Below are positions 1-64,000 of a DNA stretch of 64,000 nt, in pieces. The notes under the pieces were generated by a model. The model saw only the letters and a program-made list of their open reading frames with translations, made no database searches and was not told the origin of the DNA. The position numbers and the translations under genes are program-made. The stretch comes from an uncultured Peptostreptococcaceae bacterium (lineage in GTDB: Bacteria > Bacillota > Clostridia > Peptostreptococcales > Peptostreptococcaceae): NCBI GenBank assembly GCA_944383455.1, contig CALWPP010000003.1, positions 51,652 through 115,651 on the forward strand. Reading direction: 5' to 3'. Each line of letters begins with the position of its first letter. The first letter of the stretch is position 1.

Positions 1-2
1 GT

Positions 3-515
3 AACTTAAAAAAATTAGGTCACAAAAAAATAGGATATATAGGTTGTATAAAGACTTTATCTGATGAAAAAGTTTATGAAGTTGATGATAGATACAAATA
101 TTATTTAGAATATATGAAAGAAAATAATATGGAGTATAAAAAATACTTAATAAATTGTGAGTCAATGACTTCTATTGATGGATATAACTCAGTTAAAAAA
201 TTTATTGATGAAAAAAATGAATTACCTACTGCGTTTTTTATAACTAATGATACAGTAGCTACTGGAGTATATAGAGCTATTCAAGAAAATAATATAAAAA
301 TAGGAAAAGAGATTAGTATTATAGGATTTAATGACTCTATAATTTGTACTCATATGAACCCAAGTTTATCGTCTGTTAGAGTTCATATTGAATATTTAGC
401 ACAAAGTGCTGTAGTTCTTGTAAATGAAAGAATAAATTTTGAGAGAACTTACCCTAAAAAAGTAATTATTCCAAGTGAATTAATAATTAGAGAAAGTGTA
501 TGTAAAATTATATAA
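3..515 (+). CDS. LacI-family transcriptional regulator, C-terminal effector-binding domain (5' end lies outside the window)
   Basis: The frame is open from the window edge (NLKKLGHKKIGYIGC...) into the listed ORF. 'PTAFFITNDTVATGVYRAIQE...ISIIGFND' is the typical LacI/PurR sugar-binding fold pattern. Confidence 0.7.
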   Translation, partial: NLKKLGHKKIGYIGCIKTLSDEKVYEVDDRYKYYLEYMKENNMEYKKYLINCESMTSIDGYNSVKKFIDEKNELPTAFFITNDTVATGVYRAIQENNIKIGKEISIIGFNDSIICTHMNPSLSSVRVHIEYLAQSAVVLVNERINFERTYPKKVIIPSELIIRESVCKII

Positions 516-585
516 CTTATAATAATATACTATAATTATATAAAAATATAAACTAATAATATAATATTTTAGTTAGGAGTGAATT

Positions 586-1473
586 TTGGTAATGAACTCA
601 GAAGAAATACAAAAAGAAGTAGCCAAAATAACTAAGAGCCTAAATAATATAGATTTTAGCAATCTTGATTATTCAAATTTATTTGAAAGACTCATAGAGT
701 GGACTACAAATACAGCATTTAAATTAGTAATAGGTCTAATTATAATATCTATTGGATTTAAAATAATAAGAAAGATTGTAAATCATTTAGTACATTTTTT
801 AGAAAAGAAAGATGTAGATATAACATTAATAAAGTTTTTAAATTCATTAGTAAGTGTAGGGCTTAAAGTAGCACTACTTATGCCAATTCTTGCTTATTGG
901 GGAATAGAACTATCTGGAATAGCAGCACTTATTGCATCAGCAGGTGTGGCTATTGGTCTTGCACTTCAAGGAAGTTTATCTAACTTTGCAGGTGGATTTA
1001 TAATTTTACTTATTAGGCCATTTAAAGTTGGAGATTTTATAGAAACAACAGAATATAGTGGAGTTGTTGAAGAAATTGGTCTTTTTTATACTAATTTACT
1101 AACTATCGATAATAAACAAATTCTTATTCCAAATGGAATATTATCAAATGGAAGTCTTATAAATTATTCAGCAAAGGAAAATAGGAGAGTTGATTTGATT
1201 TTTTCAGTTTCTTATGACAATAATATATTAGAAGTAAAAAAAGTACTTCACGATGTTATAAATCAAAATAAACTAGCACTAAAAGATCCAGAGCCTTATG
1301 TTGGAGTAAATGCTCATAGTCCAAGTTCTTTAGATTTTGTAATTAGAGTTTGGTGTAGGACTGACGATTTTTTAGATTTAAAACATCAACTACTAGAAGA
1401 AGTAAGGATAGGATTTGATAAAAATAACATAGATATACCTTTTCCACAAATGGATTTACATATCAAAAGGTAA
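586..1473 (+). CDS. MscS-family small-conductance mechanosensitive channel
   Basis: N-terminal TM helices followed by 'RPFKVGDFIE..GVVEEIGLFYTNLLTIDNKQILIPNG', the MscS beta-domain signature. RBS AGGAG at 575-579. Start is TTG 586 or ATG 592. Confidence 0.85.
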   Translation: MVMNSEEIQKEVAKITKSLNNIDFSNLDYSNLFERLIEWTTNTAFKLVIGLIIISIGFKIIRKIVNHLVHFLEKKDVDITLIKFLNSLVSVGLKVALLMPILAYWGIELSGIAALIASAGVAIGLALQGSLSNFAGGFIILLIRPFKVGDFIETTEYSGVVEEIGLFYTNLLTIDNKQILIPNGILSNGSLINYSAKENRRVDLIFSVSYDNNILEVKKVLHDVINQNKLALKDPEPYVGVNAHSPSSLDFVIRVWCRTDDFLDLKHQLLEEVRIGFDKNNIDIPFPQMDLHIKR

Positions 1474-1570
1474 AATATTTTAAAAAATTTGAAAAAATTA
1501 GAAAACTTATTGCAAAATACTTTAATATGGTTTATTATATATTTAAACTAAATAAACTTATTTTAAATTA

Positions 1571-1733
1571 TGTAGAGGTCGCGATATTTAATAGTATTAA
1601 TAACGAGGTAAGCACTGTGACTTATTAAGAAAGGAAATATCGCCGAAGATTATAACTGATGCTTTAAGGTTATAAATCTGGGGATGCATAGAATATATGC
1701 ATAACTGTCACAATATTTTTGTGTTGAGCTACA
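1571..1733 (+). promoter_or_regulatory. Lysine riboswitch (L-box) in the leader of the NhaC-type transporter gene
   Basis: The conserved L-box blocks are all present in order: GTAGAGGTCGCG..., GAAAGGAAATATCGCCGAAG, CTGGGGATGCAT, AACTGTCAC, GTTGAGCTAC. The last block closes P1 with the 5' GTAG. Confidence 0.85.
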
Positions 1734-1760
1734 TTTGAGGATTACTTTTGTATAGATTTT

Positions 1761-1789
1761 AAGCCTTGAGTGTACTCAAGGCTTTTTAT
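1761..1789 (+). terminator. Intrinsic terminator serving as the expression platform of the lysine riboswitch
   Basis: 10-bp stem AAGCCTTGAG / CTCAAGGCTT, loop TGTA, then a T-run. It sits between the aptamer and the RBS-preceded ATG at 1809. Confidence 0.8.
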
Positions 1790-1808
1790 AATATTTGGAG
1801 GAGATTTT

Positions 1809-3515
1809 ATGAGAAAATTTAGGTTATTTTTATTTGTATTTATGTTTTTTATGGTATTAACCGAAAATTCTTTTGCACAAGAAGTTGCCGATATTAATGC
1901 ACAAAAATTTGGAATATTAACATTAATACCACCACTAGTTGCAATATTATTGGCATTTCTAACAAAAAACGTTGTAGTATCGCTTTTTATAGGTATATTT
2001 TCAGGAAGTATATTACTTAATTATTCAGGAAATATTTTTTTATCTTTAGTAACTTCTTTTTTAGATGTTATAAATAGAGCAGTAGATTCATTATCTGACC
2101 CTTGGAATGCTGGAATTATACTTCAAGTACTTGCAATAGGCGGAGTTATTCACTTAGTTTCTAAGATGGGAGGAGCAAAAGCTATAGCAGAAGCTTTAGC
2201 CAAAAAAGCAAAAACTTCAAAATCAACACAACTTACTACATTTTTACTTGGTCTTTTAGTATTTTTTGATGATTATGCAAACTCTCTTATAGTAGGTCCT
2301 ATAATGAGACCTATTGCTGATAAAATGAAGATATCAAGAGAAAGATTAGCATTTATAATAGATGCAACGGCAGCACCAATAGCAGGGATTGCAATAATTT
2401 CAACTTGGATAGGGCTTGAGGTTGGTCTTATAAATGATGGTCTTTTAAGCGTTGGAGTTGAAGCTGATGCCTTTGGAGTATTTTTAAACACTATTCCTTA
2501 TAGATTTTATAACATACTAATACTTTGTTTTATAGTTATAAGTACAATAACTATGAAAGACTTTGGACCTATGAGAGATGCTCAGTTAAGAGCAAATAAA
2601 TATTCATTAAATAGAGTAGAAGATGTTGTTAAAAGTATTGACTCTGATTTAGAACCAAAAGAAGGTGTAAAGCTTAGTATTTGGAATGCATTAATTCCAA
2701 TAGGTACTCTTATAATATCAGCTTTGATATCTTTTTATTATAGTGGATATACTTCAATAATAGGTGGAGAAGATAAAATATTAATAGATTTACTTAATAA
2801 TTCGCCATTTTCATTTGATGCTATAAGAGAATGTTTTAGTGCATCTGATGCATCTATTGCACTACTTCAATCAGCAGTTTTATCAAGTGTTGTAGCAATA
2901 GCTATGAGTGTAATAAAAAAGATATTTACAGTTTCAGAGGCTATAAATTTTTGGGTTGATGGAATGAAAACGTTAATAATAACAGGAGTTATATTAATTC
3001 TTGCTTGGTCTTTAAGTTCTGTTATAAAAGAAGTTGGAACAGCAAAATATATAATAACTCTTTTATCTGGAAGTGTACCATACTTCTTACTTCCAAGTAT
3101 AGTATTTATTCTAGGTTCTATAATATCTTTTTCAACAGGAACAGCTTATGGAACTATGGGAATATTGATGCCACTTGCAATTCCACTTGCACATGCTATA
3201 AATCCTGAAATAGGATATATTTCAATAAGTATAGGAGCAGTTTTAACTGGAGCTATATTTGGAGATCACTGCTCACCAATATCAGATACTACAATACTTT
3301 CTTCAATGGGTGCTGGGTGTGACCATATAGAACATGTTAAAACTCAGATGCCATATGCTTTATTTACTGGATTAGTAGCAATTTTATTTGGATATTTACC
3401 AGCAGGATTTGGTGTTCCAATATATGTAGTTCTTCCAATATCAATAACTGCAATATATATAGGGATTCAAATTTTTGGAAAAAGAGTTGATGATATAGAA
3501 AAAAATAATAATTAA
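1809..3515 (+). CDS. Na+/H+ antiporter NhaC-family membrane transporter (probable lysine-regulated amino-acid transporter)
   Basis: Polytopic membrane protein with the NhaC-like pattern 'FFDDYANSLIVGPIMRPIADK' and 'GAIFGDHCSPISDTTILSS'. GGAGGA RBS precedes ATG 1809. The tracked start at 1770 would read through the terminator. Confidence 0.8.
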   Translation: MRKFRLFLFVFMFFMVLTENSFAQEVADINAQKFGILTLIPPLVAILLAFLTKNVVVSLFIGIFSGSILLNYSGNIFLSLVTSFLDVINRAVDSLSDPWNAGIILQVLAIGGVIHLVSKMGGAKAIAEALAKKAKTSKSTQLTTFLLGLLVFFDDYANSLIVGPIMRPIADKMKISRERLAFIIDATAAPIAGIAIISTWIGLEVGLINDGLLSVGVEADAFGVFLNTIPYRFYNILILCFIVISTITMKDFGPMRDAQLRANKYSLNRVEDVVKSIDSDLEPKEGVKLSIWNALIPIGTLIISALISFYYSGYTSIIGGEDKILIDLLNNSPFSFDAIRECFSASDASIALLQSAVLSSVVAIAMSVIKKIFTVSEAINFWVDGMKTLIITGVILILAWSLSSVIKEVGTAKYIITLLSGSVPYFLLPSIVFILGSIISFSTGTAYGTMGILMPLAIPLAHAINPEIGYISISIGAVLTGAIFGDHCSPISDTTILSSMGAGCDHIEHVKTQMPYALFTGLVAILFGYLPAGFGVPIYVVLPISITAIYIGIQIFGKRVDDIEKNNN

Positions 3516-3667
3516 GAATATTTATATACTCTCATTTAGTAAACGACTAATATGAGGGTATATTTTTTAATATGTTGATAAAATTTCCTAATATGATAAA
3601 ATATATAATGTAAGACCTACTTTATATCAATTTGATTTTTGCAAAATAAGGTTAAGGAGCTTATATT

Positions 3668-4474
3668 ATGAATAAAAAATACCAAAAAATATTTTTATTA
3701 GTAATATCTTTATTTATTACAACTGGATGTGAAAGTAAAAAAGAACAAATAGAAAAAAGAGCTTTGATTGAAACAACTATTCCTAGTAATGTACATATTA
3801 GTAAAGAAAATGCAAAGGCTATAAAAACTGAAATTATAGAAGATAAAGAAAATTTAGATAAAATAAAAGTGACTAATATTTCAAACTTTAATATCTTTAA
3901 TTTATCATTTGAGTATCAGCAGTTTGATAATAACAATAATCCTGTATCAAAACAAAATGCACTTTTAGATATAACATTATTTCCGAGTGAGACTGTATAT
4001 TTGTCGATAAATGAAAATAAAACAAGAAACAAAAGAAAAATAACATCATATAGCTATGAAAGTAATAATAAGAAAGTAGTTGTTGATACATTAAATGATA
4101 AAATAAATATATTAAATAAAAAAGAAAAAACCGAAAACCAAAAAGAATATGATATATTACAAATAAGTTCTTCATATATTCACGAAAAAGGTGATTATAC
4201 ATACTATACAAAGATAAAAAATATATCAAATGAAGATTTAGGAAATATTGTATTAACAATAGCAGAGCTAAATGACTATGGTGAATATATAAAGATAAAT
4301 AATTTAGCAATCTATGAAATATTAAAATCAAATGATGAAAAAGAGTTAAAAATAACTTTATCAAAAAATTGTAAAAATGCAGAAATAATAGGTTATACAT
4401 ATGACTCAATAAGTAAGATGGCAAATATAAAGGTTGATAGAAAAACTAATAACGTTTACATAAATAAAAATTAA
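3668..4474 (+). CDS. Hypothetical lipoprotein
   Basis: Signal peptide with lipobox 'LFITTGC'. Lys/Asn-rich mature part with no recognisable catalytic motif. Confidence 0.6.
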   Translation: MNKKYQKIFLLVISLFITTGCESKKEQIEKRALIETTIPSNVHISKENAKAIKTEIIEDKENLDKIKVTNISNFNIFNLSFEYQQFDNNNNPVSKQNALLDITLFPSETVYLSINENKTRNKRKITSYSYESNNKKVVVDTLNDKINILNKKEKTENQKEYDILQISSSYIHEKGDYTYYTKIKNISNEDLGNIVLTIAELNDYGEYIKINNLAIYEILKSNDEKELKITLSKNCKNAEIIGYTYDSISKMANIKVDRKTNNVYINKN

Positions 4475-4548
4475 AATTTATGTTGTTTTAATTGTAATTA
4501 TATGGGTATAATAGAAATAGAATAATACAAAAAGGAGAATTTAATAAT

Positions 4549-4860
4549 ATGGCTAAAGTATTAGCAACTTCTAAAGAGTTTAATGATTATATAGAAAATG
4601 GTGTTAGTGTTATAGATTTTTTTGCAACTTGGTGTGGGCCTTGTAAGATGTTAGCTCCAGTTTTTGATGAAGTAAGTTCTGAAATGGACAATGTTAAATT
4701 TGCTAAAGTTGATATAGATCAGAACTTAGAAATAGCTAGAGAATTTAATGTGACTACTGTTCCAACTATGATAATTTTTAAAGATGGAAAAAAAGTTGAC
4801 TCTATGGTTGGATTTATGCCAAAAGAAAAGATAATTGAAAAAGTTAAGCAATATGTATAA
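4549..4860 (+). CDS. trxA: Thioredoxin
   Basis: 103 aa with a 'FFATWCGPCK' active site and 'TVPTMIIFKDGK', typical of thioredoxins. GGAG RBS. Confidence 0.95.
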   Translation: MAKVLATSKEFNDYIENGVSVIDFFATWCGPCKMLAPVFDEVSSEMDNVKFAKVDIDQNLEIAREFNVTTVPTMIIFKDGKKVDSMVGFMPKEKIIEKVKQYV

Positions 4861-4925
4861 TTTATAGGGAACTAAATTTAGTTCCCTATAAATATAGCTA
4901 AAAATATATGATAGTGGGTGAAAAT

Positions 4926-5804
4926 ATGAGATATGATATAGCAATAATTGGTACTGGACCAGCAGGTCTTTCTGCTGCAATAAACGCAAAGATAAGAAAT
5001 AAGAATATAATACTATTTGGAAATGATAATTTAAGTAATAAGTTAGTAAAAGCACCTTCTATAGATAACTACTTAGGTTTTTCTGATATTAGTGGAGAAG
5101 AATTAAAGGATAAATTTAAGAGTCATCTTGAAGATATGGAAATAAGCATAACTAATAAAAAGATAAATAATGTATATGCAATGGGAGATTATTTTGCACT
5201 TATGTCAGGTGATGAGATGTTTGAATCGACAGCATTAATACTTGCAACTGGTGTAGAATATCTAAAACCATTAAAAGGTGAAGAGGAGTATTTAGGAAAA
5301 GGTGTAGGATATTGTGCAACTTGTGATGCACCTTTGTATAGAGGTAAAAAGGTTGCTATAATAGGATACAATGAAGAGTCTGAAGAAGAAGCTAATTTTT
5401 TAAGTGAGATAGCATCAAAAACTTATTTTATACCTATGTATAAAAAAGGTTTAACAAGAAGTGAAAATTTAGACGAAAAAATAGAAGTGATATCTGATAG
5501 ACCTATTGAAATAAAAGGTGATAGCCTTGCTAATAAAGTATTATTTAGAGAAAGTGAAATAGATATTGATGGAGTATTTGTAATAAAAGATAGTGCATCA
5601 GCGAAAGCATTAGTTCCTGGAATTGAAACTGATGGGCCACATATAAAGGTTGACCTTAATATGCAAACTAGTATAAAGGGATGTTTTGCAGCAGGAGATT
5701 GTGTTGGAAAGCCGTACTCTTATATTAAATCAGCAGGTCAAGGACAAATAGCAGCTATAAATGCAGTTTCTTATTTAGATAAATTAAAACTACAAAATAG
5801 ATAA
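4926..5804 (+). CDS. Thioredoxin-reductase-like flavoprotein lacking the NADPH-binding motifs (ferredoxin-dependent FFTR-like)
   Basis: FAD motif 'IIGTGPAGLSAA', redox 'CATCDA' and C-terminal 'FAAGDC'. The second dinucleotide site reads 'VAIIGYNEESEEEANFL' instead of GGGxSAxEEA, and there is no HRRxxxR. Confidence 0.75.
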   Translation: MRYDIAIIGTGPAGLSAAINAKIRNKNIILFGNDNLSNKLVKAPSIDNYLGFSDISGEELKDKFKSHLEDMEISITNKKINNVYAMGDYFALMSGDEMFESTALILATGVEYLKPLKGEEEYLGKGVGYCATCDAPLYRGKKVAIIGYNEESEEEANFLSEIASKTYFIPMYKKGLTRSENLDEKIEVISDRPIEIKGDSLANKVLFRESEIDIDGVFVIKDSASAKALVPGIETDGPHIKVDLNMQTSIKGCFAAGDCVGKPYSYIKSAGQGQIAAINAVSYLDKLKLQNR

Positions 5805-5810
5805 TAATAT

Positions 5811-5841
5811 AAGAGGTTACTCATTAGACTAACCTCTTTTT
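5811..5841 (+). terminator. Intrinsic terminator after the trx operon
   Basis: Stem AAGAGGTTA / TAACCTCTT followed by TTT. Confidence 0.7.
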
Positions 5842-5853
5842 AAGTGAAACAGT

Positions 5854-6663
5854 TTACTTTAATAAAAATTCATCTATTACTTTAGCAACACCATCTTCAT
5901 TATTAGTTGTAGTTATATGATTTGCTATTTCTTTTATAGTATCTCTTGCATTTCCCATAGCTACTCCAAGGCCCGCATACTCTATCATATGTTTGTCGTT
6001 TTCTTCATCTCCAATAGCTATTACTTCATCTAAACCTAATCCTAAATGTTTACATAATTTTTTTAGTGCATTTCCTTTATTAGCCTCTTTATTTAAAAAC
6101 TCAAGAAAATATGGTGCAGACCTAACTACAGTGTAATTATCATAAAGTTCTTTAGGAATTAGTGTCATAACTTCTTCTAATTTTTCTGGACTGTCAATAA
6201 TCATAATTTTACAGAAAGTTACGTTTTGTTTTATTTCTTCATCACTCATAGTAACAATATCTATCTGATTAAGGTCAGCCTCAAGTTTTGTATATTGGTT
6301 AGGGTTATCATCAGGAATAACAAGATTAGTAGGTGTATTTATATGAATATTTAGATTATTTTCTTTAGCAAACTTATGTATTAATTTATAGTCAGAGTAG
6401 CTCATTTCTATATTAGATATGACATTTTTTGTCTTAATTTCTTGAACAAGTGCTCCATTAAAGCATATAACAAAGTCTCCATCTTCATTTAGATTAAGTT
6501 CATCAAGATAACGAATTACTCCAGGAAGAGGTCTTCCAGTAGCTAAAACTACCTTTTTTCCATTTTCTTTCGCTTTTTTTATAGATTCAAAAGTTTCTTT
6601 AGTAATTTTTTTATCAGAATTTAGTAAAGTACCATCCATATCTGTAGCAATTAATTTATACAT
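5854..6663 (-). CDS. Cof-type HAD-IIB sugar phosphatase
   Basis: 'LIATDMDGTLL' (DxDGT), 'LATGRP' and 'IAIGDEENDKHM' motifs. GGAGGA RBS precedes the ATG at 6663. Confidence 0.85.
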   Translation of the reverse strand: MYKLIATDMDGTLLNSDKKITKETFESIKKAKENGKKVVLATGRPLPGVIRYLDELNLNEDGDFVICFNGALVQEIKTKNVISNIEMSYSDYKLIHKFAKENNLNIHINTPTNLVIPDDNPNQYTKLEADLNQIDIVTMSDEEIKQNVTFCKIMIIDSPEKLEEVMTLIPKELYDNYTVVRSAPYFLEFLNKEANKGNALKKLCKHLGLGLDEVIAIGDEENDKHMIEYAGLGVAMGNARDTIKEIANHITTTNNEDGVAKVIDEFLLK

Positions 6664-6728
6664 AATTTCCTCCAAAGTAGTTTAATATAATTTAATTATA
6701 ACAATATATGGATGGTTTTACAAATGAT

Positions 6729-8360
6729 TTATTTATTTAAACAAGCTTTTAGATCATCTTCAACAGTTGATATAGGTTTTAAATCAAAGTTTTTAATTAA
6801 ATAATTTAAAACATTTTTACTTATAAATGCAGGTAAACTTGGGCCTAAACGAATTCCTTTTATACCTAAAGATAAAAGTGCAAGTAAATCTGCAACTGCT
6901 TTTTGTTCGTACCAAGAAAGAATAATAGATAAAGGTAGATTATTAACATCAGTATTAAATGCATCAGCTAAGCTAAGTGCAATCTTAACAGCAGAGTATG
7001 CATCATTACATTGACCAACATCTAAAAGTCTTGGTATACCATCTATTTCATCAAACTCTAATTTATTAAATCTATATTTTCCACAAGCAAGAGTAAGTAT
7101 TACACAATCATTTGGTACATTTTTTGCAAATTCAGTATAATAATTTCTTCCAGGTTTAGCCCCATCACATCCACCTATTAGGAAAAAGTGTTTGATTTTT
7201 CCTGAATTAACATAATCAATTATAGTACTTGCATTAGATAACGTAGCATTATGACCAAATCCAACTAAAATATGCTTTGGTTCTTCGCTTTCTTTATATC
7301 CACCAAGTTCAATTGCTTTTTTAATTATCTCAGAAAAGTCTTTATTGCCATTCTCATCAGATTTTATATGTTTAACATTATCCCAACCAACAACGCTAGT
7401 TGTAAATATTCTGTCTTTGTATGAGTCTTTTGGTTTCATTATACAATTGGTAGTCATTAATATACATCCAGGTATATTATCAAATTCTTTTTGTTGATTT
7501 TGCCAAGCACCACCAAAATTACCTACTAAATGAGGGTACTTATTAAGTTCAGGATATCCGTGACTTGGAAGCATCTCTCCGTGAGTATAAATATTAACAC
7601 CTGTACCTTCTGTTTGTTTTAATAATTGTTCTAAATCTTTTAAATCATGTCCAGAAACTACTATAAAAGGCCCTTTAACTTTATTTACATTAACAGTTTT
7701 TGGAGTAGGGTCTTTATAAAAGCTCGAATTTGCTTCATATAGAGTTTTCATGATTTTTACAGATATCTCTCCTAGTTTCATTGAAAAAGATATTAAATCT
7801 TCTAAACTTAAAGAATCATCAATAGTTACTTCTAGTGCTTTAAAATAAAAATTATCTATTTCTTCGTTATAAAATCCAAGTTGTCTAGCTTGATGAGAGT
7901 AAGCACTAACTCCCTTAAGTCCGTATGTAATAGTTTCTCTTAATGAGCATATATCTTCATCAACTTTTTTATAAAAAATTCCTGCCCTTTCTGAGTCATT
8001 AAGCATATCTTCAAGGTTATTAGGTAAATTATAATTCGCTTCATCATAAGAAGAGTTCAATCCACTTTTATTTCTTAAATCTTCTTTTATTTGTTGAGAC
8101 TTTTTAAGTATACTAATATGATCATTAATATCAAAATTTACATTTGTAAGGGTAGTAAATAAACTATCCTCAATAAAAGATACTATATTTTTATCTATTT
8201 TTTCATTTTTGTTTATTAAATGATTTGCATAAACAGATATTCCTTTTAATTGATAAATTATTAAATCTTGTAGATTCGCTACTTCATTAGTTTTTCCACA
8301 AACACCAACCTTAGTACAACCAGTTCCATTTGCTGTTTGTTCACATTGAAAACAAAACAT
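6729..8360 (-). CDS. hcp: Hybrid-cluster protein / hydroxylamine reductase
   Basis: N-terminal 'MFCFQCEQTANGTGCTKVGVCGK' Cys cluster. Length 543 aa and 'GGCDGA' match Hcp. Confidence 0.93.
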   Translation of the reverse strand: MFCFQCEQTANGTGCTKVGVCGKTNEVANLQDLIIYQLKGISVYANHLINKNEKIDKNIVSFIEDSLFTTLTNVNFDINDHISILKKSQQIKEDLRNKSGLNSSYDEANYNLPNNLEDMLNDSERAGIFYKKVDEDICSLRETITYGLKGVSAYSHQARQLGFYNEEIDNFYFKALEVTIDDSLSLEDLISFSMKLGEISVKIMKTLYEANSSFYKDPTPKTVNVNKVKGPFIVVSGHDLKDLEQLLKQTEGTGVNIYTHGEMLPSHGYPELNKYPHLVGNFGGAWQNQQKEFDNIPGCILMTTNCIMKPKDSYKDRIFTTSVVGWDNVKHIKSDENGNKDFSEIIKKAIELGGYKESEEPKHILVGFGHNATLSNASTIIDYVNSGKIKHFFLIGGCDGAKPGRNYYTEFAKNVPNDCVILTLACGKYRFNKLEFDEIDGIPRLLDVGQCNDAYSAVKIALSLADAFNTDVNNLPLSIILSWYEQKAVADLLALLSLGIKGIRLGPSLPAFISKNVLNYLIKNFDLKPISTVEDDLKACLNK

Positions 8361-8490
8361 TTTTATACTCCTTTACATTTATTTTTGTATTACATAATTT
8401 ACAAATTGTAAATAATTTATTCATTAATTTTTTTGAATTTTATATTTACAATTTGTTTTATTATATTATAATAGATTTTAAACTAAAAAT

Positions 8491-8506
8491 AGTTACGTAT
8501 GTAACT
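8491..8506. promoter_or_regulatory. Candidate Crp/Fnr-type (HcpR-like) operator AGTTAC-GTAT-GTAACT
   Basis: Perfect 5-N4-5 inverted repeat (FNR-type geometry) in the hcp / regulator divergent region. Its centre is about 40.5 nt upstream of a TSS predicted from a minus-strand TATAAT at 8470..8465. Confidence 0.45.
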
Positions 8507-8523
8507 AATTGAAAGGAAATTTT

Positions 8524-9147
8524 ATGAATTTATTTAATGATTTAGATAAAACTATATTTAGAGAAATTTTAAATAAATATGATTATAAGATAAAAGCATA
8601 TAAAAAAGGAACAACTATATACTTTGAAGGAGATCTATGTAAAAATTATGATATAATAATAGAAGGCACACTTTCTATTCAGAATATAGACAATGACGGA
8701 AATTTACATACATTATGTAATTTTAAAAGGGGAGATGTTTTAGGAGAAGTATTGATTTTTTCAAGTGAAAACTTCTATCCTATGAATGTAATTTGCTTAG
8801 AAGACTCCAAAATACTTCATCTAGAAAAAGATTTAGTAATAAAAATTTGCCAAGAAAATATAGAATTTTTACAAATATTATTACTTAAAATCTCAAATAA
8901 AGCATTAGAATTAAAAAATAAAGTAAAAATACTAACATCAAAAAGTTTAAGAGATAAAATAATAAATTTTTTATTAACTCAAGAAAAAATACAAAAAAGC
9001 AGGACTATAAAATTAAAAATAACTAAGACAGATTTAGCATCTTATTTTTCAGTTCAAAGAACTTCATTATCAAGAGAGCTTAAAAAAATGAAAGATGAAA
9101 ATTTAATAGACTATGATTCTAAAACTGTAACTATAATAAATCTATAG
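8524..9147 (+). CDS. Crp/Fnr-family transcriptional regulator (HcpR-like by position)
   Basis: N-terminal cNMP-binding-like beta-roll ('GDLCKNYDIIIEGTLSIQ', 'RGDVLGE') and C-terminal HTH ('ITKTDLASYFSVQRTSLSRELKKM'). Divergent from hcp. Confidence 0.8.
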   Translation: MNLFNDLDKTIFREILNKYDYKIKAYKKGTTIYFEGDLCKNYDIIIEGTLSIQNIDNDGNLHTLCNFKRGDVLGEVLIFSSENFYPMNVICLEDSKILHLEKDLVIKICQENIEFLQILLLKISNKALELKNKVKILTSKSLRDKIINFLLTQEKIQKSRTIKLKITKTDLASYFSVQRTSLSRELKKMKDENLIDYDSKTVTIINL

Positions 9148-9187
9148 ATTAACTTTAATTTAAATAAAATATAAAGGAGGTAATTCT

Positions 9188-10882
9188 TTGAGATTTAATC
9201 AATATAAATACGAAAGACCCAATTATGAAAAAATAAGCCTAAAATTTAAGGAAATAATATCAAAACTAGATAATACAAAAACTTATAAAGAACAAAAATC
9301 TTATATAAAAAAAATAAATGAAATAAGAAACTACATACAAACAATGTCTACACTTTCTTCAATAAGATATAGTATAAATACAAAAGATGCTTTTTATGAA
9401 ACTGAAAAAGATTATTGGGATGAATATTCTCCTAGGTATGAAGAACTAGATTCTTTATTTTATAAAAGTATTGTAAACTCAGAATTTAAATATGAAATAG
9501 AAAAAGATTACGGAAAACAATTTATAAAAATATGTGAATTTTCTATTAAGTCTTTTTCAAATGAAATAATACCATATCTTCAAGAAGAAAATAAACTTTC
9601 ATCACAGTATACTAAATTATTAGCTAGTGCAAAAATAAATTTTAAAGGTGATGAGAAAAATTTATCAGAGCTTTTAAAATTTATGACTTCAAGTGATAGA
9701 AAAATAAGAGAAGAGTCATCAAAAGCATATTATAGTTTTTTTGAAGAAAATGAAAATAAATTTGATGAAATATTTGATAAATTAGTTAAGGTAAGAGATA
9801 AAATAGCTAAACACTTAGGATACAAAAACTTTGTTGAACTTGGCTATATAAGAATGTTAAGAACTGACTACAATTCAGAAATGGTTAAAAATTTTAGGAG
9901 TCAAGTTTTTGAATATATAGTTCCATTAGCTAATAAATTATATAAAAGACAAGCAAAAAGGCTTAATCTAGAAAAATTAACTTATATAGACGAAAACTTT
10001 GAATTTGAAACAGGAAATGCAACTCCTAAAGAAAAAAGCAAAGATATAATAAAAAATGGACAAAAAATGTATAATGAACTTTCAAAAGAAACTGGAGAGT
10101 TTTTTAACTTTATGATACAAAACGACCTTATGGATTTAGAAACCAAAAAAGGAAAAGCATCAGGTGGATATTGCACGTACATACCAAATTATAAATCTCC
10201 GTTTATTTTTTCTAATTTTAATCAAACATCAGATGATATAGATGTATTAACTCATGAAGCAGGGCATGCTTTTCAAGTTTATATGTCCAGACATATTGAT
10301 GTACCTGATATGAATTTTCCAACATTTGAAAGTTGTGAAATCCATTCTATGAGTATGGAGTTTATAACTTGGCCTTGGATGGATTTATTTTTTAAAGAAG
10401 AAACAGATAAATATAAATTTACTCATTTATCTTCTGCTATTAAGTTTATACCTTATGGAATAGTAGTTGATGAATTTCAACATATAATATATGAAAATCC
10501 TTATATGACTCCAAATGAAAGAAAAAGTGCTTGGAGAGAATTAGAAAAGAAATACTTACCTCATAAAGATTATAGTGATTGTGATTTTTTAGAAAAAGGT
10601 ACTTGGTGGTATAAGCAAGGTCATATATTTAAAAATCCATTTTATTATATTGATTATACACTGGCACAAATTTGTGCACTTCAGTACTGGAAAAAATTTA
10701 ACGAAGATAGAAAAACTTCTTGGGAAGATTATTTAAGTATTTGTAAAGTTGGAGGAACAAAGTCTTTTCTTGAAATAGTTGAACTTGGAAATTTAATTTC
10801 ACCATTTAAAGATAATTGTGTAAAAAGTGTTATAGATGATATAGAAATTTATTTAGATAGTATTGATGATAAATTATTATAA
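9188..10882 (+). CDS. M3-family oligoendopeptidase (PepF-like)
   Basis: Zinc motif 'THEAGHAF' with a downstream 'E' ligand region. 564 aa. AGGAGG RBS precedes a TTG start. Confidence 0.85.
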   Translation: MRFNQYKYERPNYEKISLKFKEIISKLDNTKTYKEQKSYIKKINEIRNYIQTMSTLSSIRYSINTKDAFYETEKDYWDEYSPRYEELDSLFYKSIVNSEFKYEIEKDYGKQFIKICEFSIKSFSNEIIPYLQEENKLSSQYTKLLASAKINFKGDEKNLSELLKFMTSSDRKIREESSKAYYSFFEENENKFDEIFDKLVKVRDKIAKHLGYKNFVELGYIRMLRTDYNSEMVKNFRSQVFEYIVPLANKLYKRQAKRLNLEKLTYIDENFEFETGNATPKEKSKDIIKNGQKMYNELSKETGEFFNFMIQNDLMDLETKKGKASGGYCTYIPNYKSPFIFSNFNQTSDDIDVLTHEAGHAFQVYMSRHIDVPDMNFPTFESCEIHSMSMEFITWPWMDLFFKEETDKYKFTHLSSAIKFIPYGIVVDEFQHIIYENPYMTPNERKSAWRELEKKYLPHKDYSDCDFLEKGTWWYKQGHIFKNPFYYIDYTLAQICALQYWKKFNEDRKTSWEDYLSICKVGGTKSFLEIVELGNLISPFKDNCVKSVIDDIEIYLDSIDDKLL

Positions 10883-10883
10883 A

Positions 10884-10923
10884 TTAAGCCTATAAAGTAG
10901 AATTTTCTATTTTATAGGCTTAA
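10884..10923. terminator. Bidirectional hairpin terminator between convergent genes
   Basis: TTAAGCCTATAAA ... TTTATAGGCTTAA long stem with T-runs on both sides. Confidence 0.7.
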
Positions 10924-10925
10924 TT

Positions 10926-12005
10926 TTATTTATAATTTTTAAGTAAAAATTTATCTGTATATATTTTTATAACTCCTGCGATTGGAACTGATAAAATCAT
11001 ACCAGGTATACCAAAAAATCCACCACCAATAGTAACTGCAAGAATAGTTAAAAATGGACTTATTCCAAGTTGACCACCAACTATTTTTGGTTCTATTATG
11101 GCAACTTCAAGTTGTTGAACTAAAAGAAGATATACTAAAGAAAATAGTGCGATTTTTGGGTCATAAAATAAATTTATTAAAACTACTGGAGTCATTCCAA
11201 TAACTGGTCCAAAATAAGGTATCATATTCATAAAACCTATCAAAGTACCAAATAAAAGAGCATACTGAGATTTTATAAAAAATAATCCAATTCCAGAAAT
11301 TAATCCAACTATAAAAGAATCAAGTATTTTTCCAGAAAAATATTTTCCAATATTTGAATTTAATACATCGAAAAACTCAAATACGGCGTTACTTGCTTTT
11401 TTGCCAAAAAATATAACGATTACCTTATGTAAAAACTCTAAAAAACTCTCTTTTTCAAGAAGCATATAAAAGCATATTATAAATGATAAAACAAGTTGAA
11501 CTATAAATTTACCAACTGAAAATGTAGTGGAAAATATTTGTCCTAAAGAACCTACAAGTAAATTACCTATTTCTGGTATAGTTGCCATTATACTATTTCC
11601 AATATCCTCTAGTGTTTTAGGGTCTACATTTTTTAAATTTTTAGCAATTTCAATAAAAAATGCTTGAGTTTTTGATATATAGCTTGGTATTTGATTAACT
11701 ATATCTACTAAACTATCAAAAATAGCAGGTGCTGTAAATAATATTGATGAAGCTAAAAATATAAAAATAAATCCATAAGTCATTAAAAGAGCTAAAACTC
11801 TTTTTAATTTAACTTTTTGCTCTAAAAAGCTAATAATTGGATTTAGTGCATATGCAAGAACAAATGCAATTATAAATGGTGTTAAAAGTGATACTAAAAC
11901 TTTTACTATATTAAAAAAATAATTATAGTTATCAACTATTTTTATTGCAATATAAGATACTATAACTGTAATAACAATTTTTAAATAAAATTTAAAATCG
12001 TTCAT
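10926..12005 (-). CDS. AI-2E family transporter (PerM/UPF0118)
   Basis: Eight-TM pattern with a C-terminal 'GGQLGISPFLTILAVTIGGGFFGIPGMILSVPIAGV'. GGAG RBS precedes the ATG at 12005. Confidence 0.8.
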   Translation of the reverse strand: MNDFKFYLKIVITVIVSYIAIKIVDNYNYFFNIVKVLVSLLTPFIIAFVLAYALNPIISFLEQKVKLKRVLALLMTYGFIFIFLASSILFTAPAIFDSLVDIVNQIPSYISKTQAFFIEIAKNLKNVDPKTLEDIGNSIMATIPEIGNLLVGSLGQIFSTTFSVGKFIVQLVLSFIICFYMLLEKESFLEFLHKVIVIFFGKKASNAVFEFFDVLNSNIGKYFSGKILDSFIVGLISGIGLFFIKSQYALLFGTLIGFMNMIPYFGPVIGMTPVVLINLFYDPKIALFSLVYLLLVQQLEVAIIEPKIVGGQLGISPFLTILAVTIGGGFFGIPGMILSVPIAGVIKIYTDKFLLKNYK

Positions 12006-12117
12006 CTTATTTCTCCTTTCTTTATAGATAAAAATTATATCATAATATTTTATTAAAATCATTAACTATTACATAGTTTCATATAATTTAAATAATTTAA
12101 GATGATAGGAGTTTTTT

Positions 12118-15100
12118 ATGGATTTTGAAGTGATTGTAAAATACAACGGAGATATATTAAGACTAGAAAATGAATTAGGTGTTATTGTTGAAATATTATC
12201 TCCTATGTATGCAATAATATCATCAAAAGAGAAGGAAAGTTTTAATAAATTACTTAGTTATCCAGAAATAGAATTTATAGAGGAACCATTTATTTTAAAA
12301 ACTCAAGATAGTCAAAGTTTTTCAAGTACAGGAATAACTTCATTCAAAAATACAACAAATCTAACTGGATATAATACTTTAATAGGTATAATAGACTCTG
12401 GTATTGATTATAACTTACCAGTTTTTAGAGATGATAAAGGAAGCTCAAAAATAGTATATTACTGGGATCAATCAATAACAGGAAATCCTCCACAAGGTTT
12501 TAAAGAGGGAACTTTATACACAAAAGAAGATATAAATAAAGCTATTAAAGGTGAAGTTTATATACCAGTATCTACAACATCAACACACGGTACTCACGTT
12601 GCAGGTATTTGTGCCCAAATTGCAAATAAAGCAGAGTTAATAGTAGTTAGAGTAGGAAGTATACAGACTGACACATTTTCTAGAAGTACAGAATTTATGA
12701 GAGCTATTAAATTTATACTAGATAGAGCATTAGAAATAAAAAAACCAGTATCAATAAATATAAGCTATGGTAGTAATGAAGGTTCTCATAGAGGATTATC
12801 TTTATTTGAACAATACATAGATGATATGTCTAATTTTTGGAAAAATAGTATTGTAATTGCATCTGGTAATAATGCAAATAAGGGAGCTCACCAAAATATT
12901 CAACTAAGTGATGAAACAGTTGAAGTTGAGTTTGTAATTGGAGAAAATGAAAGAATTATAAATATTAATATATGGCCAAACTTTGTAGATAAAATGGGTA
13001 TATATCTAATAAGTCCATCAAATCAAAAGACCGAAACATTAAGTTTAGATAATAATACTATAAATAATACTTTATCACAAACTATTGTAAATGGATTTTT
13101 TTATGATATAGAACCATATTCATTAAAAAGAAGAGTAACATTTGAACTAAAATCAACTCAAAGAATAGATTTTGGTATATGGAAAATAGTTTTTGAACCT
13201 TATGATATAGTGGTTGGAAATATAGATATCTATCTTCCAACCAGTGAAGGTTTAACAAGAGAAACAAGATTTTTAAACCCAACAACAACTCTAACAACAA
13301 CAGTACCAGGAACTGCAACAAATGCAATAACAGTTGGAAGTTTTAACTCAAGAACTGGAAATGTATCTATATTTTCTGGAGAGGGAGATTTTAGAAGTTG
13401 CGTTTTCAAACCAGATTTACTAGCTCCAGGAGAAGATATAATATCTACACTACCAGGGGGAACTATAGGTTCATTAAGTGGAACAAGTATGGCAACCCCA
13501 CACGTAACAGGAGTGTGCTCATTGCTTATGGAGTGGGGTATAGTAAATAAAAACGATTTGTTTTTATATGGACAAAAACTAAAAGCATTTCTTTTAAGTA
13601 ATGCAAGAAGAGAACGAAATAGAATTTATCCAAATAATTCATATGGTTATGGTAAATTAGATTTATTTAATGTTGACATAAAAAAATTTATTAACGGTTC
13701 TAATGTGGATAGTTTATATAGAAGTAATTCAATTTTTAATGAACCAATAATAAGAGGTGTTAATATAAATCATAGTGTAGGATTTGATGATGAACTATAT
13801 ATTCTTCCAAAAGAATTTAAATATGAAAAGATAAGAATAAGCGATACTATAACTGCTATGTTAATAGATGAAGATAATTATAAATATATTTTTGATTTAC
13901 TTAATTTAAAAACAGTAAAACGAATAATTCCTCTTACAAATATGAATTTACTTGGAAATATAACTCAAGGTACATTAGAAGGTGTTGTTGAGAATGAGTC
14001 ATTAGGTGTTAATTTTTTAACGGAAAACCCTAATCTACAAATAACTGGTAAAGGAGTTTTGATAGCGATAATTGATACTGGTATAGATTACTTACATCAA
14101 GATTTTATATACTCAGATGGAACATCAAAGATTAAATTTTTATGGGACCAAACAAAGGAAGGTACTCCTCCAAAAGGGTATTACATAGGTACAGAATATA
14201 CAAATGAGGATATAAATAAAGCTATACTGGAAAATGATAGCACTCTTTCTGTTGATGAGGTTGGGAGTGGGACTATGTTAAGTGGAATTTGTGCTGGTCT
14301 TGGAAATATAAATCCTCTTTATAAAGGTGTTGCAAAAGATGCAGATCTTATAGTTGTAAAACTTTCAAAAATAAATGGAGAGTATAATAACTCAATGTTT
14401 TTTGCAGCAAATGAATATGTTTATAATAAATCACTAGAGCTTAATATGCCACTTTGCATAAATATATCACTTGGTACTAATTCATTAGTAGGTTTTGATA
14501 GTGAATTTTTTTATAAAGATAGTTTTTTTAAAAGGGGATTTTTTATATCAGCAGCTGCTGGAAATGATGTAAATAAACAACTTCACACATCTGGAGATAT
14601 TCCAACAGTAGGTGAAACTAAAGTAGTTCAATTTGAATTAGATGAAGATTTAGATGATATAGAGGTTGAACTATGGGTTGAAAGGCCATATAATGTAGAA
14701 TTGTTATTAGAATCTCCGAGTGGAGAAATAAGTAAAAACGCACAATTATCAAACTTTAACCAAGTAAATGGAATATTTGATATAGAACAAACAAAATACA
14801 TTATAACTTATACTTATCCAACTACATTTTCAGGTCAGCAATTTACAAGTATTATTTTGAAAAAACCTAAAAAAGGAATATGGAAAGTTATATTAGTTGG
14901 AATTTATAAATCTTTTGGTATATATAATGTTATTTATAAAGAGTTTGGTAAATACAATATGTATATAATCAATAATAAATCAAATAAGATAAGATTTAGA
15001 GAGGCAGACCCTTTTTACACAGTAAATTTCCCTGCTATTAGTCAATATATTATGACTGTTGGAGGATATAACACTATAAATAACAGCATATGGATTAATT

Positions 15101-15420
15101 CATCAAGAGGACCAAATATACAAAATATAAAAAAACCGGATATAGTTGCACCAGGAGTAAATATAATTTCAACTTTTCCAGGTAATAAATATGCAAAAAT
15201 TACTGGAACTAGTGCTGCAAATTCATACGTTATTGGGGCTAGTGCACTTTATTTGCAATATACATTTATTGATGAAATTTATAAGGATAAATCATACCCA
15301 CAAATAATAAAAACCTATATGCAAGCTGGTGCAAAAAGAGATAATTCAAATATTTATCCAAACAATAGCTTGGGATATGGTATGTTAGATGTAAGGGGGT
15401 TTTTTGATGCCATTAAATAA
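12118..15420 (+). CDS. cspBA: Fused germination-specific subtilisin-like protease CspB-CspA (CspBA)
   Basis: Two tandem subtilase domains in a single 1100-aa ORF. Domain 1 has an intact triad ([25 protein letters not shown]). Domain 2 keeps Asp (IIDTGIDY) but has 'GSGTMLSGI' at the His site and 'GTSAANSYV' at the Ser site. Confidence 0.9.
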
Positions 15421-17089
15421 GTCTTTTTTTATAATTTATAGTGGAAATATACTTAATGAACTAAAATCTAAAAATATAAAAAATTTTTTTATACTAAACT
15501 CGCATCTTGCGATTATAAATGTTAGTGAAACTTTTGATTGTGAAATGCTAAGAAAACTAGATAGTGTTGTAAGTATTATAGAAAGCTCATCTATGAGTTC
15601 ACTAATTGAATTAAATGATACATCAATTGAAAATGGTGAAACGATAAAAGATGCATCAGGTATTGACTATATTGAGAAAAACCCATACTTAAATCTAAAA
15701 GGAAAAAATATTTTAGTAGCAATAATAGATTCTGGTATTGATTATCTTAACAAAGATTTTATAGATGATGATAATAAAACAAAGATACTTAGTATATGGG
15801 ACCAGCAAAAAGTTAGTGATAAGGTTTATGATAATGTACCTTTTGGAACTGAAATAACTGAAGATGAGATAAATGAAGCTATATTAAATAATAATCCAAA
15901 TTTAACTACAGATACGATTGGTACAGGAACTATTGTAAGTGGTATAATTTGTGGTGAAGGTAATATTATAAATGATTACAGAGGTATTGCACCAGAAAGT
16001 AAATTAATAGTAGTAAAGTTAAAAGAATACAACAATAGATATTTAAATACTAGAAAAAGCTATAGAGATACTGACTTTTTAGCAGGAATAAGATATGTTT
16101 TAGATATTGCAAAAAGAGAAAATAAGCCACTAATAATAAACTTAACTGTAGGTTCAATATCTAGTGAAGTTAATGGTATGAATTTATTAGATACGTTTGA
16201 TGAACTTAGTAATCCGGGAGTTTTTGTTGTTGGTGGTGCTGGAAATCAAGGTAATACAGGTATACATTATCTTGGTAAATTAGAATCAATTAATGATATA
16301 AAAGATATTATTATTCAAGTTGGAGAGCAAAATAGCCTAGATATATTAATGGAAGTTAGAAGCCTAGATAAATTAGGTGTTCAAATAATATCTCCATCTG
16401 GAGAACTTAGTTATATTGCCAATTATACACCAGAAAATATTGTTTTTAGTGGAAGTTTCAATTCAGAAAATACTAAATATAGAATATATTATAGTTATCC
16501 AGATTTATTACTAGCAAGACAAAAAGTTATAGTTAATCTAAAAGATATAAAACCTGGTGTTTGGACATTAAGAGTTACTCCAGAGTTCTTAGTTAATGGA
16601 GAGTTTAATTTGTATTTACCAAATAAAAATTTATTATCTGAAGAAACTAAGTTTGTAAATTCTGATTCTATTTCAACCATAACAACATACTCTGCTGGAA
16701 AAAATACTATAACTGTTGGAGTTTTTAATGATAGAACAAGCAGTATGTGGCTTGGCTCATCACAAGGTTCAACATTTGGTGATTTTTTAAAGCCAGATAT
16801 AGTTGCATCTGGAGTAGATATTATTTCAACATTTATTAATAATACTTATAAAGTATCAACAGGTAGTGGTATTAGTTCATCAATAGCAACTGGAGTTGTT
16901 GCCCTTATAATTGAATATTTAATAGAACAAAGTAAATTTACAAGGCTAACTCTTTTTCCACAAGTTATAAAGACTTATTTAATGCTTGGAGCTGAGAAAA
17001 AGGATATTTACAAGTATCCAAATATATCACAAGGATATGGAATACTAAATCTTGAAAATACAATAAGAGAAATTGCAGATAATCTTTAG
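15404..17089 (+). CDS. cspC: Subtilisin-like pseudoprotease CspC (germinant-sensing type)
   Basis: Third subtilase domain. Asp is retained (IIDSGIDY), the His site reads 'GTGTIVSGI' and the Ser site reads 'STGSGISSS' (GSG in place of GTS). Overlaps the cspBA stop by 17 nt. Confidence 0.88.
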
Positions 17090-17146
17090 TATAAATTTAC
17101 ATTCATTTGCACAAACTACTATAAAAATTATAAGGTAGGTTATATA

Positions 17147-17338
17147 ATGAAAAAAGATACTAAAGCATTAACTGGTAAAAATAATGAGAGATTAAAGACA
17201 CATAAACAACAAAATAATCAAATAAATGCAGCTTGGGCTAATATGGAAAGCTTAAAATCACAAAGCAATGTTTCTATTCCAAGTATGGATTCTGTTGTAG
17301 AAGCTAAAGATTGGGTAGATAATGGAAGTGAGTTATAA
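17147..17338 (+). CDS. Small hydrophilic hypothetical protein (63 aa) downstream of cspC
   Basis: GGTAGG-like RBS, then an ATG. Gln/Asn/Lys-rich with 'NAAWANMESL' and 'VEAKDWVDNGSEL'. Followed by a strong hairpin. Confidence 0.55.
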   Translation: MKKDTKALTGKNNERLKTHKQQNNQINAAWANMESLKSQSNVSIPSMDSVVEAKDWVDNGSEL

Positions 17339-17358
17339 TAATTTTAATTAAAATTTAT

Positions 17359-17389
17359 AAAATGCTAGAATATTAAATTCTAGCATTTT
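17359..17389. terminator. Bidirectional terminator hairpin
   Basis: AAAATGCTAGAAT / ATTCTAGCATTTT 13-bp stem with loop ATTAA and A/T runs on both sides. Confidence 0.85.
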
Positions 17390-18554
17390 ATTTTGATAAA
17401 CATAAAATATTTAATATGTGAACTAAAACACCAAATTTTAAACAATCTTCATCAATATCAAATTTTTCTGAGTGAAGAGGGTAAATAATATTTTTAGCTT
17501 CATTTTTACAACCAATATGATAAAAAGCTCCTTTTGAATGTTTTAGAAAAAAAGAGAAGTCTTCAACTCCTAAAGAGGGTTCTTTTTTTGTTATTATCTT
17601 TTCTTTACCAATATTTTTTTCTAAATTTTCTTTTATAATATCTACAACATCATTATCATTTACTAAAACATCATAACCTTCTTCAAAATAAACTTCTCCT
17701 TCACATCCAAAAGAATTTGATATATTTTTTACTATGTGTGTTATTTTTCTTTTTGAAAATTTACGAGTACTTTCGTTTAGAGTCCTAAGAGTACCTTTTA
17801 TTACTACATTATCACAAGTAATATTTTCTTTAATTCCACCATTTATCATTCCTAATGATAAGACAACAGAGTCTGTTGGAGATATGTTTCTACTAACCAA
17901 GCTCTGAAGAGAAGTTATTACATGTGCTGAAGTTAGTATTGCATCTATTCCTTGATGAGGATATGCTCCATGAGACTTTTTTCCTTTGATATTTATAGTA
18001 ATAGAGTCTGATGAAGCGTTCATAGTGTCATATTTTAACTCAATGTAACCAGTATCTATATTTGGATTTACATGAAGACCTAAAATATAATCTACTTTAG
18101 GATTTTCAAGACATAAATCTTTTATTAAAAGTTTAGCTCCTCCAAATGTTTCTTCTGCTGGCTGAAACAAAAATTTTACATTAACGTTTAGATATTCTTT
18201 TAAGTCATTTAATACTTTACAAGTTCCAAGTAAAATTGCAGTATGAGCATCATGTCCACAAGCATGCATAAATCCACTTATTTTTGACTTATATGGTTTT
18301 TCATTTTCTTCATTTATTGGAAGTGCATCAATATCAGCTCTTATTGCAATAGTTTTTTTAGCATTATCACTAATAATATATGCCATAATACCGGTATGAT
18401 TTTTAAATGTTTTATATTTAATACCTATTTCATCTAAATATTTTATTATCTTTTCTTTAGTTTTAAACTCCAAAAGTCCTATTTCTGGTGTTTGATGTAA
18501 ATCTCTTCTAACTGATATTAACCAATCATTTATTTCGTTTATTTTTTCTAACAT
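17388..18554 (-). CDS. M20-family amidohydrolase (N-acyl-amino-acid amidohydrolase type)
   Basis: 'RADIDALP', 'HACGHDAH' and 'FQPAEE' metal-ligand motifs of the M20D subfamily. Confidence 0.85.
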   Translation of the reverse strand: MLEKINEINDWLISVRRDLHQTPEIGLLEFKTKEKIIKYLDEIGIKYKTFKNHTGIMAYIISDNAKKTIAIRADIDALPINEENEKPYKSKISGFMHACGHDAHTAILLGTCKVLNDLKEYLNVNVKFLFQPAEETFGGAKLLIKDLCLENPKVDYILGLHVNPNIDTGYIELKYDTMNASSDSITINIKGKKSHGAYPHQGIDAILTSAHVITSLQSLVSRNISPTDSVVLSLGMINGGIKENITCDNVVIKGTLRTLNESTRKFSKRKITHIVKNISNSFGCEGEVYFEEGYDVLVNDNDVVDIIKENLEKNIGKEKIITKKEPSLGVEDFSFFLKHSKGAFYHIGCKNEAKNIIYPLHSEKFDIDEDCLKFGVLVHILNILCLSK

Positions 18555-18655
18555 AAGAACCTCTAATTATAAAGTATATTTTTATTTATAAATAGTATAT
18601 TTTAAATGAGTATAATTTATAATTTAAAATTATTTATTAAGTTAAGAGGTATTTT

Positions 18656-19552
18656 ATGAGAAAATTAGAAAAAGGAACGACTTTAGGAGTTATAGCTCCT
18701 TCTGGACCAATTAAAAAGTATTCAATTTTAGAGCTAGAAAAATCACTTAAAAAGTATGGTTTTAGGGTTAAATTTTTTGAAAGTTCGTATAGCTCCTACA
18801 AAGGATATCTAGGAGGAACTGATGATTTAAGACTTAATGATATACACGAAAGTTTTCTTGATAAAGATATTGATGTAATTATGTGTATCCGTGGAGGATA
18901 TGGAAGTATGAGAATAATTGATAATATTGATTTTGATATTATTAAGTATAATAAAAAGCCATTTATAGGATTTTCAGATATAACTTCACTTTTAATAGCA
19001 TTTAATCAAAAATGTGACTTAATAACTTATCATGGGATAATGGCTGGAAGTAGTCCATATTGGGACGATTTTAGCCTTAATTCTTTAATGAGTGTTATAA
19101 ATAAACAAAATATAGAGATTATAAATCCTAAAGGCTTTAAATTAAAATCATTAATAAATGGAAAAGCTAGTGGAAAATTAACTGGTGGTAATTTAACTTT
19201 GATTTGCTCAACACTTGGAACAAAATATGAAATAGATACAAAAAATAAAATACTTTTTATAGAAGATGTTGGGGAAAGTATATATAGAATTGATAGAATG
19301 CTTACACAGTTATGTTTAGCTAGTAAGTTTGATGACTGTAAAGGCATAATTTTTGGTGATTTTTGTGATTGCAAACAAGTAAATAAGGATGACTTTTTAT
19401 TGGAAGAAATTTTATTTGATAGAGTAAAAAGATTTGATAAACCATGTATATACAATTTAAGAAGTGGACATTGTATTCCTAATATAACTTTACCAATTGG
19501 AGCAAATTGTACTATTGATGCAACTAATCTAAAAATAAGTTTATGTAAATGA
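18656..19552 (+). CDS. S66-family LD-carboxypeptidase (LdcA/MccF-like)
   Basis: 'GVIAPSGP', nucleophile 'GFSDITSL', 'FIEDVGE' and a C-terminal 'SGHC' His. Confidence 0.85.
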   Translation: MRKLEKGTTLGVIAPSGPIKKYSILELEKSLKKYGFRVKFFESSYSSYKGYLGGTDDLRLNDIHESFLDKDIDVIMCIRGGYGSMRIIDNIDFDIIKYNKKPFIGFSDITSLLIAFNQKCDLITYHGIMAGSSPYWDDFSLNSLMSVINKQNIEIINPKGFKLKSLINGKASGKLTGGNLTLICSTLGTKYEIDTKNKILFIEDVGESIYRIDRMLTQLCLASKFDDCKGIIFGDFCDCKQVNKDDFLLEEILFDRVKRFDKPCIYNLRSGHCIPNITLPIGANCTIDATNLKISLCK

Positions 19553-19568
19553 TAGGGGCATTTGCCCT

Positions 19569-20372
19569 TTATCTTCTGTTGTTGTATATTTTTTCTATAA
19601 TATTTAATATTTCATACATAACAAATGCACAAAATGCTAATACAAAAACTCCCATCATAACAAGGTCTAATTTAAATACTTGACCACCATAAACTATTAA
19701 ATAACCTATACCATATCTTGATACTAAAAATTCACCAACTATAACTCCTACCCAAGCCATACCAATATTTATTTTAGTTATATTTATAAGATTTGAAATA
19801 TTAGAAGGTATTATTAGTTTAAAAAGTATTTGAAATTTTGTTGCTCCAAAACTTTTTAGCATTTTGATTTTTTCACTATCAACACTTAAAAAATAATTAT
19901 AAGCAGATAAAATAGTTACAACTATTGAAATAGTAACTGCAATAACTACAATACCTTTAATACCAGCACCAGCCCATACTATTATAATTGGAGCTAGAGC
20001 AGTTTTTGGTAAAGCATTTAAAACTACTAAAAATGGGTCTAAGATTTTTGATAATTTTTCAAAATACCAAAGAATAATTGCAATAATTATTCCTAAAAAA
20101 GTACCTATAAAAAGACCTAGTATAGTTTCATAAACTGATATTAAAACATGTCTTAAGAGTTCACCGTTTTTTATATATGATATAAATAAATTAAATATAT
20201 CACTTGGTTTACTAAATAAAAATAAATCAATAACACCAAAATTAGCTAAAACTTCCCAAATAACTAAAAATGATACAAGAAGAAGCACCTGACTTAATAT
20301 TATGTTTCGTTTTTCTTTTTTTAGATTATTTATATAATTAATATATCCATCAGATTTATTATTTAACTTCAT
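19569..20372 (-). CDS. ABC transporter permease (NitT/TauT family)
   Basis: Six-TM BPD-type permease with an EAA-like loop 'MLKSFGATKFQILFKLIIP'. Confidence 0.85.
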   Translation of the reverse strand: MKLNNKSDGYINYINNLKKEKRNIILSQVLLLVSFLVIWEVLANFGVIDLFLFSKPSDIFNLFISYIKNGELLRHVLISVYETILGLFIGTFLGIIIAIILWYFEKLSKILDPFLVVLNALPKTALAPIIIVWAGAGIKGIVVIAVTISIVVTILSAYNYFLSVDSEKIKMLKSFGATKFQILFKLIIPSNISNLINITKINIGMAWVGVIVGEFLVSRYGIGYLIVYGGQVFKLDLVMMGVFVLAFCAFVMYEILNIIEKIYNNRR

Positions 20373-21111
20373 TATTATCTATCTCCTTCCATAGCATATC
20401 AAAGTATTCCTTAAATTTAGGATTAGTTCTAGCTTCAAGAGGAGTTATTTTTTTATCTTTTCTAAAGTCCATAAAATGTATGCTTTTTACTGTTGTTGGT
20501 CTTTTTGTTATTACTATTACAACATCACTCATAGATATAGCTTCACTTATATCATGAGTAACAAGTATTGCTGATTTATTCTCATCTTTTATTATTTTAA
20601 ATACATCATCAGAAACAATAAGTCTTGTTTGATAATCAAGTGCAGAAAACGGCTCATCTAAAAGTAAGATATCGGGATTTACAGAAAGTGTTCTAATTAA
20701 TGCTACACGTTGTCTCATACCACCTGATAATTCTTTTGGGTACATATTTCTAAAATCCCAAAGTCCGTAAGTTTTTAGTAGTTTTTCAATTCTTGATATA
20801 TTATCAGGTGTTTTTTTGTTTTGTATCTCAAGACCAATAGTTATATTATCCATTATATTTAACCACTCAAGAAGATGGTCTTTTTGAAACATATAACCTA
20901 TTTTCCCTGTTGTATCAATACTACCAGAAGTAGGTTCTATTAAATTTGTCATAATGTTTAATATAGTTGATTTTCCACATCCTGATGGTCCCAAAAGAGT
21001 AACTATATCTCCCTTATTGATATAAAAATTCATATTTTTTATTACTTCTATTTCCCCATCTTTATTGTAGAATGACTTATTTAAATTTTTTACTTGTAAT
21101 ATCTTTTCCAT
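20359..21111 (-). CDS. ABC transporter ATP-binding protein (NitT/TauT family)
   Basis: Walker A 'GPSGCGKST', signature 'LSGGMRQRV' and Walker B 'LLLDEPFSALD'. GGGGG RBS precedes the ATG at 21111. Confidence 0.9.
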   Translation of the reverse strand: MEKILQVKNLNKSFYNKDGEIEVIKNMNFYINKGDIVTLLGPSGCGKSTILNIMTNLIEPTSGSIDTTGKIGYMFQKDHLLEWLNIMDNITIGLEIQNKKTPDNISRIEKLLKTYGLWDFRNMYPKELSGGMRQRVALIRTLSVNPDILLLDEPFSALDYQTRLIVSDDVFKIIKDENKSAILVTHDISEAISMSDVVIVITKRPTTVKSIHFMDFRKDKKITPLEARTNPKFKEYFDMLWKEIDNNEVK

Positions 21112-21206
21112 ACAGCACCCCCAAATTATTGTAGTTAATTTATAGTATTCAAATTTTAGGGATTTGTACCAATATTGTTTAAAAATATACAAATTTATTA
21201 AAGTAT

Positions 21207-22223
21207 TTACACATTAGAATAGAATTTTACACAAGTTTCAAACAGATTATCTTTTAATGAATCGAAATTGATATCTTTTAAATAATTATAAAACTTTAAA
21301 TCATAAACATAGTTAGAAAAGTCATATTGCATATTATAATACTTGTAATCAAGATATTTAGAAAAACCTTCAACTAAATTTTCTACACACCACTCCTCAA
21401 AACTGTATGAACTAGAGTATTTATTATAACTATCTACTAAATCAGTATCATTTTTAAGTTTATTGGAAATCATTAAGAATTTATCATTAAAAAGTAATTG
21501 ATCTAGTATGTCTTTTGAGTATCTACTAATACAAATTCTTATTATGTCGTATGAAGATGAATATTCTGATATAGTTGTGATAAGATCATTATCCTTTATA
21601 AAATAGCTTGTACTTTTTGGATTTAAAGAGTAGTAAAATATTGGTGAATATATCTTATCTATTTTTTCTCCAGAAATATTTTCGACAAACTTGACTAAAT
21701 CAACTTTTGAATTATTAATTATTTTATTTAGGTTGGATTGCTTTTTCGTGAGTAAAAATTTTTGCTTATTAAAATAAAATTTAAAATGTTCATTGTAAAA
21801 ATATGTAAAAAAATCTTTAAAGTCTTTCTTTTGTTCATTAGAAATATTAAGTTTATCAGTATTTATTATGTAATCTATTATATTATCAATAGATGAGTTA
21901 TCGTCTATTTCAATTAGTAAATTAATATAATCCCAAGACGAATTATTAATAAATATATTGTCTAATTTTTTTAACATATCCTTATCTAAATTATTTTTGG
22001 TGTTTTTTAGCCATTTATAATGATTATATGAAAAAGAAGATATATTTTCATATTCTTCTTCACTATTATCATTTAATAGATATATCTCATAAGCAGTTTC
22101 TATTAAAGATATTTTTAAATTTAAATTTTTTACTACTATATTATTAGTCTCTACTTTGTCGTTTGCAAAACCTATAAAACTAAAAAAAGGTATAATTAAA
22201 ATAATATATTTAAAAATATTCAA
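21207..22223 (-). CDS. Hypothetical secreted protein
   Basis: N-terminal signal peptide 'MNIFKYIILIIPFFSFIGFA'. Asn/Tyr/Lys-rich with no recognisable motif. It sits where a substrate-binding protein would be expected. Confidence 0.5.
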   Translation of the reverse strand: MNIFKYIILIIPFFSFIGFANDKVETNNIVVKNLNLKISLIETAYEIYLLNDNSEEEYENISSFSYNHYKWLKNTKNNLDKDMLKKLDNIFINNSSWDYINLLIEIDDNSSIDNIIDYIINTDKLNISNEQKKDFKDFFTYFYNEHFKFYFNKQKFLLTKKQSNLNKIINNSKVDLVKFVENISGEKIDKIYSPIFYYSLNPKSTSYFIKDNDLITTISEYSSSYDIIRICISRYSKDILDQLLFNDKFLMISNKLKNDTDLVDSYNKYSSSYSFEEWCVENLVEGFSKYLDYKYYNMQYDFSNYVYDLKFYNYLKDINFDSLKDNLFETCVKFYSNV

Positions 22224-22384
22224 AATACATCACTCCCACAATTATCTTATTTAATTTTAAAACTTAAAAACCTTTTAAAACTTTGCGACTAAAAATTACA
22301 TAAATATAATTTGTTGTCATAAAGTAAAATTAATTACATATATTGAAAGATTTATAGTATAATTTAATTTATTATTTGCTATAA

Positions 22385-23599
22385 ATGATAAATTTATGTT
22401 TCGTAGGAGGAGTTTTTTTGTTTTCTAATTTTTTAATAAAAAAATTTATAAAAGATAGCGAAAATATTGATGATGAAGTAGTAAGAAATAGATATGGTTA
22501 TTTAGCAGGTATTGTTGGAATATTATCAAATTTATTATTATTTTTAATAAAAATATCAATTGGACTAATAACTTTTAGTATTTCTATAATGGCTGATGCA
22601 TTTAATAATTTATCTGATATGGCCTCATCAGTTATAACTATAATTGGATTTAAACTTGCAAGTATTCCACCAGATAAAGAGCATCCATTTGGACATGGAA
22701 GACTTGAGTATATATCTGCATTAATAGTTGCTTTTATGGTTATGATAGTTGGAATTCAATTTACAAAATCATCAATAGATAGAATCTTAAATCCAGTTAG
22801 TATTAAGTTTGAAATTACATCATTTATAATTTTAATTGTATCAATTTTTATTAAGTTTTGGCTTAGCAGATTTAATAAAATTATTGGAGAAAAAATAAAT
22901 TCGTCTGCTATAAAAGCTTCATCAGTAGATGCATTAGGAGACGTTTTTACTTCTAGTACAGTAATTTTAGCTTTTTTTATATCACAGTTTACATCTTTAC
23001 CAATTGATGGATATATTGGGGTTGTAGTTTCGCTTTTAATTCTTTATGCAGGATATAGTTTAATAAAAGAAACTATAAGTCCACTTTTAGGTGAGGCTCC
23101 AGAACCTGAATTTGTTGAAACTTTAAACGATATGATACTTTCTTATAAACCAATAATTGGGGTTCACGACCTTATAGTTCATAATTATGGCGTTTATAAA
23201 ACTATAGCATCTGTTCATGTTGAGATACCAGCAGACCTTGATTTAATAACTGTACACGATATAATTGATAAGGCAGAAAGAGAAATTTCAAAAAAATTAA
23301 AAATACATCTTGTTATGCACATGGACCCAGTTTGTATTGAATGCGAGAAAATACAAGAAGTAAAATATGAAATAGATAAAATAATAAAATACAATCCTTT
23401 AATTAAATCTATGCATGACTTTAGAATAATTGGAAGTGGAAATGATGATAAAACTATTATGTTTGATGTTGTAGTTGATAGCGAAAAATTTGATAAAATC
23501 AGTAATGAAGAAGATTTAAAAAATGATTTATTTGAATGTGTAAAATCTATAAATAAAAATTATAATTGTATAATAAATATTGATAGAGACTATTATTAA
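22385..23599 (+). CDS. Cation diffusion facilitator (CDF) family metal efflux transporter
   Basis: 'MADAFNNLSDM' and 'DALGDVFTS' TM metal-site motifs plus a C-terminal cytoplasmic domain. The likely true start is TTG 22418, 6 nt after the AGGAGGAG RBS. Confidence 0.85.
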   Translation: MINLCFVGGVFLFSNFLIKKFIKDSENIDDEVVRNRYGYLAGIVGILSNLLLFLIKISIGLITFSISIMADAFNNLSDMASSVITIIGFKLASIPPDKEHPFGHGRLEYISALIVAFMVMIVGIQFTKSSIDRILNPVSIKFEITSFIILIVSIFIKFWLSRFNKIIGEKINSSAIKASSVDALGDVFTSSTVILAFFISQFTSLPIDGYIGVVVSLLILYAGYSLIKETISPLLGEAPEPEFVETLNDMILSYKPIIGVHDLIVHNYGVYKTIASVHVEIPADLDLITVHDIIDKAEREISKKLKIHLVMHMDPVCIECEKIQEVKYEIDKIIKYNPLIKSMHDFRIIGSGNDDKTIMFDVVVDSEKFDKISNEEDLKNDLFECVKSINKNYNCIINIDRDYY

Positions 23600-23630
23600 A
23601 ACGGTATAAATATTTTACCGTTTTTTATTT
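23598..23630 (+). terminator. Intrinsic terminator after the CDF gene
   Basis: AAAACGGTA ... TACCGTTTT stem followed by a T-run. Confidence 0.75.
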
Positions 23631-23754
23631 TTATACATAGTATTTAAAAATAAAAAAATTTTATTTTTAATTTAAGATATATCAAGCAGTTAATAATTTT
23701 TATTTAAAGTCAAGTATTTTTTATATATTTTTTTTGTGATATACTTAATCGAAA

Positions 23755-23800
23755 ACACAATATATTGTATTTTTTATATAAAAAATACAATATATTGTGT
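23755..23800. promoter_or_regulatory. Two NrdR boxes arranged as one perfect 46-bp palindrome
   Basis: ACACAATATATTGTAT (23755..23770) and ATACAATATATTGTGT (23785..23800) match the NrdR-box consensus acaCwAtATaTwGtgt. They lie 70 nt upstream of nrdE. Confidence 0.85.
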
Positions 23801-23870
23801 TTTAAATATTGTTTAAGATATTAAAAAAATTTAACTAGATATTTAAAATTAGATGGGGTAGGTTTAATTT

Positions 23871-25949
23871 ATGAAAAATTATTTAGAGTACAATAATAAA
23901 ATTATGTTAAAAAATGATGGATTTTTTTCATTAGAATTCGATAGAGAAGCTGTGAGACTTTTTGAAGAAGAAGTCGATGAAAAAATGCTAAAATTTGATA
24001 ATTATATAGACAAAATGAAATTTTTAATTACAAATGACTACTACATAGACTTTTTTTCAATGTATAGTGATTTAGATATAAATTCATTAAAAGACATAGT
24101 GTATAGTTATAATTTTAAATTTAGTTCTTTTATGGCAATATCCAAATTTTATCAATCTTACGCACTAAAAACTGATGATAAAGAGTTTTACTTAGAAAAA
24201 TATGAAGATAGGATAATTGCTTGTGCATTAGAGCTTGGAAAAGGTGATTACAAAAAATCAAAAGAATATGCAGTAGCAATGATAGAACAAAGATATCAAC
24301 CAGCAACACCAACTTTTTTAAATGCAGGTAAAAAAAGAAGAGGAGAATTTGTTAGCTGTTATCTTTTGGAAATGGATGATAGCCTAAATTCTATAAATTA
24401 CGTTTTAGGGCTTTGTGGTCAGCTATCAAAAATAGGTGGAGGGGTTGCCGTTAACGTTTCTAAGCTAAGAAGTAGAGGAGAAGAAATAAAAGGAATTAAA
24501 AATGCATCAAGTGGTGTAATACCAGTATTAAAACTTTTAGAAGGTTATTTTAGTTATGTAAATCAGCTTGGTCAAAGACCAGGTGCAGGTGCTGCATACT
24601 TAAATATATTCCATAATGATATAATAGAATTCTTAGATACAAAAAAAATAAACTCATCTGAACAATCTAGACTTCAAACGTTAAGTATAGCCGTAATAAT
24701 ACCAGATAAGTTTTTAGAAATTGCAAAAGAAGGTAAAAATTATTATACATTTGGGCCCAAATCAGTTTATAACGAATATGGTATACATTTAGATGATATG
24801 AATATGAACGAGTGGTATGATAAACTTGTTGAGAACGAAAATGTTACTAAATCTAGTAGAAATCCAAGGGAAATACTTAATCATATAGCAAAAATGCAAT
24901 TTGAAAGTGGGTATCCATACATAATGTATAAAGATAATGCAAACAAAGTACATGCTCTTAAAGATATCGGTAATATTAATATGACTAATTTATGTACTGA
25001 GATAATGCAGTTACAAGAAACATCTATAATAAATGATTATAATGAAGAAAATATAATAAAAAGAGATATATGTTGTAATTTAGGTTCTTTAAATATACTT
25101 AATGTTATGAATAATAAATCAATAAAAGAATCTGTATATACATCAATAGATATGCTAAATGCAGTTTCTAGTTCAATGGATATAAAAAACGCACCTGGAG
25201 TTATGAAAGCTAATAAAGAGTTAAGAGCAATAGGGCTTGGTGCTATGAATTTACACGGATACCTTGCAATAAATAATATACCTTATGAAAGTGAGTATGC
25301 AAAAGAGTTTGTAAATCAATTTTTTATGATGGTTAATTTTTACTCTATAAAAAGAAGTATGGAAATTGCAAAAATCAAAGGCAGCTTTAAAGATTTTGAA
25401 AAAAGTGAATATGCAAAAGGAACTTATTTTAATAAGTATATAGAACATGATTACACTGCAAAGAGTGATAAAATTAAAGGTCTTTTTGATGGAATATATA
25501 TTCCAACTAAAGATGACTGGAAGAATTTATCACAAGATGTTATGAAATATGGACTTTATAATGCATATAGACTTACAATAGCTCCTACACAAAGTATTGG
25601 ATATATACAAAATGCTACTCCAAGTGTTGGTCCTATAACAGAACAAATCGAAAGAAGAACTTATGGTGATTCAACTACATATTATCCTATGCCAAACTTA
25701 AGTAAAGAAAATATGCTTCTTTATAAGTCTGCTTATCATATGGATATGTTTAAGATTATAGACTTAATATCTGTAATACAAGAGCATATAGACCAAGCTA
25801 TATCAACAACACTATATGTAGATAGCAATACAACAACAAAAGAGCTTGTTAAATATTATATATATGCACATAAAAAGAATTTAAAATCACTTTATTACAC
25901 TAGAGCTAAAAATTTATCTTTTGAAGAATGTTTAAGTTGTTCTATATAA
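23871..25949 (+). CDS. nrdE: Ribonucleotide reductase class Ib, alpha subunit
   Basis: 692 aa with no ATP-cone. Active-site 'NLCTEI' and a C-terminal redox pair 'ECLSCSI'. Confidence 0.88.
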   Translation: MKNYLEYNNKIMLKNDGFFSLEFDREAVRLFEEEVDEKMLKFDNYIDKMKFLITNDYYIDFFSMYSDLDINSLKDIVYSYNFKFSSFMAISKFYQSYALKTDDKEFYLEKYEDRIIACALELGKGDYKKSKEYAVAMIEQRYQPATPTFLNAGKKRRGEFVSCYLLEMDDSLNSINYVLGLCGQLSKIGGGVAVNVSKLRSRGEEIKGIKNASSGVIPVLKLLEGYFSYVNQLGQRPGAGAAYLNIFHNDIIEFLDTKKINSSEQSRLQTLSIAVIIPDKFLEIAKEGKNYYTFGPKSVYNEYGIHLDDMNMNEWYDKLVENENVTKSSRNPREILNHIAKMQFESGYPYIMYKDNANKVHALKDIGNINMTNLCTEIMQLQETSIINDYNEENIIKRDICCNLGSLNILNVMNNKSIKESVYTSIDMLNAVSSSMDIKNAPGVMKANKELRAIGLGAMNLHGYLAINNIPYESEYAKEFVNQFFMMVNFYSIKRSMEIAKIKGSFKDFEKSEYAKGTYFNKYIEHDYTAKSDKIKGLFDGIYIPTKDDWKNLSQDVMKYGLYNAYRLTIAPTQSIGYIQNATPSVGPITEQIERRTYGDSTTYYPMPNLSKENMLLYKSAYHMDMFKIIDLISVIQEHIDQAISTTLYVDSNTTTKELVKYYIYAHKKNLKSLYYTRAKNLSFEECLSCSI

Positions 25950-25989
25950 TTTTTATTACTAAATACTAATGATATGAGGTTTTATTAAT

Positions 25990-26964
25990 ATGATAAATAA
26001 TAACAAAAGAAAAGCGATAAACTGGAACAATATAAATAATACTTTTTATGAAGTATTATTTACAAAGCAATCTGAACAATACTGGCTACCTCAAGAAATA
26101 CCTGTAAATGATGATAAATTATGTTTTGAATTATTAGATAAAAATATAAAAGAAACTTATGAATATATTCTATCAGGTCTTACTCTATTAGATACAGAGC
26201 AGACCGTTGGTATTACTTATATAGCTCAAAATGTAGATAATTTATTTCAAAAAAGTATTTTGGGATTATTTTCAGGATTTGAAAGTATTCACGCAAAAAG
26301 TTACTCTCAAATATTTCAAACTTTATGTTCAACTAAGAGAATAGATGAACTATTTGATTGGATAGAAAGTAACGGTGCATTACAAAAAAAAGTAAAACAT
26401 ATAATAGCTAAATACCAGAATATAAATAATGACGATGATTTATTTATTGCTATGGTTGGAAGTTTATGTTTGGAAGGGATATGCTTTTACTCAGGATTTT
26501 ACTTACCTTTACTATTAGCAGGAGAAGGTAAGATGGTTAAAAGTGGGGAGATAATAAATTTAATACTAAGAGATGAAATGCTTCACACTAAAGGTATAGG
26601 TTTTTTTGCACAAGAAGAACTAAAAAAATATAATAAAGATAAACAAGAATATTTAAAAGAAGAAGCTAAAAAACTTATAATGGAAGTTTACAATATAGAA
26701 AAAAACTACACTGAAGTTTTATATGAAAAATTACATCATATGATAGATGATGTTATAGTTTATGTTAAATATAACGTAAATTATACTTTAGAATGCTTAG
26801 GTTTAAATAAAGAGTTTAATGTGTCTGAGGTTGACGTTAATCCAATAGTTATGAATGGGTATTCAACTGAAACAAAAATACACGATTTTTTTAGTACAAA
26901 AGGAAATGGATATATAAAAACTACAAAAGTTGAAGAGCTTGATGACGATGTTTTTGATGTATAA
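25990..26964 (+). CDS. nrdF: Ribonucleotide reductase class Ib, beta subunit
   Basis: Di-metal ligands 'ESIHAKSY' and 'RDEMLH', radical Tyr region 'SYSQIF'. 324 aa. Confidence 0.88.
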   Translation: MINNNKRKAINWNNINNTFYEVLFTKQSEQYWLPQEIPVNDDKLCFELLDKNIKETYEYILSGLTLLDTEQTVGITYIAQNVDNLFQKSILGLFSGFESIHAKSYSQIFQTLCSTKRIDELFDWIESNGALQKKVKHIIAKYQNINNDDDLFIAMVGSLCLEGICFYSGFYLPLLLAGEGKMVKSGEIINLILRDEMLHTKGIGFFAQEELKKYNKDKQEYLKEEAKKLIMEVYNIEKNYTEVLYEKLHHMIDDVIVYVKYNVNYTLECLGLNKEFNVSEVDVNPIVMNGYSTETKIHDFFSTKGNGYIKTTKVEELDDDVFDV

Positions 26965-27032
26965 TATAAATATATGATTAATTTTATTGTATAATTTATA
27001 TAATTAAATAAAATTAAAAAGGAAGTAAAATT

Positions 27033-28211
27033 ATGTTATCAAAAAGATTATCAAATATGATACCTTCTTATACTATTGGAATTAGTTCAAAAGTATCAAA
27101 GTTAAAATCTGAAGGTATAAAAGTTTTAGATTTAAGTATAGGTGACCCTGATTTTAAAGTTCCTCAAAAAGCAATAGATTATGGCATTAATTCATTAGAA
27201 AATAATATAACAAAATATGATTTAGCTAATGGGCTAAAAATTTTAAGAGAAGAAATTTCAAAAAAATTATTAAAAGAAAATAACGTAAAATATAATCCTG
27301 ATGAAATAGTTGTATCAAGTGGTGCAAAAAATTGTATAACTAATACTTTTTTAGCATTAACTAATACTTATGATGAAGTTTTAATACCAAGTCCTTATTG
27401 GGTAAGTTATATAGAAACAGTTAAGCTTTTAAATTGTATACCTGTTGTTGTGAGTACATCAAAAGAAAATAATTTTAAAGTGACTATTTCTGATTTGGAA
27501 AAATATAAGACAGAAAAAACTAAGGTTTTACTTTTAAATAATCCATCAAATCCTACAGGAGTCATTTATACTAAAGAAGAACTTCTAGAAATAGTTGATT
27601 TTTGCTACAAAAATAATATCTATATAATATCTGATGAAATTTATGAGAGAATATGTTTTGATACTGAATTTATTTCTATAGCTTCTTTATCAGAAAAAGC
27701 AAAAAAAATCACAATAACTATAAATGGATTTTCAAAATCAGTTGCAATGACTGGTCTTCGTGTGGGATATACTGCATCAAATAAAAAAATTGCAGACGCT
27801 ATTAAAAATATTCAAGGGCATTTAATTTCTCATCCAAGTGTTACCTCTCAATATGTTGCTTATGGGGCACTTAAAGAATGTGAAAATGAAATTGATGAAA
27901 TGGTTAAAATTTATAAAAAAAGAAGAGATGTAGCTTGTAACTTATTAAACGATATAGATGAAATAAGTTATATATATCCAAATGGAGCTTTTTATGTTTT
28001 TGTTGATTTATCAAAAATAAAAGAAAAAATAAAATATGAAGAAAGTTTTTCAATAGAATTTTGTAATCTAATTTTAGAAAAAGAAAATGTAGCATTAGTT
28101 CCAGGAATAGCTTTTGGTATGGATGATTTTGTAAGAATATCATTTGCTTGTAGTGAAGATACATTAACTAATGGAATTTTAAAAATAAAATCATTTATAT
28201 CAAATTTATAA
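27033..28211 (+). CDS. PLP-dependent aminotransferase, class I (aspartate aminotransferase-like)
   Basis: 'NNPSNPTG' and the PLP-lysine motif 'NGFSKSVAMTGLRVGY'. Confidence 0.85.
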   Translation: MLSKRLSNMIPSYTIGISSKVSKLKSEGIKVLDLSIGDPDFKVPQKAIDYGINSLENNITKYDLANGLKILREEISKKLLKENNVKYNPDEIVVSSGAKNCITNTFLALTNTYDEVLIPSPYWVSYIETVKLLNCIPVVVSTSKENNFKVTISDLEKYKTEKTKVLLLNNPSNPTGVIYTKEELLEIVDFCYKNNIYIISDEIYERICFDTEFISIASLSEKAKKITITINGFSKSVAMTGLRVGYTASNKKIADAIKNIQGHLISHPSVTSQYVAYGALKECENEIDEMVKIYKKRRDVACNLLNDIDEISYIYPNGAFYVFVDLSKIKEKIKYEESFSIEFCNLILEKENVALVPGIAFGMDDFVRISFACSEDTLTNGILKIKSFISNL

Positions 28212-28217
28212 AACTTA

Positions 28218-28263
28218 AATCCTATAGAATAGATAAATAAAAATCTATTCTATAGGATTTTTT
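28218..28263 (+). terminator. Intrinsic terminator
   Basis: AAATCCTATAGAATAGAT / ATCTATTCTATAGGATTT stem followed by TTTT. Confidence 0.85.
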
Positions 28264-28355
28264 ATTTTTAATGCGAAAAATACAAATTTAAGATATAAAA
28301 ATTAAATATAAGGAAAAAATTAATCTATATATTAATGTAAAAGAGAGGAATTTAT

Positions 28356-29651
28356 ATGGAAAATGTATTAACTATAACAGACAAATGTATAGGCTGTACT
28401 GCTTGTACTAAGGTATGTCCAGTTGATTGTATAAATGGAGAAAGAAAATCTAAACATAGTATAGATTTTAAAAGGTGTACTCATTGCGGTCAGTGTATTT
28501 CAGTTTGTCCTGTTGATGCAATAATAACAAAAGACTATACAAATAAATTTTTAAATGATTTAAAAAATAATGAAAAAATAGTAATAACTCAAATGGCTCC
28601 AGCTGTTAGAGTTTCAATTGGAGAAGCTTTTGGTTTTGATGTTGGCCTTAATGTTGAAAAGAAATTAGCAACAGCTCTTAGAAAAATTGGAGTTGATTAT
28701 GTATTTGATACAACTTGGGCTGCCGATTTAACTATAACAGAAGAAGCTACTGAACTTCAACAAAGGGTTGAAAAATACATTTCTGGTGACAAAGATGTTA
28801 AGCTTCCAATACTTACATCATGCTGTCCATCTTGGGTAAAATTTATTGAACAAAATTATCAAGATATGTTAGAGGTTCCATCAAGTGTTAAATCTCCTAT
28901 GCAAATATTTGCATCAGTTGCTAAAAATATTTGGGCAAAGGAGAAAAATATAGATAGAAAAAACTTAGTTTCTGTTGCAATAATGCCTTGTATTGCTAAA
29001 AAGTATGAATCAGAAAGAAAAGAGTTTTCAAAAGATGATAATTACGATGTTGATTATGTTATAACAACTAGAGAACTTATAAAAATCTTTGAAGAAAAAG
29101 GCATAAACTTAATGGAATTAGAAGATAGTGAGATAGATAATGTGATGGGGGATTATACTGGTGCTGGTATGATATTTGGTAGAACTGGTGGAGTGATAGA
29201 AGCTGCAACTAGAACTGCTGTTACTAAAATGACTGGCAAAGTTCCAGAAAACATTGAATTTGAACAACTACGAGGATTTGAAGGTTTTAGAAGTGCTAAA
29301 GTTTGCTGTGGTGATATCACTCTAAAAATAGGAGTTACACACGGACTTAAAGAAGCTAAAAAAATGCTTGATAAAATAAGAAGTGGTGAAGAATTTTATC
29401 ATGCGATAGAAATAATGGCTTGTACTGGTGGATGTGTTGGTGGAGGTGGACAACCAAAAGTTAAAAAAAGAGATGAAGTACTAATAAAAAGAGCAGAAGG
29501 GCTTAATAAAATAGATAGAGAATGTAAGTTTAGAAGGTCTGAGGAAAATCCTCAAATTATAGCTTTATACGAAAAATATTTAGACTATCCAATGAGTAAA
29601 AAAGCTCATAAGCTTTTACATACTACTTATTTTCCAAAAAATATTGACTAA
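28356..29651 (+). CDS. hydA: [FeFe] hydrogenase, short form with two N-terminal [4Fe-4S] ferredoxin motifs
   Basis: 'CIGCTACTKVCP' and 'CTHCGQCISVCP', plus H-cluster motifs 'TSCCPSW', 'MPCIAKKYE' and 'EIMACTGGCVGGGGQP'. Confidence 0.92.
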   Translation: MENVLTITDKCIGCTACTKVCPVDCINGERKSKHSIDFKRCTHCGQCISVCPVDAIITKDYTNKFLNDLKNNEKIVITQMAPAVRVSIGEAFGFDVGLNVEKKLATALRKIGVDYVFDTTWAADLTITEEATELQQRVEKYISGDKDVKLPILTSCCPSWVKFIEQNYQDMLEVPSSVKSPMQIFASVAKNIWAKEKNIDRKNLVSVAIMPCIAKKYESERKEFSKDDNYDVDYVITTRELIKIFEEKGINLMELEDSEIDNVMGDYTGAGMIFGRTGGVIEAATRTAVTKMTGKVPENIEFEQLRGFEGFRSAKVCCGDITLKIGVTHGLKEAKKMLDKIRSGEEFYHAIEIMACTGGCVGGGGQPKVKKRDEVLIKRAEGLNKIDRECKFRRSEENPQIIALYEKYLDYPMSKKAHKLLHTTYFPKNID

Positions 29652-29674
29652 AAACATTAGCTTTACTTAATAAA

Positions 29675-29712
29675 AATCCTATAGGATATACATTGTTCTA
29701 TAGGATTTTTTT
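29675..29712 (+). terminator. Intrinsic terminator
   Basis: AATCCTATAG ... CTATAGGATT stem followed by TTTTT. Confidence 0.8.
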
Positions 29713-29733
29713 ACTTTAAAAATTACTCGTGTA

Positions 29734-30915
29734 TTATTTTTTGAAAATTTTCTTGGTATTAGTTTTTGTTTTATTAATATCAACTAATTTACCCTCTTTT
29801 AATTCTTTTTGAGTCATTTTTATATTAAATTCTTTTTGATATTTTTTTATAGTTGATAAATTTTGGTTTGTTATTATTGATATTGCAAATCCTTTTTTGT
29901 TTTCTCCTCTTGAAGCTCTACCACATCTATGTATGTATTCATTTTGACTATTTGGAAAATCTAGGTTAAATATATGACTAACTTCAACTATATCAAGACC
30001 ACGAGAAGATAAATCTGAAGAAACTAAAATATTATTCTTACCACTTCTAAAACTTTCTATTGATTTTTGTCTATCTTCTTTTTTCATATTTCCAAAAATA
30101 GAACAAGCTTTATAGTTGTGATAATTAAGTTTTTCTCTTATTATATCTATACTATCTTCATCATTTACAAAAACTATACAGCGATTAGGCTTTGTTGATG
30201 CTATAGCTTTTCTTAGGTTTATAAATTTATCCCTTCTATCGCAGTGTATATAATAATGCGTTATATTAGAATTAATTTTAGCTTCATTATTTAATTTTAT
30301 AACTTCAAAATCCTTCATTATATCAGAACATAAAGAAATGATTTCATCATTTATACTAGCAGAAAAGCCAAGAACTTGTCTTTCTCTTAAAGTTGATTTA
30401 ACTATGTCTTTTACATTTTGAGTATTATTTTTAGTAAGTAAGCTATCTATTTCATCTAAAATTATAGTTTTTACAGTATGAACTTTTAATTTTCTTTGTT
30501 TAATTAAATCTAAAACTCTACCACAAGTACCAACAACTATATGAGGTTTAATATTTTTGATATTTTTTATTTGTTTATTTATATTAACTTCGCCAATTAA
30601 AGCTAACGAAGTTACATTTTCATTTGAAAAAGATACTAATTTTTTAATTTCGTTATTTATTTGCATAACTAATTCGTGAGTTGGTGCAAGTATTATAACT
30701 TGTGTTTCTCTCTTTTCTTTATTTATTTTTTCAAAGCTAGGTATTAAAAAAGATAAAGTTTTTCCACTTCCAGTTTGTGAATTAACTATTAAATCTTTAT
30801 TTTCAAGTATTTTAGGAATAGCTATTTGTTGGACTTTAGTTGGTACTTTTATATTTTGATTATAAAGTCCAGTTATTATTTCCTTTTTTATATTTAATTC
30901 ATTAAAACTTTTCAT
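29734..30915 (-). CDS. DEAD-box ATP-dependent RNA helicase
   Basis: Q-motif region, 'SQTGSGKT', 'DEID' (a DEAD variant), 'SAS' and 'HRCGRASRG'. Confidence 0.9.
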   Translation of the reverse strand: MKSFNELNIKKEIITGLYNQNIKVPTKVQQIAIPKILENKDLIVNSQTGSGKTLSFLIPSFEKINKEKRETQVIILAPTHELVMQINNEIKKLVSFSNENVTSLALIGEVNINKQIKNIKNIKPHIVVGTCGRVLDLIKQRKLKVHTVKTIILDEIDSLLTKNNTQNVKDIVKSTLRERQVLGFSASINDEIISLCSDIMKDFEVIKLNNEAKINSNITHYYIHCDRRDKFINLRKAIASTKPNRCIVFVNDEDSIDIIREKLNYHNYKACSIFGNMKKEDRQKSIESFRSGKNNILVSSDLSSRGLDIVEVSHIFNLDFPNSQNEYIHRCGRASRGENKKGFAISIITNQNLSTIKKYQKEFNIKMTQKELKEGKLVDINKTKTNTKKIFKK

Positions 30916-31072
30916 TATTTTCTCCTTTAATAATAGTTCGATTTTTATTATATACTTTTTAATTAAATATTTATAGAGTAAAAATTAATTTAAAAATAAA
31001 TAAAATAGTTTTAGTGACTAAAAATAGTTTTTATGTTAGAATAATTACATAAAATCTACTTTATATAGTAGG

Positions 31073-31108
31073 ACTTGTTCGAGAACCTCCAAGTATAAAA
31101 AACTAAGG
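31073..31108 (+). promoter_or_regulatory. preQ1-I riboswitch aptamer
   Basis: ACUUG-UUCGAGAACCUC-CAAGU-AUAAAAAACUAAGG: a 5-bp P1, a 12-nt loop starting UUC.AG and the invariant A-rich tail. It aligns position for position with the Bacillus queC aptamer AGAGGUUCUAGCUACACCCUCUAUAAAAAACUAAGG. Confidence 0.85.
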
Positions 31109-31197
31109 TATTTATAGTGGCAGTATAAAAACTTAGAAAGCAAAGTTTTACTTTAGGTTCTCCTTATTTAATTTTTAATTTTAAGGAGGTTTTTTTG

Positions 31198-31758
31198 ATG
31201 AAAAAAACAAAGAATATTTCTACAAAAGAAATAACAATAATGGCAATGGCTATATCATTAAATTCAATAGGTGCTTATATTTCAATGAACTTAAAATTCC
31301 CACTTTTAATGGATTCTATTGGAACTATTTTAATAGCTATATTACTTGGTCCAAAACAAGCTGTTATAACAGGACTTTTAGGTTGTGTAGTAAATGGGCT
31401 TACGTTTGATGAATTAGCTATAGCGTTTTCACCAGCACAAATAACTACTGGATATATTTGTGGTATTATGAATCAAAAAGGATATCTAAAGGGGTCTAAA
31501 ACTATTTTAGGAGTGCTTGCATACTCACTGCCTACTGCAATAATAAGTGCTTTAATTGCAGCTAAAATATTTGGTGGTGTAACTACAGCTGGTTCATCAT
31601 TTATTGTTCAAATATTAAATACTATGGGTGTGCCTATGTTTTTTTCTGTTTTTGTAATCCAAATAATAACTGAGTACATTGATAAATTTGTTGGACTTAT
31701 CATTGCATCAAAAATAATATCAGTTATTCCAAATGATATAAAACAAAAGATTTGCTAG
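31198..31758 (+). CDS. ECF-type S-component-like membrane protein (predicted queuosine-precursor / queuine uptake)
   Basis: Small protein (about 186 aa) with 5-6 TM helices directly downstream of the preQ1 riboswitch. AAGGAGG RBS. Clear paralog of 52100..52654 (shared 'D(S/T)(I/V)GTIL..LGP' and 'FGG..T.G'). Confidence 0.65.
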   Translation: MKKTKNISTKEITIMAMAISLNSIGAYISMNLKFPLLMDSIGTILIAILLGPKQAVITGLLGCVVNGLTFDELAIAFSPAQITTGYICGIMNQKGYLKGSKTILGVLAYSLPTAIISALIAAKIFGGVTTAGSSFIVQILNTMGVPMFFSVFVIQIITEYIDKFVGLIIASKIISVIPNDIKQKIC

Positions 31759-32460
31759 ATGGAGAATTGTATGGAAAGATATAGTGAAATAACTAATAAA
31801 AATAAAAGAGAGATAGTACTATTAAAAAGTTTTCCTTGTAAGTGGGGAAAATGTAGTTTTTGCGATTATATACTTGATAATTCAAACTCTGAAGAAGAGA
31901 TTAATAAAATAAATTTTGAAGTTTTAGAAAATATAACAGGTAAATTCAAAGTTTTAGAGGTTATAAACTCTGGAAGTTGTTTTGAAATTCCAATTAAAAC
32001 ACTAGAAAAAATAAAAGAAATTATAAATGAGAAAAAAATCGAGAAATTATTCTTAGAAAGTCATTGGGCATACAAAAATAGATTAGATGAAATGAGAGAA
32101 TTTTTTGGAATAGAAATAATTTTTAAATCTGGAGTAGAAACTTTTGATAATGATTTTAGAAATAAATTTTTAAATAAAAATGCAAATTTTAAAGACTATA
32201 AAGAATTTAAGAATTATTTTGATTCTCCTTGTATAATGGTTGGTATAAAAGGTCAGACAAAAGAAATGATAGATAATGACATTGATATTATACTTAATAA
32301 TTTTAATCACGCAACAGTAAATGTTTTTGTCAATAATTCATCTGAAATCAAAAGAGATAACGAGTTAGTTAGTTGGTTTGTAGAAAAATATAAATTTTTA
32401 GACAATATAGACCATATAGAAGTCTTATATAATAATACTGATTTTGGAGTTGGTGATTAA
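31759..32460 (+). CDS. Possible radical-SAM-type enzyme with a CX4CX2C motif (possible queuine lyase-type salvage enzyme)
   Basis: N-terminal Cys triad 'FPCKWGKCSFCDY'. About 230 aa. ATG directly abuts the stop of the transporter gene, so it falls under the same riboswitch. Confidence 0.55.
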   Translation: MENCMERYSEITNKNKREIVLLKSFPCKWGKCSFCDYILDNSNSEEEINKINFEVLENITGKFKVLEVINSGSCFEIPIKTLEKIKEIINEKKIEKLFLESHWAYKNRLDEMREFFGIEIIFKSGVETFDNDFRNKFLNKNANFKDYKEFKNYFDSPCIMVGIKGQTKEMIDNDIDIILNNFNHATVNVFVNNSSEIKRDNELVSWFVEKYKFLDNIDHIEVLYNNTDFGVGD

Positions 32461-32491
32461 AAGCTTTGCAAGAAATTGCAAAGCTTTTTTA

Positions 32492-33697
32492 TTAGCTTAA
32501 TATATTTATAAAAAATATTATTATTGGCATAGAAAAAATATCTAGTAAAAATGCAGCAACTAATGGAACTATTAAAAATGCATTTTCAGAATATCCATAT
32601 TTTTTACAAAGAGTATTCATATTAGCAATAGCAACTGGAGTAGCACCAAGCCCATGTCCGATAAGACCTGCAACCATAATTGATGCATCAAAATCTTTAC
32701 CAAGTACTTTAAATACAAAAAATATACTAAAAAATATTATGAATATTCCTTGGAAAAATACTATTATAACAATTGGTACAAATAAATCTGATAATTTAAA
32801 TAAGTCTATACTCATAAGTGCCATAGTCAAAAATATACCTAAAAATATCTCACCAAAAAAGTCAATTAAATTAAAATCAAGCTTCATAAAATAAAACCTA
32901 TCATTTATATTTCTAAATAAAAATGCAACTAATATACAACCTGTCATACTAGGTATTAAAATATTTGTTATATCTGTAAATATGTACGAAACTAATTTTC
33001 CAAATGAAACACATAAAAGTAGTACTAACATTTGTTCAAGCAAAAAATATAGTGATAAGTTGTTAGACCTTAAAAACATATTATTTGAATATGATAAGTT
33101 AAAACTTTCATTTTTATGTAACGGTTTTAATTTATACTTATTTATTAAGTATTTACCAACATTTCCACCAAGTATTCCAGCAAGAATAAGACCAAAAGTT
33201 GATGCAGTAATTCCAGTACTGACTGCATTTTCAATTCCTAAAGATTCTATTGTAATTCCAAATGCAGCTGATGATCCGTGTCCTCCTTCCATAGAAATAG
33301 AACCACACATAATTGATAAAAGTGGGTCTATATTCACTATTTTTGATAAAAATACTGCCAAAACATTTTGAGAAAAAGCAAGTACTCCACATACTAACCA
33401 GTATTTAATAAGTAATTTTCCACCTTTTTTAATTAATGATACACTAATCGATAATCCTAATGTTGCAAAAAATAGTAAGATTAAATAATCCATTAAATAT
33501 GTATTCATAGTAATTTTTAAGATACCTAATAATCTTAAAAAAAATGTAACTATTGAAAAAACTAGTCCACCTATAACTGGCGAGGGTATACATAACTTAT
33601 CAAGAACTTTAAGTTTTGACTTTAAAAAGTTACCAAATATAAAAAGTATTATTGATAAAATAAGTGTTGTAAAAATATCAAAATGTATCTCAATCAA
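32492..33697 (-). CDS. gltS: Sodium/glutamate symporter
   Basis: 401 aa. 'IPSPVIGGLVF', 'GGHGSSAAFG' and 'GHGLGATPVAIANMNTL' align with E. coli GltS. Confidence 0.9.
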   Translation of the reverse strand: MIEIHFDIFTTLILSIILFIFGNFLKSKLKVLDKLCIPSPVIGGLVFSIVTFFLRLLGILKITMNTYLMDYLILLFFATLGLSISVSLIKKGGKLLIKYWLVCGVLAFSQNVLAVFLSKIVNIDPLLSIMCGSISMEGGHGSSAAFGITIESLGIENAVSTGITASTFGLILAGILGGNVGKYLINKYKLKPLHKNESFNLSYSNNMFLRSNNLSLYFLLEQMLVLLLCVSFGKLVSYIFTDITNILIPSMTGCILVAFLFRNINDRFYFMKLDFNLIDFFGEIFLGIFLTMALMSIDLFKLSDLFVPIVIIVFFQGIFIIFFSIFFVFKVLGKDFDASIMVAGLIGHGLGATPVAIANMNTLCKKYGYSENAFLIVPLVAAFLLDIFSMPIIIFFINILS

Positions 33698-33835
33698 AAA
33701 AACACCTCCTAAACATTTATTAAAATATATTAGTACTAAATTATAAAAATTCTTTTTAGTTAAATTATTTAGGGTTTTTTTATTTTAAATATTTTGATAA
33801 TATAGAAGTATTATTTTTATTAATTAAAAGGATGT

Positions 33836-34663
33836 TTGAAAATGAAATTAAATTCTAACTTAAAAGTAGGCAAAAATTATAAAGAAACCAGTATTATAGA
33901 TGTTAATAGTATAAAAATAGGTGGTAAAAAGTTAACTATTATAGCAGGTCCTTGTTCTGTTGAATCAAAGGAACAAATAAATGATATTTCTAAAAATGTA
34001 AAAAGAAGTGGAGCAAGTATTTTAAGAGGAGGAGCTTTTAAGCCAAGAACTTCACCATATAGTTTCCAAGGGCTTGAGCTTGAAGGATTAAACCTTTTAA
34101 AAGAAGCTAAAAAAAATACAAATTTACCAATTGTAAGTGAGATAATGTCTGTATCTATGATTGAAAAATTTATTGAAGATGTTGATATTATTCAAGTAGG
34201 TGCGAGAAATATGCAAAATTTTGACCTATTAAAAGAACTTGGAAAAACTAAAAAACCAATTTTATTAAAAAGAGGTTTTAGTGCAACTATCGAAGAATTT
34301 TTAAATTCTGCTGAGTATATTATGAGTGGTGGAAATGAAAATATTATTTTATGTGAAAGAGGTATAAGAACTTTTGAACCATTTACAAGAAATACTTTAG
34401 ATATAAGTTCTATACCAATAATAAAAAAATTATCTCATCTTCCAATTATAGTCGACCCAAGTCATGCTAGTGGGATTAGTTCTTTAGTTGAACCATTATC
34501 TCTTGCTAGTATTTCTGCGGGAGCTGATGGGCTTATAATCGAAGTACATAACGACCCAAAAAATGCACTTTGTGATGGGGAGCAATCTTTAAATATTAAT
34601 GAGTTTGACGAATTAGTAAAGAAAGTTAAACTAGTTGCAAATGCAGTTAATCGTGAGGTTTAA
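33836..34663 (+). CDS. 3-deoxy-7-phosphoheptulonate (DAHP) synthase, type I-beta
   Basis: 'IIAGPCSVES', 'LRGGAFKPRTSPYSFQG', 'VGARNMQNF' and 'DPSHASG' motifs. Start is TTG 33836 or ATG 33842. Confidence 0.9.
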   Translation: MKMKLNSNLKVGKNYKETSIIDVNSIKIGGKKLTIIAGPCSVESKEQINDISKNVKRSGASILRGGAFKPRTSPYSFQGLELEGLNLLKEAKKNTNLPIVSEIMSVSMIEKFIEDVDIIQVGARNMQNFDLLKELGKTKKPILLKRGFSATIEEFLNSAEYIMSGGNENIILCERGIRTFEPFTRNTLDISSIPIIKKLSHLPIIVDPSHASGISSLVEPLSLASISAGADGLIIEVHNDPKNALCDGEQSLNINEFDELVKKVKLVANAVNREV

Positions 34664-34664
34664 A

Positions 34665-34937
34665 ATGATAGACTATTATAGAAAGAAAATAGATGAAATA
34701 GATAAAGAAATAATAAAACTTTATGAAAAACGACTAAGTATTTCTACTAAAATAGGTGATTATAAAAAACAAAATAATATCCCTATATTAAATAAGAATA
34801 GAGAAGAAGAAATTATTAAAAAAAACTTAGATTTAATATATAATGAAGATAATAAAGAATATATAAAACGCTTTTTAAACTTTATAATGAGTGAAAGCAA
34901 AAAATATCAAAAAAATATAAATTTTAAGGAGGATTAA
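34665..34937 (+). CDS. Chorismate mutase (AroQ class), stand-alone
   Basis: 'YRKKIDEIDKEIIKLYEKRLSISTKIGDYKK' is typical of the CM_2 helix 1. ATG lies 1 nt after the DAHP synthase stop. Confidence 0.8.
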   Translation: MIDYYRKKIDEIDKEIIKLYEKRLSISTKIGDYKKQNNIPILNKNREEEIIKKNLDLIYNEDNKEYIKRFLNFIMSESKKYQKNINFKED

Positions 34938-34938
34938 G

Positions 34939-35430
34939 ATGAAAAGAAAAGACTACATATCTTGGGACGAATATTTTATGGGGATATCACTTTTATCTGG
35001 AATGCGAAGTAAAGACCCATCAACTACAGTTGGTGCTTGTATTGTTGATAAAAATAACAGAATAGTTTCTATTGGATATAATGGCTTTGTTAATGGTTGT
35101 AGTGATGATGATTTTCCTTGGGGTAGAGAAGGAGAATTCTTAGAAACAAAATATCCATTTGTTGTTCATGCAGAGCAAAATGCTATATTAAATGCAAGAG
35201 GTAAGTCTCTTGAGGATTGTACTATATATGTTAATTTATTTCCTTGTCATGATTGTGCAAAAAATATAATCCAGTCTGGTATAAAAAAAGTAATATATAT
35301 TGAAGATAAATATAAAGATACAGATTCTATTAAAGCTTCTAAAATGATGTTTGAAAAATCTGGAGTTGTTTATTCAAAACTTAAAACAAAAACTGATACC
35401 ATAACTATAAAATTCAAGGTTGGTGATTAA
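34939..35430 (+). CDS. comEB: dCMP deaminase (ComEB-type)
   Basis: Zinc motifs 'HAEQNA' and 'PCHDCAK'. N-terminal 'SWDEYFMGISLLSGMRSKDPSTTVGA'. Confidence 0.92.
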   Translation: MKRKDYISWDEYFMGISLLSGMRSKDPSTTVGACIVDKNNRIVSIGYNGFVNGCSDDDFPWGREGEFLETKYPFVVHAEQNAILNARGKSLEDCTIYVNLFPCHDCAKNIIQSGIKKVIYIEDKYKDTDSIKASKMMFEKSGVVYSKLKTKTDTITIKFKVGD

Positions 35431-35935
35431 AATTAGTAAAAAAATTAGTAAAAAAATAGCCCTTGGTGGAGTTTTTTCTGCAATTATTTTTGTCTTTACA
35501 GCATATCTTTTTATTCCAGCAGGAAATAGTGGCTATATGCATCTAGGAGACAGTTTTATTTATCTTTGTGCATCAATTCTACCAAAGCCTTTATCTATAG
35601 TAACATCTGTAATAGGAGCGTCTCTTGCAGATTTTATGACAGGAAATGCTATTTGGATTATACCTACAGTAGTTATAAAATCTATACTAGTATTATTTTT
35701 TATAGATAGTGAAAAAATTCTAACAAAAAGAAATATAATAGCATCTATTATATCTGGAGTTGTTGGAACTGTACTTTATATGATAGCAGGTGGATTTATA
35801 TATGGTTTTGAAGGTGCTTTTTTAGTAACTTTAGTAACATTATTCCAACCAATAGGAAGTTTCATACTGTATATATTAATCGGTTATTACTTAGATAAAA
35901 TAGATTTTATAAAAAAATATAATATTTTAAAATAA
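35420..35935 (+). CDS. Small polytopic membrane protein (ECF S-component-like)
   Basis: 171 aa with about 5 TM helices and 'GYMHLGDSFIYL'. The TTG start overlaps the comEB stop by 11 nt. Confidence 0.55.
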   Translation: MVIKISKKISKKIALGGVFSAIIFVFTAYLFIPAGNSGYMHLGDSFIYLCASILPKPLSIVTSVIGASLADFMTGNAIWIIPTVVIKSILVLFFIDSEKILTKRNIIASIISGVVGTVLYMIAGGFIYGFEGAFLVTLVTLFQPIGSFILYILIGYYLDKIDFIKKYNILK

Positions 35936-35997
35936 AAGAGGAAATAAGACCAAAATATATAACTATAACTTAGTACAAAAAATCTAGGGGTGGTTAT

Positions 35998-36864
35998 GTG
36001 ATTTTTGATATAAATGGAGCATTAGTTGAATTTGATGAAAATAAAGATAACTATAATAAAGTTAGGAAAGATTTTAAATTTTTAGCTAAAAGTCTTGAAG
36101 ATAAATTTTGTGAAAATCTTTTTGATACTACATTAAATATAAACATACTATCTAAAAATTCTATAGATTTATACAATAAATATATAGATATATGTGTAAG
36201 AAAAGGTGTTGAAACTCTGATTGATTTTAAGTTAATAAGTATTGATAAAAATACATTTAAAGAACAATACTGTCTAAAATATTTAAATTTTGAGCGATTT
36301 TTAAATAATAAAGTCAAACAAGCTATTCCAAAAGGTAAAAAAAACAAATACTTAACTTATAAATCTTTAAACTCTTTAGTTGTTGAGTTTTCTAAGTATT
36401 TGTATGATGATTGTTTTAACGTTCATAAAGCAGTTATTGATTCTCTTTTATCAAATGGAGTAAAAAATATATCAAGTCCAATAAGTTGTGATGATATAAA
36501 TCTTTCTAATGCACTTTTTAATAATTATAAAGATGGTTTTATTCACAAAATAGACGAAGTAAAAGTAGTTTCTCAAATAATATCAACTAATCCATATAGA
36601 ATAGATGTATATGAATACTTAATTAAAGAAGATGGAGACTTTAATAAAGAAATAGAAAAATTAGTAAATTATTTAGGATATGATGTAAAAGAATATAAAG
36701 AAAACTTAATGGATATATATATAAAAAATATAATAGAACAAGATAATTGTGATGTTGAATTTGATAAGGAAAAAGTAGAAAAATACGCAAAATACATAGG
36801 TTGTGATAATGAAAGTATATATACTACTAGAATAGAGGCTATATATACTTTCCAAAATGTATAA
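35998..36864 (+). CDS. Hypothetical protein, no recognisable motif (island gene A)
   Basis: 288-aa ORF with a GTG start after GGGGTGG and its own terminator. Lys/Asn/Asp-rich and soluble. Confidence 0.5.
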   Translation: MIFDINGALVEFDENKDNYNKVRKDFKFLAKSLEDKFCENLFDTTLNINILSKNSIDLYNKYIDICVRKGVETLIDFKLISIDKNTFKEQYCLKYLNFERFLNNKVKQAIPKGKKNKYLTYKSLNSLVVEFSKYLYDDCFNVHKAVIDSLLSNGVKNISSPISCDDINLSNALFNNYKDGFIHKIDEVKVVSQIISTNPYRIDVYEYLIKEDGDFNKEIEKLVNYLGYDVKEYKENLMDIYIKNIIEQDNCDVEFDKEKVEKYAKYIGCDNESIYTTRIEAIYTFQNV

Positions 36865-36869
36865 TTTTT

Positions 36870-36889
36870 AGGGCTTATGCCCTTTTTTA
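36870..36889 (+). terminator. Short hairpin terminator after island gene A
   Basis: AGGGC-TTAT-GCCCT followed by TTTTT. Confidence 0.55.
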
Positions 36890-36949
36890 TTGACTAAAAT
36901 TAGATAAAAATATAGTATAAAATATATATTATTTTTAGGAGATGATATT

Positions 36950-37888
36950 TTGGATTATAAAATAATTATAGATGAGCTTTTTAATGAAATTATGCAAACA
37001 GAAAGAATTTCTTTAATTAAAGAAGGTACTTTAAAAGGAGTTCCTGAGAAAAGGTCTTTATATGTAGTTGATGAAAATGCTAAAGAGAGATTTTTAGGTA
37101 TTATTCCATACGAAATGAAAACTAATACTAATAAAACTATAATAATAGATGAAGATGATGTTGTTGAAATTTTAAATAAGATTGAAAGTGAATACACATT
37201 TGAAAATCTAAAAGAAATTTTTGATAAGTACAAAGAAGAAGAAAATAATAGAAAAGAAATGTCTGAAGTAAATTTACAATACTTAAAAGAAATTCAAAAG
37301 TATGTTATTGATGAAACCAATGGAGGTAAAATACCCGAATTAAAAAGGCATCCAAGAGAGTATTATTATTACATAGATGTTAAGTTTAATGATGGTGATT
37401 TAGTTAGAATTCATGCTGTTAATGAAAAAACATTTGATACAAGTACTTTTAATAACTATATGGAAATAAAAGAAAGGCTTGAAGTATCAAAAGCAGAACT
37501 TACATTCTTATTAAACCAAAAAATCAAGATTCATTTTGACCTTCAAAAAAAAGGTAAAATTAGGGATATTGATAATGCTTATGCTAAGGAAATGAGAGAT
37601 GTTAGAAACTCAAGAATAAAAGTTATTAGTGATTATATATTTAATGGTAAAATATCTGTAATTTTAAAAATAACTGATGGTTATCAATGTATAATAGATA
37701 ACAAAAGATTTAGTATTGGAGATAATAAATCAGATAAATCGTTTGAAATAACTAGTCAGCGTCAAATAGAAACTTATATAAAAATGATGGATGTTAAGTT
37801 TTATTATGTATTACAAAATGAAGATAAAGAAAGGATAAATGATTTTACTGATGAAGAGTTAAAAGAATTAAAATTTTTATTTATATAA
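36950..37888 (+). CDS. Hypothetical protein, no recognisable motif (island gene B)
   Basis: 312-aa ORF with a TTG start 7 nt after AGGAGA. Preceded by a TTGACT-17-TAGTAT promoter-like sequence. Soluble and highly charged. Confidence 0.5.
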   Translation: MDYKIIIDELFNEIMQTERISLIKEGTLKGVPEKRSLYVVDENAKERFLGIIPYEMKTNTNKTIIIDEDDVVEILNKIESEYTFENLKEIFDKYKEEENNRKEMSEVNLQYLKEIQKYVIDETNGGKIPELKRHPREYYYYIDVKFNDGDLVRIHAVNEKTFDTSTFNNYMEIKERLEVSKAELTFLLNQKIKIHFDLQKKGKIRDIDNAYAKEMRDVRNSRIKVISDYIFNGKISVILKITDGYQCIIDNKRFSIGDNKSDKSFEITSQRQIETYIKMMDVKFYYVLQNEDKERINDFTDEELKELKFLFI

Positions 37889-38013
37889 GGGAGGTTTACT
37901 TCCTTATTTTTATTTTGCAAATTGTAAGTAATTAAATTACTTCAATATTTATACAAAAATAGATATTTTTGTAGTATTATAAAATAAAGTATATAAAAAA
38001 GGGGGTAGATATA

Positions 38014-39039
38014 TTGAACATAATAGATTTATTTATTGAGTTTTGTTGTTTTAGTGAAGATAAAAATGAGATTCTTATAAAATTTTTAAACCTCGATAAT
38101 AAAAAATATATTAAAAAAAATATAAACAATCTCATAAGACCTAAGTTATTACAACTAAAAAAGAACAATTTTTCAAATATAAAAAAAGATAAAAATAATA
38201 AATTTAAAAATTTTTCTGACTTAATATATGAAATTTCAGATAATTCCTTAGAAAAATACAATTATATAGGTAATGAACTTGAATTTTTAAAATGTAAAAA
38301 TACTAACTTAAATCTTGAGAAATTATGTGTATTGTATAAATATTATCCAAATGAAGCTATTAGTAACGTGGACTTAATATATAAAAATTTTAAAAATAAT
38401 AAATATATTTTTGATAAAATAAAAGGCTTTGAAGAATCAAACATTGAAATAGGAATTATTATAGACAAAAACAAATTAAATAAGTTAAATTCAAAAATAG
38501 ATTTATTAACTATAGAAAATAAATCACTAGAAATGAAAAATAGGGATAGTTTAAAAGAAATAAATAAAATCTTAAAATTTAACTTGAAACTTGAAAAAGA
38601 GAAAAAAATCTTAAAAGATGAAAATAAGACTTTAGAAAATTATAATTTAAAATTACAAGATAAAATCAAAACTTTAGAAGAAAAGATAAAGTATTATGAA
38701 GAATATTATAAAGATTCTATCATAATTGATAAATCTTTTGGTCAAAGTGAAAACTTTAAGTTTTGTATGATACATACTTTAAAAATTAAAGTTTTACAAA
38801 AAATTCATAGCGATATTAAATTTGTTGAATATAAAGATATTAATAATAATGAAATAGAAAAATTTATATTAAATTTAAAAAATAGCAATATAGAAAATAT
38901 TTTTATACAAAGCAATAATATAAAACAATCAATTTTAAATGATATTATATTTAAGTCAAAAAAACAAAATTTAAAATGTTTTAGAATATTTTTTAATAAC
39001 GAAAAAGAATTAAACGAAAAATTATGTGAGTTGAAATAA
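38014..39039 (+). CDS. Coiled-coil protein, first gene of the McrBC-like operon (island gene C)
   Basis: 341 aa with a TTG start after GGGGG. The central ~85 aa are heptad-rich ('LEMKNRDSLKEINKILKFNLKLEKEKKILKDENKTLENYNLKLQDKIKTLEEKIKYYEEYY'). The C-terminal ~100 aa show an alternating strand/helix pattern. Confidence 0.6.
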   Translation: MNIIDLFIEFCCFSEDKNEILIKFLNLDNKKYIKKNINNLIRPKLLQLKKNNFSNIKKDKNNKFKNFSDLIYEISDNSLEKYNYIGNELEFLKCKNTNLNLEKLCVLYKYYPNEAISNVDLIYKNFKNNKYIFDKIKGFEESNIEIGIIIDKNKLNKLNSKIDLLTIENKSLEMKNRDSLKEINKILKFNLKLEKEKKILKDENKTLENYNLKLQDKIKTLEEKIKYYEEYYKDSIIIDKSFGQSENFKFCMIHTLKIKVLQKIHSDIKFVEYKDINNNEIEKFILNLKNSNIENIFIQSNNIKQSILNDIIFKSKKQNLKCFRIFFNNEKELNEKLCELK

Positions 39040-39051
39040 ATGGAGGGTATA

Positions 39052-40980
39052 ATGAGTACTTATAATGATTATAAAAGAATGAATATGAGTAATGATATTT
39101 ATATTTTAGGGGTTTTAGCTTATAATAGACAAAATTATCCAAAGATAGGTAAAGATATTGAACCTGTAACAACTACTAATGAGTTTAGGTTTGATAAAGA
39201 GCCTAATATAGCATTTTTTATTGAACCTATAAGTAATGATAGTAAATTTGCAAGAAATTTAAATGAGGATAAGCTTCCAAAAGATATTATTAATGATATT
39301 AAGGATTTATATATAGGATTTGATAATCAACATTTTAACAGTGATATACATCCATTTTGTCAAAGTACTACAGAAAATATTGATTATAAAAATAAGACTG
39401 GTAATGAAAAAAAAGAAATAGTTTATAATACTTTAGGAAATAAAATATTACTATTTAGACCTAATATACAAAAATCTAATAATGGAGAATTAGGGTATAA
39501 TAAAAACTTGAAGTTAGAAGAAATTTTAGATATAGAATACGAAAACGGCACTAAATTTAAAACTATACCCGAAGTTTATGATGAATCATTTGAATATAAA
39601 CTATACTCTAAAAAACCTATCAAACTAATAGGATTTAATCATGAGATGATAGAAAACCCCGAAGCTATAATATTTGATGAACATATTTATTGTTTTAATA
39701 AAAATGAATGGGAAAAAGTAGAAAGTACAGAAAGTGAATGGATTTATGTGGGTAAAAATAACTCTATAAAAAAGAAACCTTTTACTTTAAATGAGTATGA
39801 TGAGAATTTAGTTATTGCAATACTTAAAGATATAGTGTTTATTGAGGATAAATTTTTTTATGAAAAGTTTAAAACTGAAAAAGAAACAAATATAAAAGAA
39901 ATTCATTTTTTAAATAAGCTATTTGATATAACAAACTCAAATGGTCTTAATTATGATTTTAGTGAATTAGTTAATTTACATATAAGTATAAAAACAAACC
40001 CACTAACTATAATTTCTGGTATGAGTGGAACTGGAAAAAGTCAACTCGCTATTTCTTATATAAAGAGTATTGGTTGTTTTAATGAAAATTCTACATTTTT
40101 ATTTTTACCAATATCACCATCATACATAGAGCCAAGAGATATTTTGGGTTATTTTGATTCAAAAACTAATACATATATACCTTCTGAAACTGGTTTTGTT
40201 GACTTACTTATAAATTCGAGTAAAAATCCGAATAAGCTTCATTTTGTTATTTTTGATGAGATGAATTTATCTCAAGTTGAGTATTGGTTTGCACCTTTTA
40301 TATCACTTCTTGAATTAAAAGAAAATAGAGCTTTAAGACTTTATAGTAAAAATATAAAATGTAATAATGGTGATATTTATCCAAGTGAAATAATTATAGG
40401 TGATAATATCAGATTTATAGGTACTGTTAACTTAGATGAAACTACAAAGGAATTTTCTGATAGAGTTTTAGACAGAGCTAATTTAGTGACTATTAGAAGA
40501 AAAAGTTTAAGAGATTTTATAAACTATAAAAAAGAGTATGGAGTAAATACATTTATAAATAACGAAATTTATACCACTTTAAACTATAAAGAGTGGATAA
40601 ATAATGACTATTTTTTATTAAATGATTATGAAATTGAATTTTTAGATAAACTTAATGACTTACTAGAAAAATATGATATTAATAAAGGTGTATCATTAAG
40701 AACTTGTGATAAGATAGAAAGTTATATAAAAAACATACCTATCGATGAAAATCAAGAACTATTAATATCAAGAGGTGAAGCTTTTGATATACAAGTAAAA
40801 CAAAGAATATTAACCAAACTAAGAGGAAGTAACACTCAACTTCAAGATATAATAAACAATATAAACTCTCCATTAATAAATTTATTTGATGAGTATAGTA
40901 TGATTAGTGATTTTTCTATTTGTAAAGATGAGATTTCTAAAAAATTAAAGGAGTTAAACCTATATGGTTACACAGTTTAA
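39052..40980 (+). CDS. McrB-family AAA+ NTPase with an uncharacterised N-terminal domain (island gene D)
   Basis: Walker A 'GMSGTGKS' (40018..40041), Walker B 'VIFDEMNLSQVEYWFAPFISLLE' and 'FIGTVNLDETT..FSDRVLDRANLV' fit the COG1401/McrB pattern. GGAGGG RBS precedes ATG 39052. Confidence 0.8.
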   Translation: MSTYNDYKRMNMSNDIYILGVLAYNRQNYPKIGKDIEPVTTTNEFRFDKEPNIAFFIEPISNDSKFARNLNEDKLPKDIINDIKDLYIGFDNQHFNSDIHPFCQSTTENIDYKNKTGNEKKEIVYNTLGNKILLFRPNIQKSNNGELGYNKNLKLEEILDIEYENGTKFKTIPEVYDESFEYKLYSKKPIKLIGFNHEMIENPEAIIFDEHIYCFNKNEWEKVESTESEWIYVGKNNSIKKKPFTLNEYDENLVIAILKDIVFIEDKFFYEKFKTEKETNIKEIHFLNKLFDITNSNGLNYDFSELVNLHISIKTNPLTIISGMSGTGKSQLAISYIKSIGCFNENSTFLFLPISPSYIEPRDILGYFDSKTNTYIPSETGFVDLLINSSKNPNKLHFVIFDEMNLSQVEYWFAPFISLLELKENRALRLYSKNIKCNNGDIYPSEIIIGDNIRFIGTVNLDETTKEFSDRVLDRANLVTIRRKSLRDFINYKKEYGVNTFINNEIYTTLNYKEWINNDYFLLNDYEIEFLDKLNDLLEKYDINKGVSLRTCDKIESYIKNIPIDENQELLISRGEAFDIQVKQRILTKLRGSNTQLQDIINNINSPLINLFDEYSMISDFSICKDEISKKLKELNLYGYTV

Positions 40981-42403
40981 TTCAAATGAACTAAAAAAAT
41001 ACTTAGTTGAATCTAGTCCGTACCTAATAATTGAAAGAAAGAATTATCCTATAAACTCAATAATAAAAAAACAAAAAATAATACTAGATAATTTAAGTCA
41101 TCACGAAGTACTTTTTAAAATAGGAGAATTTGAGAAAGTAGATATAGTTTTTGTTCCTAACGAAAAAAATGATATATTAGAAATAGAATGTTACAATGAA
41201 CAATATGAAAATGATGATACAATAAAAATTATAAAAAATAAAGAAAGAATAAATATATCTCCTGGTGGAGACTCATTAGTTCCTGGAAAATATTTAATAA
41301 AATTAAAAAGAAAACAAAAAATATATGAACTATTATATGAAATAATATCTAGCAATACAAAAACTGATAATACAAAAATTATGAGAGAGTATATTGATAG
41401 ACACTTTGAAAACTTATCGAAAAATAAAAATAGTAAGGTTTTAGTTACAGATAAAAAATGTTTATCTCCAATAATTTCAAATATAATAAATAATCCTATA
41501 ACGAATATTTCAAAAGATAGATTTAACAAAAAAATAATAACAACAGATAATATTGAAAATAAAAATTTAAAAACTATACTTATATCATTAAAAAACTCAA
41601 ATGAATATAAAGATAATTATTTTGATTTTTTTTTAGAACAAACTTGGTTAAAAGATATTAAAGCATCAAAAATAATAAAACCTACTATTAGATTTATAAA
41701 GGATATAAATTATGGAAAAATATATGAAGAATATAATATATCTTCAAAAGATAAAAAATTACCATATAAAAAGAATTCATCATTATTTGAGATATATTCT
41801 TTTTTAATAATAAAAGAAGCTATTGAAAGTATAGGATTTAAATGGGTTAGTGGATGGTTAAAAGATAGTGATAATTTATCTGACATAAAAAAAGGTGAAT
41901 TATTAGTATTTAAAAAGGAAAACAAAAAAATAAAACTTTTTTTTGAGAAAAGTCTTTTAATATCTAATGACTTAGTTTTAAAAAAAGATGAAACATCACA
42001 AGTATCTTCACCTATTGATATAAAATGTAAAACTCCAGATATATTGATAGAATTTTATAAAAATGATAATTTTATAGACTCTATGATTGTAGAAGTGAAA
42101 TATAGAAAACAAATATACATTGATAAACTTTACCAAGATATGAGCAATCAACTTTTATCCTATAGAAGAATGGATTTTTATGATAGTAAAGTTAAAAAAG
42201 TTATTGACAAAAAAGCCGTAAAAAAAATACTACTTATATATCCAATGCAAGAATCTGAAAAAGAAGAACATAGAATATATGAAGATATTATGTTTTTGCC
42301 AATAGACTTTAAAAACCCAATAGAAGATATATTAATAGAAATAAAATATTTATTAAATGAAATAGATACAATAAATGATTTATTTGTGGCATCAACAGTA
42401 TAA
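40964..42403 (+). CDS. McrC-like PD-(D/E)xK nuclease subunit (island gene E)
   Basis: 17-nt overlap with the NTPase gene and an AAGGAG RBS. C-terminal 'TPD(359)ILIE...MIVE(377)VK(379)YRK' is a PD-ExK motif placed as in McrC. Confidence 0.7.
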   Translation: MVTQFNSNELKKYLVESSPYLIIERKNYPINSIIKKQKIILDNLSHHEVLFKIGEFEKVDIVFVPNEKNDILEIECYNEQYENDDTIKIIKNKERINISPGGDSLVPGKYLIKLKRKQKIYELLYEIISSNTKTDNTKIMREYIDRHFENLSKNKNSKVLVTDKKCLSPIISNIINNPITNISKDRFNKKIITTDNIENKNLKTILISLKNSNEYKDNYFDFFLEQTWLKDIKASKIIKPTIRFIKDINYGKIYEEYNISSKDKKLPYKKNSSLFEIYSFLIIKEAIESIGFKWVSGWLKDSDNLSDIKKGELLVFKKENKKIKLFFEKSLLISNDLVLKKDETSQVSSPIDIKCKTPDILIEFYKNDNFIDSMIVEVKYRKQIYIDKLYQDMSNQLLSYRRMDFYDSKVKKVIDKKAVKKILLIYPMQESEKEEHRIYEDIMFLPIDFKNPIEDILIEIKYLLNEIDTINDLFVASTV

Positions 42404-42436
42404 AATAAGACTTGCCTAATTGGTAAGTCTTATTTT
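42404..42436. terminator. Bidirectional hairpin between island gene E and lexA
   Basis: AATAAGACTTGCC / GGTAAGTCTTATT stem (one G-T pair) with loop TAATT and a T-run after it. Confidence 0.7.
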
Positions 42437-43029
42437 ATACTTCTAAAAACTCCAACTACAACACCAATTACTTTAACTTCTGATTTTTTTAATATAATAG
42501 GTTTTAAATAATCATTTTCTGGCTTAAGAATTATATTATCATCTTTAATAAAAAATCTTTTGATTGTAGAAAATTCATCATTAATAAGAGATGCTACTAT
42601 ATCTCCATTAAAGCAAGTACTTTGCTTTTTTATAACAACATAATCACCATCTAAAATACCAGCATTTATCATACTATCTCCATTTACTTTTAATAAAAAG
42701 TTTTCACTACTTTTTCCAAACCTTTTAGGAAGTGGAATATAATCTGTTATATTTTCATCTGCTAAAATAGGTTCTCCAGCAGTTATTTGACCAACAACTG
42801 GTAAATGTAAAATCTCCTCTATACTATTATTAATAATTTCTATTGCACGAGTCTTTGAAGATGTTCTTTTTATAAAACCCATATCTTCAAGTTTATTTAA
42901 GTGTGTATGAACTGTAGATGTTGATTTTATATTTGTTGCTAAGCATATTTCTCTAACAGATGGTGGATATCCTTTTTCTCTTATTTCATCTTTTATAAAA
43001 TTAAGAATCTTTTTTTGTTTTTCATTCAT
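42430..43029 (-). CDS. lexA: LexA repressor
   Basis: N-terminal wHTH 'GYPPSVREICLATNIKSTSTVHTHLNKLEDMGFI', cleavage region 'VGQITAGEP' and Ser/Lys dyad 'NGDSMINAGI' / 'VVIKKQ'. Confidence 0.93.
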   Translation of the reverse strand: MNEKQKKILNFIKDEIREKGYPPSVREICLATNIKSTSTVHTHLNKLEDMGFIKRTSSKTRAIEIINNSIEEILHLPVVGQITAGEPILADENITDYIPLPKRFGKSSENFLLKVNGDSMINAGILDGDYVVIKKQSTCFNGDIVASLINDEFSTIKRFFIKDDNIILKPENDYLKPIILKKSEVKVIGVVVGVFRSIK

Positions 43030-43089
43030 AAAAAATTCCTTTCAATTATTATATATAATTTTATTTTATCATATACAATATTTTATCAC

Positions 43090-43101
43090 AAACATTTGTT
43101 C
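43090..43101 (-). promoter_or_regulatory. LexA (Cheo-type) box GAACAAATGTTT
   Basis: The minus strand reads GAAC-AAAT-GTTT, 61-72 nt upstream of the lexA ATG. It fits the GAAC-N4-GTT(C/T) operator of Gram-positive LexA. Confidence 0.65.
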
Positions 43102-43103
43102 TA

Positions 43104-44189
43104 TTATTCTATCCATTCAAATTTATCTACAATACTTCTTTTTACATCCTTTTTATGTGCTGCATAAAGTTGAGTAGTAGTAACATTATCATGGTCTAGT
43201 AGATTTTGTACGTCATAAATTGAAAATCCATTTTGAATAAGACTTGTAGCAACTGTTGCCCTTAGTTTATGAGGACTATATCCTTTTTTTCTAGAAGTAT
43301 TAAGTGGTATAGATGTATATTTTTTTACAAGTTCTCTTATAGCACGATTAGTTAATCTTTTATTTTGAAGTGATAAAAATAAAGCATCTTTATATTCTTC
43401 ATCTAAGTTATCACTCTTTATTCGTTCATTTTCTAAATAATCTTTAATAACTTTTTTACAAGTTTCATTTATAGGCATTAAAACTTCTTTACCACGTTTT
43501 CTATATATTTTAAATTCTCCTCTACTGAAATTAAATGATGAAATGTTAAGTTCAGAAAGCTCACTAAGTCTTAATCCATATGTAACAAAAATAGCTAATA
43601 TTGCTTTATCACGTAACTTAGTTTTTCTCCAGTATTCTTTTTCTTTATCAGTCAGTCCATATCCAGTTTCAACAGCATTTAGCATCTCATTTACCTCATC
43701 TATTTCAAGTCTTTTTATTGAATCGGGTTGCTTTTTTTGTATTTTTATAGGGTTAAGTCCTGAAGATATGTTATTTTTTACTTGTTCGTTTCTGTATAAA
43801 AATTTAAAAAGAGTAGATAAAGAAGATTTTTTTCTTGCTAATGTTTGATTGCTATTTTCAAGTAAAATTGTATTATTTTTAACTTTTTTATAATACATAG
43901 TACAAAAATCTCCCAAAAATAAATTAATATCACGAGCTTTTATATTATCAAAATCTTCAAGTGTTATATCTTTTATATTATTTGCATCACTTAAATAAGC
44001 TTCTTCAATCATATAATAGCAAAAAAACTTTATATCTTGTAAATACTCAAGTCTTGTGGATGTTGCAACTGATGTTTTTAAAAATATAAAATACTCTCTC
44101 ATAAATTTTGGAAGTGATTTTTCTATTTCCATACATTTTTGTTTCATTTCTTGTTCTTTTATGATTATATTTTTTGGTTTATCTTTCAT
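43104..44189 (-). CDS. Tyrosine recombinase (XerC/XerD / phage-integrase family)
   Basis: SAM-like N-terminal domain. Catalytic 'GLRLSEL' (R), 'HKLRAT' (HxxR) and 'LLDHDNVTTTQLYAH' (H...Y). Confidence 0.85.
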   Translation of the reverse strand: MKDKPKNIIIKEQEMKQKCMEIEKSLPKFMREYFIFLKTSVATSTRLEYLQDIKFFCYYMIEEAYLSDANNIKDITLEDFDNIKARDINLFLGDFCTMYYKKVKNNTILLENSNQTLARKKSSLSTLFKFLYRNEQVKNNISSGLNPIKIQKKQPDSIKRLEIDEVNEMLNAVETGYGLTDKEKEYWRKTKLRDKAILAIFVTYGLRLSELSELNISSFNFSRGEFKIYRKRGKEVLMPINETCKKVIKDYLENERIKSDNLDEEYKDALFLSLQNKRLTNRAIRELVKKYTSIPLNTSRKKGYSPHKLRATVATSLIQNGFSIYDVQNLLDHDNVTTTQLYAAHKKDVKRSIVDKFEWIE

Positions 44190-44277
44190 AAATATCCTCC
44201 ACGTTATTTCATTTTAAATAAAGAATTATTTATTTTATCGTATTATTAGTAGTATAACATATCAAAGGAGCTTAAAT

Positions 44278-45201
44278 ATGGGAAATATTAAATTAGATAA
44301 TGAAGAAGTGTTTTTTGAAGATGGATATTTTTTAGGTCAAAAAAATCAAGAAATATATTATAGACAATATGAAGTAAAAAATAGTGAAAAAGTAGTAGTT
44401 ATTAGTCACGGATTTTGTGAAGCATCTGAAAAGTATGTTGATTTTATAAATGATTTAAATAAAAATAATATATCTGTGTATATATTTGACCATAGAGGAC
44501 ATGGTTATTCTGGAAGGTTGGGTATTGATAATTATCAAATTTATGTTAATGACTATAATGACTATATAAAAGATTTAAAGGAATTTTTAGATAGCGTTGT
44601 TATTCATAATCTAAGTGGAAGAAGACTTTTTCTATTTGGTCATTCGATGGGTGGTGCTATATCAACTTCATTTTTACAAGATTATAATAATTATTTTGAA
44701 AAGGCTATTTTAAGTTGTCCAATGCTAGAAATCGATACAGGAAAATATCCATTATCTTTATCTAAAATAATAGCCAATTTGTTTTGTATTATTAAAAAAG
44801 ATAAATCATACGTTTTTGGTCACGGTCCTTTTGATAAAGATAAATGCCTTATTGAATCTTCTGGTACTAGTTGCGAAAAGCTATTTAATAATTACCTAAA
44901 TAAAATGATTAACGACGATAATTTAAAAACTTCTGGAGCATCATTTAAGTGGTTAAAGGAGGCTTTTAGATTAACTGATAAAGTAAATAAAATAGAAAAT
45001 ATTAAAAAAATAGAAATACCAGTTATTTTATTTCAAGCAGGTAAAGACACATTTGTTAAACCTAATAAACAAAATATATTTGTAAAGAATATGAAAAATT
45101 GCAAATTAATAAGAAAAGAAAATTCAAAACACGAGATATACTTTGAAAGAGAAGAAATAAGAAAAGATTATTTAAATGATGTTTTAGAATTTTTTAAATA
45201 A
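44278..45201 (+). CDS. Alpha/beta hydrolase (lysophospholipase / monoacylglycerol-lipase-like)
   Basis: 'VISHGFCE' oxyanion region, nucleophile elbow 'GHSMGG' and a C-terminal 'SKHEI' His. Confidence 0.8.
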   Translation: MGNIKLDNEEVFFEDGYFLGQKNQEIYYRQYEVKNSEKVVVISHGFCEASEKYVDFINDLNKNNISVYIFDHRGHGYSGRLGIDNYQIYVNDYNDYIKDLKEFLDSVVIHNLSGRRLFLFGHSMGGAISTSFLQDYNNYFEKAILSCPMLEIDTGKYPLSLSKIIANLFCIIKKDKSYVFGHGPFDKDKCLIESSGTSCEKLFNNYLNKMINDDNLKTSGASFKWLKEAFRLTDKVNKIENIKKIEIPVILFQAGKDTFVKPNKQNIFVKNMKNCKLIRKENSKHEIYFEREEIRKDYLNDVLEFFK

Positions 45202-45206
45202 TAGAA

Positions 45207-45232
45207 ATAGCTGTCAAATATTTGACAGCTAT
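45207..45232. terminator. Perfect 26-nt palindromic hairpin between convergent genes
   Basis: ATAGCTGTCAAATATTTGACAGCTAT with an A-run on the plus side (a T-run for the minus-strand gene). Confidence 0.65.
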
Positions 45233-45549
45233 TAAAAAAAACTATCTTTTTTATTAGTAGAGAATAATCCAAAAACTACTATAAATATATACAAAATATA
45301 AAGAGTTATTTTTATTGTCTGAATTTCAATTCCAAATATTTCTGTACTAGATGTTGGTAACATAAGTAAAGCTGATGAAATTATTATAAGTAATGGATTT
45401 ATTATTATTTGTTTATCAGTTCTAAGTATCATTATTCTTCCAGCCCATACAAAAGATAGTATAAAAAATAAAAGCCTGAGGCTTGGCTCTAATATATCAA
45501 GCATAAAACATTCTCCCAAACTCAGTGGATTTAATATGATTATATCCAC
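45232..45549 (-). CDS. Small hydrophobic membrane protein (hypothetical)
   Basis: Three predicted TM segments. The start is uncertain (internal Met 'MLDILEP'). No motif. Confidence 0.35.
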   Translation of the reverse strand: MDIIILNPLSLGECFMLDILEPSLRLLFFILSFVWAGRIMILRTDKQIIINPLLIIISSALLMLPTSSTEIFGIEIQTIKITLYILYIFIVVFGLFSTNKKDSFF

Positions 45550-45671
45550 AAAAAAGTAATATAATCACATACATTATATTACTTTTTTGTATAAAAATAA
45601 AGTTAATGGAATTATTTTTAAAAATTATGTTCATAATACTTATTGAATAATCAAAGAAAAGAGGATAAATT

Positions 45672-45842
45672 ATGAATAGTAGAATTAATGAAAATAATGA
45701 TAAACTTTTAAATGAAATTTTTGAAGCTGTAAAATTAAACAATAAAGAAAGTGCAATTAATCTGACTCGAGAACTTATAAAAAACCAAACAGACCAAAAT
45801 AGAATAAAATCTTTAGAAAAACTTATACTGTCTCTTAGTTAA
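45672..45842 (+). CDS. Small helical hypothetical protein (56 aa), absent from the ORF track
   Basis: AAGAGGA RBS 7 nt before the ATG. Sequence: MNSRINENNDKLLNEIFEAVKLNNKESAINLTRELIKNQTDQNRIKSLEKLILSLS. It competes with a low-complexity antisense ORF at 45497..45742. Confidence 0.4.
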   Translation: MNSRINENNDKLLNEIFEAVKLNNKESAINLTRELIKNQTDQNRIKSLEKLILSLS

Positions 45843-45925
45843 ATCTACATAATGTAATAATATCCTTTTAAAAAACATAAAATTATGTATAATAAGGACA
45901 TAGAGTTTTTTAGGAGGGTATTTTA

Positions 45926-46333
45926 TTGAATATTAAATTTTTGAATTGGTATACACAAGCTATTGGAGCTACAATAGGTATAATTATATGTGCATATTCT
46001 TATCTTAATGGAGCGTTATATTCATTTGGAAATATTGAAAACAATTTAAATAATATAAATTTAAGCTCTGCTATGGCAAGTTACTTATTATTACCCTTTT
46101 GTATATTATCTCTTTTATTTTCTATATTAAAAAATTTTGATTTTTATAATGAAAGTACTATATTAGAATCTTTAAATACATTTATTGTAATATTTACATT
46201 AGTTGTAGGATTTATAGGAACTTATTTTTTATTTTTAATACCAAGTACTTTTTTCATATTTTCAACATACTTAACATACAAAAGAGATGATGAAAATGAA
46301 GATATAGAGATGAGTTTAAATGAAAATTTTTAA
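45926..46333 (+). CDS. Hypothetical membrane protein
   Basis: AGGAGGG RBS and a TTG start. Four TM segments and an acidic C-terminal tail. Confidence 0.5.
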   Translation: MNIKFLNWYTQAIGATIGIIICAYSYLNGALYSFGNIENNLNNINLSSAMASYLLLPFCILSLLFSILKNFDFYNESTILESLNTFIVIFTLVVGFIGTYFLFLIPSTFFIFSTYLTYKRDDENEDIEMSLNENF

Positions 46334-46356
46334 GAACCATTATAGGTTCTTTTTTA
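46332..46356 (+). terminator. Intrinsic terminator
   Basis: AAGAACC-ATTATA-GGTTCTT followed by TTTT. Confidence 0.75.
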
Positions 46357-46512
46357 TTTTAAAAGGAATTTTATACGTAATAGTAGAATATTAACTATTG
46401 ATTTGACACAATAAATTGGGGTGGAATTTTTAATAATTAATATTCATATATTTAATATAAACTAGACATCTTGATTTATAAATTATTGAAACAAAAGGGG
46501 TTTTGTGATAAT

Positions 46513-47397
46513 ATGAATACTAAAAAAGAAGTTAATAATGATATATATTTTTATGGTGAATTATATAGTGGTTCTAATGCTATGAAAATGTACTTAAAAG
46601 AAATAGAAAAATATAAAGTATTAACTGCTACTGAGGAAAAAGCTCTTGGAAAAGAAATTCTACAATGCAATAATGAAGCTAAAGAAACTTTTATAAATTC
46701 AAACTATAGATTAGTAGTTAGCATTGCAAAAAAATATAAAAAAGAAAATGTTGAAATTCTTGATTTAATACAAGCTGGTAATATAGGTCTTATAAAGGCT
46801 GTTGAAAAATATGATTATAAAAAAGGATACAAATTTAGTACTTATGCTACTTGGTGGATAAAACAAAGTATAACTAGATATTTAGATGATTGTGAGAGTA
46901 TAATTAGAATACCAGTTCACCTTAACCAAAAAATAAATCTTATAAAACGAAAAAAATATGAGCTTTCAAATAAATTACAAAGAGAGCCTAATATATATGA
47001 ATTATCTGTTGCTTGTCGTATAGATGTTGATAAAATATTATATATTCTAGAAAAAGATAAAAATGTTATCTCGTTAGATACTCCTATAAAAGATGATGAG
47101 GATAGTAGTTTAGTTGAATTTATACCTTCTGATTCTAGTTTTACAGATATTGTAAGTAAAGAAATTGAACAAATAAATTTAAGAGAAAAAATAGAGCAAG
47201 TATTAAAAGAACTTAACAATCAAGAACAAAAAGTGCTTAGAATGAGATTTGGGCTCGATGATAACAAACCAAAAACATTAGAAGAAATAGGTAAGATATT
47301 TGGTGTTACAAGGGAGAGAATAAGACAAATTGAATCTAAAGCAATAAGAAAACTAAGACATCCAAGTAGAATAAAACAATTAAAAAGTTTTTATTAA
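46513..47397 (+). CDS. RpoD-like sigma-70 family sigma factor lacking region 1.1 (secondary principal-type sigma)
   Basis: Region 2 '[39 protein letters not shown]' and region 4.2 '[32 protein letters not shown]'. Only about 294 aa. The start is uncertain (46471 TTG or 46513 ATG). Confidence 0.8.
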
Positions 47398-47419
47398 AGC
47401 AAGGTAAAATTACCTTGTT

Positions 47420-48616
47420 TTAATCTTTTTCAAGTAGTTTTGGTGCTGTTAATTTTATTAGTATACTTCCAAGTGGAGCAGTAAGTAAAACACTAAAAAT
47501 TGCTATAGCTTGCATTATTTCTCCTCCTAATACTCCATTTTGAATTGGTACTGAAGCTTTTGCAGATTGAACTGTGGCCTTTGGAAGATAAGCTATTATA
47601 CAAAATAATTTTTCTTTTTTGTTTAAATTAGTACCTTTAAGAGACATTAATACACCAAAAGACCTTATACTAAGTGAAATAATAAGTAGTAAAAATCCTA
47701 ACACAAAATACTCACCTATTAATTTAGGGTTTATTGCCATACCTACAAATGAAAATAAATATAATTTTCCAACACTCCAAAAAATATTCATATTTTCTTT
47801 TACTATATCTGAATTTTTTGTGTAGTTTTTTATTAAATATCCATAAATCATAACAGATAAAAGAGAGTTAAAAATTTCAAGTTGTATATTTTTTTCAATT
47901 ACTCTTATAAAAATTATAACACAAAAAATAAATAAAAATTTTAATATATTGTTTTTTATTTTGAGTATAGTTTTTTGGCTTAATTTAAATATAATAAAGC
48001 TAATTACTAATGTAAAAATTATTGTTAGTGGAATTAATGCTATTTCTAAGAAAATAGAATTTGAATTATTTTTATATAAAGATAAAAAAGTTGTAAATAA
48101 AGTTATAGAAACTGTATCATCTGCGCTAGCTCCAACTAATAACATTTGTGGAATAGCCTTTTTTTGACCAAATTTTTTATCAATTAACTCAACCATAGAA
48201 GGAACTAATACTGCAGGAGATACAGCAGCTATTATAAATCCTAAAATACCACCTTGAACGAATGTAAAGTCTAGAAGTATCATCGATAAAAAACAAATAG
48301 TAAATCCTTCAAGTGTAGCTGGAATTATACTAAGAAGTACAGCTGGCTTTCCAATACTTTTAATTTGGCTTTTACTAATACCAAGACCACCTATAAATAA
48401 AACACATATAAGGGCAATATCCTTTATTATAGGAGATATATCTAAAATTTCTTTTGGAACCATATTAAAAAATGAAGGACCTATAATCATACCCAAAAAT
48501 ATTATACCTATTAATGAGGGTAGTTTTGTATATTTTTCTACTATATTTCCAAAGAAGCTAGAAAAAACACCAATAATAACAAAAAAAATTATACTTCTAA
48601 AATCTAGTAAACTCAT
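47420..48616 (-). CDS. Cation:proton antiporter (CPA family Na+/H+ exchanger)
   Basis: About 11 TM helices. 'VGASADDTVSI' and other patterns are typical of the Na_H_Exchanger fold. Confidence 0.75.
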   Translation of the reverse strand: MSLLDFRSIIFFVIIGVFSSFFGNIVEKYTKLPSLIGIIFLGMIIGPSFFNMVPKEILDISPIIKDIALICVLFIGGLGISKSQIKSIGKPAVLLSIIPATLEGFTICFLSMILLDFTFVQGGILGFIIAAVSPAVLVPSMVELIDKKFGQKKAIPQMLLVGASADDTVSITLFTTFLSLYKNNSNSIFLEIALIPLTIIFTLVISFIIFKLSQKTILKIKNNILKFLFIFCVIIFIRVIEKNIQLEIFNSLLSVMIYGYLIKNYTKNSDIVKENMNIFWSVGKLYLFSFVGMAINPKLIGEYFVLGFLLLIISLSIRSFGVLMSLKGTNLNKKEKLFCIIAYLPKATVQSAKASVPIQNGVLGGEIMQAIAIFSVLLTAPLGSILIKLTAPKLLEKD

Positions 48617-48756
48617 TTTTATAACTCCTTTTAATGTTTTATAGAAATTTTAGCACGTTTTCATATTGTTTTGTAGATATTATGTAAAATTATATTAATT
48701 GAAAATTTATTGTTTTTAACTTATTATATAATTATATATTTTTTGGAGGTAGTTTT

Positions 48757-49263
48757 ATGGTAGATATGACTTTTGAAGAACTTTTTAATGTAGGGGTTAG
48801 TTTTGAAAGTGCTGTTGGTGAAGGAACGAAAGAAGAAAGAGCAAGGATTCCAAAAAACAACTCAAGAATAATTTTTAATAATGAAGAAATAGAAAAAATA
48901 GTAGGAATTAAAAAAAAATATAACTTTTTAGTATCAGGAGAAATATGGTGTCCTGATTTTCAAATAAATGCACTTGTATTAAAAAGATTTGTAGAATTAA
49001 ATCCAAACTTTGATATGAGTGTTATAACATTAGGTAGAGGACGAAAATTTATATCTAAGCTTCTTAAAATTGAAAAAGAAGATTTTAAAGCTCCAACTAT
49101 TTTGTTTTTAGATGAAAATTTTAATTTAGTAGGAACTTTTATAGAAAGACCAAAAAAAGTACGAGATATGGGTGTTGAAAAGTTTGAAGAAATAAAAGTA
49201 GATTATTACAAAGGAAAATACATAAAAGATACTATAAACGACTTTTTAAATATATTAGTTTAA
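48757..49263 (+). CDS. Thioredoxin-fold protein with a degenerate active site (WCPDF)
   Basis: 'FLVSGEIWCPDFQ' sits at the position of the CxxC motif, so the second Cys is replaced by Phe. 168 aa. Confidence 0.5.
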   Translation: MVDMTFEELFNVGVSFESAVGEGTKEERARIPKNNSRIIFNNEEIEKIVGIKKKYNFLVSGEIWCPDFQINALVLKRFVELNPNFDMSVITLGRGRKFISKLLKIEKEDFKAPTILFLDENFNLVGTFIERPKKVRDMGVEKFEEIKVDYYKGKYIKDTINDFLNILV

Positions 49264-49348
49264 TTATATTATAATGTAATTAAATTAGTAACCAAAGGTT
49301 AAACCTCTTAATAATATGATAAAAAATATATTATTTTGGGGGTTTTTT

Positions 49349-50377
49349 ATGTTTAAAAAAATAATTTCGCTCTTTACAGTTACATCACTTTTTTTAACTG
49401 GTTGTACCAAACTTGATGAAAATACTAAAAAAGAAATGGACAAAATAACTGTCGCAGAGGTTGCTCATTCAGTATTTTACGCACCACAATACGTTTCTAT
49501 AACTAAAGGTTTTTTTGAGGAAGAAGGGATAGAAATTGATATTGTAAATACCTCTGGTGCTGATAAAACTATGTCTGCTTTAATTTCTAATGAAGCTCAA
49601 ATAGGTCTTATGGGTCCTGAAGCTTCTATTTATGTTTATAATAAAGGTATTGATGATTATGTAGTAAATTTTGCACAACTTACTCAAACTGATGGAAGCT
49701 TTATAATTGCCAGAGAAGAAATGAAAGATTTTTCTTTTGAAGATTTAAAAGGAAAGGAGATACTAGGAGGAAGAAAAGGTGGAGTTCCTTTTATGACTCT
49801 TGAATATGTGTTAAAGAAAAATGGCTTGACCATTGGTGAGAATACAGAAAATGGTGAAGTAAACGTTAGAAGTGATATTCAATTCGGTGTAATGGCAGGT
49901 GCATTTGCCGCTGGAGAGGGGGACTTTACAACTGGGTTTGAACCAACAGGAACTAGTATGGAAAAATCTAAAACAGGATATGTGGTGAAATCTATAGGTG
50001 AGGCTGTTGGAGAGGTACCTTATACTACTTACTCTGTAACAAGTAGTTTCTTAAAAGAAAATAAAGATTTAGTACAACGATTTACAAATGCAATTTATAA
50101 AGGTCAATTATGGATAAAAAATGCAACTGATAAAGAAGTTGCTGAAGCTATGAAGCCATTTTTTAATGATATACCTTTAGAAGATTTAATAAGTATTGTA
50201 AAAAGATATAAAAGTATAAATGCTTGGTGTGAAAATCCTATTTTAACAAAAGAAGAATTAAATACACTAACAAATATTATGAAAGAAGCTAATGAACTAG
50301 ATAAAGAGGCTCCTTTTGAAAAAATAGTTGATAATAGCTTTTCTGAAAACTCTATAAAAAATATAAAAGGGGAGTAA
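49349..50377 (+). CDS. ABC transporter substrate-binding lipoprotein (NMT1/THI5-like, NitT/TauT family)
   Basis: Lipobox 'LFLTGC'. 'VAHSVFYAPQYVSITKGFFEEEGIEIDIV' is typical of SsuA/NMT1-type binding proteins. No permease or ATPase is adjacent. Confidence 0.8.
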   Translation: MFKKIISLFTVTSLFLTGCTKLDENTKKEMDKITVAEVAHSVFYAPQYVSITKGFFEEEGIEIDIVNTSGADKTMSALISNEAQIGLMGPEASIYVYNKGIDDYVVNFAQLTQTDGSFIIAREEMKDFSFEDLKGKEILGGRKGGVPFMTLEYVLKKNGLTIGENTENGEVNVRSDIQFGVMAGAFAAGEGDFTTGFEPTGTSMEKSKTGYVVKSIGEAVGEVPYTTYSVTSSFLKENKDLVQRFTNAIYKGQLWIKNATDKEVAEAMKPFFNDIPLEDLISIVKRYKSINAWCENPILTKEELNTLTNIMKEANELDKEAPFEKIVDNSFSENSIKNIKGE

Positions 50378-50385
50378 TACCCCTT

Positions 50386-51123
50386 TTATTTAAGTGCATA
50401 ATCAAATTCATCAAATAAAAGCTTAAACTCTACAATACCCATATAATAAGGTGCTATATCATAAGTTTGAAAATATACTGAAATTCCTTCTTCATCTATA
50501 TAAAATCCTTGTTTGTCAGTTATTTTAAAGTCTTTTTCTGAAAAATAATTACTAGGATTTTTTCTGATTTCGTCTTTTATAAATTTTTGAATTAGCTTTT
50601 TGTAATCAATATTATCTTTGAATAAATCGCATAACTTAAGTTCTTTTTTATTATATAAATCATAATTAAAACTCTTTAAATAACTATTTCCATGGGCACC
50701 ATCAGTAAAACTATATGTAAGTATCGGTATGCTTAAAATATTATTTTTATTGTAAGTTGTATTAAATTTTGAGTAAGCTTCAAATTTATACTTTATAGTC
50801 TTATCTTTTTGGTTTTTATAATCTATTTTGTATTGATTTGACATTGATAAAATTTCGTTATAAAAACTATATATATAATTAAATATATCATTGTTTATAT
50901 CTTCTAGAAATTTTGAATCATAATTTTCCTTTATAACTATTTCTTTATCGATATTTAAAAAAGGGTATTTTATATATGATTTAAAAAAATCTTTATCTTC
51001 ATCAATAATTTTTTCTTCTATGTAAAATAAATTATTTAAGTTATTGCTAGTATTACTTTTAGGTTCAATAGAGTAGGAGTAGTTAGTAATACTTAAAATA
51101 ATTATAAAAAGTAGTATTTTCAT
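50386..51123 (-). CDS. Secreted DUF3298/DUF4163-like protein (RsiV extracellular-domain type)
   Basis: Signal peptide 'MKILLFIIILSITNYSYS'. 'YSFTDGAHGNSY' resembles the GGAHG core of DUF3298. Confidence 0.55.
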   Translation of the reverse strand: MKILLFIIILSITNYSYSIEPKSNTSNNLNNLFYIEEKIIDEDKDFFKSYIKYPFLNIDKEIVIKENYDSKFLEDINNDIFNYIYSFYNEILSMSNQYKIDYKNQKDKTIKYKFEAYSKFNTTYNKNNILSIPILTYSFTDGAHGNSYLKSFNYDLYNKKELKLCDLFKDNIDYKKLIQKFIKDEIRKNPSNYFSEKDFKITDKQGFYIDEEGISVYFQTYDIAPYYMGIVEFKLLFDEFDYALK

Positions 51124-51236
51124 TATTATACGTATCTCCAGTCTAGAGTTTATTAACATAAAGATTAAAAAAGAGTGATGACAAAAGATATAATATAAGA
51201 AATGATATTAATTATCATCTCTTATATTTATGTTTT

Positions 51237-51410
51237 TTATTTATTATAATTATTTATTTTAGTTTCAGCTTTTTTTATGAAATGTTGAATAGTTACTCCT
51301 CCAATAGGGAACACCTCATTCCTAGCAGAAAAGTCGTCAAACTCGCTAGCTATTTCTAATTTAAAGTCTTTTAATGCTCTTTTTGCATTAGTATTTAATT
51401 TTTTGTTCAA
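51237..51410 (-). CDS. Small acid-soluble spore protein, alpha/beta type
   Basis: 'KLEIASEF' and 'IGGVTIQHFIKKAE' correspond to the two conserved SASP blocks (K.EIA.EFG and GG..T...V). AGGAGG RBS 8 nt before TTG 51410. Confidence 0.75.
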   Translation of the reverse strand: MNKKLNTNAKRALKDFKLEIASEFDDFSARNEVFPIGGVTIQHFIKKAETKINNYNK

Positions 51411-51545
51411 TATAAACACCTCCTAAGTTATTATTCTCAATAATTTTGATTAAATACTAAATATGTCCTTAAAATTTTAAACTATTCCTAAAAACAAAAT
51501 TTTAGGAATAGTTATTTTGGTTTTTATATATTTTTTATTAATTAA

Positions 51546-51573
51546 AAAATACCTAGCATATGCTAGGTATTTT
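51546..51573. terminator. Perfect 28-nt palindromic terminator hairpin
   Basis: AAAATACCTAGCATATGCTAGGTATTTT, 35 nt downstream of the selenoprotein gene stop. Confidence 0.75.
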
Positions 51574-51607
51574 AGGTGTATGTTTCATAAAATTAACTTA
51601 TTTTAGT

Positions 51608-51934
51608 TTAGTGTCCGCAACCAGAGCATCCTCCGCCACATCCACCACTTTCATTATTATCTAGTTTACCTGGAACTATTTTAAATCCAAATCCAGTATC
51701 TTCAATAGTTATATCTCCAAATTTTTCATACTCTTCTTTATCCATTATAAAGTGAAGTTCTTCTACTGTGCATTCAGTGTCAGTTTCTCTTTGCTCATCC
51801 AGAGCAATTCCAAATGATGGACCACCTCATCCAACTCCAGCAAAATGTATTCTTATATTTTGTGGTGCTTGAGGATTACCTTTTAAAGCATTTTTTAAGG
51901 TTTCAATAGCTTTTTCTGGTAAATTAACTATCAT
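51608..51934 (-). CDS. HesB/IscA-like protein with in-frame UGA (predicted selenocysteine) and a Cys/Gly-rich tail
   Basis: Manual translation: MIVNLPEKAIETLKNALKGNPQAPQNIRIHFAGVG-U-GGPSFGIALDEQRETDTECTVEELHFIMDKEEYEKFGDITIEDTGFGFKIVPGKLDNNESGGCGGGCSGCGH. TGA at 51829..51827 falls where HesB/IscA proteins carry the first conserved Cys. AAGGAA RBS. Confidence 0.7.
51795..51817 (-). promoter_or_regulatory. Candidate bacterial SECIS hairpin
   Basis: UCAUUUGGA-AUUGC-UCUGGAUGA: a 9-bp stem (3 G-U pairs) starting 10 nt after the UGA, with G and U in the apical loop. Confidence 0.5.
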
Positions 51935-52099
51935 ATCTTTTTCATTCCTTTCTATATATTTGTTTTAATTATACCAATTCATTATGGTTAATAAACATTA
52001 TTATTTTACTCAATGCAATTTTTTTAATTCTTATTTATATAAAACTTAATACCAAGGCGAAATATTTATATTTTTCGCCTAGTATAAGCAGTTATTACT

Positions 52100-52654
52100 T
52101 TAATTAGTAGTTTTATAACTATTTATGAAACTTCTAGGTAATCTATTTATTAAGAAATAAACTATTAAACAAGAAAGAGGTTTATCAATTATATTACTTA
52201 TTATTCTAGGAATAAATGTAGCAGTGAAAATACTCTCTCCAGATTTTATCAGAAAACCTATTAAAAAATCAAATCCCGTTCCACTAAGTCCTCCAAAAAA
52301 TAAAATCGTTATAGGAGTACCTATAAGTGGAGCTATAATAGCCAATAGTACACCACATATTAGTGCAGTTTTTAGAGTAAAGTTACTCTTTTTTACTGTG
52401 TAACCTACAAAAAGACCTATAGCTATATTAACAAGAGCATAAGGTATTTCTGTGGGACCTTTTAATACACCTAAAACCAAATTAGTACATCCTCCGATTA
52501 AAGCTCCATAAAATGGTCCTAAAACTACTGAACCTAAAATAGTTCCTACCGTATCTAAAAATACCATAGGAATACTTAATATAGACATAAACATTCCTAA
52601 TGCTATATTTATGACAACGCATATAGAACTAAAAGTTAATTGTTTTGTTTTCAT
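52100..52654 (-). CDS. ECF-type S-component-like membrane protein (paralog of 31198..31758)
   Basis: About 184 aa with 5-6 TM helices. 'LDTVGTILGSVVLGPFYGALIGG' and 'FFGGLSGTGF' align with the preQ1-regulated paralog. GGGAGGG RBS precedes the ATG at 52654. Confidence 0.65.
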   Translation of the reverse strand: MKTKQLTFSSICVVINIALGMFMSILSIPMVFLDTVGTILGSVVLGPFYGALIGGCTNLVLGVLKGPTEIPYALVNIAIGLFVGYTVKKSNFTLKTALICGVLLAIIAPLIGTPITILFFGGLSGTGFDFLIGFLIKSGESIFTATFIPRIISNIIDKPLSCLIVYFLINRLPRSFINSYKTTN

Positions 52655-52750
52655 AAAACATACCCTCCCAAGCAAATATTTTATAATAACTATTATTTTT
52701 TTGCAATAAATTGTATAATAAACTTATACTATTTTTAAGGATGTGGTTTT

Positions 52751-53305
52751 TTGAAAAGAAACAGAAAGATAGTTGTTCTTTCTCATTGTATAATAAATTG
52801 TAATTCAAAAGTTGAAGGTTTATCGGTTTATGAAGGAGCTCTTGATTTTACAAAAAAACTTATTGATAATGGATTTGGTATAATTCAACTTCCTTGTCCT
52901 GAACTTTTAAATTTTGGATTAAAAAGATGGGGAAACTCCAAAGAACAGTTTAATAATTTAATATATAAAGAAAGATGTAAAGAATTATTAAAACCATATA
53001 TAGTTCAATTTGATTTATATAAAAACTCAGGATATGAAATAAATTCTATAATAGCAATAGATGGAAGTCCTAGCTGTGGGTATAATAAAACTTGTTCATC
53101 ATCTATTTTTAGCAATAAAATATGTGAATACCCTAACTCTATAATAAAAAGAGAAAAAATTTCTTTGATAAACGAAAAAGGAGTTTTTATTGAGGTATTA
53201 TGTGAGATGTTAAAAGAATTTAATCTAGATATAAAAATACTAGGTCTTGATGAAAGTGATTTAGAAAATAGCTCAAAAAAAATACTTAATTATATATTAA
53301 AATAA
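52751..53305 (+). CDS. DUF523 / TudS-related Cys-rich protein (putative [4Fe-4S] desulfidase-like)
   Basis: Three Cys blocks: 'VLSHCIINCNS', 'QLPCPE' and 'DGSPSCGY'. CPE and SPSCG are the DUF523/TudS cluster-ligand motifs. Divergent from the S-component gene. Confidence 0.55.
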   Translation: MKRNRKIVVLSHCIINCNSKVEGLSVYEGALDFTKKLIDNGFGIIQLPCPELLNFGLKRWGNSKEQFNNLIYKERCKELLKPYIVQFDLYKNSGYEINSIIAIDGSPSCGYNKTCSSSIFSNKICEYPNSIIKREKISLINEKGVFIEVLCEMLKEFNLDIKILGLDESDLENSSKKILNYILK

Positions 53306-53316
53306 AGAGAGTAACT

Positions 53317-55005
53317 CTACTCTCTTTCATCAATACAGTTTTTATTTTTTTTCAATTTATAGGTATATACACCTAAAAATACAGTTATTAATATTAAAAT
53401 AAGCATTTGAGATGATGATATATTAAAAGTTGAAATAATAAAATCTAAAAATCCATAAATAGTTTTTAACGAAGCTATAAAATAAAATACTACACCCATA
53501 TAAAACATACAAACTATTTGTTTTATTTTATCGTTTTTAATTTCTTCATAATCTACGGGGTTATAATAAATAATCATTCTTTCTTTAGCATTATTTTTAA
53601 TTTCTTCTAAAATTTCTGGGATTATTTCATAAACCTTAAAGTAATCATCTCTCATTATTCTAACACTTAAAATTATATCTTCTGGTCTTTCTTCTTCCAA
53701 TTCTTCTAACGTTTTAGAGAATAAGTTATCTCTTTTTAAATCACTTATCTCATCTTTTATATTAGATTCATAAAAGCTCATTAACTTTCTTATAGTATAA
53801 CAAATATTATAATTAAAACTTAAGTCATTAAATTGATCATATAAGATTTTTCTTTCTTGAGAAATATCTAAAACTTTTTCAAATAATTCCTCATCAATAG
53901 TATAATAATCATAATATCTAAATTTAAGTGCTTTTATAGATGTTACTATTGGATTTGGATTTTTTATTATTCTATTTTTTATTTTTTCTATCCTATCATT
54001 TTTTACATCATATATATAATCAGCATCTCTTGTTGCATTAGGACCCTTATATAAAAATATTATATCTTTTATCTCATCAACAATCTTTCTATCTTCAACA
54101 AACTCGTTGTATAGTTTTTCTTCTTTATAATTTTTATTAGATAAATCATAAAGCTTTTCTATTTCTTCGTGTTCATATAAAGTATTAGCTTTTTTTGCAA
54201 GTATTCTTGAAAGCTGAAAGTTTCTTTTGTCATATAATTTAAGAGATTTATCATATAAATCAAGTCCAAGTCTTATTTTATCTTTATCATTTCTAATTGT
54301 AAACTTATCAATTTTTTCAAGAGTACTTTTTAAAAGTTTTACATCTTCTTTTATAATACAAATTCTAATTAACGAATCAAAGTGAACTGCGTTTATAGCT
54401 TCACTTTTTGTAGATTTTATTTGAGAATCAAAAAATCTTACTAACTCTCTATAATCTCTCGTATTTTTACATATATCAAGAATTAAATTAACTATACTAT
54501 CATCAAGTGGTTCTTGTTCATATGCAAGTTTTAAGTATTTTAAAGAACTCTTAAAATCTCTTTTCTTGAAAAAAAGCTTAGCAACTTCTTTTTTATATAA
54601 ATAATCATCAGATATTTTAACAAGCCTTAAAGCATACATCAATGATTCTTCTAATTGATAAGTAATGTCAAGTGCTAAAACTAATTTATAGAGATACTCA
54701 TATAATTCATTATTTATTGATAAAATTTCTTTACAACTTTTTATAACATTTTTATAATCTTTTTCTTCCCAAAAATTATTTATTTCTTCTTCTAATTTTT
54801 TTAGTTTCTCCCCATACTCTATTTCAAAATCATATTCCATTCTTTTTTTTGAATCAGATAAAATATCATAAGCCTGTTTTATCTTTTTAAACATATATTC
54901 ATCTTTTTCAGGAGGAAATTCTCTTAGCTTAAGAGCATATGCTCTTTTTATTTCCTTTTCGTCATTATCAATACTTACTCCTAAAATATCGTATAGATTT
55001 TCCAT
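53317..55005 (-). CDS. Membrane-anchored J-like domain protein with a helical-repeat middle region (HPD replaced by PPE)
   Basis: N-terminal 'NLYDILGVSIDNDEKEIKRAYALKLREFPPEKDEYMFKKIKQAYDILSD' is a J-domain fold pattern lacking His-Pro-Asp. About 400 aa of helical repeats follow, then two C-terminal TM helices. Confidence 0.75.
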   Translation of the reverse strand: MENLYDILGVSIDNDEKEIKRAYALKLREFPPEKDEYMFKKIKQAYDILSDSKKRMEYDFEIEYGEKLKKLEEEINNFWEEKDYKNVIKSCKEILSINNELYEYLYKLVLALDITYQLEESLMYALRLVKISDDYLYKKEVAKLFFKKRDFKSSLKYLKLAYEQEPLDDSIVNLILDICKNTRDYRELVRFFDSQIKSTKSEAINAVHFDSLIRICIIKEDVKLLKSTLEKIDKFTIRNDKDKIRLGLDLYDKSLKLYDKRNFQLSRILAKKANTLYEHEEIEKLYDLSNKNYKEEKLYNEFVEDRKIVDEIKDIIFLYKGPNATRDADYIYDVKNDRIEKIKNRIIKNPNPIVTSIKALKFRYYDYYTIDEELFEKVLDISQERKILYDQFNDLSFNYNICYTIRKLMSFYESNIKDEISDLKRDNLFSKTLEELEEERPEDIILSVRIMRDDYFKVYEIIPEILEEIKNNAKERMIIYYNPVDYEEIKNDKIKQIVCMFYMGVVFYFIASLKTIYGFLDFIISTFNISSSQMLILILITVFLGVYTYKLKKNKNCIDERE

Positions 55006-55008
55006 AAT

Positions 55009-56550
55009 CTACTCCTCACTATTATCATTAGTGATATATTTTTTTATATTATTAGTTATATCCTCTATATCTTTGTTAGTTATAATTTGAGTAAATACTT
55101 TTTGTGTACTAATTATTTTTACACCTACTTCTAAAACTCCATTTAAGTTATATCTAAACTCAACTCCTATTTGTTGAACTCCTTTTGGAGCCTGAGGTAT
55201 TCCATCAATAGTAAAACTTGCTATTTTAGTATTATTATAAACAAACTTATCGTACCCTTCATAAACATCTATATCAACACTAGTTTGATTGTCATAACTT
55301 GTTGTATAATAATTTTTACCTCCACAAGGAATACTACTATCAACTGGTATAAGTAGGTCAAAAATATCATCAATTTCTTTATCTCCAATTACTTTTACAA
55401 TACTTGTACCTAAATTATAATTACACTTATCTGTAACTATAAGACCCGTTTTTGAATCTATTTGATTTGATTTGATACCAGCTTGAACTGCGGCACCAAG
55501 AGCAACTGCTTCATCAGGATTTATTCCATCTTTTATTTTGCCAGGAAACATCTTTTTAACTGTATCCTTAACTAAAGGAATTTTGGTTGAACCACCAACA
55601 AGTAAAACTATATCTATATCATTTTTTTCATAATTTGATGCTTTTAAAGCTTCTTCAACAACGTCCTTTGTGCTTATAATTAAATCTCTTATTAATTCTT
55701 CTAAAGTTTTTCTGGTAAAGTATATTTCCATAGATATAGTTTTATTTTTTATGTTAACCAAATCAGATAAATCTATTAAAGTTGATTCAAGAGATGATAA
55801 CTCTTCTTTTGCTTTTTTTGCTACTTTTTTTATGTAACTTTTTACTCTTATTAATTCGTGTTCACTTTCTATATCATTATATAAATTTACTTTTTCCATT
55901 TTATTTATATAACTAACTAAATGATTTTCTATAAGTTCATCAAAATCTTTTCCACCTAATGAATTATTACCTCTACTTGATTTTACTTCAAGTATCCCAC
56001 AAAACATCTCAAGAACTGTAACATCAAATGTACCGCCACCTAAATCATATACTAATATTTTTGATTCTTCATCAATATTTTCAATACCATAAGCCATAGC
56101 AGCAGCTGTTGGTTCATTTATTATCCTTTCAACATAAAGACCAGCAAGTTTTGCAGCTTGTTGTGTTAATTGCCTTTGATAGCTATTAAAGTTAGCAGGA
56201 ACTGTTATTACAGCTTCAGTCACTTTTTCACCTAAAAATTCTTCAGCAGTCTCTTTTAATTTCCTAAGAAGTATTGCTGATAATTCAAGTGGTGTAAATT
56301 GTTCTTCATTTAACTTAATAAACTTATCTTTTTCACCAAGATATCTTTTAAATTCAGTAGTAAAGTTTTTTGAATCGATAATCATATTATTATAGGCAAA
56401 TGTACCCGCTTTTGCTTCATCATTTATTATACCAACAACTGATGGAATTATTTTTTTTGAGAATTCATCTTCTATTATTACAGGTTTACCATCTTTTATA
56501 TAAGCTATTTCTGATGTTGTGGTTCCAAGGTCTATACCTATTATACTCAT
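55009..56550 (-). CDS. Hsp70-family ATPase, short (513 aa, no C-terminal lid), HscC-like
   Basis: 'IGIDLGTTTSEIAY', 'DLGGGTFDVTVLE' and 'VLLVGGSTKIPLV' actin-fold ATPase motifs plus a beta-sandwich SBD. The stop is 3 nt from the J-like gene start. Confidence 0.88.
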   Translation of the reverse strand: MSIIGIDLGTTTSEIAYIKDGKPVIIEDEFSKKIIPSVVGIINDEAKAGTFAYNNMIIDSKNFTTEFKRYLGEKDKFIKLNEEQFTPLELSAILLRKLKETAEEFLGEKVTEAVITVPANFNSYQRQLTQQAAKLAGLYVERIINEPTAAAMAYGIENIDEESKILVYDLGGGTFDVTVLEMFCGILEVKSSRGNNSLGGKDFDELIENHLVSYINKMEKVNLYNDIESEHELIRVKSYIKKVAKKAKEELSSLESTLIDLSDLVNIKNKTISMEIYFTRKTLEELIRDLIISTKDVVEEALKASNYEKNDIDIVLLVGGSTKIPLVKDTVKKMFPGKIKDGINPDEAVALGAAVQAGIKSNQIDSKTGLIVTDKCNYNLGTSIVKVIGDKEIDDIFDLLIPVDSSIPCGGKNYYTTSYDNQTSVDIDVYEGYDKFVYNNTKIASFTIDGIPQAPKGVQQIGVEFRYNLNGVLEVGVKIISTQKVFTQIITNKDIEDITNNIKKYITNDNSEE

Positions 56551-56564
56551 ATATGTTTTCCTTT

Positions 56565-57767
56565 CTAAAGTAAATATTTTTTTATCTTTTCATTTGATAC
56601 TAAATTTAATTTATAGTAATAATCAGGGTTATCTATTAATGCTTGTACTAAATTTTTACTACCTCCACCTTTTCCTCTAAACTCTGATAATATATCTTTT
56701 AATACAATTCTCATATCAATATCTATATTTTTGGAACTTGATAAAATCAAGTGTAAATTATTATCATTTTTTAAAACTCCAATAAAAATATTATTTTCAG
56801 TGGTAGTTAAATTTTTAGAAATATTTTTAATAAATTTTAAATCATAATCAAAATAAATCTTATTGAATAATCTTATACCAGAAACATACTCATTTTGACC
56901 ATTAATAAAAAAATCTAATTCTTTATTTAATACTTCATTTTCTAATTTTTTAATTTTCTCTTTATATTTATCAACTTTTTCATAAATATTATCAATATAA
57001 CTAATTATATCAGAATCCTTTGATTTTAAATACTTACAAACATCACTTAAATAAATATCTCTTTTTAAAGAATAATCAATAGCTCTTTGACCTGCTAGAT
57101 ATTCTACTCTTGTAGATTTTCGATTCTTTTCAGTTTTTATAATTTTTATCATTCTAAGTTCTAAAGTAGAATTTAGATGTATTCCACAACAAGCATTAAT
57201 ATCGAGTTTTCCTATTTTAATAACTCTTATTTCGCTATCTGTAATTGGTAAATCTCTTCTTAAATTTAGATTAACTAAATCTTCTTTTTTAGGAACTATA
57301 ACTTCAGTTTTTAAATTCTGACTAATTATATCATTTGCCATTTTCTCAACTTCAAGAAGTTCGTCATATGTAAAATCACCTTCAATATCAACAGTGCTAG
57401 ATTCTTTTCCAAGATGAAAACTTACTGTATTTTTATTAAACATTTTGTAAAAACAACCTGATAAAATATGCTGAGCAAAATGTTGTTCCATTCCATCTAA
57501 TCTTCTTTTCCAATTTATAGAACACTTTAAATTTTTATAACTATTAATATCTTCATCTAAAACGTGATAAACCTTATGATTTTTTTCATAAGTGTCTACC
57601 ACTTTTTTATTATCTATATAACCAATATCACAAAACTGACCTCCGCCACCTGGAAAAAATGCAGTTTTATCAAGAACTATATGATATTTTTCTTCTATCT
57701 TTAAAATTTCAATTATATTAGCTGTAAAATCTTTGATATAAAAATCTTTATAATATAACTTTTCCAT
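56565..57767 (-). CDS. AlaX-L type alanyl-tRNA editing protein (tRNA_SAD + DHHA1-like C-terminus)
   Basis: Zinc motifs 'HFAQHILSG' (HxxxH) and 'CCGIH' (CxxxH). C-terminal 'RGKGGGSKNLVQA'. GAGG RBS precedes the ATG at 57767. Confidence 0.8.
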   Translation of the reverse strand: MEKLYYKDFYIKDFTANIIEILKIEEKYHIVLDKTAFFPGGGGQFCDIGYIDNKKVVDTYEKNHKVYHVLDEDINSYKNLKCSINWKRRLDGMEQHFAQHILSGCFYKMFNKNTVSFHLGKESSTVDIEGDFTYDELLEVEKMANDIISQNLKTEVIVPKKEDLVNLNLRRDLPITDSEIRVIKIGKLDINACCGIHLNSTLELRMIKIIKTEKNRKSTRVEYLAGQRAIDYSLKRDIYLSDVCKYLKSKDSDIISYIDNIYEKVDKYKEKIKKLENEVLNKELDFFINGQNEYVSGIRLFNKIYFDYDLKFIKNISKNLTTTENNIFIGVLKNDNNLHLILSSSKNIDIDMRIVLKDILSEFRGKGGGSKNLVQALIDNPDYYYKLNLVSNEKIKKYLL

Positions 57768-57834
57768 AATAAAAACCTCACTTTTACAATAAAAATAATA
57801 TATCACAGTAGATAAAATGTCAAATAGTACTACG

Positions 57835-58779
57835 TTATAATAACTTCTTATTTTTAAATATACTTACACACACAACTACTATTAAAATCATAACTATTAT
57901 AGTTATAGGATATGCATAATAAAAATCAAGTTCTGGCATATACTTAAAATTCATACCATAAATACCAGTTATTATTGTAAGTGGAGATGATATAGCAGTT
58001 AAAAGAGTTAATTTGGTTATTAAATCATTAGTTTTATTTGCTATATTAGAAGAATAAATATCAAGTAGTTTATCTGATAATTCTCTTGTTGATAGTGAGA
58101 AAGAGTAAAGTTTTTCTATTGAATAATTTACATTTTGTATTTCAATATCGTTTGGTTTTTTATATCTTGTATTTTCATTAAATATTCTATCATAGATATA
58201 AATATAAGGTCTTATATTCCTTACAATAATTCTTGACATTGCTCTCATATAATTTATATTTTCTATTTTATTTTCAACATTACTAATAAGTATCTCATCT
58301 TCTAATTCTAATATGATATTTTCTAATTTTTCTAGATTTTCAAACTGATCAATTATTATACTTTTAAAAATTTTATAAATTATTTTAAAAAATAACTCAT
58401 TTTTCTCTAACTTTAAATATTCTAAGTTATTTTTTTGAATCTCATTAATAATATTAATAAAAATTTCATTTAAAAAATGATTTTCATTACAAACAACTAA
58501 AATAAAGTTATTAGATAAATATATATTTACCTCTTGTATAATAATTTTATTTTTTATTAATTCAAATGTATTTACACTTAAAAAATCGTACTTATCAAAA
58601 TTATCTAATTTAATATTTTCGTCAAAACTAAGACATTCATAATAAGTGTTATTGTCAAGCTCTAAAAAATTTTTAATTTTTTTTAGTTCTATTAAATTAC
58701 ATAATATTAAATAATTATCATTTTTTATAAATTTATCATCATCTAGTTTTTCATTTTTGTTTAAATCAAATAAAATCAT
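57835..58779 (-). CDS. corA: CorA-family magnesium/cobalt transporter
   Basis: 'GIYGMNF' (GMN motif) before the last TM helix. 314 aa. Confidence 0.88.
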   Translation of the reverse strand: MILFDLNKNEKLDDDKFIKNDNYLILCNLIELKKIKNFLELDNNTYYECLSFDENIKLDNFDKYDFLSVNTFELIKNKIIIQEVNIYLSNNFILVVCNENHFLNEIFINIINEIQKNNLEYLKLEKNELFFKIIYKIFKSIIIDQFENLEKLENIILELEDEILISNVENKIENINYMRAMSRIIVRNIRPYIYIYDRIFNENTRYKKPNDIEIQNVNYSIEKLYSFSLSTRELSDKLLDIYSSNIANKTNDLITKLTLLTAISSPLTIITGIYGMNFKYMPELDFYYAYPITIIVMILIVVVCVSIFKNKKLL

Positions 58780-58898
58780 ATAATCACCATCAAATATTTT
58801 TATAGATAATATTATTTACCGAACAATTAAAATAAATAATTCTAATATAAAAATATTATGTAAACTAAAAAAGTATTTAAGTGAAAATAAAACTTCAC

Positions 58899-59735
58899 TT
58901 AAATACTTTCTAAAAACGAAATAACCTCTTCAATTATCCAATCTGGAGTTGATGCTCCTGCTGTTACTCCTACTACTTTATATTTTTTTAATTCTTCTTT
59001 GTCTAGTTCATCTTTAGTTTCTATGCAAAAAGTTTTTACATTTTCACTACATATTTGAGCTAATTTTTGTGTATTTGAACTATGTTTTCCTCCAACTACT
59101 ACAACAACATCAACTTCATTTGATAATTCTTTTGATGCATCTTGTCTTTCTTTTGTTGCAGAACAAACTGTATTATTAAATACTATATTAGATATTTTAC
59201 TCTGTAAAATTTCTTTAATCTTCTCATAAGTATCTATATTTATTGTAGTTTGAGAAACAACGCAATATTTCTTACTATTATCAATACTTAAATTTTTAGC
59301 TTCTTCTAAATTTTTTATAATTATACATTCATTATCAGCCCAACCATTAATACCAACTACCTCTGGATGATTTTTATCTCCTAGAACTATTATTTCATAA
59401 TTTTGTTCTTTAAATTTTCTTACTATTTCATGTATTTTAGTTACAAATGGGCAAGTAGTATCTATTATTTTTAAGTTTTTTGAATTTGCTAAATCATAAA
59501 TATTTTTTGATACTCCATGAGAACGAATAATAACTTTTTTATTATCTTTTATTTCATCAATACTATCAACAGTTAAAAGACCATCTTTTTCAAATCTTTC
59601 TACTGCTTGTTTATTATGTATTAAAGGTCCTAATGAATAAATATCATCACTTTTTTTTACTTCATCAAAAGCCATTTGCATAGCTCTTTTTACTCCAAAA
59701 CAAAATCCTGCTTTTTTTGCTACTTTAACAATCAT
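58899..59735 (-). CDS. ispH: 4-hydroxy-3-methylbut-2-enyl diphosphate reductase
   Basis: 'AGFCFGVKRA', 'GPLIHN', 'TCPFV' and 'SQTT' LytB motifs. 278 aa with no S1 fusion. Confidence 0.92.
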   Translation of the reverse strand: MIVKVAKKAGFCFGVKRAMQMAFDEVKKSDDIYSLGPLIHNKQAVERFEKDGLLTVDSIDEIKDNKKVIIRSHGVSKNIYDLANSKNLKIIDTTCPFVTKIHEIVRKFKEQNYEIIVLGDKNHPEVVGINGWADNECIIIKNLEEAKNLSIDNSKKYCVVSQTTINIDTYEKIKEILQSKISNIVFNNTVCSATKERQDASKELSNEVDVVVVVGGKHSSNTQKLAQICSENVKTFCIETKDELDKEELKKYKVVGVTAGASTPDWIIEEVISFLESI

Positions 59736-59744
59736 AAATCCACC

Positions 59745-60347
59745 CTATTTTGAATAAATATAGTAATTCTCCTTTATAACTTCTAAAACGTTTTGAGATA
59801 ATCTTTCGTAATCCTTTGAATTTAATTTTTGATTATAATGTTCTTCAAAAGAAATTGGTTTATCTATATAGACTGTTACCCTATTAAAAATCCTATAATC
59901 AGTTATTATAGAAACAGGAACTACTAGTGCACGTCCTTTTACTGCAAACATAGCAAGGCCTGGCTTTGCAGGAGAAAATCCAGGCTCTTTAGTTCTAGTT
60001 CCTTCTGGAAATATACCAAGAACATATCCTTTTTTTATTGCTCCTAGTATATTCTTTATAGTTGAAACATCTGGATTTTCTCTATTAATTGGAATTGCAT
60101 TTACACCTTTTAATATAAATCCTAATGGTTTAAAATCAAAAAGTTCTTTTTTAGCAACACCAGCAACATCTCTTGTATCTATTGCAGAAGCTAAAAATAT
60201 AGGGTCTAAATTTGATTTATGATTTGCAGCAACTATAACATTTCCCTCAAGAGGAATATTTTCAAGTCCAATTACTTCAAATTTATAAAATACTTTTGAA
60301 AATAATTTAACACTTCCTCTTACTAAATCATAAAAACGCATATACAT
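59745..60347 (-). CDS. plsC: 1-acyl-sn-glycerol-3-phosphate acyltransferase
   Basis: 'ANHKSNLDP' (HX4D) and 'IFPEGTR' motifs. Confidence 0.88.
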   Translation of the reverse strand: MYMRFYDLVRGSVKLFSKVFYKFEVIGLENIPLEGNVIVAANHKSNLDPIFLASAIDTRDVAGVAKKELFDFKPLGFILKGVNAIPINRENPDVSTIKNILGAIKKGYVLGIFPEGTRTKEPGFSPAKPGLAMFAVKGRALVVPVSIITDYRIFNRVTVYIDKPISFEEHYNQKLNSKDYERLSQNVLEVIKENYYIYSK

Positions 60348-60365
60348 CTCCCTTCGATTTTTTAA

Positions 60366-61004
60366 TTATTTTATAATAGCTAAAAAATCATCTACAACTT
60401 CGTCAATAGTTTTGCTTGTTGTATCTATTAAAATTACATCATCTGTTTTTTTAAGAGGTGCAAACTCTCTATTTGAGTCCATTTCATCTCTTTTTATTAT
60501 TTCTTTTATTATCTCATCTAAATTAACATCATACCCTTTTTCAGTTAACTCTTTATATCTTCTTTGTCCTCTTTCCTCTGGAGTTGCAACTAAATAAAAC
60601 TTATAGTCTGCATTTGGAAAAACATATGAACCAATATCACGACCATCAAGTATAACTGAACTCCTTGTTCCTATTTCTCTTTGAATATCAACCATTAAAT
60701 ATCTAACTTCTTTTATTTTTGCAATGTTTGATACATTATTACTTACTTCTAAAGTTCTTATTTCATCAGTTAATATTTTTCCATCTAAATAAATATTATT
60801 ATCTTTAAAGTCTATATCTGTTTCTTTTGCTAAATTACTAACAGCTTCTTCGTTAGTTATATCTATATCGTTTATTAAACATTTATAAGTTATTGCTCTA
60901 TACATTGCTCCTGTATCTATATAATTTATATTAAGTTTATCTGCTATTATTTTTGCTATTGTACTTTTTCCAGCTCCTGCTGGTCCATCTACTGCTATTA
61001 TCAT
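60366..61004 (-). CDS. cmk: Cytidylate kinase
   Basis: 'IIAVDGPAGAGKSTIAK', 'YIDTGAMYRA' and 'LDGRDIG'. Confidence 0.93.
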   Translation of the reverse strand: MIIAVDGPAGAGKSTIAKIIADKLNINYIDTGAMYRAITYKCLINDIDITNEEAVSNLAKETDIDFKDNNIYLDGKILTDEIRTLEVSNNVSNIAKIKEVRYLMVDIQREIGTRSSVILDGRDIGSYVFPNADYKFYLVATPEERGQRRYKELTEKGYDVNLDEIIKEIIKRDEMDSNREFAPLKKTDDVILIDTTSKTIDEVVDDFLAIIK

Positions 61005-61018
61005 TTTTTATCTCCTTT

Positions 61019-62224
61019 TTAAATATTATTTCCTGCTAAAAAACCAGTTGAAAATGCTATTTGAAGGTTATATCCTCCAGTTTCTGCATCAACATCAATT
61101 ACTTCACCACAAAAATATAAATTGTTTATTATTTTTGACTCTAATGTAGAAGAATTAATCTCTTTAACATTAACTCCACCACAAGTTACTTGTGAAGCTT
61201 TTATTCCTTTTGTATCTATTACCGTAAGTTCTAGATTTTTTAGCTTTTTTATTATTTTTTCTTCATCTAATTTAGACAATTCATTAACTTTTTTATTATT
61301 AAGCTCTAAATCATCAAGTATTACCCTTAAAAAATTTTGAGGTAAAACAGTTTTTAAATTAGTTAAAATATTTTTATTTATGTCTTGTCTTATTATATTT
61401 GAAATTTCATCACTATTTATATTCGGTAATACATCAATATTTATAGTAATTTCATTTTCTTCTAAAAATTTATTTATGTATGATGAAAATTTTAAAACAC
61501 AAGGACCACTTATACCAAAGTGAGTAAAAATCATATCTCCAATTTTAGAAATCTTCTTTTTTTTGATTTTTGTAGAGATCTCTACATTTTTAAGAGATAT
61601 ACCTTGCATAGATTTTACAAAATTTTCTTTTATTACAAGTGGTATTAGTGCTGGATAAAATTTAGTTATAGTGTGGTATTTTTCAAGTATTTTATACATA
61701 CTACCATCAGAACCTGTATTTGGATAGCTTTTTCCACCAGTTGCAACTATAACTTTATCAGCAAATATTTTTTCATTTGACTCTGTTATAACTCCAATTA
61801 TAGTATTATCTTCTATTATAAAGTCAACTACCTTTGTATTATAAAATATATTTACATTATTTTTAATAAGGTCTTTTTTTAAAGCTTCTATAACTTCTTC
61901 TGATTTATCTGATTTTGTATAGATTTTATTATCGTTTTCTACTTCTATTTTATACTCTAAATTATTTTTATCAAAGTAAGAAAGTAAATCTAAATTAGTA
62001 AAAGAATAAAAACTACTATATAAAAACTTTCTATTACTAACAACTTTATCAAAAAAATCCTCAATATCTCGATTATTAGTTATATTACATCTACCACCAC
62101 CAGTTAACTTTAATTTCTTTCCAAGTTCGTTATTTCTTTCTATTAAAGTTACTTTATGATTTTTAGATGCACAAAGTGAAGCCATCATACCAGAAGGACC
62201 ACCACCAATTACTAAAACATTCAT
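61019..62224 (-). CDS. NAD(P)/FAD-dependent oxidoreductase, HI0933/BaiN family
   Basis: 'VIGGGPSGMMA', 'TGGGRCNITN' and a C-terminal 'GGYNLQIAFSTG'. Confidence 0.85.
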   Translation of the reverse strand: MNVLVIGGGPSGMMASLCASKNHKVTLIERNNELGKKLKLTGGGRCNITNNRDIEDFFDKVVSNRKFLYSSFYSFTNLDLLSYFDKNNLEYKIEVENDNKIYTKSDKSEEVIEALKKDLIKNNVNIFYNTKVVDFIIEDNTIIGVITESNEKIFADKVIVATGGKSYPNTGSDGSMYKILEKYHTITKFYPALIPLVIKENFVKSMQGISLKNVEISTKIKKKKISKIGDMIFTHFGISGPCVLKFSSYINKFLEENEITINIDVLPNINSDEISNIIRQDINKNILTNLKTVLPQNFLRVILDDLELNNKKVNELSKLDEEKIIKKLKNLELTVIDTKGIKASQVTCGGVNVKEINSSTLESKIINNLYFCGEVIDVDAETGGYNLQIAFSTGFLAGNNI

Positions 62225-62476
62225 AAAATCACCCTTAAAACTTATATTAGATTTATTATAATCTAAATACTATATTTAGTAAATCAATATATTAATTAAA
62301 AATTTACTTAGTTAAATATGTAGATAGTTTCTAATTATGATAATATTTTTTTAAGTTAAACAAATATATCAAAATTTTTATATTTAGTATATAATATTTA
62401 ATAAAATTTAAACTGTTTATTGTGTATATATCTAGTAGCTATAAATATATAATACATAAAAAAGAAAGGTACAAAA

Positions 62477-63283
62477 ATGAAATATCGTGATAAAGTAAAA
62501 ACTGCAAAAAGAATAGTTATAAAAGTTGGAACATCCACTTTAACTTATGAAAATGGAAACTTAAACTTAAAAAGAATAGAAAAAATAGCTCAAACAATAT
62601 CTGATTTAGTAAATAACGATAAAGAGGTTATACTTGTTACTTCTGGTGCAGTTGGAGTTGGAAAGAATAAGTTAAATTATTCAGAAAAACCAAAAACACC
62701 TCAAGAAAAACAGGCTTGTGCATCTGTTGGTCAAGTTATTCTTATGAATATATACTCAAAACTATTTGGTGAATATGGTTATTCTGTCGGTCAAATACTT
62801 TTGACTAAAGATGTTTTAGAAAATGAAAAAAGAAAATTAAATGTAATTAATACATTCGAGACTTTACTTAAAAATAAAATCATACCAATAGTTAATGAAA
62901 ATGACAGTGTATCTATTGAAGAAATAGAAAATATATCAAGATTTGGAGATAATGATAATTTAGCTTCTGTTGTTTCTGTTATTGTTGGTGCTGATTTACT
63001 TGTCATATTATCTGATATAGATGGATTTTATGATAAAAACCCAAAAATAAATTTTGATGCAAAACTTATAAGTGAGGTTTTAGAGATTACAAAAGAACTT
63101 GAAAGTTTTGCTGGTGGTTCTAGTACTGATTTAGGTACTGGTGGAATGCAAACTAAAATTCAAGCAGGAAAAATTGCAACTAATAATGGTTGCGATATGA
63201 TTTTAGCAAATGGAGAAAATCCAAGCATAATTTTAGATATTTTAGATGGTAAAAATATTGGAACACTTTTTGTTTCAAAGTAG
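62477..63283 (+). CDS. proB: Glutamate 5-kinase (no PUA domain)
   Basis: 'RIVIKVGTSTLT', 'VTSGAVGVG', 'NENDSV' and 'DNDNLAS'. Confidence 0.92.
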   Translation: MKYRDKVKTAKRIVIKVGTSTLTYENGNLNLKRIEKIAQTISDLVNNDKEVILVTSGAVGVGKNKLNYSEKPKTPQEKQACASVGQVILMNIYSKLFGEYGYSVGQILLTKDVLENEKRKLNVINTFETLLKNKIIPIVNENDSVSIEEIENISRFGDNDNLASVVSVIVGADLLVILSDIDGFYDKNPKINFDAKLISEVLEITKELESFAGGSSTDLGTGGMQTKIQAGKIATNNGCDMILANGENPSIILDILDGKNIGTLFVSK

Positions 63284-63291
63284 GTGGATTT

Positions 63292-64000
63292 ATGAGTGAA
63301 TTAATATTAAAGTGTAAAAACGCAAAAGAAGCTTCTTATATAATGTCAAATATTTCAACTAATGATAAAAATGATGCTTTAATTAAAATGGCAAATAATT
63401 TGATAAAAAATACAAGAAATATTATAGAGGCTAATGAAATAGATATAAAAAATGCAAGAGAAAAAGGAATAAAAGAATCAATGATTGATAGACTTATTCT
63501 TGATGAAAAAAGAATAAAAGCTATGAGTGATTCTCTTATAAAAGTATCAACTTTAGATGACCCTGTTGGGGAAGTCTTATCTGTAGTTAATAGACCAAAT
63601 GGACTTCAAATAGGTAAAAAAAGAGTCCCACTTGGAGTTATTGGAATAATTTATGAAGCAAGGCCAAATGTTACTTGTGATGCTATTGGACTTTGTATAA
63701 AATCAGGAAATACAACTATTTTAAGAGGAGGAAGCGAAGCTATAAATTCAAATAAAAAAATAGTTTCTGTTTTAAAAGAAGCCTTAGAAAATACTAACAT
63801 ACCACTTGATTGTATTAATATTTTAGAAGATACTTCAAGAGAAACTGCAACTCAAATGATGAAATTAAATGAATATATAGATGTCTTAATTCCAAGAGGT
63901 GGAAAAAATCTTATAGATGTAGTAGTCAAAAATGCTACTGTACCTGTTATAGAAACTGGAACTGGAAATTGTCATATTTTTGTTGATGAGAGTGCAGATT
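63292..64000 (+). CDS. proA: Gamma-glutamyl phosphate reductase (3' end outside the window)
   Basis: ATG at 63292 follows a GGTGGA RBS and the frame is open to the window end. 'VPLGVIGIIYEARPNVT', 'LRGGSEA' and 'IPRGG' are ProA motifs. Confidence 0.9.
   Translation, partial: MSELILKCKNAKEASYIMSNISTNDKNDALIKMANNLIKNTRNIIEANEIDIKNAREKGIKESMIDRLILDEKRIKAMSDSLIKVSTLDDPVGEVLSVVNRPNGLQIGKKRVPLGVIGIIYEARPNVTCDAIGLCIKSGNTTILRGGSEAINSNKKIVSVLKEALENTNIPLDCINILEDTSRETATQMMKLNEYIDVLIPRGGKNLIDVVVKNATVPVIETGTGNCHIFVDESAD

Follow-up and report, generated by a model that had tools for sequence, protein, structure and literature searches.

We found that the minus strand of the window (the whole 64,000-nucleotide stretch of uncultured Peptostreptococcaceae DNA analysed here) very probably carries a monocistronic HesB/IscA-like selenoprotein gene of 108 residues, in which UGA36 would be read as selenocysteine (Sec) through a hairpin inside the reading frame. 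We put the probability of this reading at about 0.93. A Sec-decoding gene at this position had been proposed from the letters of the sequence. Re-reading the minus strand confirmed one frame of 108 codons from an ATG at 51934..51932 to a TAA at 51610..51608, with one TGA at 51829..51827. In translation, this frame has the context ...IRIHFAGVG-U-GGPSFGIALDE... around the TGA and, as claimed, the Cys/Gly C-terminal tail GGCGGGCSGCGH. The open reading frame (ORF) track is blank at 51608-51934 because translation table 11 cuts the frame into ORFs of 35 and 45 aa.

The flanking signals were then read on the same strand (Table 1). The ribosome-binding site claimed earlier fits the sequence GAAAGGAA at 51952..51945. 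The terminator at 51573..51546 folds with -16.2 kcal/mol (z = -4.5), and none of 200 shuffled sequences folded equally well. A consensus promoter and terminator scan, in which both hexamers were required, listed neither the extended -10 site nor the terminator. The promoter-like site and the terminator bound the unit, and the gene therefore looks monocistronic. Upstream lies a gene for an ECF S-component, and the downstream genes code for an alpha/beta SASP and a PdaC/DUF3298 protein; none of these neighbours is informative on function, and in the neighbourhood examined the HesB-like gene lies outside any isc or suf operon. Neighbourhood clustering of 80 loci found no functionally informative conserved neighbour. 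A TrmB-like methyltransferase is located downstream in 43 of these loci; it gives no functional clue because it is missing from the window.

Table 1 Features of the predicted selenoprotein gene in the window.
Feature	Position	Strand	Details
HesB/IscA-like selenoprotein CDS (predicted)	51608..51934	minus	108 codons including Sec36; TAA 51610..51608
In-frame TGA as putative selenocysteine, U36, motif U-G-G-P	51827..51829	minus	codon column and IscA alignment
Shine-Dalgarno-like GAAAGGAA	51945..51952	minus	11 nt before ATG; read from sequence
Extended -10 promoter-like TGgTATAAT	51968..51976	minus	~34 nt 5' of ATG; assigned by eye; good -35 absent
Intrinsic terminator	51546..51573	minus	12-bp stem, 4-nt loop, then U-rich run; direct folding
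Bacterial SECIS hairpin UUGCUC-UGGAU-GAGCAA (predicted)	51791..51807	minus	6-bp stem; 5-nt loop 51801..51797, starts 25 nt after UGA
Earlier-proposed hairpin	51795..51817	minus	can be drawn; unsupported as SECIS

The original prediction had proposed looking for selA, selB, selC and selD elsewhere in the genome. All are present, in one cluster on a single contig (C7:79907-86560) with the order selD(Sec)-selA-selB, then tRNA-Sec, in a host genome of 1.64 Mb (26% GC, 27 contigs, 88.6% complete). Going by the nearest homologues of the gene, this genome falls within Peptostreptococcaceae, close to Romboutsia. The profile scores for selD (394 bits), selA (623 bits), selB (360 bits) and tRNA-Sec (69.8 bits) are all above the curated cut-offs, and the anticodon of the tRNA-Sec is tca (UCA). 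The selD gene itself carries one in-frame TGA, with a hairpin (GGCCAGA-GGU-UUUGGCU) 20 nt 3' of it, while selA and selB have no internal TGA.

In a small genome of low GC content, TGA might have been reassigned, to Trp under code 4 or to Gly under code 25, in which case residue 36 would be Trp or Gly. The size (1.64 Mb) and GC content (26%) of this genome would suit such a change, nine homologues in databases have W at the Sec position, and Gly would be compatible with the GVG-x-GG context. Against this, ORFs of at least 200 aa, counted from stop to stop under table 11, already total 450,170 aa, or ~82% of the 1.64 Mb, and TGA is the terminator of 48 of the 1132 ORFs in this length class. The absence of TGA from selA and selB also speaks against reassignment, and genome-wide only four in-frame TGAs have both a two-sided coding signal and a hairpin. 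The sole alternative to TGA among homologues is a Cys codon, and never a Trp or Gly codon. TGA is an ordinary stop elsewhere in the genome and is not reassigned, and we consider a Trp or Gly residue at this position hardly conceivable.

To read the codon at the Sec position in related genes, we collected 29 relatives of ~105 aa in a protein search, then fetched 80 genomic loci and read the codons directly. At the protein level, the column contained only C or W in the 29 relatives. Across 87 homologous genes the codons were TGA (50), TGT (31) and TGC (6), with no other codon, which bears out the correspondence of Sec with Cys that had been expected. All 50 TGA homologues keep at least 60 open codons after the TGA. 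The TGA form was found in both same-genus genomes and in many same-family genomes, and the gene, in its Sec or Cys form, in 22 of 24 same-family genomes. No Cys paralogue was found in the genome of the window, which has the Sec form only.

These counts also bear on whether the gene is broken. A Cys codon (TGT or TGC) could have mutated to TGA, leaving a stop after 35 residues and a decaying remnant downstream; TGT needs one base change for this, and under table 11 the locus amounts to two short ORFs only. However, fifty independent homologues share TGA at exactly the same column and remain open beyond it. The dN/dS of the window gene against its nearest relatives is 0.13-0.27 past the TGA and SECIS, with a similar value in the upstream part, and purifying selection acts on either side of the TGA. 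An RNA hairpin specific to Sec genes is conserved as well, and the genome has the full Sec machinery. Because all 50 TGA genes stay open and the downstream dN/dS is low, we exclude a pseudogene and regard this origin as highly improbable. The Sec machinery, the column holding TGA and Cys codons only, and the alignment with the first Cys of IscA are all favourable to the earlier view of a genuine Sec-decoding HesB/IscA-like gene.

We constructed a maximum-likelihood tree and found that the window gene lies inside an all-Sec clade (support 100/99). The Sec/Cys label requires ~5 changes on this tree, at least 3 of which are forced by well-supported branches. Several other loci contain paralogues of both kinds. 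In L016, L017, L026 and L027 (Romboutsia timonensis, Faecalimicrobium dakarense and relatives), tandem Cys and Sec paralogues are located on the same strand, 400-650 nt apart. In Peptacetobacter sp. AB800 (L045:2594-2647), a Sec paralogue sits beside a Cys paralogue and is nested in an otherwise all-Cys clade. The family SECIS is missing from it, and GGUCUA-GCUU-UAGAUC can form instead, 4 nt further upstream; this suggests that Cys was converted to Sec independently here and that a new SECIS evolved. Some Cys-codon copies (L050, L054, L055, L026/L027 and L077) retain partial SECIS-like sequence, such as UUGCUU-UAGAU-GAGCAA and GCUCUGGAUGAG, and these remnants may be fossils of Sec-to-Cys conversion. 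Such a conversion has been reported for a HesB-like protein of Desulfitobacterium hafniense (PMC1794560). The Sec gene of a metagenome-assembled genome labelled Halarcobacter (Campylobacterota; L069, a 1.9-kb contig) groups with genes of Clostridium sediminicola and C. grantii (support 92/94); the cause is either horizontal transfer or the mis-binning of a contig from Clostridium.

The one part of the original prediction that had to be reassigned is the identity of the SECIS element. It had been placed at a hairpin UCAUUUGGA-AUUGC-UCUGGAUGA (51817..51795), which can indeed be drawn, with 9 bp and -6.7 kcal/mol, but is not supported as the SECIS. In the ensemble of the window RNA its pair probability is 0.004, compared with 0.72-0.99 for an overlapping hairpin, UUGCUC-UGGAU-GAGCAA (51807..51791), which has an energy of -7.6 kcal/mol in the same RNA. 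The two hairpins behave differently in the homologues. For the hairpin with the AUUGC loop, 86.9% of cells are paired in Sec genes and 78.4% in Cys-codon homologues, whereas for the hairpin with the UGGAU loop the values are 97.4% and 55.9%. Two-sided pair changes among Sec genes number zero in the former and one in the latter (U-A to A-U, in 4 sequences). This is the only covarying pair in the UGGAU-loop stem and the remaining signal is conservation; in three of these four sequences the compensatory change replaces Gln by Leu. G is absent from the first two loop positions of AUUGC and present in those of UGGAU.

When Sec genes and Cys genes were aligned as nucleotides, the codons gave the same picture. 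The stretch GCU CUG GAU GAG CAA is near-invariant in Sec genes, synonymous sites included, whereas in the Cys genes the codons for the same A-L-D-E peptide vary freely. For Leu, 44 of 48 Sec genes use CUG, compared with 1 of 35 Cys genes, and genome-wide CUG makes up only 0.5% of Leu codons; this rare codon appears in the window gene because the UGGAU-loop hairpin forces it. Likewise, 47 of 48 Sec genes but 10 of 35 Cys genes encode Glu with GAG, and the next residue is Gln (CAA) in 43 of 48 Sec genes while it is variable in Cys genes. The minimum free energy (MFE) of the hairpin is -7.3 +/- 0.9 kcal/mol in Sec genes and -1.4 +/- 1.8 kcal/mol in Cys genes.

Sec could still be inserted with the AUUGC-loop hairpin as the SECIS, or through a switch between the two overlapping hairpins. 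The earlier-proposed hairpin starts 10 nt after the UGA, a spacing similar to that of E. coli fdhF, its nine pairs give -6.7 kcal/mol, and it is somewhat stabler in Sec genes (mean -4.6, compared with -2.3 in Cys genes). These points are set against its very low pair probability and against wobble positions that break two of its pairs, uncompensated, in one third to one half of Sec genes. It also pairs nearly equally well in genes that need no SECIS, and its complementarity therefore derives from peptide coding. We judge a role for it very unlikely; going by the alignments, it arises from the coding of S-F-G...L-D-E. These comparisons strongly support the hairpin at 51807..51791, which is conserved and specific to Sec genes, as the functional SECIS.

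Published criteria for bacterial SECIS (bSECIS) elements are a loop of 3-9 nt, an upper stem of 4-16 bp, G in the first two loop positions, a UGA-to-loop distance of 16-37 nt and an MFE of at most -7.5 kcal/mol (PMC13188914). The loop (5 nt, UGGAU), stem (6 bp), G and spacing (25 nt) of the UGGAU-loop hairpin fall within these bounds, and its MFE borders the cut-off, at -7.6 kcal/mol in context and -6.8 kcal/mol for the isolated 17-mer. Rfam was scanned at the gathering threshold and at a permissive E-value; both scans gave noise and no match to a SECIS family. During translation, this hairpin, with its loop 25 nt past the UGA, would recruit SelB-GTP-Sec-tRNA(Sec), and UGA36 would be decoded as selenocysteine in place of termination. 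We infer the binding of SelB, with indirect support from a conservation restricted to Sec genes, and SelB-dependent recoding at UGA36 via a hairpin in the ORF is strongly supported by the comparison of genes.

To obtain the predicted selenoproteome, we scanned the whole genome with a six-frame coding score on either side of in-frame TGA codons combined with the bSECIS criteria. An initial version of the scan, with a codon score trained against same-strand off-frames only, returned 408 hits swamped by antisense ORFs and was rejected. The six-frame scan gave 43 candidates, four of them with a qualifying hairpin; the other 39 were upstream-ORF artefacts or adjacent same-frame genes. The four predicted selenoproteins are SelD, the HesB-like protein of the window, an Spx/ArsC-like protein and a CxxC-U-CxxC mini-protein. 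All four hairpin loops contain GG and lie 20-25 nt from the UGA (20-23 nt in the other three genes), as expected if one SelB reads them all.

The latter two genes are located on the minus strand of contig C2 (reverse-complement offsets 120942-121104 and 160359-160737), each with a GG-loop hairpin 20-23 nt after the UGA. The dual-CxxC protein has 53 aa (...CPKC...SUGS...CTEC...) and scores 24 bits with NF041197 (CxxC_Se_CxxC), below the cut-off of 40. The other is an Spx/MgsR/ArsC-family protein of 126 aa (TIGR01617, 107.6 bits) in which Sec replaces the first active-site Cys. Family searches of the 88.6%-complete genome found neither GrdA nor PrdB, and the GRDB family search gave a 177-aa stop-free match only. 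Another frame on the C2 minus strand (reverse-complement offsets 112021-112540) has good coding signal on both sides of a TGA (...NIWLF-TGA-GGILVDNF...) and lacks a SECIS-like hairpin. Judged by eye, its product is similar to RibD_C/dihydrofolate reductase, with the TGA in a Gly-rich motif, and the probable explanation is a nonsense mutation, a pseudogene or an error of sequencing.

The assignment to the HesB-like family was made with profiles and structure models. HesB-like proteins had been invoked as a known prokaryotic selenoprotein family with Sec on the conserved Cys, and this agrees with the literature, in which the family is established with the motif UxGP and the model TIGR01911 in anaerobes including Clostridia (PMC1794560, PMC13188914). 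A member in Methanococcus maripaludis has been confirmed as a selenoprotein by 75Se labelling (PMC11097638). The best-matching models for the window protein were NF038090 (IscA_HesB_Se; 59.5 bits, cut-off 85) and TIGR01911 (HesB_rel_seleno; 56.9 bits, cut-off 66.35), and both cut-offs were missed. Close relatives, whether Sec or Cys, are likewise under both, with 43-63 bits across the Peptostreptococcaceae clade, whereas two more distant homologues, P0028 and P0029, clear the NF038090 cut-off and a third, P0030, clears that of TIGR01911. This places the clade between two curated subfamilies.

With the family profile we recovered the solved A-type carriers 2apn, 1nwb and 1s98/1r94. In 2apn, 1nwb and 1s98, the first ligand Cys (GCSG) lies in the Sec column, and their C-terminal CGCG is matched by the first Cys of the tail. 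An AlphaFold model of the protein has a pLDDT of 85.8, with tail residues 96-108 below 50. Its top Foldseek matches, at probability 1.00, are IscA with a [2Fe-2S] cluster (1x0g), IscA (1r94) and SufA (2d2a); DsrR is also among the fold matches. On this model the product has the fold of the A-type Fe-S carriers (IscA/SufA/ErpA), with Sec36 at the position of the first cluster-ligand Cys and the flexible tail C99-GGG-C103-SG-C106 standing in for the C-terminal Cys-Gly-Cys of IscA. The protein, probably as a dimer, might hold iron or an Fe-S cluster through Sec36 and the tail cysteines and pass it on. The original prediction had linked the Cys-rich tail to Fe-S or metal handling. The IscA fold and the alignment of the tail are consistent with this, while the role itself stays a suggestion, and we propose an Fe-S or metal carrier only tentatively, at a little under even odds.

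A possible but less likely function is that of a selenol/thiol redox protein or a sulfur/selenium-relay protein that carries no Fe-S cluster. Sec36 could form a selenenylsulfide with a tail Cys, for example in sulfur/selenium trafficking or metal detoxification, a version we hold to be similarly doubtful. The tail spacing CxxxCxxC is unlike the CGC of IscA, and DsrR, found among the fold matches, is an IscA-fold protein that is not known to carry Fe-S. Redox enzymes account for most prokaryotic selenoproteins (PMC13188914), the HesB-like family has been described as unclear in function, and a disruption mutant of M. maripaludis was unimpaired in nitrogen fixation (PMC11097638). On the other side, the closest relatives in both sequence and fold are bona fide A-type carriers whose ligand positions align with those of the window protein, and a carrier role remains our preferred reading.

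The Peptostreptococcaceae proteins with the pattern U/C-x62-CxxxCxxC could also be regarded as a distinct, uncurated subfamily because they fail both NCBIfam selenoprotein cut-offs. In such a subfamily, Sec together with the tri-Cys tail would form an Fe-S or metal site with selenium as a ligand, for whose chemistry the Cys form is no full replacement, and the window protein would be one reason for retention of the Sec trait. The streamlined 1.64-Mb genome appears to maintain its entire Sec apparatus for no more than four predicted selenoproteins, and it has no Cys paralogue of the window gene. We consider the reading as a distinct subfamily rather improbable.

The practical outcome is an annotation correction and not a discovery. 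Standard gene callers miss genes of this type or write UGA as Trp under table 4, as in nine catalogue entries. These entries (P0002, P0003, P0004, P0012, P0014, P0017, P0018, P0021 and P0023) have Trp at the Sec position, evidently because UGA was translated under table 4, a systematic mis-annotation of the HesB-like family. Current curated HMM cut-offs leave the Peptostreptococcaceae clade unnamed, and the family-specific SECIS UUGCUC-UGGAU-GAGCAA could be used to find and annotate such genes across Peptostreptococcaceae. The evidence supports the earlier interpretation at its core; the identity of the SECIS alone was wrong.

We compared the window gene and its product with three known systems. 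Relative to the consensus bacterial SECIS (bSECISearch model, PMC13188914), the hairpin is alike in its 6-bp upper stem, its UGGAU loop with G at position 2 followed by another G, and its distance of 25 nt; its energy, ~-7.6 kcal/mol in context, borders the cut-off. It differs in being short, without an evident conserved lower stem or an Rfam match. It also lies wholly inside the conserved peptide motif I-A-L-D-E-Q, and for this reason RNA and protein constraints coincide.

With IscA/SufA/ErpA (1x0g, 1r94, 1s98, 2d2a, 2apn and 1nwb), the protein shares the fold (Foldseek probability 1.00, TM 0.56-0.67), a Sec column that corresponds to the column of the first ligand Cys, and a disordered tail bearing a C-terminal Cys cluster. 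In contrast, the sequences are 14-23% identical, Sec stands where the carriers have Cys, the tail reads CxxxCxxC and not CGC, and an isc/suf operon is absent. A-type carriers are recognized by a central Cys and a C-terminal C-G-C; the window protein has Sec in the centre and the tail C99-GGG-C103-SG-C106, and at best it would work like an A-type carrier without being a canonical member.

The likeness to HesB-like selenoproteins (TIGR01911, NF038090) is closer. The features by which these are recognized were all found in the window gene, namely the UxGP motif, a single Sec at the first conserved Cys, Cys-codon homologues and the IscA/HesB fold, together with a predicted bacterial SECIS inside the ORF and an anaerobic Firmicute host. 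The differences are the scores of the Peptostreptococcaceae clade below both curated cut-offs and the conserved GGCGGGCSGCGH tail. HesB-like selenoproteins in anaerobic Firmicutes have been known for two decades, since the mid-2000s. The window gene is a further member of this long-known family, which is common in the lineage, and biologically it is nothing unexpected.
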